A DNA stretch of 64,000 nucleotides from Octopus vulgaris (GCA_951406725.2 OX597818.1:90954001-91018000); one strand, 5' to 3'. Shown: positions 1-64,000, counted from the stretch's first letter. Made by a program: numbers and translations. The notes: generated by a model from the letters alone, not told the origin.

Positions 1-2413
1 GATTGGGATATGACCCCTTGTTTTAGTATACCTAGATATCTCTTCCTCAAACGGCAGAGAGGGCTTTTCAAGGGTCATTTTCATTGCCTTTCCTCCTGAT
101 TATTGGAGGAGCGAGGTAAGAAAACGACTTCGTTTGTGTAATTTTTATATCTGTAGACGCAGTAAAATTGTCAATTAACCCTGCATTTCACTGCTATTTT
201 CTTGATAATTTTAACTGTACAGCTGAATTTAGGACTTAAACCGTATTGCTGTGGTCTGAGATATAGGCCAATCATGTTAGGTGACATCGGCCTAATTGCC
301 AGGGAGTCGTACGATGAATAGAAAACTTCCATGATTTTGCCTGCCAAAATATGGATGTGAATATAAAAACGCGGGAAAATAAGTGTGGAAGTTCCAGAAG
401 GTTATAGGACAGGGTACCCAGTTGCTGTTTGACCTTGTGCTTAAAATGATCACTTTGCCCACAATGTACTTCTCAAAGCACGTACCATATACACAATACC
501 TTCACCTCTTGCTACAAGAATATGTAGCTTGCCAGTACTGAGCCAGACACAACATACGTATATCCCTCACTTCGGGTAATCAGCAATATAACATCTGGCA
601 TGTAGATTTAGTAATCAATATAACGTATGTGATTAAATTAATGGTTTCATAAAAAATTCTAAAGTGGATTTAGTTGCATAAGGAGGAAAATACGAACCTA
701 AACCAACCAAATTCAGTCTGACCAAATAAAGTAATATATCAAATATCCATCTAATCAATGTTAAAAATGTAACTTATCCTTATGTCTTTTAGCACACATA
801 CACTGATTGTATCTCTGTAAAAGGATTTCCCCTACGGAGTTTTCGATTTTTATGGGAAAAAAACAAAATGAACGTGTAAAAATTGGGGTCGATGGAATAC
901 GTTACCTTTTTTAACCAGAAACTTCACCAGGGAAAGTTTACAATTTTCTGTACATCACCTGAGAGACGAGCAGCATATAACAATATAAACAATGCATACA
1001 CTCGGATACAAGGTCTTATTTTTAGCCTCCATAATAGCATGTACTAAGGTAATAATCAATTATTTGACAGTACACAGCAGAGTGGTTCCTTTTTGATAAT
1101 TTGAAATGAGAGATATCCTTTTGTGATTTTAAATCAACGTGCAATTGATAGAGACCTACTAAGCAGTGTACAAATTTACTTACATTATAATTACATACAA
1201 ACTACTAATTTATCTCCCCTTACTTAGAAAATGTATGAAAATATTCAACAATTAGGCCCGACATTTCTTGAGGTAGAGCGATAAGAGAAGATGTGGGGTA
1301 AAAGAGGTATATGGTGGTGAAGCTAAAATAATACGCTTTTTAAGGAATTTGTACCTCTCACTTCAAATTATGCAAAATTAACTCGTTTGCTAAGATCATT
1401 CGCCCTTATTTTCATTTTTCCTTTGTCGTCTCCTATTCCACCTTTACTTTTCTGGATATACATTTCTAAATCGACTTCATCGAACCAAATTATCATCACC
1501 ACCGCTTTCTATAAATCTCCCGAGCCAATTCTTACCGTAACTGTTCTTCGAAGTCCAAACATATCAAACATGCCACCCCCTTATTCTGTTTCCTGTGTCT
1601 CAGCCCTCTGTGCAGCAGAGATCACGATCTTGAGACTGAATCTCAATACATGGTCCGTTTGCTCATTCCCACAAACATTCACTCCACTGTAATCAAAGGT
1701 GGCAAGCTATCGAGTGACATCGAAAATCACAAATCTTCCAATTAATATTGCTTAACATCGTTTATCAAAACAAAATGTTCGTTTAAAATTAATTAAACAT
1801 ATTGACGAACTCTAAACACAAATGCGAACACTGGAAAATTACCAGTCAGAATAACGGAGTCAGATTTTGCAAAACCATTTTTTCAAATAGATGTCAAACA
1901 AATTAATTAAAACCCTCTGTTGCTACTGTCCACAATGATGTTTTCAAACATTATTATTGAACATTAAAATATGATCTGAACATACAATGACATCTATATT
2001 AGTTAGCCTCGACGATGTAAATCAACACCTTTCGACACATAGAACTAAATGTATATTAATCACAGGTTGATCTTTTATTGGAGAAACGTTAATTCCTAAT
2101 TAAAAAAAGAAGTCTAATATATTACCTGTGCAAATGCGTGCGCACTCACACTCACCATGGATTGGACATACAGAACACACGTGCGCGCATACACGCACAC
2201 CATATTTAGTCAGATCAACGTGATAAAGAGAACAGCCCTCTCTCTCCGCCTCCCTCCCCCTCTCCCCGCTCTTTATATATATATACATGTATGTGTATGT
2301 ATATATATATATATATATATATGCACACACGCACACACGCACACACGCACACACGCACACACGCACACACGCACACACATATATACAAATATACGTTCTC
2401 ACAGACTGTTATG

Positions 2414-2499
<86 letters not shown>

Positions 2500-2613
2500 C
2501 ATATATACATATACATATATATATATATATGAAATATATATATATAGACGCTTGCACACAGACACACAAAGCATGTTCGTGCGTGCACACATACACACGC
2601 ACACACACATACA

Positions 2614-2675
<62 letters not shown>

Positions 2676-3789
2676 AGTAGTGAATGAAAGAGAGAGACAC
2701 TGGATGTTGTAGAAGAGTGGCAGAATGCGATAGACCGCGACAGAGAAAGGGAATCAGGGACAGTTAATGAGAGCAATATATACGTTTGGCTCCGAGTAAC
2801 TTTGATATCGAAAGAGAATTAATCACAAATCGGAGCAACATAATAATGATAAAAAAAAAAGTAAGGCGCCAAATGTCAGAGGCCTATAAGCAAGAAAACA
2901 TATTAGCTACGATCAGAAAGCTGTAATTTGCAAACGAATATTGGAACTAAGAGCCAACAAGGCTGCAATTATCCTCTTTCTTTTAACACATCTACAACGT
3001 CCAGTCTGCTAAATAACCAGTAATTCAGACAAGTAGGCAGACCAAACAGCCTTTACTCTAAACCCTGACATTTTCTCCTTTATTTGTCCAATCATTCATA
3101 ATGTCTGATGTTTATCTATCAAGGGACCTTTGCGATTGTGACCTGATGTCTGTCTGTTGGTTGGTTGGTTGGTTTATTGCTGTTAGAATGTATGTTTGAA
3201 TTAGTGGTTGTGTAGTGACTATAAGAGTTGTAGGTTCGTTCCTACGTGTGGTTGCTGCTATTACTAATGTTGTATTATGGATTGTAGTGTTAGAGTTAAT
3301 GGTTATAGTAAGAGTTGTTAATTGTATTGGAGAAGCAAGTCGTGAGTAATGGTAGTAGAGTTTGAATAAATAGCTATTGATAAAGACGACCTCGAGTCTG
3401 GGAGTTAGATGGCGGCTTTGCATAGTTAAAGAAGGGGAGGAAAAGGAGCGGCTTGCCACGAGTGATACTTTTATGAAAGCAGCAGCTTCGGGCTTGCTCT
3501 ATAACCCTGTATAGAGGTGGGTGTAGAGGAACGACACATTCCAGGGCTGTTCCACTCTAAATCAATTATTAGCCAAATTATACCGATACCAGTACACAAC
3601 TGGTATCTATATTATCGAGTCGAAAGAAAGAAATGCAAAGTCACTTCGGCGGCATTACAATTATAACCGAGATTCTTCTCATATATACATGAATGTTTAC
3701 ATATAAATAAATGCAAAATAGCACATGCAAAAGCAGCAATAAAGAGAAAAATAACCGTTTCTCTCATAGTCAAAAGGTCTAAAATTTTT

Positions 3790-4490
3790 GGGAGAGGGTT
3801 GTCGGTAACGTCGACACCAGTACTCAACTGGAACTTATTTTAATGATCCTAAAAGGAGGAAAGGCCAAGCTGACCTCGGCAGAGATTAAACTCAAAATGT
3901 AAAGACTGACGAAATTCTGCTAAGAATTCTGTCCGGTGTGCTAAAGATTCTACCAGCTCGTCACCTTAATGATAATAATAATTCTTTCTAATTTTTGGCA
4001 CAAGGCAATTAATATTATGGGTCAAGATTAATCGATTATATCGTCACCCATGATCAACTGGTATTTTTTTTATCTATCCCGAAGTGGTGAAAGGCAAACT
4101 AAACCTTCATGGCATTTGAACAACCAGAATAACTGCTGCTAAGAATTTTCATCAATAATGTCTGAAATTTTTGAGGAGATTGCTAATCAATTACATCGAC
4201 CCCAGTGCTCAAATGTTACTTATTTCATCGAACTCAATAAGAGTATGGAAAACAAAGTCGAACACGGCAAAATTTGTACTCGTCGCCTTCTCGTACCAAA
4301 ATAATCCAGGTGAGAGGGCAAGTCGATTACATTAACTTCAGTACTCAGCTAGTGCTTATTTTATTCGCCTCGAAAGGATGAAAAGCAAAGTCGACCTCGA
4401 TGGAATTTGAACTGAGAGCGTGAAGTTCTGCGAACTGCTCTAAGCATTTTATCCAGTGTACTAACGGTTCTGTCATCTCGTTGCCTGTAA
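3790..4490 (-). mobile_element. Cluster of about 4 diverged SINE family A copies
   Basis: Repeated reverse-complement core, e.g. GAAAGGATGAAAAGCAAAGTCGACCTCGATGGAATTTGAACT. Confidence 0.7.
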
Positions 4491-5321
4491 CCATGAAATT
4501 AATCAAAGCATTACATGGTATCAGAAATTTCTCCTTACATCAACCGCAGTGAAATAACCCAAGAACACTACAGCAATAGAGACAGCGAGAATGATAATAA
4601 TAATGACAATACCTAGAACATTAACTGTATTAACAAAATCGGGTATTGAACCTTTATCTCAATACTGTCTAGCTAACGGGAAAATCGATGATTTGTGGGA
4701 GCAAAGTACTTTCTATGCTTTTAGTAGTGCGCCATAATTATCTCTCTGTTCGATCTGTTGTTAAGTCAATGCTTTAGATCTTCAGCCGAGACAATTGTCT
4801 TATTATTTACAGATTAAGCGAAGATAATATTGCTTCACGTTTTACTTTGAAATTGAACTCTATTGACCTGTATGGCGCATCGAAACTATAATGTATTGTT
4901 TCTATGAATGTATGTGTTTGGATAGGAACATACAGTAATGCATATGTGCTTACATGTGTGTAGGTGTGTTTGTGTATGTGTGTCTACGTGTATTTGCGTG
5001 TTGTGTAAATATGTGTAAGTGTGCGCGTGTACGGTCGCACCTATATACGTATAATGTGAAAGACAGCTGTACAGATAGAAATAACCAAAGAGGAGAATGA
5101 TTCAGGTATAAATATTTACATACAAACACACAAATAAACATTCACACATACACAAACACACACACATATGTAATATATGTAATTATATATATACATACAT
5201 ACATACCAAATAAGTTAGGGGTTGTTGATCCAACCCACTAAGGGATAATACTTATCCAATACACTGTTGGTATACTACCCAAATTATTAATACACAAGGG
5301 TTTATATATATATATATATGT

Positions 5322-5420
<99 letters not shown>

Positions 5421-5603
5421 CATATATACATACATATATATATATATACGCACACACACACACATATATATATATATTTACACGTTATACATATATACGC
5501 AAATAAGTGTGTGAATGTATACATGTAAACAATCACATTCCAAAATATATATATACATATGCATGTATATTTAAACCAATGTATATATATATATTGGTGT
5601 GTA

Positions 5604-5653
<50 letters not shown>

Positions 5654-6308
5654 CGTGCGTGTGTTAGTATATGTCCATATGAACAACAGAATATTGAATA
5701 GCAAAGTCGTCCCTTGTGAAATCTGAACTTGGAGTCTACACAGATGAAAGTGGATCGTTAAAAATATTTCGCTTGGCGCTTTATTGTCTCGGCACCTTTA
5801 CAATATAAATAATAACGATTTCTAACATACAGAAAGACACCAAAATTATTTCAGAGAAGGATTTAGTCAAAAGGAAACTGTAAACAGAGATGATGATGGA
5901 TCTAATTGATGTAGAAGGCACAACAGATTTGAAATGGTCAGCTTTATTGTAGCCTTGTTCATGTTGATCATTGTATTAAGCGTATCAATATAGAAATTAA
6001 AATAGTAATTCCCTCTAATCTTGGTTGATTGCTTCTAATCAATTTTGAGGGGAGGGTTAAGTCGATTACATAGACTCCAGTTTTCAATTGGTACACATTT
6101 TATCCAGCCGAAACAATGAAAGGCAAGGTCGATCACGGTAGCATTTGAACTAGGAATGTAAGAAGCCGGATGAAATGCCGCTGCCTTAATTAAAATAGCC
6201 AAAATGTTCTCAAATTTTGGCTTAAGACCAGCAGTTATTATAGATTCCGAAAGGATGAGAAGCAAAGTTGTCCTCAGCGGAGTTTTAATTCAAATTGTAA
6301 AGCTGGAA

Positions 6309-6611
6309 TTCTGTTGTGTCTGGGGTGAGTCATTTTCTTTTTGTGTCTTATAATGTGACACACTGACCGGTGATATTTCCACTTATTTCTTATTTTTATT
6401 TTCCTAAAATTTTCTTTGCCCCTTGCTATTGAAAAGGTTGCAAGGCGCAGCGAAAATTTTAGAAAAATAAAAATAAGAAATAAGTGAAAATTTCACCGGT
6501 GAGTGTGTCACATTATAAGGCACAAAAAGAAAATGACTTTCCCCAGAACAACATAATATATGCTTCAACACACGAACTCATATAATGAATTTTGCAAACC
6601 AAATCCAAAAA

Positions 6612-6648
<37 letters not shown>

Positions 6649-6864
6649 TAGGGTAAGCTTGTGCATAAATGTATGTATGTATACTTGTATGAATGTATGT
6701 GTAAGTATATCTATATACGTATGTGTGTGCATGTGTGCGTGTGCGTACGTGTCAATGTACATTATAAGGCACAAAAAGAAAATGACTCTCCCCAGACACA
6801 ATAGAATATGCTTCAACACACGAACTCATATAAAGTATCTTGCAAACCAAATCCAAAAACGAAC
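6309..6864. mobile_element. Non-autonomous PLE-type insertion (inverted + partial tandem copies) with 13-bp TSD, splitting a SINE
   Basis: TGTAAAGCTGGAA at 6296-6308 and 6865-6877. Inverted arms 6312-~6425 / ~6437-6553. Direct repeat of ~6506-6612 at ~6750-6861. Confidence 0.7.
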
Positions 6865-7343
6865 TGTAAAGCTGGAAGAAATGCCAATAAGCACTTTGCC
6901 CGGCATGTTAAGATTCTAACAGCTCGCGGGAGCAATAATTGTCTCAAATTTTGGATGAAGTCCAGCAATTTTAAAGGAATGGGATAATCGAACACGTCGA
7001 CTCTAATGTTTGATTGTGACGGGTACCTATTTTGTCGAGTATGAAACCTTTAGTCGACCATCGGCGGCATTCAAGAAGGATTTTGTTTTGGAAGCTAACG
7101 CTTCCGTCAGCTCATCACTTGAGTTAAGAGTTCTGATACGATATTGCTAACTGTAATTTATTTCCGAATCGTTAGAATTTGAGAGAAATTGTGACACCAA
7201 AATAACATAATTTATGTGGTGGCTTCTCCTTTTCAAGGCATTCTCCCAGCATATTAACCTACGTGAGAAATAGAACTAAAAAATGTAAAGTGAAATGCAT
7301 ATGACAAGGTGGGCCTTAGTCTACGTATGTATAGAGAAAAATA

Positions 7344-8576
7344 GGATCTTTTCTATTTTGAGGCCAGTTTTTTCAAATTTTTCCTACTGAACCAAACAAT
7401 TTGAAACTTCGTATACTGGTAGAATGTGTCAAAAGTAAACTTAATTGTAAACCAGAATGAAAACGGAATTGTAACTTCTAAGTTTAACGTTGTTTAATAA
7501 TTAGAATTTTAACCAATGATATTCCGTCATTCGGCTTTATTTTATTTACTCCGTCTCGACCACCAATTTCGTGACGTATTTAACATCTTAAATGTAAACA
7601 AGTCAGCCACCTTCTAATAACAATATTTAAAACTAGTTAATAAGCCACATGTATTAAATTGAAAATGTTTCCATTCTGTATGTCTGCATGTATGTGTGTA
7701 TGTATGTGTAAGTATGTGTGTGTGTATGTATGTGTGTGTGTGTATGTATGTATAGCCGATTCATCGTAATCGTAATTACGATGAATTGGCCATACATACA
7801 TAGATACATACACACACACACATACATGCAGACATACATATACACATGCACCGAGTAAAAAATTTCAGTTATCTCTCTCTTTCACACATTACTCTCTCTG
7901 TCTCTTCACACACACTAACAGAAGCACTTCACTTACACAACATACTGTCTCCCACACCCCATCAAACACACACACACACACACTAACAGAAGCACTTCAC
8001 TTACACAACATACTGTCTCCCACACCCCATCAAACACACACACACACACACACACATGTACATCAATGCTTCCCCTAGACGGTAACTTCAAAGACAAACT
8101 TCCCTCGTCATAAAATCGCTTCCTCTTAGTCTCTTTCGCTCTCATTACTTATGTAAAAAAATAAAAGTTTTTTACGGAAATCGACGGAAAACTTGTGCTA
8201 CGACAAGCGAAACTTCGCCGAAATTTAATATTAAAAAAGCAAAGAGCTGGCAGAAACGTTAGCACGCCGGGCGAAATGCGTAGCCGTATTTCGTCTGCCG
8301 TGTTTGTTTACAGTTTTCCGAACGTTAGTACGTCACAAAAGCGCTTTCTACGTCACACTAATAGAATGCAGTCAAGTTTTACACATGAAAACAAACAATC
8401 TGATTGGTTAAAATTCGCAGTTTTAATCTACGATTAAAGTCATAAAATAGATTTTTCTCAAATAAACTAGTTCCAACCTGTGTCTTGTTTTGCTAGACTC
8501 TATCAGCATACGAAGTTTCAGATTATTTAGTTAAGTAGAAAGATCTGTGGTCCTGGCTTCAGAATAGAAAAGATCC
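7344..8576. mobile_element. Non-autonomous TIR DNA transposon with 8-bp TSD (Merlin-like termini)
   Basis: 24-bp TIR GGATCTTTTCTATTTTGAGGCCAG (7344-7367) / CTGGCTTCAGAATAGAAAAGATCC (8553-8576), 2 mismatches. TSD GAAAAATA at 7336-7343 and 8577-8584. Confidence 0.7.
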
Positions 8577-8617
8577 GAAAAATATATACATATGCATAAA
8601 TATATATATATACATGT

Positions 8618-8707
<90 letters not shown>

Positions 8708-8749
8708 AAGGGTGAAAAGGAACACACGTGTTGATATATATGAAAAAAC

Positions 8750-9250
8750 AAGTCAAGATAGAAAATGCTAAAATAATTTTATAAAGAACATTTCAGTACC
8801 GGATTCGGTCATTTTGAGACCTTTTCAACTGTAACGATTAAATAATTAAATTTAGAAAAATTAAAAGAAAAGTTTTTTTTAAAAGAATATTTGTATAGTG
8901 TTCAAATATAAGTGGCATTTTCCTTCTTTCTGCCTTTCTCTGTCTCTCTTGTTTACACTTGTGGGTTCGAGGTCGTTGTGAATTCTTGGTAGGGAAGAAG
9001 AAGAAGAAGAAGAAGAAGAAGAAGAAGAAGAAGAAGAAGAAGAAGAAGAAGAAGGAGAAGAAGAAGAAGAAGAAGAAGAAGAAGAAGAAGAAAAAGAAGA
9101 AGAAGGATGAGGAGAACAGGGGGGTTTGGGAGTGCCTTGATTGTCGTATTTTGAATGGTCAGTGGCGGCTAGCAGTTGCTGTTCAATTCATGAGAGTGTT
9201 TCTATTGAAAGGTTTGTTTATAGAATTTGCGTAGGTGTTATACTAAAAAG
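8750..9250 (-). mobile_element. Penelope pseudo-LTR fragment with minimal HHR-like motif (8794-8831)
   Basis: Homologous (inverted) to 14620-14955. Minus strand CAG-UUGAAAA-GGUC-UCAAAAU-GACC-GAAU-CCGGUA-CUG. Confidence 0.6.
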
Positions 9251-9457
9251 CATTAGTGATAAAGTTAAGAAGTAGAAGGTGGAGCAGAAGAAAATGCACT
9301 CAGTGACACAGACACACACACACATGTATGTATAGAAGTATGTACGTATGACTCATTCTGTGTATACATACTTATGTATGGCTATATATATATATATATA
9401 TATATATACATTTATATATATGTGCAAGTATGTATATAAAAACTCTCTATATACTTT

Positions 9458-9488
<31 letters not shown>

Positions 9489-9558
9489 CCCACACATAGA
9501 CAGCCACGCACATACATATATACCCCTGCACATACGTACTTGCATGTATGCGTACATG

Positions 9559-9594
<36 letters not shown>

Positions 9595-9600
9595 CATACA

Positions 9601-9632
<32 letters not shown>

Positions 9633-10699
9633 AGTAAAGAATGACTATCCAGGTGAGCTGATATGGAAATAGTGATGCAGATAAACACGATGAGGCTTTA
9701 TATATATAAATATACATATGTATATAAACTCGATGCGTATTTCGAGAGTCGAAACAGGGGCAGCTGAAGAAGGGGAATGTTCCTTGTATTGTTTGCCTTG
9801 TACTCTGTTTTTTCGTTGTTAAAAATAGTTTCCTTGTTTGGTTTTATGTTTTCGTTTCTCGTTGTGTTCTACGTTTATTTTTTTATTTGTGGTGTACTGT
9901 ACTCATATATGCATGTATATATACATATAGATCTAGGTATGTACATATATATATGCATATGTTTTATTTATTAAATTGTTATTATATGATTGAACGCACG
10001 CGTCGTTTTCTTCTTCTTCCAAGTAAGTTTTATTTACATATATATATATATATATATATATACATACATACACACACACCACATATATATATATATGTAT
10101 ATAGATATATATATCGTATACATCAAGCGTAATCACTGCCACTGCTCATGCAAAATTTTAGATTTACATGTGTAAAATCTTAGGACACATAGGGCTTGCA
10201 GGACCCCTCATAGAACTCTTTATCCTACTGACATTATCTGGATCAAGATCTAAACTGCAAATATGGATCTCAAGTTTAGGAAAGTAGTAGTAACATTATC
10301 TCAAGCGTAAACAAAAGGCACCCAAAATGTCCAATGCCTTTTCCTGCGTGTCTGGTTTTGTATAAGAGGGACAAAACCTGGGGGGTTGCCTTACTCCCGA
10401 AGTTGTTCCAACACTCCGGATATCAATCCAGAATTACTGAGGGTCAGTGCTATTGATAGATAGTCTTTGAACCTACACTGGGTTCATCAATACTTTTCAC
10501 TTTTCTTAATTTTAGTTCTATTGGTTTTCATATGACCGTCCTCAGCAGACTGACTTGGTGGTGGAACCCGTTTTATTACTGACAAGTCGACCATGCAGCT
10601 GGTTGTACAAGATTCCTTTTTACCAGTAGAGATCTCACAACTGACCTGTCACAGATATGTTCATAGATTTAATTTTGCATCCATACTTATAATAGATAT

Positions 10700-10940
10700 A
10701 ATTGTTCCTTCTCGAGCCATGCCATACTCATAAGGGCCGGTTTCCCGGTTTCAGTGGCGTAGAAATTTCCCACCTGGACGGGACGCCTGTCCGTCGCAGG
10801 ATTACTCATTTTTGCCAGATTAGTGGACTGGAGCAATGTGAAATGAAGTGTTTTGCTCAAGAATACAACGCATCGCCCGGTCCAGGAATCGAAACCACAA
10901 CCTTACGATAACCTTAACCACTAAGCCACGCGCCTCCACG
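10700..10940 (-). mobile_element. tRNA-derived SINE family C
   Basis: Minus strand GTGGAGGCGCGTGGCTTAGTGGTTA...GTTTCGATTCCTGG (A/B boxes), TTCTTGAGCAAAACAC, CCTGCGACGGACAGGCGTCCCGTCCAGG. Second copy at ~57010-57236. Confidence 0.7.
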
Positions 10941-11230
10941 CATCCATACATACATATCTGCAAATATACATACATATACACATATGCATACGTACATGCA
11001 TGCATACATACATGTATACATATCTGCAAATATACATACATATACACATATGCATACGTACATGCATACATGATACATACATACATACATTAACGAAGAC
11101 AGGCGAGGGAACGACAAAGAGGTGTAATAGTTTGATGCTCAGGAGGAATAGAAAAGAGTTTGACGCTTCAAGCGTACGCTCTTCGACAGAAAGGAGTGAC
11201 AGGAAAAAGAAAATGTGTGTATGTATGTCA

Positions 11231-11272
<42 letters not shown>

Positions 11273-12204
11273 ATGCAATTAAATACCTTTCCAAGACACC
11301 ACCTGCGATGCTTCACTTTATGAGAGTAATGTAGTGTAAAAAGATATTGTTTATTATTATATTGGATACAGACGTTCGACCAAATAGTCATAGTGAAAAT
11401 CAAACAGAACACTATACTAAATGACAACAACAATAAACAGAATATGCCACCAATTAAATAACTGTATTGTGTAGTCACTCTTTTCCTTCTGTTTATAATG
11501 TTAGCAAAAGTGATAAGGAGATAATTTGAAGCCATTAAGTTGTAAAATGATGTGTCTGTTTTCTACATCAACAATGAAATTATTAGAAATAAAATCAACG
11601 ATTTCAAAAACGATGCAACTAAAATGTTAACAAGACAATGAAGACAACTAAATACATTCATTTTAGTCATTGATGCTATTGTTTATATTACGGAGTCGTT
11701 TTGTGTCATTTAAAGTCATATAAAATAACGCTAGATATAAATAATTGCTTAAAAATAATCAATGATCCATCAATATACTAGTATAGCCTCCTGACGATTG
11801 GGCGTTTCATTAAAGTATGGGTGCTATTTGAGGGAGGTTTGGACATAAAATTTAGCATCCTTGGCAACCGGTTTGAAATTTGGATCGGTAGCTTCTTAAT
11901 AGGGACATACATTTATAAGTGAACAAGGTTTGAGTTTGGAGGATTTGCAGTACTATTCTTTCATTATTTTATTCTTTTACGTGAAATTTTTTTTCTAGTG
12001 GAACAAATCGACTCCAGTGCTTACTTGTTAAGCCTAGCACTTATTCTATCGGTCACTTTTGCGGAACCGCTATTTAGTGGATGTAAATACACCAACACCA
12101 GTTATCAAACAGACACAAAGACACACGCAAAAACACCCACACATATATACATAAATACATACATATATATACATACATGCAAACATACAAACAAACAAAC
12201 ATTT

Positions 12205-12625
12205 ATGTATAGGTTAAATAAAATGAAACAAAGTCAAGTTAGTGTGAAATTTCTAGGATATTTTATAAAGAGACGTGTAGTCTTACAGCTGTTTCAGGGA
12301 TATAAAATATATCCCATCATTAGAAACGATATGAGATAGTTAAATAGAAGCAAATAGTAACAGTTTAATATAAGAAGTTGTTTTAGAAAGGGAGGCATGT
12401 AGGAAATATATTACTCCCTTTCCAAAATATATCTCTCCCTTTCCAACTAAACTTCTTATACTGAACTCTGATATTACCTTCTATTTAACTCTCCCATATT
12501 GTCTCTGATGATAGGATATATTTTATATCCATTACACAGCTGTAAGACTACTGTTCTCTTTATAAAATGTTCTAGAATTTCTACACTGCCCTGCCTTGTT
12601 GTCTCATTTTATTTAACCTATACAT
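12205..12625. mobile_element. Inverted pair of PLE-type pseudo-LTRs, each with a minimal HHR
   Basis: ~12205-12400 is an imperfect reverse complement of ~12430-12625. HHR motifs at 12280-12327 (-) and 12501-12548 (+) share stem III ACAGCTGT. Confidence 0.65.
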
Positions 12626-12773
12626 GCTCACACACGACCCGAGTTATATTCCTCACTCACACTATTATCAAACAGGGAGTCTAATAGCGGCCCTTCCGTA
12701 GCACTTTCATAGCCTTACCTATCTTTTGTATCTTCTGGATACTCAAACCACTCGTATATATATATATATATAT

Positions 12774-12816
<43 letters not shown>

Positions 12817-12880
12817 AGTGGGTTTGGTAGATGGAAACTGAAAGAATCACGTTGTTTAAATATATGCATACATACATACT

Positions 12881-12927
<47 letters not shown>

Positions 12928-13047
12928 TCTACAAAATTTTCCTTGCCACCCTATATTGATTAATTATATATATATATATATATAAACAACGGGATTCTTT
13001 CAGTTTGGTAGATGGAAACTGAAAGAATCACGTTGTTTATATATATG

Positions 13048-13107
<60 letters not shown>

Positions 13108-14189
13108 AGTATGTATGTATGCATATATATAATCAACGGATTCTTTCAGTTTCCATCTACCAAACCCACTCACAAGGCTTTGGTCGGCCAGGGTCTATGG
13201 TAGAAAACACATGTCCAAGCTGTTATGTGGGGACTTGTTAGTAGACCCACTGATATATGGATCTCTCTGTTTCTCACGCACACGCACATATACACACAAA
13301 TATATCTATGTATCTATGCATGCATGTATGTTAATTCATTTATACATTCTTTTATTCTTTTATTTGTTTCGGTCATTTGACTGCGGCCATGCTGAAGCAA
13401 CGCATACATATATATTTATAAATATAGGCGCAGGAGTGGGTCTATGATAAGAAGCTCGCTTCCCAACTCCATCGTTCCTCGGGCCGACCACATCCTTGTG
13501 AGTGTATTTGGTAGACAGAAACTAAAAGAAGCGTGTATGTGAGTACCTGTGTGTTTGTCTTGTTAGTCGCTTAACGACCGACGTTGGTATGTTTTACGTA
13601 CCTGTAACTTAGAGGGTCGGCAAAGAGACCTAGAAATAAGTAAGTTCTCTGTACAGTAAGTTTTTATATTCTAGCTTTCTTTAGACAGACAATATTTATA
13701 TATTTCTAAAAATTATTTTCAAGTGAATACCATTATAAAAGTCATTTTGGCATATTTTAAAAATATTTTTAAAGTGAAAATGACTGAAGATGCGGTAAAT
13801 ATTTCGTAAAAGACCCGTTCGTAACCTCGTTCTCAAATAATTTCTTTCCATAGGTTTTTGTCGAGTGCATTCAACGTATCTCACCTTCAAAGATTTGGCT
13901 GCTATTTCTAGCACGTCCTGCTACTACGTAACAGCTATTTGCGATAAAGGAGCCGAAATAACTTTTATGTGGTAGCATTGCGTGCAAGAAATAGCAGCGA
14001 AATCTTTCCTTTTCTGGAGAAAGGAGAGGTTCACACGTGATTTCGATGTCACAATCGTTGAAAGCATACGAAATAACCTGGAAAAGAAAAAAAACGGAAC
14101 AAAACTCTGTTGCTGGGAAACTCGAACTTTCCCGGGGATCCAACGGGTCACAGGTGGTCTGATCTAGTATGTATGTGTGTATATACTAG

Positions 14190-14505
14190 AAGCCAATTTG
14201 CCATCAAGATGTAGGACAAGATACTGTGATAGCCTGGGCTTCCGAGGCCCACAGCTCTTCAATATCCTCCCGAAGAACCTAAGAGACCTGTATGGATGCA
14301 GATGTCTTTAAAATGAAACTGGATCTCTTCTTGTCAGGTGTCCCAGATGAACCAACTTCACGGCAGGAGGTGCAGATGAGGGCAGCTGCATCGAACTCTC
14401 TCATGCACCAGATGGAAATTGCTAAAAAGCATTCGTGAAGTAAAATCATGTAGCAACACCAAATGGCGGTGCCCCAGCACGGCCACAGCTTGTGAGCTGA
14501 AACTA
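14190..14505 (+). mobile_element. CR1-type LINE 3' fragment
   Basis: YCDSLGFRGPQLFNILPKNLRDL..DVFKMKLDLFLSGVPDEP, typical of CR1-group ORF2 C-termini, followed by 3' UTR and (TAAA)n. Confidence 0.6.
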
Positions 14506-14554
14506 AATAAATAAATAAAAAAATTTAAAAATATATATATATATATACATATAC

Positions 14555-14618
<64 letters not shown>

Positions 14619-14619
14619 T

Positions 14620-14953
14620 TAACCATTTTACTACCATCCACAGCGGGCAGTTGACCATTTAACATATTACTGTCATGGCACTCCCACATGCTTTTTCTTC
14701 TTCTTCTCTACCAAGAATTCACAACGACCTCGAACCCACAATAGTAAACAAGAGAGACAGGGACAGGCAGAAACAAGGAAAATGCCACTTGTATTTGAAC
14801 ACTGAGCAAATATCCCTTTTAAAAAACTTTTCTTTCAATTTTTAAAAAATTTAATTGTCTTCCATACTTACAGTTAAAAATGTCTCAATGACTGAAACCG
14901 GTACTGAAATTTTTTTTATAAGATTATATTAGCATTTTCCATCTTGACTATTT

Positions 14954-14955
<2 letters not shown>
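14620..14955 (+). mobile_element. Penelope pseudo-LTR fragment with decayed HHR-like motif (14871-14906)
   Basis: CAG-TTAAAAA-TGTC-TCAAT-GACT-GAAACCGGTA-CTG. Sits between (TA)n tracts and is homologous to 8750-9250. Confidence 0.6.
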
Positions 14956-15039
<84 letters not shown>

Positions 15040-15695
15040 GTATATACGTATACACAAACATATCTACGTATCTACATATGATTTTCATTGGTCACTTGAC
15101 CTAGCATTGCTTCCTCTTGCCATTCCATTACATTTTTCACTTCTCTCCTTGCAACAAGTGCAGGCAATCCGACCCAAGAATATATATCTTTGAGTTACGT
15201 AAGACAATTTCATATTGTCTTGCAAACATGTGTAGTACGGATTTAGCTTTTCAATGCTATATACCTGTCAATTTATAATCGCATAGTTAGCAATCATCGT
15301 TTGCTAAACAGGGAGTTATATTTCTGTATTGATCTTATCGAGATTTCCATCTAATTCGATATGGGAGAGAATGCATAACCTACGTTGATTAATGAAGTTT
15401 GTTGATCGAATATCATCTGCTTTATGCCACCTATACACGCAGTGTATATGATTGATTCTTACTAACTGCGTGTACCAAGATCGTTTCGAATCACATACAT
15501 ACATACATACATACATACATACATACATACATACATACATACATACATGCATACATACATACATACATACATACATACATACATACATACATACATACAT
15601 ACATACATGCATGCATACATACATGCATGCATACATACATATGCATACATACATACACACCCACATGTCTCTATGTATATATAGATATATTTTCA

Positions 15696-15736
<41 letters not shown>

Positions 15737-15834
15737 TTACAAATATCTAGGTTAATAATATCTATATATGATATGTGTGAATATGTGTTTATGTATATAT
15801 GTATGAATGTATGAATGTATGTATGTATCTATAG

Positions 15835-15893
<59 letters not shown>

Positions 15894-16479
15894 TATATAT
15901 ATGTACATATATATAGTGTTCGTTGGGATGGTCGTGATGTTCAAAACAATATTCAATGCCAAGGGTTGATACATATTTATGGTGACTGCAGCTGGCATCT
16001 CACATCTAATTATTTGAATTTCAAGCTCCAGATGAAGAGAATGGATGCAAAGTGCTTTATAGATAACCCATAGTTCAGAATATAATGTCAAATACGCGGG
16101 GAAGATGTGGTTTGTGGGAAGAAAAGCACAGTGAAGAGATGTGCTAATAAGGAAAGAGAAGTAGAGTCGTACGTGTTCTAACAACCGTCGGCGTGTGGTT
16201 AGTTTTATCTGACGGTTAGGATTTGGAATTAAACTCAGGGCTGAGGTTAAATTTACGCATATGCATACATGCATACATACATGCATACATACATACATAC
16301 ATACATACATACATACATACATACATACATACATACATACATACACACTTGCATACATGCATGTATCCAAATATCTTTCTCTCCCTCTCTCCCTCACTCA
16401 ATTACTCTCTCTCTTTCTTTCTCTTTCTCTCTTTGATTCTTTGTTTCGTTCTCTCTTTCTCTCTCTCTCTCTCTATGTG

Positions 16480-16573
<94 letters not shown>

Positions 16574-16589
16574 CATCTATCTATCTTTC

Positions 16590-17700
16590 AGGCTGCATAA
16601 ATATTAAGCAACGTTTTGAAACATGGATTTCATCTCGATATATTTCAATAATGCGGTAAGTTTATTCATTGCAATCAGTACCATAACAATCAACACATTT
16701 TTGTCAACGAGTTACAAATTTCTTTATTCCGATAACGTAAAAATCTGGAGTTCCGGAGCTGATGAACACTTTCAACGCACTTTCAGCATAGTTTTGATTT
16801 TTGAACTCTTTCTCTCGCATTAAACCATCAAGGTGCTTGAAAAGGTGATAGTCGGTAGGAGAAAGATCTGGGTAATAAGCTGGGTGGGGAAGAACTTCGT
16901 AGCCAAGATTCCTTAACATCTGCAGCGCCATTAGTGAAACGTGTGGTCGAGCATTGCCATGAAGAATGATTGGCCCTTTTCTGTTGAGAGAAGAATAGCA
17001 GTTATTCATTAATTTTGGCAGTTTCATGGCAATATGCTTCAATAGTAATGGATTTTCCGGCTTTGAAGAAGTTATAGTAGATGAGTCCAGCAGTACACCA
17101 TCAAACAGTCACCATAACCTTCTTCTTGAAGAGCTTGGGGTTAGGGAAGGTTTTCGGTGCTTTATTTTGGTGCAGTCACTGCGAAGGGCATTTTTTATTA
17201 TTGTACGAAGTCCACTTTTCCTCGCAAGTAACAATACGGTCGATAAATGGAACGGTCTGGTAAGGGAGAAGAAGCGACGAGCAAATTTCACATTTGCGCA
17301 TTTTGTGATTTTCATTCAGTTTGTGTGGCACGCATTTGCCGCACATTTTTGATTTTCCGATTTCATGCAAATGGTGCAGGCAGTTTTCTGGTGAACTTAA
17401 AGTTGATTTCCTAGTTCTCGAGTGATTTTACTTGAATCTTTCTCAATGACGGTCAGTAATTCGCCGTCATCGGTGACAGATGGGCGTCCACTACGCTCAC
17501 GATCTTAGATGTTCAGGTCTCCACTACAAAATCGCTTAAACCATTTTCGATCTGAATTCTCATTGTTCATTTCCTCATCAAACGTTTCGTTCATATCACG
17601 AGCAGTTTCAGCTGGATTACGTCCTGTTCCGAAGTTGAATAGCAAAATTGCTCGAATACAGATGACTGTAAAAACGATGAAAAGAATATAAATGTTCATT
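16590..17700 (-). mobile_element. Decayed mariner (DD34D) transposon
   Basis: KWFKRF HTH, CVPHKL (WVPHEL-like), IVTCEEKW, LHGNARPH, PHPAYYPDLSPTDYHLF. Multiple frameshifts. Confidence 0.88.
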
Positions 17701-17775
17701 TATTGTTGCATTTGGGCAAGTCTATGTCTGTATTGTCAGACATCTTTTCTAACCAGTAGTTAGAAAAAGGCTATA

Positions 17776-17828
<53 letters not shown>

Positions 17829-18268
17829 TTGAGTGTGCGTGTGTCAGTGTGTCGGTATGCTCTAGGGTATGTGGAAAGGTAAAAGTATATCACAAGTTCA
17901 TCTTTATAGTTAGAAACAGCGAATTCATTTACTAATTGTTATATATCTTTGTGGGTAATGGTCTTGTTTACCGTCACCAAGATAGCTTTTTCAATAGGAA
18001 AATTGGATTTAAATAAGGAGATTTACAGGCAAATATAATATCTCTGGCAACCATATTTGTTTTTCGTTGTCTACTTTTCCACTAAAATGACTTCAACAGA
18101 TAACGTTACACTCAAACATACAAACACAGCTAATCATGTCCCTATATTCACTGTACATAGTAATAAACACGGGATGGTCACGACTGGAATACATTTCATC
18201 GTACATTTGATCTATTACGGTTGACCGAAACCCCAAAATACAGCCTAACCATTACAACGTGTGCGTGC

Positions 18269-18300
<32 letters not shown>

Positions 18301-18301
18301 G

Positions 18302-18334
<33 letters not shown>

Positions 18335-18338
<4 letters not shown>

Positions 18339-19446
18339 AAAATAAGATAAGGTAGAAAATGCTAAAACATTGGAATATAGCCATCAACAACTTCCTTTCC
18401 TTGACATCCTCATTAAGAAATCTAACAGCGAAATAGAAAAACAGATATATACTATAAGCTCACGGACTCCAAGCAATATATACCGTTCAACTCATGCCAC
18501 TCCAGACACACTAGAATGAATGTCCCTTTCAATCTAGCAGAAAGGATTTATGCTATAGTTTCTAATATAAGCATCAGGGACACACGACTACTTGAACTAA
18601 AGAACACACTCCTCAACAGGAACTACCTACCATCACTAATGGATATATGCTTTCAATGTGCCCTGCAACTCAACATACACAATCTCAGACATCCGAAATT
18701 TAAGAAGAATTTACAACCAAAAGCCCTACCATACATCTCCACACAACTCTCTTAACAATGAAGCATTCAATACCATCACCCAAAGACTTCTACTAAAAAC
18801 TTTAATCCTCCAAATGCACTCCAACATAAAGACAGTCCAAATCTATGAAAAATCTAACACAAGCTCGAATATGCTCAACAACAACACTGAAGTCGTCAGT
18901 AAAACGATTGCGGAAGACCTAACTCTGGTATATGCGTCAACCTAATTGAGGGATCAGAGTTCTCTTTCAAACAGGGTCAACGTTTCACAGTGATATATGT
19001 ATTAACCTACTCTGGGTGTCGAGAGCCATATATAAGTCAAACCAGAAACGGTTAACGTCAAAGGATGGCTCTGAACAGATCCCAAATCAAAATTCCGAAA
19101 AACAAAAATAGCATTCAGCGAACGCAATAACAAACAACCCAGCTTCAGAATTTTAACCTTCTATCAATTCAGGGACGATACAACCTGTAGCCAGCACATT
19201 AGTACAGAGTCATTCTTTATCACAAAATACGAACCCCTTTTGAATGCACCTACCTCAAATGACAATATCACCAACGTCTTAGAATAACACCCAAGGAAAT
19301 ATCAATAACGATATATTCAAAACAGACACTTCAATCACTACTATTACAACCACAACGGATCACTTTTAGGATACATGACGATTTAATAGCATTCCACCAA
19401 CATGCTGCTACGGTCATATTACTCCCGCATTCTTCTTCTTCTTCTA

Positions 19447-19477
<31 letters not shown>

Positions 19478-19740
19478 CTTCTTCTTCTTCTTCTTCTTCT
19501 TCTTCTTCTTCTTCTTCTTCTTCTTCTTCGCCCCCTTTCTCTATTTCGCCCCCTTTCTCTACTACTACTGCTGCTTAAACAATCAAAGATAAGAATTCAT
19601 ATCAAACTAGCTGTTGTTAACTACCTAGAATCCACAAGAGTTAAAAAGAGAGACAGAGACAGACCGAAAAAAGGAAAAGGTCCTTTGCATTTGAAAACTG
19701 GAAATATTAAAAAAAAACCTTTCATTTAATTTTTCCACAA
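18335..19740 (+). mobile_element. Penelope-like element remnant (RT C-terminus + GIY-YIG endonuclease + 3' region)
   Basis: QLPFLDILIKK, TDIYYKLTDSKQYIPFNSCH, NVPFNLAERI (RT thumb); VIYVLTYSGCREPYISQT (GIY-YIG); ESFFITKYEPLLN C-terminus. Many frameshifts. 3' region is homologous to 8750-9250 and 14620-14955. Confidence 0.85.
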
Positions 19741-19744
19741 TAAC

Positions 19745-20936
19745 GCAAACATTTCCACAATTCTCAACCGATTTTCACTAAACTTTACACACTCATTACA
19801 TATATGCCACAAACATTACTTATGAATTATAACATTTTGCTCTGAGCTCCCGCGTAAATGGATAAATTGTGAAAAACGGTGGTTTACAATCCGTTGTATG
19901 TACATAGTCTTTTTGTATGTAGGGTCTTCTATACATTTTTAATCTATTTGATCGCATATTGGCATTAGAAAATATTTTAGTTCTTGTTTGATTTATTATT
20001 TATTTATATGTTGTAACTGTGTATTATTACTTGGTTAGAGAATATCATAAAAGTGAAAGGATTTTGGCTTTTTTGTTTATTTCCAATGTCCGCCTAAGAC
20101 GGTGATTAAATTGACTAGGTACACTGTACGCGATCAATATCCAATACCAAACAATCTTAATCTCCATATTTAAACTACATTAAACTTTGGCAAGCTTATC
20201 TTTACTTATTCTGAGTTACTTGAAGGGTGACGTTCCCTTCCCAGTTTTCTGTTTGTTGATACCTTTTTTCCCTTTAAGGATGCTTATTTACCCATCCATT
20301 ATTATATTTCGAACGCAACATCTTTCAACTGCGAACTGCTAAAGATGCAAAGCAGTATTCGTGAACTGAAGTCAAACTCTTCATGTCTTCATTGTTCGTT
20401 ACCTGAAGTCAGTTTCAGAGTGGTCGTACACTGTAAGCAGGTAGCTAATACATTCCTTTAGCTCTACATTTTAAAGTAGGTATTATATTACCATTTTTAA
20501 ACACACCAATCATATTTCTCTCCGAAAAAATAATTCCATTTAATGTTGAATAAAATAAATTCACAGAGGGGAAGTTTCAACGACTTCCTTCAATTTCTTT
20601 ACACCGTTTTTCTGACAACAAATTTGTAACAACGAATTTCGGACGAGAAATTTCGCTTTCATGTAAAATAACTATATTTTCTAGTCATTATATGTAATGT
20701 ACTCCCAAAACACTTCAGTAGCTCTACTTCGCACCGCTTGCAAATTTATATATTCTATGTTCCTTAGAGTGCAACGACCTACAAAATAGCCAGTTTTCAA
20801 TTTGGCTTTCTGTTCCAAGTTAATCGGAAAAATAGATTGCCGTGCTACTCATTAACCTTCTCGGTAGTTCAATTATTTGGTGAAAAAAATATCACCAAAG
20901 CAAATTAAACCGTGCAAACTACGGGTGTGTCTGCTA

Positions 20937-20937
<1 letters not shown>
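19745..20937 (+). mobile_element. Possible non-autonomous Helitron (3' end supported, 5' end uncertain)
   Basis: Short hairpin CCGTG-CAAAC-TACGG about 10 nt before CTAG (20934-20937), followed by T. Confidence 0.4.
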
Positions 20938-20991
<54 letters not shown>

Positions 20992-21078
20992 ACGTACATA
21001 CATGCATATATCTGTATATATATGTACACACACACACACACACACGCACATATATATATATATTTATATGTATATATA

Positions 21079-21950
21079 TGAGGGGGTTACCCAAAAGAAA
21101 CCGGTATTTCGGAATATTATTTTATTCACTTGGTTTTATTTGTTTATACTTTTACTGCTTTCAAATATTCTCCAATTGAAGCGATGACTTGGTCCAGACA
21201 CGTTTTCCGCTGTTCGAAGCGGTTCTGGAACTCTTATGATATGATGCCTTTTAACGCCTCTGTCTTTTTTTTCTTCACCTCGTCCACATCTGCGAAACGT
21301 TTTCCTTTAAGGACATTTTAAATTGAGGGAACAAAGAAAGTTGCAGGGAGCAAGATCAGGCGAAAAGGGAGGGTGTTTAAGCAGGGTCATGCCATATTTG
21401 GTTAAAAACTCTCACACTGAAGGTGGTGTGCGCAGGTGCATTGTCGTGATGAAAGCACCATTTTCCACGTTGCCACAGGTCAGAGCGTTTTCGTTACACT
21501 GCGTCCCGCAAACGCATCAAAAGTGCCAAGTAACATGTCTGGTTAACAGTTTGACCAGAGGTAATAACTTCTGTGAGGAGAATTTCTTTCACACCGATGA
21601 AACTAATCACCAACATCTTGACATTGGACTTCACCTTTTGAGGAGTGGTGACATTGAATGCTTCCATTGACTCGATTGCTGCTACGTTTCCGAGTCGTAG
21701 TCGTAGCACCAACTTTCGTCACTAGTGGCGATCTTCGAAAAAAAGTTCCGGATCATCTTCCAACTGTTCTTTCAGTTCATGATAATCATTCAGTCGCGAC
21801 TGCTTTTGATCTTCCGTGAGCAAAATTGTTATAAATTTTGCTGCAACTCTCATTCACAATTCCTCGCTCAAAATTTGTCGGCAGGGGCTCCAGGACACTC
21901 CAGTCATATTAGCAAGTTCGTTAATTGTTCCGTGGCGGTTCTCCAAGTTG
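21079..21950 (-). mobile_element. Decayed mariner transposon
   Basis: Minus strand GQTVNQTCYLALLMRLRDAV and HPPFSPDLAPCNF. TIR-like GAGGGGGTTACCCAAAAG next to TA. Confidence 0.8.
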
Positions 21951-22109
21951 ATGTTTTAAAAGATATTTTATTTTAAAAGTATCTTAACTTTTACTATTGG
22001 TAAGGTGTGTTACTGTAAAAGCTAGGTGGCATTTGATCAATTGTTAATATATGAATTAATCAATTGGCATTATTTCGACATTAAAAATTTGAAATTGTTT
22101 AATCAATTT

Positions 22110-23120
22110 TTGATGCTGTTGTGAGCAACTGTGACAAAATGGCAGAGATACGGTTGTTGTTTTCAAAACGTAAGCCTATTTCAATGTGTTATTTCAAATT
22201 TGATAATTTTTTTGAAGTTCAAGGTCAGGAAAGGCGTGAGTTTGTCATAAAACCTTCAACATGCCTGACAATTTTACGGAATCGTAAGTTCGAAAAACGT
22301 GGTACCGTCTGTGATGTGCCGAAGGGAAAATACGGCAGACCTCTTACAGTGACAAGGGCTGCTGCCTTGGTTATTGTTTTGAAACATTTCACACGCTCGC
22401 CAAAGAAGTCTACCCCGTAATGTGTACGCAATAGAGGAATAAGCAATACAAGCATACATCACATTTTTAAAAGAACTAAGTGGAAGGTTTACACCCCAGG
22501 ACTAATGCATGCAATTAACGATGGCGATCCTGATCAAAGAAACGAGTTTTGTGGATGGTTCCCAAACACTGTAGGCAGGCATGAAGCTTTGGTGAGAACG
22601 ATTAATTGGAACAATTTAAGCTAAACAGAACACTGAACTAACTTAATTATGTTTACTGGGTACCAGAAAATTCTTTCCTGCATCGAAGTGGTCAATCTAA
22701 TAGGGTTCGATGTTTGGTATGAAGTGTCATCATAAACTTTAATAGAATAATTTTTCTTTGAAGGTACTGTTACTGGTCAAGCGAACTTATACATGCTACA
22801 CGCATTCATTTTACTTGCCATATATACACTTTTTTCTTTCAGCAAGATAGTGTATTGTCACATTACTGCCGAGACACAATAGCTGACCTGGGTGAAAGTT
22901 TGCAAGGACATGGGTTAGGACGAAGAGGTGAATTTGCTTTCTCCATAACTCCTCCTGATTTAACACATGCTGACTATTACTTATGGGAGCATCCTAAAGG
23001 ATGTCATGTGTGGCAGAAAGGCAGCTACAGTCATGGCCTTTAGGGAAGAAATTGAAACATGCGCAAGCAGCGGTTTGCCGTATTAAGTATCTGGACGCTA
23101 ATTGCCACCACTTTGAGGTT
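22110..23120 (+). mobile_element. Decayed Tc1/mariner-superfamily transposase (DD37D/maT-rosa-like)
   Basis: KFEKRGTVCDVPKGKYGRP..RSPKKS, FFQQD..HY and TPPDLTHADYYLW motifs, with stops. Confidence 0.7.
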
Positions 23121-23438
23121 AAATATGACTTGTATTAATCTCTCGATGTCAGAATAAATTCAATATTAAAATAGTTCTGAGAGAAACTGGAAGAAACGCG
23201 TCTTATACATGTATCAATGACTGTGTCCTTGTGTTTGTCCCCAACTAGCGCTTGACAACCAGTGTTGATTTGTCTATGTTGCCTTAACTTGTGTCTTCGG
23301 CATAAGACACCAATAGAATATGTACCTAGCTTGAAAAAAGTACTGGGGTCGATTCTTTCGACAAAACATACTTTAAGGCGGTGTCTTAAATATATACCTC
23401 TCTCTATATATCTACCTATCTACCTCTGTTTTATCTAC

Positions 23439-23487
<49 letters not shown>

Positions 23488-23490
<3 letters not shown>

Positions 23491-24124
23491 CAATTAAGGA
23501 CAACCACTTAATAAGGAAAACTTAACAAGAAATTGTCAGGTAGATAGCGTGAAAACCTCATAAGAGAAAAAATTTCGAAAATAATTATTTCTTATTGAAC
23601 ATATTAATTTATATATAGAGGGCATTATACATACATGCCAGAGGGCATTATACATACATGCCACACGCTAAGAGGGACAATTAGTCATTTCTACCAAAAA
23701 TATTACTAATCCCACCGAATGCAATTTTTCAAAGTAAGACATTTAAAAAATATAGACCTGTATCACAGTGATTTCATACTTACGTATTCATCAGCAGGCC
23801 TGGATGTATCATACATAAACGACCCTGCCTCGCTTAAGCCGATCAGCTAACTGATCAACATCAACGAAGCACATGGGTGAGTTTACATATATTACATCCG
23901 GTAAATGGCAGACTTTTACGAATTGCATTTCGGAGAAGGAAAAGTTTTTTCGGAATAAAAATTTAGCAATTAAGGACAACCACTTAATAAGGAAAACTTA
24001 ACAAGAAATTGTCAGGTAGATAGCGTGAAAACCTCATAAGAGAAAAAATTTCGAAAATAATTATTTCTTATTGAACATATTAATTTATATATAGAGGGCA
24101 TTATACATACATGCCAGAGGGCAT

Positions 24125-24128
<4 letters not shown>
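23488..24128 (-). mobile_element. Retrozyme-like / non-autonomous Penelope-type element: 476-nt unit present as ~1.35 copies, inserted in (TA)n
   Basis: 23488-23652 is repeated identically at 23964-24128 (period 476). The unit has no ORF, contains the hammerhead and is flanked by (TA)n on both sides. Confidence 0.75.
23754..23801 (-). ncRNA. Type I hammerhead ribozyme, intact core
   Basis: Minus strand reads AGGCCUG-CUGAUGA-AUAC-GUAA-GUAU-GAAA-UCA-CUG-UGA-UA-CAGGUCU. Stem I 7 bp (one G-U), canonical CUGAUGA and GAAA core, stem II 4 bp with a GNRA loop, stem III closed by a 3-nt loop, AUA cleavage triplet. Predicted cut between 23761 and 23760. Confidence 0.88.
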
Positions 24129-24157
<29 letters not shown>

Positions 24158-24379
24158 TGACTTTTCAATATGTTATATCTAAGATAATATATACGCACTT
24201 ATACATAGAAGCATAGATATATGTGTGTTTTTGCGTATGCATGTAATTTTGCATAAATGTATGTATGTTTGTTCTATTGATTACTTCTATGTGTGTATAG
24301 TGGACTGCGTTTGTAGTTTTAGCTATGAACATACGTATGTTGTTTTGCGTTGGCGTGTGTGTGTGATGTATGCGCGTGC

Positions 24380-24414
<35 letters not shown>

Positions 24415-27400
24415 TTTTCATCTATGAAAACATCACGTAGTACATGTTTATATCTACTGAATTTTTGAGTACTGTTATAGATACACAAATATGATAATGA
24501 ACATATATATATATATAGATGTATGTAGACAAAGTCACACGCCCTCTAACGTACATATATTCACATATATACATTGATACACACACACACGCATATATAT
24601 TTATATATATATACATATATGTATGTATTTATATGTGTATACATATATGTAGTATTAAGTATATATTTGTGAGATCGATAAGAAGTGTCAGTAACAAAAG
24701 TTAATTGATTGATTTATTGCTCATAATTTTCATTCATCAAACAAAAGCAAACGTCACTTTTTATCAACACTTTCCTAATAAGCAACAAAAAAAATACTGC
24801 AAAAGTAAAAATAAAAATTCAAAAATAAGTAAAGAAAAACCATGCAACAAAAAGCGCAAAAATCCATCGATTGATGTCTCAGTAAACATTATAAAAATAT
24901 ATGTATGATATTTGATATTTAAAGATGCACTGATTGCCTAATTTCACGGGTTAGGCTTATGACTTTATCGTCAAATTATTATTTAATGTTCGCGGAAGTT
25001 ACTGTTGTTTAAAGAGTGGAAATAGTTTTACGGCCATCTTGAAAATTGTTACGAGTGATATTATCCACTGAATGATTTTAAAATGAATAGTGTCTTTTCT
25101 GTTACTAAAATGATAGCTGGTTGGTGTAATGCAATATTACAGGGCTTCTTAATGTGTATTTTGCGCCCTCTTTCAAATATTTATGGGTCAAGAAAGGAGA
25201 ATTGTAGATTTCTTTTTCTAGCGTTAGATGACATAACTTGCAAGCACAGCCGTGTGATTAAGAAGCACAGAATGCGACCTATTGCTTTCGGGTTCAGTCA
25301 AACTGCGCTGCACCTTGGAGGCAAATGTTTTTTACTAAAGCCCCTGGCCAACCAGCGGTTTGGGAGAGATTTTAGTCGACAACATAGGACCCTTACGTAT
25401 AGATATGCATATTTACAAACATACATTATACATACACATATACATAGTTGTGCATATATATATATATACATGCGTTTAGGTAGTGGGTAGCGATTTTCTT
25501 CACTACTTCAGGGAGTGACGACCCTGTCTGACACGAGTCCCGGGCTCAGCTGACTCTGGCTGACAGTACCCGGTATAGGCCCCTCTCCAGGGTTACGGAA
25601 AGGAGCCAACCTTCGAAAAAATTCGGAGTGGAGCCCCGTAGGCGGTTTAGTCTTCAACTCAACACTCTTCCGGCAGCTCCTGCAACCAAACTGATGCCAA
25701 ACGTAATGCTCCGGTCGCCTTTGGACTACATCAGCAAGGTCGAGAGAGGAATCTTGACAACTGGGCTACCCAGGATTTTCTTACATCTACCCCAGGCCTA
25801 CGCAAAACTGGAGAGGACATGAAAAGTAAAAACCAGACTGCATAAATTTATGCGCAGCTCCATTGTCTCTCGAGACAAAAGGAAGCCAACAACAACAATA
25901 TACATGCGTACATATGTCCGTATGTGTTTCTGTTTGTGCCTACCACTGCTTGACAACGGTTGTTTGCTTGTTTACATCTTCGTAACTAAGCGGCTGGAGA
26001 TTAGTGTTGGTGATGGTGGCGGCAAAGAAATACATAGAAGTACAAGTCTTTAAAAAGTAAGTACTAAAATGGATTGTTCGTTTAAATCATTCAAAACTCT
26101 ACCCTTCCATGGTCACGTCCCAATGACTGAAACACGTAAAAGATAAACAATTACTTATTCCAACCCTCTCCTCCCAATTTCAAACCCAAACTAAGTCAAC
26201 TTCATTTCTCATGACTAATATCTATTGTTACAAATCGGTGATCTGGCAGAATCGTTAGCACGCCGGGCAAAGTGCTTGACATCATTTCGTTCATCTTTCC
26301 GTTGTGAGTTCAAATTTCACTGAGGTCTACTTCGTCTTTTGACCTTTCGGAGTGGATAAAGAAATTAGCAGTTGGGCACTGGGGTCGGTGCAACCATTTA
26401 TTCTCTCTCCGCCTCGATATTGCTGGCCTTGTGCCAAACCTTTAAACATATATTCATTATTACTAGACCAGGATAGTGAATTGCAGAAATTATTAAAACT
26501 ATCTTTCCTAGGTTTGCGTTCTAAGTTCAATTTCTGCCTTGCTGCCGAAAGCAAGTGCTTGTCATGCGACTACAAAGCATCGTGACCAATCTGCAGTTCT
26601 ATTTATGAAATACAAGTATTTATAAAATTCGATGTCTTGCATTATTTGCTCCAGCTCTCTCCTTCCAAATTTCAAGTCCAGACCATGTGAACTCCAAAGT
26701 TCGTACATTCTGAGGAAAATAATTAACGTTACTTGTCCACGTCGGTGAATTAGAGAAATCGTAAGAACGGAATATTTTCAGGCTTTTGCGTCCTAAGTGT
26801 AATTCCTGCTATGGTGTCGAAACAAATGTGAGGGAGAGGGGAGGGGGAGAAATATTGGTATCTAACCATGGCACAAAGTCAGCAATTTCGATAGAGCAGG
26901 TAAGTCGATTATATTTATCCCAGTGATCAACTGGTATTTATTTTATCGACCAAGAGAAGATGAAAGGTAAAATCAACCGCAGCGAAATTTGAACTCAGAA
27001 TGTAAAAATGGACAAAATGTCGCTAAGCATTTTGCCAGCTCACTGCATTGAGAGGGAGAAATATTACAACTTGTTAATTTAACATAAGTGATATCAACAC
27101 TCTCTGTCCACAATGAGAAATATGCTTACACATATAAACAGAGAGAGAAGGGGAGAGAGAGAGAGAGAGAGAGAGAGAAAGAATATAACGAGAGAAATAT
27201 TAAAATATGATGTCAAATAAGTCAGCGTCGAGTGAGCGACGCCAAATAGGCGACACCAAAACAGCTGTGTGAAACGATTTCCTACTCAAAACAGTCCGTT
27301 CGACACCCTAACGATTCTGCAAATCTTCTGCCCAGGATTGTTACTTATTTCCCGACCGACGAAAGTTTGGAAGCAAAGTTGACTTCAACAAGATTTGAAA

Positions 27401-28133
27401 GTAAGACGCTGTGAGTTGGAGCTAATTTAAAATACTCTAATGATCAATTATTATGCAAATTGAAAGTCATTAATATTTGCATATTTGCACTCATAAGTAA
27501 TTAAAAATTAGCATCATCAATGCAAATTGATTTATAAACAAGTGACCGGAAGACAACACTATGCAAAACAAAATCGTATAACGTATTTTAATCATTAATT
27601 ATATCGTATACTTAATGCCCGAATGTATAAATGTAATTTATAAATTATATAGATTTAATGAAAATTTAATTAGCATAATACAATACTGTGGTATTCCTCA
27701 CCCAGATGGTAAATTTTCCAATATCGGGTTCAACAGTCTCAAATCTGCCCTTTCACTTATTGAAAGTATATTTAGCTACTAAGTTAACAACTGAGAATAA
27801 AATAATACAGTAAAACATTGAATTTTCTCTTGACAAAGCACGAAGAAAGAAAGTAATAAATAAATAGTTTCACGTTTTTGGCACAGGGTCATCAATTTGG
27901 CGCCGGGTAGAGGATGAGTCGATGAAATCGACCTCAGTGCTCAACTGGTATATATTTTATCGAATGCTAAAAGATGAAAAGCAAAGTTGACCTCGACGTC
28001 ATTTGAGGATATATGGTCGGAGGAGATGCCGCAAAGCATTTTGCGCGGGGTATTAACACTTGTGCTAGAAAATAATGAGAAAAGTAAATCAAATAAAAAG
28101 AATAATAGAAAAAAAATTTGAATTATATTGCTA

Positions 28134-28445
28134 AAGGCGGCGAACTGGCAGAAATGTTAGCACGCCGGGCGAAATGCGTAGCCGTATTTCGCCTGCCGTT
28201 GCGTTCTGAGTTCAAATTCTGCTTAGGCCGATTTGCCTTTCATCCTTTCGGGGTCGATAAATTAAGTACTAGTTACGCACTGGGGTCGATATAATCGACT
28301 TAATCCGTTTGTCTGTCCTTGTTTGTCCTCTCTGTGTTTAGCCCCTTGTGGGTAGTAAAGAAATTTGTATTTCGTCTGTCTTTACGTTCTGAGTTCAAAT
28401 TCTGCCGAGGTCGACTTTGCCTGTCATCCTTTCGGGGTCGATAGA
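28134..28445 (+). mobile_element. tRNA-derived SINE family A (best copy, with partial internal duplication)
   Basis: GGCGAACTGGCAGAAATGTTAGCACGCCGGGCGAAATGC...GAGTTCAAATTC head plus the core GTCGACTTTGCCTTTCATCCTTTCGGGGTCGATAAATTAAGTAC. About 20 diverged copies in the window. Confidence 0.8.
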
Positions 28446-29465
28446 TTGAGACTTTACAAAAATAAAAATGGAGAGAGAGAGACGAAGACAGGTGTATAAT
28501 CAACAAAACGATGTATTAATTTAACGCTCGGGAAGTGAGAAAGTCTTTTATGTTTCGAGCCTACGCTCTTCCACAGAAAAGAACACAGAAATAAACAGGG
28601 AGAGAAAATGAAAAAGGTTTAGTGGATAGTGATCTATCATGACTTATGCCGGACAAAGGCGTCACACAGGAGAGCTAGGGCAGAAGGGGAGATAATAAAA
28701 GAGTGGTGATCCCAAAACAAAGGTGCGCGTGCATGTGTATGTGAAAGCGTGTATGTGCGTGTGGAAGTGGGCTGGTGACCTTGACGTTTGCGTTTGTCCA
28801 TGTGAAGGTATGTGGATGCTTGGAAGTGGTCAGTTCTAGTGTGTGCGCTGGTGTGGGTGCTGGGAAGTGGTCAGTGCTAGTGTGTGCGAGGTGGTGTGAT
28901 GTGATGAAGTGTGGTGGTGTGTTGTGATGGTGTGGTGATGTGTGGTGTGGTGTGGTGATGTGTAGTGTGGCGATGTGTGGTGTGATGGTGTTGGGGTGTG
29001 AGGGAGGCGAGAGTAGAAGAAGCAAAGGTGGGTGCACGTGTTAGGGTGGGGATGGGATGGGATGTATAGCGATGGTTGGTTGGAATGTGTAGGGGCGGGA
29101 TAACGAGGAAGGGGTGACGATGAAGGGAGAGGGTGGAAGAAGTGAAAAGTGGAAGTAGGTGTCAGAGAAACAGAAGAGAGGTGGGTGGGAAGAAGTAGGT
29201 GTGAGAGGTTGAGAGGAGAGAGGAGGAGGGTTAGATGAAGAGGGGAGGAGAGATGAGCCCATGTAGCGCAAATGAGCGAAGAAAGATTAACACCTGTTCA
29301 CGGCGAAGTCGGGAGTCTGAATGGCCCCTGTTCAAGGACAATTCCGAACACAGGCAGGTGTTGTAAAGAATGACCGGTAGAACGGAAATCGCGCGAGACC
29401 GGGTTGTTGCAGAGGTGTTCCGCGAACCGGTCAGCCAAGTGGTGTCCCGTTTGACCGGCGTACTG
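28445..29465 (-). mobile_element. Penelope-like element 3' remnant (GIY-YIG end + pseudo-LTR)
   Basis: Minus strand YAGQTGHHLADRFAEHL..PVSRDFRSTGHS and RLRREQVLIF..FALHGL, then a simple-repeat-rich 3' region and an HHR-like motif at 28543-28582. Confidence 0.8.
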
Positions 29466-30713
29466 GAGTCGATCTTATTGACTGGCACCTTCCCCAAGAA
29501 TTTCGGGCCGTGTGCCTAGAGTAGAAAAGAATATATTTAGACAGGACATTTTATGCCCTTTATGCTGAATCTACATTATATTGCGTATCATTTTGTAAGT
29601 TTAATAATTAATCGAATAGATCTTCACGAACACTTTGTGCAAATGAAAGAATTGGATTTAAGTACCTACGTAATCATTTTCTGGATCATTGACCTTTAAA
29701 TGACCTTAACCATAACGTTATGGTTCCTTGCTGTAGAGATACAACTCAAGTGGAGATGGAAATCTATTTATTATCTAGTGGAGCCTCGTACTTATTTTTC
29801 CACATTTCCTCAAACAGTGTAATATTTTATTTGTCCAATGTTTGCCGCAGAATTAAATCAAATAATCCGGGATTGCCCCGCTCTACAACTCTTCATGAAG
29901 AACTTCCGGTATTTTGCTTGCCTTTTGTTTGAACTCACCAATGATTTTACCATTTTTTCTTTCCTTCATGCATCCAAAAGATTTCACCCTCACCTAGTCT
30001 CCATCACCTCCTCCATCACCACAAAATGTTGTGTCGATGCTGTTGCTTGTAGACTTTGAGTCTAGTAACGCTAGAGAAGTTCACCGTCTGGTTTTTCGGT
30101 CTTTGTTTGCCGTTGGTGCGAACGTGCTAAAAATATATCTACTTCTGTTTGCTTCAGTTTTGGCTACCAATATTCAGGACTGCAACTAGTGAAACTCCAT
30201 AAACATAGATAATAGCGGTCATGCTCTTCATTTCTGAGTCCTGTTGGAATTGTAGATACTGATGCCTGGCGTGCTCTCTTGAGTTTCCGGTACTTGTTTA
30301 AAAAATGCGCTCGAATTCCTTTCGTAAATTGTGTAACAACTGAGTCCACTGCTTTTATCCCGAGTCTGATAGCTTTCACACTATCTCAATGGAGCACTGG
30401 AGAAGATAGGCTTCTGTTCACGGGAAAATTGCTAAACTCCATCCATCTACACGTTGGTTAACTTCTCTTCACTCATCACGTACCCGTGCTCTTATATGTC
30501 CGTGGCTTTAAATCTTCAACAACAGTAACTAATGTTAGTTGCTTTCATTGAAATAAAGTCAACGGATTCCGGCATTCATATTAAAACAACAACGACATCA
30601 GCAACAACAACAACAATAAAGAAGAAGGAGAAAATGAAGAAGAAGAAGAAGAAGAAGAAGGAGGAGGAGGAGGAGGAGGAGAAGAAGAAGAAGAAGAAGA
30701 AGAAGAAGAAGAA

Positions 30714-30760
<47 letters not shown>

Positions 30761-31039
30761 AGAAGAAGAAGAAGAAGAAGAAGAAGAAGAAGAAGAGCAA
30801 CAATCAATTGCCAAATATCGAACTTGCTGATATAGTGCCTGGAAATGAAACTGAATCACTGATGTACTCACGCAGATCTTATCGCTTTATTAAATGCAAC
30901 ACCCACAAGCTATAGAACAGGTTAATCACATCATGCTGTATTTTTCCATTCAATAAACTTCTTGTCTTCGCAGGGAACTCTTGCTGCAGCTAATAACACA
31001 CAAGATATTTCTGTACATTTGAAAAACTATAGTGAACTG

Positions 31040-31292
31040 CAATGCTTCCCAACCATATTTTGCCTATGGACCCCTTTAATTCCAATTGTACGCGGGTGGA
31101 ACCTCAAAGCCATTTGATGATTAAAAGTCCTATGATAATTTTATTAACAAATATTATTGGTAATTGTATATAAAAAAGTTTTAAGATATTTTGTGTATTG
31201 TAAACGTATAGCCCATTTATTGCACATAAGTTTTAACAATAAAATCTTACATGGAGCCCCAGGGTCTTGTGGATCCCGTTTGAGAACCACTG
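31040..31292. mobile_element. hAT-type MITE
   Basis: Imperfect TIRs CAATGCTTCCCAAC / TTTGAGAACCACTG with subterminal GGACCCC-like motifs. TSD degenerate. Confidence 0.55.
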
Positions 31293-32194
31293 GTGTAGTG
31301 TTTAGATACCATGAATCAGAATAGAGGTTCTTGTTTCCACTTCCGGCTATATCTGTTGTAGGTGTTAAGATGATAATATTTAATATAAGATAGTGGCGTA
31401 TAAAATTTCTGTTTAGCGAAATGTATTGTATCCAGCAAAATAAGTAAATATAGCAAAAAGTTCGTCGAACTGAGGAAGTAGACAAAATACGATTAGTAAA
31501 AATATATATGATCAATATAAAGAATCAAAGGTGAAGATGATGTTGCAGCTGAAATATAAGTAGGCGGTATAGAGAGGGGAAAAGTGCTGAGAATAGCTTT
31601 AGAAGAAAATAAGAAAATGTAAAAGTAAAAAAAAAATTGATAAGTATAATATGAGGGAAATAAGAGAAAGAAAAGAACAAAAAAATAAGGAAAGGAAATC
31701 GGTAAAATGGATGGAAAATGTTAGCAAGAAAGAAACTAAAAATGAAAACGGTCGCAAAGTATAAATTTATAGTGGATGTAGATGATTTAAAATGAAACGA
31801 AGGCTGTATTTTAATTAGGTGATCGATAGTATATTGTAATTTTTTGCTGAAAACACAATTATAGACATAAAAAATAAATGCAGCCTAGAAACAAAACAAG
31901 GCAAGATAACTGATTTTCATACCATGACAATGGATAAAATTGAAAAAAAAAAGAAAAGAAAAGAAAAGAAACAGACGTCTGCAAAGTGTTCAGTCAGTAT
32001 TTTCTCAACTTCGAGAAAATTTCACTTAGTTTTATTTGTCAGATATTATCAATATGTTTACTTATCTCTCCTTCTGTCTTTCCTGAGAAACACATATATA
32101 CACAAATATAGAATACTACAGAAAAGCATAATCACACACATATTTCCAATTCACTCGTGACGAATATTTTAATATTTTACTGTAGTATGTACAC

Positions 32195-32225
<31 letters not shown>

Positions 32226-32239
32226 TGTATGTATGTATG

Positions 32240-32270
<31 letters not shown>

Positions 32271-33280
32271 GTATGCATCTGTCTGTCTGTCTAACTAACT
32301 AGCTCTATCTGCATGTCTATCGGCTTATCATCTGGGAAACCATATGCATGTTGTTCACTAAGAAGACATAGATCTACTTATTTTATACAATTGTATTGCA
32401 ACAAATACTCAGAAAACTTCTAGACTGATGTAGAACACTTTTTGATTCTATTAATAATCTGCTGACTTACAGTGCATATTTACTATCTTTGAGTAGTGGC
32501 ATTTCTATCACCCACACTGATATATTTACTATTTTTGAGATATAGTATTTGTATCACCCACACTGACAATTCCCCTCTATAATGACAATTCTCCTCTATA
32601 GCCTATAGTTGGTTTACACATATTAGCAGCAAGCATTTTTCAGAATTTGGCTCGCTCCCCAAGAAGCGGTCTTCTTTTGTGAAAAACTTGTCTTTCAGTT
32701 ACTAGGTACTTGGCGAGAAAGGCGAACAAAATGCAAACAGGATTAAAGCATAATTTATGTCCTGAAAGTAGCTTTTATCTGATTTGTCTCCTTTCAAAAT
32801 TTAATGTCTTTAACATCTACACTTTATAGATTAGTATGTGCTCTGTTGTTTGTTTAAACATAACTTCAACTCTCTCCAAGTATAGTGTTTCCTCAACATT
32901 TTGGCATATATGGCCCTCCACTGTAAAATAATTCTATTACTAAAATAAATGACCGAAAATCTGGAAAATGTTATCATTAAAGAAGATGGTCTTCGCATTT
33001 CACTGGACTCTGCATTATAATCTATTTTTTTAAGGGTGCGATCTGGCAAAACCTCTATCATACTGGACAAAATGTTTAGCGGCATTTCATTCATCATTAC
33101 GTTCTAAGTTCAAATTTCACTGAAGTCGACTTTGTATTTCACCATTTCGGGGTCGATAAAATAAGTACCAGTGAAGTACTTGGGTCGATGTAAATCGACT
33201 TTCCCCACCAGAAATTTTTAGCTCTGTGCCAAAATGTGAAACATTTATTTCTTTTACAAATTACACATGTGCGTGTGCGT

Positions 33281-33314
<34 letters not shown>

Positions 33315-33364
33315 CTGTGTGTGTGTGCGTGCGTGCGTGATCAACGTAGCTAGTTGTAAAATGT

Positions 33365-33942
33365 CAGGAAGGTATCAGAGTAGTAACTGTACTAACCAGT
33401 AAAGTTAATCCCCACATCAAAGTGACTGTTCCATGTTACTATTAGTTTAAACCTTGGCAGATCTTCCGCCAGCTGGTTATCGGTGCAGCCTGCACCTTAT
33501 ACATATATATTTCTAGCAGGAGAGCGAACCCCTACCATCCTCTAGCAGACAACAGTATCGTGAGACTGACTCAGTTTCGAGCTAGTTTGCCCATCGTTAT
33601 TCGCGAGCACCTAGCTGCCAGAAAAAGGGCCAGGGTTTGCTCCAGTCAGCAATATATCGTAAACAAAGAGATCATCGGTCATTGATTTGCAGCAAGCATA
33701 ATAGCTAGGGAAGAGACCAGAGTAATAATTGTACTAAGTAGTAAAGTTAATTGCCACATCAAAGTGGCTCTTCCATGTTACAACTAGTTTAACCCCAGGC
33801 AGATCTCTCCACCAGCCAGCACCCTGCATATATATATATAGCTAGCAGGAGAACGAACACCTACCATCCTCTAGCAGAAAACAGGATAGCTTGACTGACT
33901 CAGGCTCGAACTAGTTGGCTTATCATTTGTCGCGAGTATCTA
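33365..33942. repeat. Diverged tandem duplication, period ~340 nt
   Basis: ~33365-33612 is homologous to ~33708-33942 (shared blocks such as CTACCATCCTCTAGCAGA and GACTGACTCAG). Confidence 0.8.
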
Positions 33943-34944
33943 TGTGCATATGTATGTATGTATGTATGTATGTATGCATGTATGTATGCATGTATGTATG
34001 TATGTACGTACGTATGTGTATGTGTATGTGCGTGCATGTGTATATGCACCTAATTTGGAATATCATAATTAGAACTTCATTGTGTTGTTGTGTCACAATG
34101 TGTTTGTATATTTACTGCATTTAATGAATATACAGTTAGGCAGAACAACAAAAGAAAAGGGCTCTCAATACGTGTTGAAGTTATATAACCGTACTATACA
34201 TTTTGTGGTTTAGAACTTGTTTACTCAAAATTTCTTACATGTCAAAAGCTTATCTATGCTTCGTGGTAACTAGTGAGAATACTACAACTCATGATTAAGA
34301 TTACTATCGATTGATTATTATCGCATGACGAATAACGTTTATTTGTATTTGACATTTTAGTTCACGAGATGAGGTCAATAGTAGTTTCATTGATGTATGT
34401 TTTAAAGACATTCCTGAGTGACTACCTTGTGTGGAAAACCTATTACACAGTACATGGGTATAATAACTTGATGTCTTTAGAAGTTCCGATAAAGTTTATT
34501 TTAAAATCATTAAAATTTATTGTAGAGAGTTGTTAACTAATATTAATAGTTTACTAGTGGTTAAAGGGGAGATCAATTTACAAGAAGTACATAGAATATC
34601 ATTCTCCTTCTTTTAATATGTACTCGTATAACTAGTCGGAAGTATAAAGACAAAAATTTTTAGACTGGCTATATAAGGGGATTTCTCACATATGCATCTT
34701 GTTATACTGATCAGGTTGCTTTCTTAGTCCAGCGTATTCCACATAAACAGGGAAAGAAAGAAAATACAAGTGACCAAAAATTGCAACATTCCCCTCAACG
34801 GGACGCCGGTGTGTGGCAGGGTCCAAAACCAGCCGTTTTCAGAGGAGGGTAAGAGTCGATTACATTAAACCCCAAATTTGACTGATATTTTATTTATTTA
34901 ACAGAATAAAGCAAAGAATGAAAGAAAGAAAGAAAGAAAGAGAC

Positions 34945-34980
<36 letters not shown>

Positions 34981-36535
34981 TGAGACAGAGACTAGTTGTA
35001 CTCCAGAACCTCAAGCAATGTATATGCTAAGTGAAACTTCCCTTGTTATCATTAACTTTCTGGGCAGTGTAGTTCTTCATGATAACGCTCGATGGCGTAA
35101 GAGTTATACCATATACCAGTTTTGAACACGTAGAATCCTCGTTGGGGATAGGTTGTCTGTTATTCTCAATTACAAGCGAGCACCACGGACAGAGGTTGTG
35201 TAGGTGTACGGTTTTCTCTGTTGTATCGTGCAATGTTAAGTAACCATATATTGTGCGTAGAGTAGTAATTACATTTAACGTTGTATTTGAAAACAATTCG
35301 AGTCCTAGCCCTCAAAAAACCAGTTCCCATTGAGTACAAGTCACCAAAGATCGCAACATTCCCCTGAACGGGACACCGGTCTATAGCAGAGTCCAAAGTC
35401 AGCAGTTTTCAGAAGAGGGTAAGAGTTGATTAAATCATACCCAAAATTTCACTCGTACATTCTCTTCTTAACACAGTTGATGTCGGTGTGATTTGAACTC
35501 AGAACGTAAACAATCTGGAGAAATACGTTAAGCATTTTGTCTGGCGTGCTAACCATTCTGCTAGCTCTCTTCTTTTAACACTATATAGATTTAAAATTCT
35601 CGGGATATTGATGTGCAAGCAAAGTGGTGTCTAACGAGTGATAGAAATATCTTGGTTAGATATCTTGTCTGAATATACGATTACTGATATATTCTCCTCC
35701 TTGCAACACTCTCCAAAAGTGTAAGCGCTAACATTTCATTAACCCTACTTCTCCTAACTCTCCATACTCAAGAAGTAAAGCCACAGCGAAGATATTTCCT
35801 TCTCAGGACGAATTGAAAATTCTTTTAGTAACTATTTCCTACTCACCATGATAAGAAGAGCAGTTGCGATTCTGTTTAATATATGCGGTCTTCACGTTCG
35901 GTTAACTGTATGGGTAATAATTCTCTGCCTTGAGTGTCTATGGAACCGTCGGTAAACAGGTTGGTGATGATACTGAGGTTTAAAAGAAACTCCCAAAATA
36001 TCTGTATGAAGAGCTTCCTGAATTAATCCATGGTATAACTATTTATAATTAAAAACCAATACTAATTAAAATTTTACATGTGTTCGTGTGATTATACATG
36101 CATACATACGTACATACAGGCGGAGACACAGACACACAGATACACACACATATACTCATACACACACACAAACACACACACATATATATATACATATATA
36201 CACACATACACACACACACAAACACACACATATATACATATATACACACATACACACGCACACAAACACACACATATATACATATATACACACATACACA
36301 CATATATGTATGAATGTGCGTATGTATGCATGTATGCATTATGCAGACGTGTGTACACACATTTGTACACATGTGGTTTTTACAGCCATATATTCTTTCA
36401 AAAAACAATGTGTTAAAGTATAAAAACACTTTTTGTAGTAACTAAGTTCAGTCTCTAGAAACCTTTCGACAAATCACTGAATTGAATAAAAGAAACAAAT
36501 CTATCAAAAACAAATATAATATAAAATACTAAATT

Positions 36536-36602
<67 letters not shown>

Positions 36603-37159
36603 ATAATAACAATAATAATAATAACCCCACAGGTAAAATACATTACTGAAGAAATTAATGCATTGATTAACTTTTGATCAAATGGTCAAAGCTTTATTCA
36701 CATTTACGTACATTTATCAGAAGAAAAACACATACGTACCTTGCAAGTTAGTTTTAGAGAGCATGAATTACAATTCAAGTTGATAAAAGAAAAACGTGTG
36801 AATATTTTAAAGATAACATCCCTATCTAACATGCCTCTTTTTTTCCCGCTGGTCAATGCTAACCGATAACATGGCGTCGTACATACACTAAACTACTAGT
36901 CGTAATAGATTTACTCTTAGAGTTTATTGTTATTGTTCTATATATATATTTTTCCCGTCTATTATTGGTGCATGAATAATTGTTCTTGCTTAAATAATCG
37001 TGGATTCTTATCTCTCCTTCAGAAATTCTTTTACAATGCCCTGCGATCCACTGATTAAGTAACATCAGATAAACTATACGCTGTTGATTGCTGATCGCTA
37101 ACATTTATCTATAAATCATGATTCTTGCACAATTTATTTAGCTCCTAAACAACAACACT

Positions 37160-37279
<120 letters not shown>

Positions 37280-37994
37280 TAATAATAATAATGATAATAA
37301 TGATAATAATAATACCAAAACATAGTCGGAATTGATCCCCTTCCGTAGCACAAGGAATGAAAATTAAATTCGCTATTGTTATACTTTCCTCGCTGCATTA
37401 GATTTTCTTTTTTTTAAAATATTCTGGCAAATGATTTTCCCCCAGAAATTGGAGCTCCGTACCTGCTAAGACCGGCCCTGAACATAACTATATGTTAACT
37501 ATTTATTTTGATTTCTTTCATACGCTAGACACGATGTTAGCAATAATGGTTACCTAAAAGTAAGGTTAACTTAAACATCCACCCCTATTATATCTCAGAG
37601 TTTCATAAGACAAATAAGCACAAAGGAAAGGAAAAATTTTCAAAATTTTATTTTTAAAGACTAAGTAATCGATGTATAAAGATATCTAGCTGAGGAAATC
37701 GTTAGCACGTCGGAGAGAAGCTTAGCAATGTTTCTTTCAGATTCTTACGTTCTGAATTCATATCACGCCGACGTCAATTTTGCCTCTAGTTCTTTCAGGT
37801 GTCGGTAAAATAATGTATCAGCGCCTATTAGGATTAGTGCAATCGACTTGCATATTTGCTTGCAACGGACAACCGTCTATATCAAGGAAAATTTTGTGAT
37901 CTTGGTCACTTATACGCCATGGGAATTTGGAGATCAATATTTTGTGTCATAGGAACTCGGGGAAAAATTGATGTATGAACACTAATGAATGATA

Positions 37995-38220
37995 ACATAT
38001 AAGGGCATTCAAAAAAGTGCCTTGCTTAAAGGATATCACGAAAGGCGTGCTTGGAGGCCCAAACGTCCGCGTTCCTTTATAGGGCTTAGAAAACTTTAAC
38101 GTCCGCTGCTATAAGTGTGAGTGAATCTGAGAGGGGAATATGTTGAATAAAATCATGGCTAAATGGTCCTCTTGTATTTTCCTTTACCCAAAGCGAGGAA
38201 GTTTTCAGCACCCCTTCGTA
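37995..38220. mobile_element. Mariner-type non-autonomous remnant
   Basis: Right end is the reverse complement of TACGAAGGGGGTGCTGAAAACTTCCT, a mariner-like TIR; left end AAGGGCATTCAAAAAAGT is a degenerate partner. Confidence 0.4.
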
Positions 38221-38583
38221 TCTCTCTCTATCTGAAAAAGATACGTTGAATTTATTGATTGTAGTCGAAACCCAACTAGCAATTATTCCCCGGCCATATT
38301 TCAGTTTGATTAAGCATTATTATTGATATTTATTAACCACAGGTTTCACCGTAGCTAAACATACTCCGACCAGACAATTATAGACAAGTATTAAAATAAA
38401 TATGAAGAATTACAGTTTTGGTAATTTAAGAATATCTATAAAATGACACTTTTAGATTTAGTTATGCAATAAATATCACTAGAGATTATCAGTTTTGTGT
38501 TCAAAAGAGAGAAGAAAAAGATCAATACAGACAGAGAGACTTATATAGACAAGAGATTCAGCTACATACCCCGTGCCCAGTGA

Positions 38584-38654
38584 AGATGATGATAATGAAC
38601 GATGATGACGATGATGATGCTGATGATGACGATGATGATGACGATGACGATGAC

Positions 38655-38710
<56 letters not shown>

Positions 38711-38920
38711 CGATGACGACGATGATGATGATGATGACGATGATGATGATGATGACGATGATGACGACGATGACGGCGACGACGACGACGATGATGATGA
38801 TAATGATGATGATAATGATGATGTTGATGATGATGATGATGATGATGATGGTAATGGTAATGATAGTGATGCTGAAAAGGATGAAATTGGTGATGATGAT
38901 GATGATGATGACGATGATGA
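38584..38920. repeat. (GAT/GAC)n microsatellite
   Basis: Long imperfect trinucleotide tract. Representative of dozens of (TA)n, (CA)n, (TACA)n, (TCTA)n, (AAG)n and (AAT)n tracts across the window. Confidence 0.95.
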
Positions 38921-39201
38921 GCGCCGCAACGGCGGTTGTAGTTATAGTGATGTTAGTGTTGGTTAGGGTGATAACAGTGAATAAGATAACGATGATGATG
39001 CAGATATCTTCCAAGGCAGCTAATATTGCTGTCAATTAATCATCTTAGATCCGCGTACGACGTTTCTGAATCTATGTACAAATGGCTCGCTTAACTAAAT
39101 TAATTTACCTATTAATCCACGTTTACATCTGTGCAAATACATACATGCGCGCGCCTGCCGGCATGTGTTTGTCCGTGTGTATGTATGTGTATATGTATAT
39201 A

Positions 39202-39269
<68 letters not shown>

Positions 39270-39279
39270 AGTATATGTA

Positions 39280-39323
<44 letters not shown>

Positions 39324-39870
39324 CATACCAATTGTCGTATAAGATAAGCACCCGAAGAATTGTATCTATCACATAAAGCTAAACTTACGGAACGGACTCG
39401 GCTAACATTCCGCATGGTAATAGAATACACAAAACTAGTATGTAGATCATCCATGCATACTCAGCATTGTACAATTGGAAAATAAAGAAAGGCATCTAAT
39501 CATAACACCGGAACTCCGTGGTCACATCAAAACCTCATGCTTCTGTCAAATGTACCAATGAATTCACGATGATCTAACGTGCTAGCTGTCTTTATTTGCA
39601 TTGATTTGTGAGTATACAGTTGTATTGCACAACTCTATTGAAGCTATCGACACCTGGGCTCCCACGCTTCCATCCAAGCGACGAAGAATGATTTCGTCCA
39701 CACTGAAGTGTTACTACATGAAGGAGATTGCGAAATGGCCGTAAACTTAAGGTTGTAAACGTAGTAAATATATACACATCTCTCATACGTCCTGAATTGT
39801 ATGGTTTACACACACACATAAATATATATATGTGTGTGTGCGTCGCTGTGCGTGTATATATATGTATACT

Positions 39871-39921
<51 letters not shown>

Positions 39922-40033
39922 CAGCCGAAATTGCGAGGATGATCCGGTTCTTGACTGAAGATTAGAGGCTTCGAATGACCTGATAGTGTTTTTTGTATCG
40001 TCTATTTGAACGTTTTGCGTCCTTGTCCTATTT

Positions 40034-40111
<78 letters not shown>

Positions 40112-40815
40112 CATATATACATACATAAGAAATCACTCGAAGCTCATAGGTAAGGCTGCAAATATTAGCGTGTAAATCTTGGGAGGACCGACTGCTGCCA
40201 TTGGCATTATTCACCGAAAAGGTTTTTTTCAAGCCAACATATATTTAGATGCTATAATTTATAGCTTTATATGTGAGCTTCGCGATACCCTCAAAGCACG
40301 ATTAATTCGGGTCCTCTCAAAAGTTTATAATATTCTTATGATGTCAACACAGACAGACAGATTGACATTGTAACACACACAGACACAGACAAACAGACAC
40401 ACACATAAACAAACACAAACACACACATATGTAATTGATTTAGGCAGGAATAAGGATATATGTACCATAAAGAATTACTATAAACGTTATTCTAGCAAGG
40501 CAGGTGATTCTAACACCCTCAGTCATATGTGTGCGTATGTGCGCACAGATGTGTATGTGTATGTGCGCGTGTTGTGTGTGTGTATTTCTAAACATATATA
40601 ACAAGATGTATGTGAAATTTTGTGAGTGTGTGTTTCCTTAGATAAAAGCAAATGATATCTATGAAACCCAAAGAACACGCACATTCGAAAATTAGAATAT
40701 CACTTACGGGCATATGGCGTAGTGGTTAAGAGCGCGGGCTACTAACCCCAATATTCCAAGTTCGATTCCAGGCCTGGTGACTTGAATAATAATAATAATA
40801 ATAATGATAATAATG

Positions 40816-40893
<78 letters not shown>

Positions 40894-40896
<3 letters not shown>

Positions 40897-43108
40897 CTAC
40901 AGACCTATAACCTGCCAAACTACAGACCAATAACCTAAAAACTACAGACCAATAACCTGCCTCCCTACTATGTTCAAGGCATTTACTGCAGTGATATCGC
41001 AAAGGCTGAACAAGCACCAGGACGAAAACAAACTGTTCCCAGAAGAGCAGAAAGGATGCCGCAAGGGCTCATATGGCTGTAAAGATCAACTAATGATTAA
41101 TAAAGCCGTAACTGAAGACAGCCACAGAAAGAAGAAAGGCCTCAGTATGGCCTGGATTGACTACAAAAAGGCGTTTGATAGCATCCCCCACACATGGATC
41201 CTCGAAACACTAGCCATTAACAAAGTAGCACCAACAATCATAAAATTCATAGAGCACTCTATGAATAAATGGCAAACAGTCCTACACCTCCAAACAAAAG
41301 AGGGACTCATGAAAACCAAAGACATCCCCATTAGAAGAGGAATATTCCAGGGAGACACGCTCTCTCCACTCCTTTTCTGCTTGGCACTGTCACCTCTATC
41401 TGATATGCTAAATAGAACTGGATGCGGATATAAATGTTACGGCAAAACGATCAGCCACCTTTTATATATGGATGACCTAAAACTATACGCTGCAAATGAC
41501 AAACAGCTGGAAACACTATTAAAGACAGTTCATGGTTTACCAAAGAAATAGATATGAAATTTGGATTAGAAAAATGCGCCAAAGTAACCATGAAAAGAGG
41601 AAAACTAGTTAAGAGTAACAACATCACACTAGATAAAACCAATGAAATAAAAGAATTAGACCAAAGCCAAACTTACAAATACTTAGGAATCCATGAACTA
41701 GATAAGACACAACACACACAAATGAAGGAGAAAATAAAAAAGAATATTATAGACGAGTTAGATCAATACTAAAACCAGAGCTCAATGCTAAAAACAAGAT
41801 AATAAGTATCAACACTTTAGCTGTCCCAGTTATAAGTTACAGCTACAATATCCTACAATGAACTGTCCAAAATAGATAGGAAAACAAGAAAAATACTGAC
41901 AGGATCTGGGATGCATCACCCAAAATCTGACATAGAAAGACTATATATACAACGTATAGAAGGTGGTAGAGGCCTTATACAGCTGGAAAACTACTATAAA
42001 ATAACCACCATAGGACTGCAAAAATACCTACTTCAGAAGGAAGGAAAACTGATCCAGATAGCAGCAAAACACGAGCAAAACAAAAAAACTGTTCTCAGTA
42101 TTTAAGGAAGCTGACAAATACAAACAAGAAATCATACCACCTAATAAACACAAAGAAGAAGAAGAAGATGATGAAGAAACAACAAAAGCTATAAAACAAA
42201 TGAAATCCAAACTAAAAATAGAACAGCAACGAGCCATGATAAAACGATGGCAAGAAAAACCCCTTCATGGTAAATACTGCACTAAACTAAACGCAAAAGA
42301 AATAGACAAAGAAAAATCCCAGCAATGGTTGAGAAGCTCAGGACTCAAAGCAGAAACAGAGGGATTTTTAATTGCAGCACAAGACCAAAGCCTCCCCACC
42401 AGAAATTACCAAGAACATGTAATGAAAAGAAATATTACAAGTAACTGCAGAATATGTGGAGATGGACAAGAAACAATAAATCATATTATCTCTGGCTGCC
42501 CAGTCCTGGCTAAGAAGGAATATATTCACAGACACAACAGATTTGGGACCTATATACACTGGAAACTATGCCAACATTATGGAATAACAACAGAAAAAAG
42601 ATGGTATAGGCACACACCAGAAAAGGTCACAGAAAACGAGAAAGCAACCATACTCTGGGATATGCCGATACACACAGATAGAGAAATTAAGGCCAACAGA
42701 CCAGATATAGTTGTCAGAGATCATGAAGAAAAAAATGCTTTCTAATTGATGTATCAATACCGGCAGATGACAACGTGTCTCTAAAAGAAATGGAGAAACT
42801 CTCAAAATACAAAGACCTGGAAATAGAGGTAACTAGAATGTGGAACCTGAAAACAGAAACAATTCCTATCATAGTAGGTGCATTAGGCATGATAAAAAAA
42901 TATTCAGACAAATACAAAACAAAAACACCAGGACTTACAAACACATATAACATACAGAAAATTGCACTACTAGGCACTGTACAAATCCTACGCAGAACAC
43001 TTTCCATACAATAACCATCAGAGCATCACAACAAATCACAGCACATACCCAAGGCACACAGAGCTGCGCTCGGTAGTGAAGTGAAAGCACGCTATAAAAA
43101 TAAAACTA

Positions 43109-43111
<3 letters not shown>
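40894..43111 (+). mobile_element. R4/Dong-clade non-LTR retrotransposon (RT + CCHC + RLE), 5'-truncated and frameshifted
   Basis: RT motifs YRPITCLP, EEQKG, WIDYKKAFDS, GIFQGDTLSPLLF, YMDDLK. Zinc knuckle CRICG..ETINHIISGC and RLE motif RPDIV. Flanked by (AAT)n on both sides, the known Dong target. Confidence 0.9.
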
Positions 43112-43150
<39 letters not shown>

Positions 43151-43189
43151 TCCCTTAGGAATGAGAACCCAGATTCAAAATTTTCCATA

Positions 43190-43235
43190 GACACCTGATG
43201 AAGGCTAGAGAGTATTCTGCAGAAACGTTGTGCTA
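43190..43235 (+). ncRNA. Minimal hammerhead-like motif (partly decayed) in SINE tail
   Basis: GACAC CUGAUGA A GGCUAGAG AGUA UUCUGCA GAAAC GUU GUGCU. Core intact, palindromic stem III AACGUU, stems I and II imperfect. Confidence 0.6.
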
Positions 43236-44526
43236 ACAACAAACGAGATGAGGACAAATATCCGTCAAATGTAAATAACGTACATAATTCCTCATCTCTT
43301 AAATACAGAACTGTATCACTTACGGTTACAGAAAACACTTGAGTGTAGCTTCATAATAATATAAATATAGTAACAAAAAAAAAATTCATATTTCAGACAA
43401 AGTAGACAACATTGCCAAACGCGAAGGAATATCTCATAATTAGGAAATTCAGAGAATTTTACCATTATACCATAATTCTTTGGAATACTTTTCAGTATTT
43501 TCTTCACGACCTTATGATTCAATATAGTTATGTTTTCAAAGTAACTGTATTATATTGTGGAAATATGAATATGCTTCACATATCATTTATCATGAATTTC
43601 ACTGTTTAGCTCTCAAAGTAATCATTGTTAATGCTAGAATCTTGTCACCTCTCACAATATAAAAACATTTCTATACTGCCCCAGCAGAGAATGGTAAAAA
43701 TGAAGATGCACTGGAACGGCTATTTAGACTCGACTGGCTCGCACTTGCGGACAGCGGCAGCGGTGAGCAGGGATATGGTCCGGGGACCAAAATTGCTGGA
43801 AATCTCAACTGTCACATGCCTATTGGAGAGCGACCAATACCTAGACAGCATTTTACAAGTTCGCCCAGAAATCATCAGCTCCCAGTTTCGATTTCGTTAT
43901 GTGGTATCTTGTTAAATTAAGTAAAACGCAACTGTCTAAATCCACATCGAATTGATTGTAATTGTAATTCTGAAGGTACAGCATTGTTACACATTGTGTA
44001 GCACTGATTCTACAAGAGAATTGCATTAAAATTATATTCGTCTGTTGAATAATCAGCAATCTACAGGTTAATGCAATCAGCTTGGTACTTTAATTGATCA
44101 AATATCTGAACGCTCAAGGCCAAAAATTTGTTAATCCGCCTTTACATTTCCTATATTCTGGCAATTTGGGGTGTGCAAAGACCAACAGAAGCGCCTCCAT
44201 ACGAAACATGGCCAAATTAGTTTCACAGTTCAAATCCTTATCGATTCTTCCCAAACGGCATTGTAGAGATAATGTGTGTGTATTTGCCGTATGTGTATGT
44301 ATATATGTGTGTCTGTGTGTATACGTATATGTTTATATTAATATTTAGCAGAAAAAAAGGGTGACTCAAGGTCTGAGATTTCATATATATATGCACACAC
44401 ACACACACATATATATATATATAGATATATATGTATATATATATAAACGTATATATTTATGTATATATGAATGTAGGTATAATACACACACACACACATA
44501 TATACATACCTACATACATACATACA

Positions 44527-44559
<33 letters not shown>

Positions 44560-44635
44560 TCATATGCACATATATACATTCAAATATATAGATATATATA
44601 CATATACATATATTCAAGCACAACAATACACGTAC

Positions 44636-44695
<60 letters not shown>

Positions 44696-44808
44696 GTGTA
44701 TATTTGTGCTTCAATATATGTATATGTTTATATATCTATATATTTGTATGTATATATGTGCATATGAATATACACAGATATATGCATATTTATCTCTCTC
44801 ACTCTCTG

Positions 44809-44845
<37 letters not shown>

Positions 44846-45491
44846 TGACCAGTGTGTGTGTCTGTGTGTCTGTGTGTCTGTATGTATGTATGTGGACGTG
44901 TATGTGCGGTGTGCATATGGGTATGCAGCTAAAGGATAAAAGCAAATATAAAAATGGTAAGCAATAAAACTAAAATACTCTTTAATTACAGGCAATATTC
45001 TCATAAATTCTCTGCCAAGTTATCTATTGGAAGATGCTATCTTTGACCTCATTATTCTCCGGCTTTGTTTTCCCCTTCTTTATCGTGATTCCATTGAGTC
45101 GTTTCCTCTATTGTTATACTATTCATATTAAGTGAAGCCTATCCCAGAGAAAATCTTTAAAAAATCGCGCGTAGCGATGTTATCGAACGTAATAAATTTA
45201 TGATTGTATATGTTTCAGTGTTAATTTTACATACATATATTCATACATACATGTATACATGCATGCATTCATGGATGCATACATGCATGCATATATACAT
45301 TTGTGCATACGTGGACACATGCCTTGCATACAGGCTTGTAAATGTATGTTTGTATTTGTATGTGCGTATAAGAAGTTAATTCACCCGTGTTATATCTATA
45401 TCTAAATCTAAATATTTTCCTGCAACTTTTTGTGTATGTATATACAGATTTATATGTGTGTGTGTCTGTGTCTATGCATATTCATATATGT

Positions 45492-45572
<81 letters not shown>

Positions 45573-45723
45573 ACATCCAAATGGATTGTACATAGTTACA
45601 TGAACGATATACTTCCACATGCTTACTCATTTTATACATATATATATTTGCATATATGATTTTTATGCATGTTTTTATAATCTATATATATATACGTGCG
45701 TATTTATACAAACATGCATGCAT

Positions 45724-45796
<73 letters not shown>

Positions 45797-46749
45797 TATG
45801 TAAAAATATATGTGTGTGTGTAATATGTTATTTGCAAATGTTTGCATAACAATATAGATACATACTCACTCATACACAGGCACACAGGTACTCATTATTG
45901 ATAAAGCAATATTTACAATACATTATCTGGGAAATGTCTACTTCGGATCAATAATCAATAATTGGTAAATGGCACCATTATTGGCTACCGAACAGCTTAC
46001 AATGAAGACCAATGACAGTAATCCGATAAGTCTGAACTCAGTGAAGAGACTGATACAAAATCAATACAAAAGACATATGCCTCTTTAGAAAAATGTTTTA
46101 TCCTTCACGTAACGCTAAAGTAGTAGTGATTGTGTCTTGGCTGTCGAATCATAAACTGTTAAAGGCACTGTGCAAGCTGTGTAGTCGTTATTTTGAACAC
46201 AGGGGACTTCCAACTACAGTGAAAGAAATACCAGAACTTTACTTCGTTGGAATCATTACTTATCCTTAATCATATTTTGTATAGAACTTTGACAGGGATT
46301 GATCACTGTATTTAATGGAGATTTCAAATATCTAAATAATTTTGGGTGAGATTGGTGTATATATATTGATTTCTTCTATAGACACACTGCAACGTTTCTT
46401 TTTACATGATGCAGTACTCGAATCGATCGATCGAGTACTTGACTAGTAAGTTCTTTATCAACCATTGCAGGATGAAAAGCAGTGTCTAAATGAATGATCC
46501 TTGAACGTAGAACTATAGTTAGAACCCGGCTGAGATTCGAGCCATATTTCACAGAGTTTTCCAGTCGAGTATCACAACCTATTACAGTACCGTACAAAAT
46601 AATTCGGCCAATTTAAACTATTGTAAAGTTCTACTAATTGACAACTTATAAATGGATGTTTCCCATTGCGTTTTTTACAGATGAAACATTGGCCCAGTTG
46701 GAGCTATTTTCATACCTAATCATTATATTTTGTTGTAGGGATTCTGAAT

Positions 46750-47595
46750 GGAAAATGCGAGACGGCCACCAAAATGGCCGTGCAAAAGTTTTTGAATACC
46801 TCACATAAACCAATCATGTTACAGTGTTTTAAAACAAAAGAATGTCTATAATGAAAGTTTATTACATTATGTTCATTTCAAGAGGTTGCTGTGCATTGTT
46901 AATATTTCGTGTGGCTTCCTTTAGCTTGAATAATTGCTTCAATGCGCTGAGGAAGAGACGCGTACAAATTCTTCACCATCTTCACAAGTATGAGATGCTA
47001 TTCCATATGGCTGAGCTCCCACAACTCTTCAAGATTGCGTGGATTCTTTTGACAAACTCTTGTCTTTAGTTCTGTCCACATTTGCTCGATAATATTTAAG
47101 TCAGGGTTCTCAGCTAGCCAATCTTTCAATACGGTAACACCTTCATCAGCCAGATTCTGTTGTGTTGCACGCGATCTGTGGCATAGAGCTCCGTCATGCT
47201 GAAAAATCTCACCTTCATCCAAGTCTGGTATCAAATTGTCCTTCAGCAACTGGATGTATGTGTCACTATTCAGATTACCGTCAATTCTAACAAAACTTAC
47301 TTGAAGCATAACTTTATATGTACTCCCAAATCATGAGTCTCTTACCACCGAACTTCACTGTTCTTGTCGTGTAACGTGGAAAGTTTCGCTTTCCCGAAGA
47401 CCTTCTGATAAATTCTTGCTTATTAGAAGGAAAGCCACACAAAATATTAACAATGAACAATAATGAAATTAACATTATATAATAAATTTTCATTATATAA
47501 ACTTTTCTGTTTAAAACACTGTATCTTGATGGGTTTATGTGAGATGCCCGAAAACATTTGGGCTGCCATTTTTGGTATTCGTATCGCATTTTCCT
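46750..47595 (-). mobile_element. Internally deleted Tc1-like transposon with long imperfect TIRs
   Basis: TVKFGGKRLMIW, IFQHDGALCH, WLAENPDLNIIEQMW (DD34E). ~46750-46880 is an imperfect reverse complement of ~47460-47595. Confidence 0.85.
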
Positions 47596-47685
47596 ATGTC
47601 TGCCTTATTTGCTTATTTACTTAGGTGAATCTATATGAGTATGCATGGCAGTGGCAGTAGAGGTTGTGTTGTTGGTGGTGCCGTG

Positions 47686-47718
<33 letters not shown>

Positions 47719-47914
47719 CGTGCATATTTTGCGCCTGATTCTCTTTTTGTGAGAATGCGTCTCCGTGGTGTGTGCCTATGTGTATGTGTATGTGTATGAG
47801 TGTTTGTGAGCTATTTTATGTCTGATAGTGTATCCTGAAAAGAATGCAACGCTGACCTTGTCGAGCTTTCTATAGAAACACAAAACATCGTGATCACCAA
47901 CTACAATTAACTCA

Positions 47915-47921
47915 TGACTCA
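47915..47921 (+). promoter_or_regulatory. AP-1 site (TGACTCA) upstream of the S-crystallin ATG
   Basis: Exact TGACTCA about 430 nt before the ATG. AP-1 elements are known from squid S-crystallin promoters. A 7-mer can occur by chance. Confidence 0.35.
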
Positions 47922-47984
47922 ATTCATCCGATCCTATGTCACATATGTGTGTACAATTTATATATATATATATGTATGTGTATG

Positions 47985-48025
<41 letters not shown>

Positions 48026-48088
48026 GTATATATATATATGTGTATATATATATGTATATATATATATATATATGTATGTATATATATC

Positions 48089-48167
<79 letters not shown>

Positions 48168-48285
48168 CGCTTCGTCCAAAGTAACGTCCAAAGAAACTGA
48201 AGAATAAACAAAATAAAATCTCGAGATTTAGCGGTTTAGTTGATTTCTTTCCAAGCCTTCAAGTGTCACACTTCAGCCATTGTGA

Positions 48286-48639
<354 letters not shown>

Positions 48640-48642
48640 TAG

Positions 48643-48851
48643 GCGGGTAGCTGGTAGAATCGTTAGCTTGCGGGAAGAAATACTTACAGGTATTTCGTCT
48701 GCCGTTACGTTCTGAATTCAAATTCAGCCGAGATCGACATTGCCTTTTTCTCCTTTTGGGGTCGATAAATCAAATGCCAGTTGAGTACTGCGATCGATGT
48801 AATCAAATATACCCCGTCCTCAAAATTTCAGGCCTTGTGCCTATAGAAAAA

Positions 48852-48931
<80 letters not shown>

Positions 48932-49172
48932 TATTATTATTACAATTATTATTATTATCGAGCTGGCAGAATCATTATCACATCGGGCAAAATGAAAATG
49001 CTTAGCAACTTCCCGTTTATCTTTTCGTTCTGAGCCCGAATTCCACCGAGGTCGACTGTACCTTTCACTCTTTCGGAGGCGACAAAATAAGTACCAGTTC
49101 AGGACTGAGATCAATGTAATCAATCAGACTCCTAGCCTCAAATTTCAGTTACTCTAACTTTTGTAGAAAGGA
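48643..49172 (+). mobile_element. Two SINE family A copies separated by (ATT)n in the S-crystallin intron
   Basis: Head + core matches at 48643-48850 and 48958-49172. Further intronic copies at ~57370-57565, ~60075-60250 and ~61795-61935. Confidence 0.75.
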
Positions 49173-49855
49173 TTATTATTATTATTATTATTATTATTAT
49201 CATTATTATTATTAGGGAATTTTTCCCTTTGAAGTTTTAAAAGTCTAATTTGATAAATTTTGTTATAACCTTATGAATAATTTCTTTTTGATCAATATGA
49301 ATTGCATATTTTGTATTCTCTATTTCGTCCTTTCATATTCTCCTCAATATCTCTGGCCCTTCTTACCAATGAAAGAAATCATTAGTCATCATCGTCGCCA
49401 TCATAATCGTCATCATCGTCGTCATCGTCGTCGTCGTCATCATCATCATCATCATTCCATACACTCGAAACAGATGTGATTGCTGGAACAAATTCATAGC
49501 ATCAGGCCACAGCATGTAACCCAAGACTTCGAGAACCTTCCTAATTATCCTAGTAATTAATAACACTGTTTTCTGGAGCTGCACCAAATTAGGCTTTTTT
49601 TTTCTTCCTTTTTCCATCTGATCTAAGCTTTTGGAAGAGTTCATAATGTACCTATAACTACAGGGATATATTTTACCCGCACATGCTAGGGCCTCTGTAA
49701 CTCAATGACTAGGTCCTGCTACTTTGTTATTTTCTTTATTCCTCCATACTTTCTCGTCATATGGGACAGTAAAGTCAATTCTATTTTTTTTGCCAACTAC
49801 TACAGAATCAGGCCTACTAGCTTCTATTACTGTGCAGTCTGAACGTTGTTGTTGA

Positions 49856-49990
<135 letters not shown>

Positions 49991-49991
49991 A

Positions 49992-50387
49992 CTCTTTTAC
50001 TTGTTTCAGTCGTTTGACGGTAGCTATACTGGAGCACTGCCTTTAGTCGAGCAAATTGACCCCAGGACTTATTCTTTGTAAGTCTAGTACTTAATCTATC
50101 GGTCTCGTTTGTCGAACCGCTTAGTTACGGGGACGTAAACGCACCAGCATCGGTTGTCAAGCGATGTTGGGGGGACAAGCACAGACACACAACATATACA
50201 CACACACATATATATACATATATAGACAGGCTTCCTTTCAGTTTCTGTCTACCAAATCCACTCACAAGACTTTGATCGGCTCGAGGCTATAGTAGAAGAC
50301 ATTTACCCAAGGTGCCACACGGTGGGCCTGAACCCGGAACCATGTGGTTAGTAAGCAAGCTACTTACTACACAGCGGCTCTTACGCC

Positions 50388-50389
<2 letters not shown>
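49992..50389 (-). mobile_element. tRNA-derived SINE family B (near full length)
   Basis: Minus strand has a tRNA-like head, ACCTTGGGTAAATGTC (CORE-like) and GTGAGTGGATTTGGTAGAC. Partial copies at ~11960-12130, 12990-13640, 23170-23385 and 25900-26150. Confidence 0.75.
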
Positions 50390-50453
<64 letters not shown>

Positions 50454-50559
50454 TTATTATTGTCATTTTCCGATTCATTTTCTTTTATTTCATCTTCCGA
50501 CCGATTCTACCTTATTGTCTGTGTCATTAGTTTGTTAGTTACGAGTGAAGAGACTCAGA

Positions 50560-51010
50560 TCTTTTGCTGCTTTAATGGGTAGTGGGTACTCCTTACCATT
50601 ATCATAATCAGGGAGAATAAGATTTTTTCTGTATTTATATACGTTCTTTGAGACTGAGTGCACTTTCTTACTCTGTTTATGTTGCCTTACCAGCCATGTC
50701 ATCCAGTTGGTGTTTCTTTGAATGTACGTTTTATAGGACGTTTAAAGTTGGGTTAGTTCTCCACCGCCTTGCTTTCGTGGGGGATAGAACCTGTGGACAT
50801 CTGATTTTTGGTAGTGCATACTGTTTAGCATCAACAGTTTCCCGGTTTTTATGTACATAAGTTGGAGTTCCCTGATTCCAATTGATGACATTAACTGGCA
50901 TCGTCAGGAAGTTTATAGCTGCAGTTCTGTTTACGACGCTTGAATGAGTAACCGCATCACAGTTCCAGGTTGTCTCGGAGAAGATACGAACTCGGAACTA
51001 AAATATATAA
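50560..51010 (-). mobile_element. Old R4/Dong LINE fragment
   Basis: Minus strand MHYQKSDVHRFYPPRKQGGGELTQL resembles MHHPKSDIERLYIQRIEGGRGLIQL. Confidence 0.55.
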
Positions 51011-51307
51011 CTGAAGATTACAGGAAATGAAATTCGTTTAGTTCCCATTTACACGACTCCATCTCTCTATATCATTTAGTTTTAAATATGATATTGCTTG
51101 ATTATCTATCAAATTTATGTACTTCTTTGTCTATGCCCATGTGTCTATGTAATATATGAGAACTAATTTATCGCTTCGTCTATATAATTGTTTATCAGAT
51201 AAAACACAGTTAATCTATTTTAAGCAATTCAATTTAGTCTTATCTATCTATATCTCTATCTATCAATCTATCTATCTATTCATTTTTCTTTTGAACTCTC
51301 TCTTCAG

Positions 51308-51370
<63 letters not shown>

Positions 51371-52783
51371 CATACTCTCCCTATCACACACACATATAAT
51401 TAGATATGAAATAAAAACGAATACTCGAGAGATAATGACACAAGTAAATTGATGAAGACATCTACATATAATTTATAAATGGGTGTGTGTATGTATGTAT
51501 CCGATTTACATTTAAATATTTGTTTCTACCCAGAACATAGCAACAAGTGAAACTATTGTTGTTTGCATCACTACTAGAGGACATACTTGCATAGACTGCC
51601 GTAAAACAATTCACTTCTTATCGAGCACTCAGTGAAGAAAAGAAAAAATAGTACGGAAGATGCCTTAGAATCGGCATAATCTCGTTGTCGCTATTGTTTA
51701 TCTTTTAAAATTACTGCACAGAAATCCTTAAATGCATTCGAATTTCACATGTGTACCAGATGATTCGTATTACTTTATGTCGTGTGTTAAGGTTTTCCTC
51801 GTACCGCACTCTCTTGGTTATAGTTATCTTTTGTGGTTCGATACTGTTTCTACTGTATCGTCAACTTCTAAATTTATTCTGACTACCAACCTATAATGTA
51901 TCTTTAAAGTAACTAGCATAAGGGAGGGGACATCATCACTAATATCTCGTCTGCTAAATTTGTGACGCTTGTGTTCCACCTTCCTTTATATTCTGGAACA
52001 AGTTTATGGCCAGGTGTGTCAGGTATAAGTTCGGCATATGCGTTAGCTTCATATTGTTTTGTAAAAGTGGCACACTTTACTATAAGCTCTAGCTCACCCA
52101 ATGAAGAGCTATAGGTACAAAGGAGTATTCTGGCAAATATAAACATTGGTCAGAATTGTCTTCAAAAATTCTTTGTATAGAGCAAGAGTAAGCCCCATGG
52201 CCTTGACAAAGAGAAGCCTACCCTACAAACTATTTGCTTTCATGCTTTCGTTCTCTCAATAAAATGTTCGATATTCAGGATATTTTGCAGTTCGAAAGAA
52301 AGATTGCAAAGCATAACATTGTTTTGTTTATCTTTGCGTTTGAGTCCAATGTGCATGAAGAGAAATGTTGAATATTATCTTGAAAAACATTTCCATTCGA
52401 AATATTAATCGTGGCTTTTAAAATACTAGCATTTCGTTTTGTTCAGTGACAATATTAATAATTTCATTACAATTAAAGTATTTTTTTTGTTTTGAACTTT
52501 CTCCACCTGAAGCGTGATATTCTAAAATTTATCTTATTGTTCTTGTGGTGGTGTGAGATTTCCATAGATATTTTTTGTATATGAGTAGCTTGAAGAAAGA
52601 AACTTCAAAACTAAAACGCAAACCTTATTTTTTTTCCGTTCTCAATCTCTGAGGGAGAGAAACTCTTATACTTATGACTTTCTTTGTAGACGAATATTTT
52701 TAGCTATAAAAAACAGAAAAATCACTTAATATAATCATTTGCTTCAGTGAGCGACTTGTAAACAACATCTGTTTCTCCAGCAA

Positions 52784-52820
<37 letters not shown>

Positions 52821-53078
52821 TAATAATAATAATAACGACGACGATGATGACAATGATAGGTGTATATATGTGTGTGTGCGTGTGTGCATGTGTATTTGTG
52901 TGCCTGCATGTGTGTGTGTGTGTGTGGGGGTGGGTGTCTGTTTGTCTGTCTGTGTTAATCAACAAGAGTTATAGAAAACAAAATATTTCTCGGTAGTGCG
53001 ATCGTATACATTTTGTAGCGTAACATTTATTAACCATTTTAAAATTCATTGATATAAATAAAAAAAAAAAAAATAAAT

Positions 53079-53112
<34 letters not shown>

Positions 53113-53140
53113 CAGCAATTACTCTGTATATCAGCTAGTA

Positions 53141-53189
<49 letters not shown>

Positions 53190-53193
<4 letters not shown>

Positions 53194-53377
53194 CGCCATG
53201 ATAGATCGGTAGCCACTACACACATTTTTTTCTCTCGTTGTTTTTTCTGTGTCCCTTTCTGTAGAAGAGCGTAGGCTCGAAACTTTAAGACTTTTTACAC
53301 TTCCTGATCGTTATACCAATATATCTGTTTGTTTTGTACACCACCTGTCTTCGTCTTTTGTTTTTTTCGCGAAGTCT

Positions 53378-53380
<3 letters not shown>
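53190..53380 (+). mobile_element. Solo Penelope pseudo-LTR in (TA)n, same family as 28445-28680 and 11090-11215
   Basis: Shares CTTT-CTGTNGA-A-GAGC-GTAG-GCTC-GAAAC and flanking sequence with the PLE end at 28445-28640. Confidence 0.7.
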
Positions 53381-53428
<48 letters not shown>

Positions 53429-53869
53429 ATTATATGTATACATTTATATTTACTTAAGTCTCTCTTGAGAAGAAAAATTGTACTGGAACTTCAGACTTTG
53501 CGGATTCTTGGCTTCATTAGACAATTTGAGAAAGTCATCACTTTGTGACATTTCGAAGTCATTGTCATAATTTTCCTTTGAAAAGTATGTATAATGTTCT
53601 ACGTCAATGCAATAATCTACTTACCGAATATTTGACTACTTGCGTTAAGTGTAGTTATCAGAATAATCACATAGTTTATGATATTTTGAAAATATGTACA
53701 TGCAAAATGTTATGTTCATTCGTAGAAATATATAAGCGATCACTTCATATGTATTGAGAGTATTTGGGCTAAATCTGACGATGTTTCCGCTCTCCTTTTT
53801 TTTTCGGGAAACGCTTGATATATTGGTGACTAGTCAAAAGCACTGGAGAATATAAAGGTTAAAGCTATA

Positions 53870-54760
53870 TTTGAAAAAAGCCTAGCTGACGTAGAGGATA
53901 GGAAGACGTCTGAATATTGGAAAAATTTACTCGTATCATGATGATTCGCACTGGGTAACAGAAAGCCGACATTATGACTGCTGCTCAATGCCCTGCGAAT
54001 TCAGTAATGAATGTAAGACGCAACCTTCGTATCATGAAAATGAAGTTCTCTCAAACTGTAATGGTCTTTAGTGTGTGTCTTCAGTGAGAGTGTCGTCATG
54101 CTGCCACGAATAATTTTGAACAGATCCTCAGGTTCAATTCAGTTCCCCATGGGAATCTGTTGAGAACTGGTCAAACCTTGGCTGGAGAATGTTACTGCTA
54201 GAATTAAGCGCCTTGCCACACCACCGGAAAGAATCAGATGTAGCTATTGGAGAATAGCAGCATCAGCTTACACCACGGTCTCAAAACAGCTCCAGAAATT
54301 GTCGCACACGTCCCTCGCTGTGTGTTAAGAGGTCTTCGAACACCACCTTGAGCTTGGGCGCCACTTCGGCTAAGTAGCTGCTTATCTGTCCCAACCTCAC
54401 TCCTCGCATAGTAATCCATCGGATGCCCTATTTCTGGCCTCCAAATTTCCTCAACTTTAATCCGATGGATTACTATGCGAGGAGAGAGGTGTGAATGACA
54501 ACCAGCCACTCACCCGAGGTGGCGGCCAAGATCAAGGTGGTGTTCGAAGATCTCTTAACACACGGCGAGGGACGTGTGAGCCAATTCCCGGAGCCGTTTT
54601 GAGACCGTGGTGTAAGCTGATGGTAGCTACTTTCAGTTAAATGTTATTTCCCAACCATAATCTAATTGATATTTAATTTTTTTTAATACTTATATTTTTG
54701 GATGGGGTGTTTAGTTCTTTTCTTCTTTCATGCAAACTGTGAAATTAATTACGAAACCCT
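53870..54760 (+). mobile_element. Decayed Tc1/mariner-superfamily element with internal inverted duplication
   Basis: MKMKFSQTVMVF and FWPPNFLNFNPMDY (SPDLNP.DY-like) remnants. Inverted arms ~54257-54424 / ~54460-54625. Confidence 0.6.
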
Positions 54761-55122
54761 ATGTGTGTATGCGTGTGTGGTGTGTGTACGCGCACGCGCC
54801 ATTGTATATATATATATTCAGTTTATGATTAATTTATGGAATGAAGTTCTACAAATCCAAACATATTTGTCAAAAATGGAGGTGGTAAAATGTTAAAACG
54901 TCGTATATGATCGGATTTGTAGAATTTCATTACCATAAATTAATCATACACTTAATATTCTAATACTACTTTTCTATCTTCGCGGATTTACACCAGTAAG
55001 CTCTCAGCAAAGTATGAAGAATCAACTTTAGAAATCTTTTTGGAAAACCACTCCAATTAAAGGACGAAACCTGTGCGTATATGTGTGCATATGTATATAT
55101 GCATACACACGCACGCCCAAAC

Positions 55123-55195
<73 letters not shown>

Positions 55196-55204
55196 ATATA
55201 TGTA

Positions 55205-56443
55205 CACAGACATGCAAGAAGTAAATAGACACCTTTAATTTAAAAAAAATATTTTATTTAATACGCAAAGCGAACAATTGAAATGTAGTCGATAGGCAGG
55301 ACTACATTTAGTATTTAGTATTATTAATTTTTTTTGCAGTTTTAAATTTCAGAGACTCTTTTTGGTATTGAACTGATGAGCTTTGTGATCGTCACTTCTG
55401 GAATTTCTGCCCATTTTTCACGCAACAATCGAAACAATTCATCTTTAGATCTAGGTTTCTGTTGAGTTTTTCGTATAGCTCTATCTAGTATGCTCCAAAG
55501 ATTTTCAATTGGGTTCATGTCAGGAGATTGGCTGGGGCAATGATGCTTTTTGATCCCATTTTCAGTCAGCCATTTTTGATTTCCTTTTGCTGTGTGTCAT
55601 CTAGCACCATCTTCCATGAATAAAAACTAATTTTTTTGTTATGTTATCGTGTGAATACATCGGAAGTAGTCCTTGCTTAAGTATTTCGATGTATTGTTCA
55701 GAGTTCATGGTCCCAACACATTCGATCAGTTCAGAACGACCATTGCTGGTGACAGATCCCCATAACATTACAGAGATACCGCCATGTTTCACCGTTGGTT
55801 GGAGTCGTTTCAAATCAAATTCTTGATTGGGAAGCTTCCATTCCCAAACACGTCCAGTGTCTGAAAATAATGCAAATCTGGATTCATCTGAGAAAATAGC
55901 TTTATCCCAAAATGAACTGGATTTTTCTGACATCTCCTTAGCCCTTTTCTATGGGTAAAGAAGAGGTTTTCTTCTAGCTGCTCGTCCATAATGCTCAAGC
56001 TTATGTAGATATGTAACACACGTTTTGCAATGTCAGAAAATTTCGAACCGGGTTCGTTTTCCACAATTCTCTTCAAATAGTGAAGTTTCCTTTGTGAGGG
56101 GCCCAGATCGGCCGGGACCAGAATCTGTTGTTTCTTTTCCTTGACTTTTGAATTGCACTATAATTCTATTAAAAGTAGCAAGGGGAATTTGAAGATTTTC
56201 GTCAATTTTTCGCTGGCTAACATCTGCCTCAGATTGCCCAGCGATACGATCTCTTTGAAAATCTGAAAATCTGCAGAACTTTTTGTGCATCGCATGGTTA
56301 CTCTTCGCAAATGTTTAATATAATGCCACTGGAATGAAAAGAATAATTACATTGTAAATTCTACACCGCTGAAAACATATTAAGACTGTTAGATGAAAAC
56401 TTTTGAAAATTAAATGTGTCTATTTACTTCTTGCACGTCTGTG
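55205..56443 (-). mobile_element. Full-span Tc1-like transposon (1239 bp), transposase disrupted
   Basis: 28-bp TIR CACAGACATGCAAGAAGTAAATAGACAC / GTGTCTATTTACTTCTTGCACGTCTGTG with TA on both sides. Motifs WDKAIFSDESRF, TVKHGGISVMLWG, PSQSPDMNPIENLW. Confidence 0.92.
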
Positions 56444-56445
56444 TA

Positions 56446-56485
<40 letters not shown>

Positions 56486-56486
56486 A

Positions 56487-56518
<32 letters not shown>

Positions 56519-56612
56519 TTTCAACAATTGAGGGTAAAATATTAATTATTAATCAATTTCACCAAGTGTTCAGTATGCAAAGGGACCATTTAAGGCGAAT
56601 TCAAATTATTAC

Positions 56613-56744
56613 ATTATATAAAAGGGCTTAGTAAAATAAATTACTTTGCCGCATACTGAAGCTTTAAAAAGTTTTTTAGCTGCTATTTCTAATGAGTTCA
56701 GTATGCGGCAAAGTAATTTATTTTACTAAGCCCTTTTATATAAT
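56613..56744. repeat. Perfect 48-bp inverted repeat, 36-nt spacer
   Basis: 56613-56660 is the exact reverse complement of 56697-56744. Confidence 0.9.
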
Positions 56745-57633
56745 TATATATATATATATATATATATACACAAAATTCAATGTAAATATTTAGAAATCTG
56801 TTACACTGGAAAATGCATGTATGAATGTGACATCCACATACATTGTGAAAAATACTCAGGACGACGGGTGTTGCGCACACGACATTGTAGCTTGTCCATG
56901 TAAGTTGTATTCACTAAGCTCAACGAATCAATACCATAGGTAAGTTGGAAATCTGTTTGAGGTCGTACTTTAGGATAAATATAGGATAAAGTTCTTTCTC
57001 TCGTCATGTAAACTCAAATGACATGGTTTCCCGGTGTCTGTGTCGTATATATTTCCTGCTGGTCAGTATGCCAGTCCATAGCAGGATTACTCATTTTCGC
57101 CACCTGAGTGGACTAGAGCAACGTGATTGCCTCGACTAAGTATTTTGCACAAGAACTCATTGCGCGGTTCAGGAATGGAAGACATAATCTTGTGATCACG
57201 AGCCCAAACCTTGATTAGTAAGCCACGTGCCTCCACTAAGAAACTGAAATATTTTCTACGATTTTGAATAGGACGTTGATGATGCCAATGACTGTGACGT
57301 CGAAGCGAAAGATATTAAGGAAATGATGTCCGCTAATAGAATAAAATCTGAGGTAAAGTGAGATACTAGCATGCGTAGCAAGAAGCTTAGCATCGTTTCT
57401 TTCGGCTTTATATTTATATAAAAATATTTATATTCAAATTCCTCCAAGGTCAACTTTGCCTTTCATCCTTTCGGAATCGATGAAATAAGTACAAGTTACG
57501 CACAGGATTCGATATGATCGGCTAATCACCCGCCAAAAGTTTAGCCTTGTGCCTATAATAGAAATTCTTCTTCTTCTTCTTCTTCTTCTTCTTCTTCTTC
57601 TTCTTCTTCTTCTTCTTCTTCTTCTTCTTCTAC

Positions 57634-57707
<74 letters not shown>

Positions 57708-57710
<3 letters not shown>

Positions 57711-57988
57711 TAGTTTTATTTCTATAGCGTGCTTTCACTTCACTACCGAGCGCAGCTCTGTGTGCCTTGGGTATGTGCTGTGATTTGTTGTGATGCTCTG
57801 ATGGTTATTGTATGGAAAGTGTTCTGCGTAGGATGTGTGCAGTGCCTAGTAGTGCAATTTTCTGTATGTTATATGTGTTTGTAAGTCCTGGTGTTTTTGT
57901 TATGTATTTGTCTGAGTATTTTTTTATCATGCCTAATGCACCTACTATGATAGGAATTATCATGCCTAATGCACCTACTATGATAGGA

Positions 57989-57990
<2 letters not shown>
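57708..57990 (-). mobile_element. Short 3' fragment of the same R4/Dong subfamily
   Basis: Reverse complement of ~42860-43111 (PIIVGALGMIKKYSDKY...QKIALLGT plus 3' UTR), embedded in (TTA)n. Confidence 0.88.
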
Positions 57991-58044
<54 letters not shown>

Positions 58045-60335
58045 GTTAATTTTCTTCGTCCTCCAATTTTGTTTCTATTTCCTTCCGAAATATCTTTCCG
58101 ATGACGAGGGCCAAAAAAACTCACCGTATAAATCGGTATGCCAGTAAAGTATACACATCAGATTGTTTATTTATAAAACCAAAGAAATGTTATGCAAAAA
58201 TATATTTACCTGGATGGTTCTCGTTCTCATAGCGAAAATGCTCTTCTCAATACATGTGACGTACCAGTTAAAACAGTGTTTCACAATTATTGTTAGTATT
58301 ATTATAGTTCCGATAATTTTACAATTAATAGCATAGATACAACAGAATATGAAGGTGTTTTCTCAGAACAAAATTCTAATCATGGAAATGCGGAATATAA
58401 CAATATTCTAGAAGAGAATATTTATATTATGATCATAATATGAAGTGTACTCATAATATGTATATTATGATCATCTATGAAGTGGACTCTGTGGTCACAA
58501 AAGAATCTTTGTATCGCCTTAAATTTATAAAAGCTAAGTAGACGTTCCTTGATAAACCCAACAACGGAAGCAACAGTAAAAGTAGGAAGGGAGATAACTA
58601 CAGAAATTAATTGCAAGATCCTTGCAACTAATCCACTATTATGAGAGTGACAAACTTTCTCGGTATGTGCAATTGAAACAGCATTAAATTAAGATCACCA
58701 TTGTATGATATAAATAGTACACAAACCACTAGAAGACTTGATACAGAAGAACTCTCTGAGATAAAATCTTATTATTGACTTTTGTTAAGTACATAATATA
58801 TAACAGATCGCAATAAAAACCATCGCTGCAGTAAATTACGTAATCGACAGACGTGAAAATAATATATTTTTAAAAATTCTACGGCAACAATTTTGTAACG
58901 ATGTGACAAATTTTATTTTAATTCAAATCTTAAAGAATTTCTACCGATAGTTATTTAAAAACAACAAAGTTTATCACCAGGAACAAGGGAAACATTTTGG
59001 AGAATAGTATCGTTAAATGGATCCTCATTCATTAAGATGATCAATATAATTTCGTTGTCTGGAATATCGTGAGAAACAGTATGGGAGGTTGCTCAAATTA
59101 TTACAAAACGATAAAAAAATAATAATTAGAAACATGAAGTGATAAAGATTTAAACATCTGGTTTTCACTCACACACAGCGCTTGTAAATAATCAATAATT
59201 GATTCAAATACCCAGAAAATTAATATTAATCTCCAATAATAAAGAAATAACACGATCTTAGCATGCAGGTTCATAATCTGCTTGTCTTAGTGATCACCTG
59301 GAAAAAAGAACATTCATGTAAAATTCAAGATGGCGTCGGAACACGATTTCGTCATTGGTTGACCCCACAGGCGTGTAGCTTTAACATGAATTAAGGTATG
59401 AAATAGCATAAAAATGAAGAAAGAGTTGGCATTTGAAAATTGAAACATTAAGTGGAAATAATAGAAGTAGTTCAGTAAAGAGAAGTAATGGGTGCTAACG
59501 ATAGGAATTATTAAAACTATTAAAGAGAAGTAATTAAAGACTAAGTTAAAGCGGGATAACTTAATTAGTAACAGGTAAAATATTAATAAATACAATTTAA
59601 ATAATTTGAGTTTATAAAGTGGTTTAATCTTTATTTATAGAGTGAGTAACGGAATAACAAGTAGCACTAAAAATTATACTAAATCACATTAAATATAAAT
59701 TGTTAGAGTAGGAATTAAAGGGGGAGATAACTTGAATGTTACTGAATAATAATCACGATAAGTCATGTAATACTATAACGAAGTGATGTAATTGGTTGAA
59801 AAGGCATTAGGTCAAAGACGAGTATTTGTCTTCAGAGGTGTCATTAGTTCGAAGGGAAATAATTTGATGAAAGCGTAGTTATTCATTCAAAGGGAAGTAA
59901 GTTGTAGAATGTAGAGTAATTATTCTTAAAACGTTACGTAAGAATAAAATTTTTGAGCCGTATTTTTGCTATGGAACCAGAATACTGAGAACTTATTCAG
60001 ATATGAGTGATAATTTTATAGAAAGCCGATTGGATGTATTCCCACAACTGCAAACCGCATCCTGGTGTTTCCACACCTGACAAAATGCTTAGTGGCATTT
60101 CGTCCGTCTTTACGTTCTGAGTTCAAATTTTACTGGGGTCGACTTTGCCTTGCATTCTTTCGGAGTCAATAAATTAAGTACCAGTTGCGTACTGGGGTTG
60201 AACTAATTGACTGGCCCCTCCCCGTAATTTCAAGCTTGTGATTATAATAGAAACATCATCATCATTATCGTCATCATCGTCATCGTCATCGTCATCGTCA
60301 TCATTCTCATCATTATCATTATCATTATCATTATC

Positions 60336-61795
<1,460 letters not shown>

Positions 61796-62058
61796 TGCCA
61801 CGCCGGACAAAGTGCTTAGCGCTATTTCTTCCGGGTTTACGTTCTGAGTTCAAATTCCTAACGAGGTCGTCGTTGCCTTCCATCATTTTGGGTCTATAAT
61901 ATAAGCACCAGTCAAGCACTGCAGTCGATATTGTCGATTAGCCCAACCGCTATGACCACACCGCAAACTTTTCTTTGTTCCTTTGTTTGTGTTTTTGTTA
62001 TACATGATATAATGTAACCCCACGATTTTAATAACGATAGCTTCTTTTTTTTTTTCAG

Positions 62059-62174
62059 AGATGCCCAACTCGATGCTGCCAGTTCTGGAAATTGATAGAA
62101 AAATCCGAATTCCTCAGAGTATGGCTATTTCCAGATATCTGGCCTTGTCAAACTCTTTCGCTGAGATATTATGA
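62059..62174 (+). pseudogene. S-crystallin / sigma GST second coding exon, truncated at 62144 and running into LINE sequence to a premature stop
   Basis: Polypyrimidine tract + CAG acceptor (62041-62058). Phase-1 join gives [29 protein letters not shown], matching the family motif (MP..MLP.LEID....[11 protein letters not shown]). The expected REFG and donor are absent; the frame reads LSNSFAEIL then TGA at 62172-62174 in antisense LINE sequence. Confidence 0.85.
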
Positions 62175-62437
62175 TCACAGGGAATGCTCATGTCGATCAA
62201 TAAGCAAACTTTATTATTTTGGTCTTTCACAACAATATCTGGTTTATTGGCCTTGATGGTTCGGTCTGTATGTACTGGAAAGTCCCACAGAATGGTTACA
62301 TTTTCTCCTTCAGTTACAGCCTCAGGGTGGTGATTATACCACTTGTCGGCAGTTTTGATATTGTAATGCCGACTTATTAGCCAGTGGAGATATTGGCCAA
62401 CTCTGTCATGTCTTAATTTATATTCCACTGGTGCTAG
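62145..62437 (-). mobile_element. R4/Dong LINE RLE-domain fragment (third subfamily) lacking its 3' end
   Basis: LAPVEYKLRHDRVGQYLHW...ILWDFPVHTDRTIKANKPDIVV...IDMSIP...KEFDK, ending abruptly at the S-crystallin exon. Confidence 0.85.
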
Positions 62438-62894
62438 CTATCGCTGTTCAGATATTTTTTCAAGAGGCAAAAATTACGAGAGATACACCATTTCAGCGTA
62501 ACTATTTTAAAGCAGGACTGAGTCACATAGTAATAAATTGCTTTAAAATAAATACAATAGCTTTAAAAAAAAAAACAGAGTAATCTCTGCGTGACTAAAG
62601 ATATGATAGGAAAGACAGCTAAATCTACAATAAATCATAATCCACCATACCATCTTAAAAATGTGACGTGAGTTACGATATGGAATTTGCTTCTGACCAA
62701 CATCAGCTTGTTTGACTGCAGGGTCACAGTCTGACAGAGCGTTGAACAACAACAACAACGACAACAACAGCATCAGCAGCAGCAGCAGCAACAACAACAA
62801 TATTGACAATAACAGCAACTCATCTTTCAGTAAATAGTAGTAGTGTTCGTTTACGTCTGTGTTGTTCAGTTTGGGTATCCTGCACGAGATCAAT

Positions 62895-63170
62895 AGCAAA
62901 TTTTTTGCTTTCCTTTATGATAGAATGAAGCTTCTTTCGTACCACCAGTAGAATCAAATTTCCCTGGCAATGTAGCTGGGTTTTTTAGCTAGTATATAGG
63001 CCTTTGTGAGGATATTTGGCCAGTCCAATTGTGGTTGTGTTTTTGAGTTCAAATTGGATCACTTCGACCTCCTTGGGCTCTGGGCAATTAATTCGACATC
63101 TGATGTCTGGCACGCTGCACACCTGCTGAGGCAATGCCAGTTTGATGGAGAGACTGAGCCATTGTATAAC
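62895..63170 (-). mobile_element. Decayed R4/Dong LINE fragment (post-RT region)
   Basis: Minus-strand pieces LPRAQGGR, TTTIGLAKY and KKLHSIIKESKKF align by eye to HHPKSDIERLY..GGRG..TTIGLQKY of the 40.9-kb copy. Confidence 0.55.
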
Positions 63171-63439
63171 ACAGATATTTGATCAGTATAACAAAAGATT
63201 GTTCAGCATAAAATTACGGAATGTTCACTCTATCGTCTACAATATTAGAATTATTATTAGGCCATGTATTCATTATGCTTGTCCAAATATTATTACTAGA
63301 GATCAGGGGCGTGCACTCTCAGGTATGCAAGGTATGCGTTGCATGCCCTGTGATTTTTTTATCCATATGATCGGAAAATTAGATAAAATAGTTACTTTGT
63401 TTCAAAGAAAATCCGTCCAGTTGTATTTTGTCTCCCCTT

Positions 63440-63830
63440 CTGTCTCAGTGACTCTACTTCTGCTTTTAGAAGTCATGCATTGACAAGACCAGCATGTCAG
63501 ACACTCCCTCTCTGTCTCAGTTTGTCCTTCCTTCCTCTCTCTCTCTCTCTCTCTCTCTTAGTGACATGTTTAAAAGACATGCTAAGGGGGTAGGGCACTT
63601 GAAATATTTTTACCCCCTTCCCCTTTCTCTTAGTGGCTCGACATGCTGTGGGAAGACCCGCATGACCTCCCTCTCTGTCTCTTAGTTTGTCCCTCCTTCC
63701 TCTCTCTCTCTTAGTGAATTGATAAAACAGATGCTAGGAGGAAAGGTCGTTCATAATATTTTGTACCCCCTTCCTCTCTCTCTCAGTGGCATGTCATGCT
63801 ATGAGCTGACCGCATGATTCCCACTTTCCG
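63440..63830. repeat. Degenerate ~150-nt tandem repeat (2-3 units)
   Basis: Recurring CTCCCTCTCTGTCTC..AGTTTGTCC..CTTAGTGA..ATGCTA..ATATTTT..ACCCCCTTCC..AGTGGC blocks. Confidence 0.6.
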
Positions 63831-64000
63831 TATCTTTCTGTTTTGTTGAAATTGACTTACAATTTACGCCGGCGCTTCCACGTGTGTTCGTATATAAGAA
63901 CAGCCTTTTACGAAATGAGTGAAATGTGTGTTATAAACGATATTTTGAGAAATAGTTTTTCGAAAGGAGAATTCGATGGAAAATAATTAATTATAACGGT

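Follow-up and report, generated by a model that had tools for sequence, protein, structure and literature searches.

SINEs derived from tRNAs carry a tRNA-like head with A and B boxes and occur in high copy number as short, noncoding copies of ~300 nt bordered by target-site duplications (TSDs). In octopus, the tRNA-derived SINEs OK, OR1 and OR2 belong to the SINE2 class. The octopus family described here shares these features, including the A/B-box head, in a comparison made with OK, OR1 and OR2 by the features of their class and not by sequence. It differs from SINEs in that its partner is a Penelope-like element (PLE) rather than a LINE, and in that the head also resides within this autonomous partner. 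Its 3' end is the start of the PLE ORF and has a fixed terminus, unlike the LINE-shared 3' end or the poly(A) or simple-repeat tail of a SINE, and its copies include inverted arms.

Canonical EN+ PLEs (Penelope/Poseidon, for example Pen2a_Av) have a single ORF encoding a reverse transcriptase (RT) and a C-terminal endonuclease, a pseudo-LTR (pLTR) that overlaps the ORF start, and partial tandem arrangements, according to the available portions of two reports (PMC8557442, PMC3846280). An inverted truncated arm, a one-sided tail of ~30 nt, a TSD, a palindrome at the pLTR 5' end and a minimal hammerhead are also part of this description, and the octopus family has counterparts of all of these, the hammerhead being predicted. 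However, the canonical pLTR promoters described there are of the Pol II type (TATA/Inr, intron, H3K4me3), whereas the octopus pLTR has a tRNA-derived A/B-box head, at whose start short copies accumulate. Minimal hammerheads of metazoan PLEs have a type I core, a 5-bp helix I, an unpaired nucleotide before helix II and a palindromic helix III, and reside in single or oppositely oriented copies (PMC4209133), as is also the case in octopus. The accessible text of that report describes no Pol III head, and the word tRNA is absent from it, whereas the octopus family has such a head.

Short repeats in which a type I hammerhead lies downstream of a Pol III promoter are known from Schistosoma as the Sm-alpha and Sj-alpha elements (PMC6765202). 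In the relevant sections of that review, these elements are tandem and are cut into monomers, and no autonomous partner sharing their head is described, whereas the ends of octopus copies ignore the cut site. Non-LTR retrozymes are likewise noncoding pLTR derivatives with type I hammerheads, but are arranged as tandem repeats with one hammerhead per unit, with no tRNA head described in the available part of the preprint (bioRxiv 10.64898/2026.07.22.740005). Neither tandem units nor cleavage-set ends are found in the octopus family. The TRIMp3 elements Cassandra, Helenus and Ajax resemble it in having a Pol III promoter derived from a small RNA inside a terminal repeat (PMC10886601). These are nonautonomous LTR elements with PBS and PPT and TSDs of 4-5 bp, whereas the octopus family, with its TSD mode of 11-13 bp and its single or inverted arms, departs in TSD length and arm layout from a structure of two LTRs with PBS/PPT. 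The same author argues that autonomous partners should not share such terminal repeats (PMC10886601), an expectation stated for LTR systems; the octopus autonomous element, in contrast, does share its head with the short copies.

Canonical PLE architecture, the association of Pol III promoters with hammerheads (Schistosoma) and Pol III heads within terminal repeats (TRIMp3) are already known. A tRNA head inside the pLTR of an autonomous PLE is apparently undescribed in the literature searched, which yielded no description of such a head or of this family; Repbase, Dfam, SINEBase, the OR1/OR2 paper and the bioRxiv supplements lay outside the search and could hold the family. An octopus repeat annotation gives, in its accessible parts, class totals only, and its supplement does not include the word "hammerhead" (PMC13282606); its Zenodo library was also outside the search.

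Anatomy of the insertion

The window, which is the whole 64-kb stretch of DNA analysed, contains the 12-mer TATCACTTACGG exactly twice, as a direct repeat that brackets a composite insertion (Table 1). The first-pass annotation had proposed this bracketing repeat, and interpreted the sequence between its copies as a LINE-interrupted insertion of ~390 nt that has a tRNA-like head (A box, anticodon arm and B box) and a hammerhead whose stems I and II are imperfect. This anatomy is borne out: there is no third occurrence of the repeat in the window, the motifs of the head are present, the insert between the direct repeats measures 392 nt without the LINE, and the hammerhead has a broken stem II and one mismatch in stem I. 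The final 4 nt of the left TSD (ACGG) are identical to the 5' start of the element, and the initial 5 nt of the right TSD (TATCA) are identical to the read-through into the ORF, which corresponds to microhomology at both ends of the window copy. This copy consists of a single arm with a tail and a TSD typical of the family. It is probably dead, given its broken stem II, an internal TTTT run and a frameshift.

Table 1. Features of the window copy (positions counted from the first nucleotide of the window)
Feature	Position	Strand	Remarks
Left TSD	40698..40709	+	12-mer repeat; TSD mode of the family 11-13 bp
tRNA-derived pLTR head	40706..40784	+	Best matches tRNA-Arg TCT and TCG; begins at the sharp 5' boundary of the family
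A box	40715..40725		TGGCGTAGTGG
7-nt loop	40739..40745		CTACTAA
B box	40760..40768		GTTCGATTC
(AAT)n linker, left part	40785..40894	+	pLTR linker; target of the nested LINE
Nested LINE, Dong/R4-like	40895..43111	+	5'-truncated, frameshifted; separate from the Penelope element
(AAT)n linker, right part	43112..43151	+	pLTR linker
pLTR 3' part, first ~52 codons of the Penelope ORF	43150..43314	+	ATG at 43160-43162; frame broken in this copy
Internal TTTT	43181..43184
Minimal type I hammerhead (predicted)	43190..43234	+	Predicted cut after 43229; stem II broken in this copy; architecture as described in PMC4209133
Hammerhead core, GACAC	43190..43194
Hammerhead core, CTGATGA	43195..43201
Hammerhead core, 3' part	43222..43229		GAAACGTT
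Optional ~30-nt Penelope tail	43283..43314	+	On one arm of inverted insertions; bimodal 3' ends; cf. descriptions in PMC8557442, PMC3846280
Right TSD	43314..43325	+	12-mer repeat

The nested insert fits a Dong/R4-like LINE. Pfam matches comprise RVT_1 (3.2e-27) and zf-RVT (1e-05, slightly short of the curated cut-off), and RT, zf-RVT, CCHC and PD..D motifs are apparent by inspection. Dong/R4 elements combine an RT with a restriction-like endonuclease and target (TAA)n, as stated in the available text of PMC7998251; in the nested insert the RT is recognized by Pfam and the putative endonuclease by its motif, and the insert is positioned within (AAT)n. The 5' junction of the LINE carries a 22-nt triple repeat. 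A 98% copy of its 3' end lies at 57708-57958 in the window, implying that the LINE is younger than its host insert, and it would have entered the (AAT)n of the window copy later. This LINE was also considered as the partner of the repeat, and was rejected because the tail shows no similarity to it. The host genome is dense in microsatellites.

Head and tail as parts of one pLTR

The genome searched comprises 2.8 Gb in 227 contigs. Candidates numbered 3421 in the search with the tail and 284 in the search with the head, and 40 were scored from each. Head and tail occur within 500 nt of each other in 23 of 30 head loci, so that the two are linked in other copies as well; the window's own copy is among the seven misses. 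The region 5' of the head is common to six head loci, four of which read there as the C-terminus of an endonuclease. Searching with the endonuclease-end sequence gave 2644 candidates; in the 30 loci examined, the head follows directly after the ORF end in 25 and the tail is present in 25, the five head misses being internal deletions. A pattern for the junction between ORF end and head has 612 exact matches. Among the first 100, 95 continue into the head and one continues with AAT-like sequence, and no sizeable head-less autonomous subfamily was found among them.

At the other end, the tail continues into the start of a Penelope ORF in 20 of 30 loci chosen by the ORF 5' region. Starting at the pLTR ATG, the reading frame runs through the hammerhead without a stop for 52 codons, and the other two frames have stops. 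The encoded peptide aligns to the N-terminus of P0019, an 847-aa homolog (45% of 115 aa, E 6e-29, using locus L223), and the N-terminal motif is seen in 1 of 72 homologs.

One locus, L091, contains a near-full element with an inverted pLTR, a truncated direct pLTR, the ORF, the head, AAT and the tail. Its RT matches RVT_1 (5.8e-08, Pfam), and identity to the two parts of P0019 is 62% and 48%. The C-terminal domain of L091 resembles the GIY-YIG region of protein P0066 (26% of 133 aa, E 2e-13), with no match to the Pfam GIY-YIG profile. Inspection of translations reveals a DKG motif, a CCHH endonuclease and no CX2-5CxxC linker. The DKG motif, CCHH and absence of the linker are Penelope/Poseidon criteria in the consulted part of PMC8557442, and these motifs, rather than an RT tree, point to a position of the autonomous element in that clade. 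The element has the traits of EN+ PLEs, namely, a single ORF with an RT and a GIY-YIG-like C-terminus, a partial-tandem pLTR overlapping the ORF start, an inverted truncated arm with a one-sided tail and, in the majority sequence, a predicted minimal hammerhead in the pLTR.

Head and tail both belong to a pLTR, that of an autonomous retroelement of the Penelope/Poseidon type, and the insert is a solo copy of this pLTR. The initial interpretation as a SINE with a Penelope-derived tail was therefore correct in that the tail is Penelope pLTR, but was wrong or incomplete in regard to the head, which resides in the autonomous pLTR as well (25 of 30 loci, and 95 of the first 100 of the 612 junctions).

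The footprint of the insertions is also of the Penelope type. Among 128 insertions, 87 are head-to-head inverted and 41 are single. Flanking repeats of at least 8 nt accompany 41 of the 128 (a few of these being simple repeats), compared with 2.6% of shuffled flank pairs, and the TSD mode of 11-13 bp accounts for 26 of the 128. When 256 tail hits are sorted by 3' end, 138 end at 159-165, 108 at 120-145 and 10 elsewhere; the one-sided tail is ~26-35 nt in length. An inverted, 5'-truncated arm and a one-sided tail of 30-40 nt are reported as PLE traits in the relevant passages of PMC8557442 and PMC3846280. Inverted arms, one-sided tail and TSD length agree with the earlier suggestion that the copies were probably moved by Penelope enzymes. 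The mechanism of Penelope integration, including the inverted arm, the tail and the TSD, could be studied with the thousands of dated insertions that share a defined 5' end.

Exact hammerhead 19-mers number 8169 with N7=T and 2208 with N7=A, and an exact 19-mer is present in 46 of 113 arms chosen independently of the tail. Corrected by this fraction, the counts give a rough family size of ~25,000 arms. Outside CpG, copies differ from the majority by 4.0-4.4%, which corresponds to an age of roughly 10-20 My if the host is an octopus and the rate of 0.0036 per My given in a section of PMC13282606 applies. No relatives with flanks turned up in a metagenome scan.

The hammerhead and the sharp 5' boundary

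In the majority sequence of 172 tails, stem I (GACAC/GTGTT) and stem II (GGCTG/CAGCC) are paired and stem III is the palindromic ACGT. All three stems thus pair around CTGATGA/GAAA in the consensus, as anticipated when the hammerhead was first proposed, and the majority tail is predicted to form a minimal type I hammerhead with the layout described in the accessible text of PMC4209133. The hammerhead is intact in only 32 of the 172 copies, and its positions have decayed at the same pace as neighbouring ones (4.4% versus 4.0%), a pattern to be expected of dead copies. Copies decay neutrally, so covariation within the family is uninformative and the stems are read from the majority sequence only. 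The homolog P0019 has the peptide GR..WPKR at the site of GW..QPKR in the octopus element, a difference that, judged from the peptide, would fit a compensatory change in stem II.

The combination of a Pol III head with a downstream type I hammerhead, as in the Schistosoma elements (PMC6765202, in part), and the derivation of retrozymes from pLTRs (bioRxiv 10.64898/2026.07.22.740005, in part) raise the idea of a retrozyme or Sm-alpha-like repeat, in which the hammerhead would cut tandem transcripts into monomers that are then reverse transcribed. However, the predicted cut is at tail position 80, whereas 246 of the 256 tail hits end at 120-145 or 159-165 and only 5 end before position 120, and the insertions are dispersed singles (41) or head-to-head inversions (87), with no tandem arrays. 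Self-cleavage does not set the element ends. Their distribution largely refutes the retrozyme reading, which we consider very improbable.

The head is tRNA-like, and is not a tRNA. Its best matches among 25 distinct genomic tRNA sequences, which represent six isotypes only, are Arg-TCT (z 8.4) and Arg-TCG (z 8.0), and its consensus A and B boxes agree with the standard Pol III motifs. ARAGORN detected no tRNA in the window or in 22 loci, and Rfam gave no tRNA or hammerhead match; Rfam matches to microRNAs and snoRNAs were discarded as simple-repeat noise.

Copies are bounded sharply at the start of this head. Among 30 position-ordered head loci, 25 end 0-8 nt upstream of the head and five (three of them near-identical duplicates) extend for >200 nt, with none between. 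In a wider set of 90 head-bearing arms, 79 terminate 0-9 nt upstream of the head. Exact k-mer counts are 788 at about -140, 1053 at -28 to -10, 3735 at the head start and 8169+2208 at the hammerhead, so that the step at the boundary is 3.5-fold over ~30 nt, versus 1.3-fold over the preceding ~120 nt, for patterns slightly unequal in length and degeneracy. A peak of loose ends is located at the same boundary in contigs of four runs labelled organisms B-E.

We favor the explanation (with a probability of roughly 0.6) that Pol III initiates within the pLTR, immediately 5' of the tRNA-derived head, and that the element's own RT and endonuclease copy the resulting ~300-nt RNA into new sites. The pLTR RNA would be mobilised in trans by the enzymes of the family. 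Dimer-dependent cleavage of the master hammerhead would part the ATG from the ORF, in which case RNA would have to escape cutting to serve as mRNA. Under this model, each tandem or full copy could release a short parasite of itself, and the element would give rise to thousands of SINE-like copies of its end. An autonomous retroelement could then, by taking a tRNA promoter into its terminal repeat, produce a SINE-like population with no need for a SINE to arise separately, and Pol III promoters derived from small RNAs, known in SINEs and nonautonomous TRIMs, would extend to an autonomous Penelope element. In annotations, the short copies are likely filed as SINEs or tRNA pseudogenes, although they are PLE ends.

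A sharp 5' boundary is predicted by a Pol III start, but self-priming at a palindrome could also produce it. The promoter might be inert. Short copies would then be ordinary 5'-truncated Penelope insertions in which reverse transcription halts or folds back at the TGCCC/GGGCA palindrome or at the tRNA-like structure, and the tRNA piece would have been a passenger since its capture into the 3' UTR. The boundary coincides exactly with the 5-bp palindrome TGCCC-AC-GGGCA, the element has no more than 7 distinct sites of this kind, and 17 of the 79 boundary arms fold back there. Penelope elements are described as having palindromes, with self-priming, at the 5' ends of their pLTRs (PMC3846280, in part), most single minimal hammerheads are read as truncated PLEs in the available text of PMC4209133, and copy number rises steadily toward the 3' end. 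Moreover, 17 of 30 and 13 of 30 hammerhead-bearing arms start further 3' (within the head, AAT or tail, or interrupted), and since this is about half of such arms, ordinary truncation is common. Nevertheless, the other 62 of the 79 arms share the boundary despite having other junctions, and, relative to the structured head, the boundary falls at its far (5') side, where the end of a template might be expected. Near the next palindrome (about -522) only five long arms end, with no comparable step, in a sample that is ascertainment-biased, and the A and B boxes are both still canonical. Truncation with an inert promoter, the main rival to a Pol III start, appears somewhat unlikely.

Another possibility, which follows the first-pass annotation in taking the repeat for a chimera and which we judge quite improbable, is an independent SINE with its own masters that joined a tRNA head to a Penelope end, the head having entered the autonomous element later, through template switch or recombination with that SINE. 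Short arms are several-fold more numerous than ORF-linked arms, as such a SINE could explain, and the head start is preceded by its own reverse complement, TGCCC, which might be a relic of joining. Some alleles also differ, hammerhead N7 being T:A 50:10 in short arms versus 8:12 in long arms, but this contrast is confounded because the arms were chosen by different sequence parts, short arms by head/tail and long arms by ORF sequence. Arms that begin at the head start are similarly frequent for both N7 alleles (12 of 30 and 14 of 30, with 1 and 3 ORF-linked), and the scarcity of head-less junctions (1 of the first 100, AAT-like) leaves no sizeable head-less autonomous subfamily as an ancestor.

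In three RNA-seq runs of one study (organism B, with about 6% of each run read), depth is similar in both mate orientations, strandedness not being given. The profile follows copy number and has no peak of beginnings or ends at the head or the cut site; short Pol III RNAs are easily lost, and the profile weighs neither for nor against Pol III transcription.

TTTT runs and a possible longer Pol III transcript

A more far-reaching reading, which we regard as rather unlikely, is that Pol III, directed by the tRNA box of the upstream pLTR, transcribes all 2.7 kb of the element, so that a SINE is built into the terminal repeat and the hammerhead in the first codons switches the RNA between mRNA and template. 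If true, this would be an autonomous, protein-coding retrotransposon transcribed by Pol III. Translation of uncapped Pol III RNA is a difficulty for transcription of the whole element by Pol III. Hammerhead-aided, cap-independent translation is reported for viruses in the accessible part of PMC13725137, whereas in the octopus element the cut would remove the ATG.

The 2678-nt majority sequence from 11 long copies has no TTTT terminator on its sense strand, where GGGG is also absent, and individual copies have 0-5 TTTT runs. The deficit has P=0.004 by base shuffle and P=0.031 by synonymous shuffle, versus 0.084 and 0.19 with first- and second-order Markov models, and, being modest, is suggestive only as a sign of Pol III transcription. 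A second, Neptune-like PLE family in the same genome, which has no A and B boxes, contains 14 TTTT runs in 2320 nt, 7 of them in the coding part, in a majority sequence with a depth of only 5-8 copies over the first 900 nt. The contrast between the two PLE families, which lends some support to transcription of the whole element by Pol III, has a binomial P=0.003 before correction for the higher T content of the Neptune-like family.

Copies of the Penelope family and RNA reads at its 5' boundary

The ORF-linked copies L150, L151 and L152 (Table) probably constitute a segmental duplication in the host genome (G000). RNA reads that break at the family's 5' boundary, the sharp start of short copies just before the tRNA-derived head, were found at position 2960 of locus L221, with 200-300 such reads per run in RNA-seq runs X21-X23. 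One flank dominates among these reads, which suggests that they derive from a single short copy within an abundant host transcript.

Features of the Penelope family, related elements and LINE copies
Feature	Location	Strand	Details
ORF-linked copies L150, L151, L152	G000:C1 7.93, 8.95, 9.05 Mb		near-identical, variants in common
3'-end tandem duplication	L030:1640-1750		last ~29 nt of tail + ~25 nt flank
Hammerhead-overlapping peptide	P0019 residues 18-61		start of homologous PLE protein, other source
Second PLE family, Neptune-like	L081:2620-3075; L269-L298		CxxxxCxxC linker
22-nt unit, three copies	window 40894-40961		5' junction of nested LINE
Dong/R4-like LINE 3' end, 251 nt	window 57708-57958	-	98% identity to nested LINE
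Three older nested-LINE-related fragments	window 60767-62310	-	similarity 70-74%

Other Penelope-like elements

The hammerhead-overlapping peptide is visible in only one of 72 homologs, the protein P0019. A search for the Neptune-like family yielded 1088 candidates, and neither a hammerhead core nor A and B boxes were found in the 2320-nt majority sequence examined.

LINE insertions and the (AAT)n linker

The repeated 22-nt unit suggests that template jumping occurred several times as the nested LINE was truncated. The near-identical 3' end elsewhere in the window sits within (TAA)n, and 33 nt are duplicated in tandem where its 5' side meets the flank; long (ATT)/(CAT) arrays adjoin the three older fragments. 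Other insertions also often lie in the (AAT)n linker of the Penelope pLTR or at its border (loci L034, L035, L044, L049 and L068), and the one in L068 belongs to the same Dong/R4-like family as the nested LINE.
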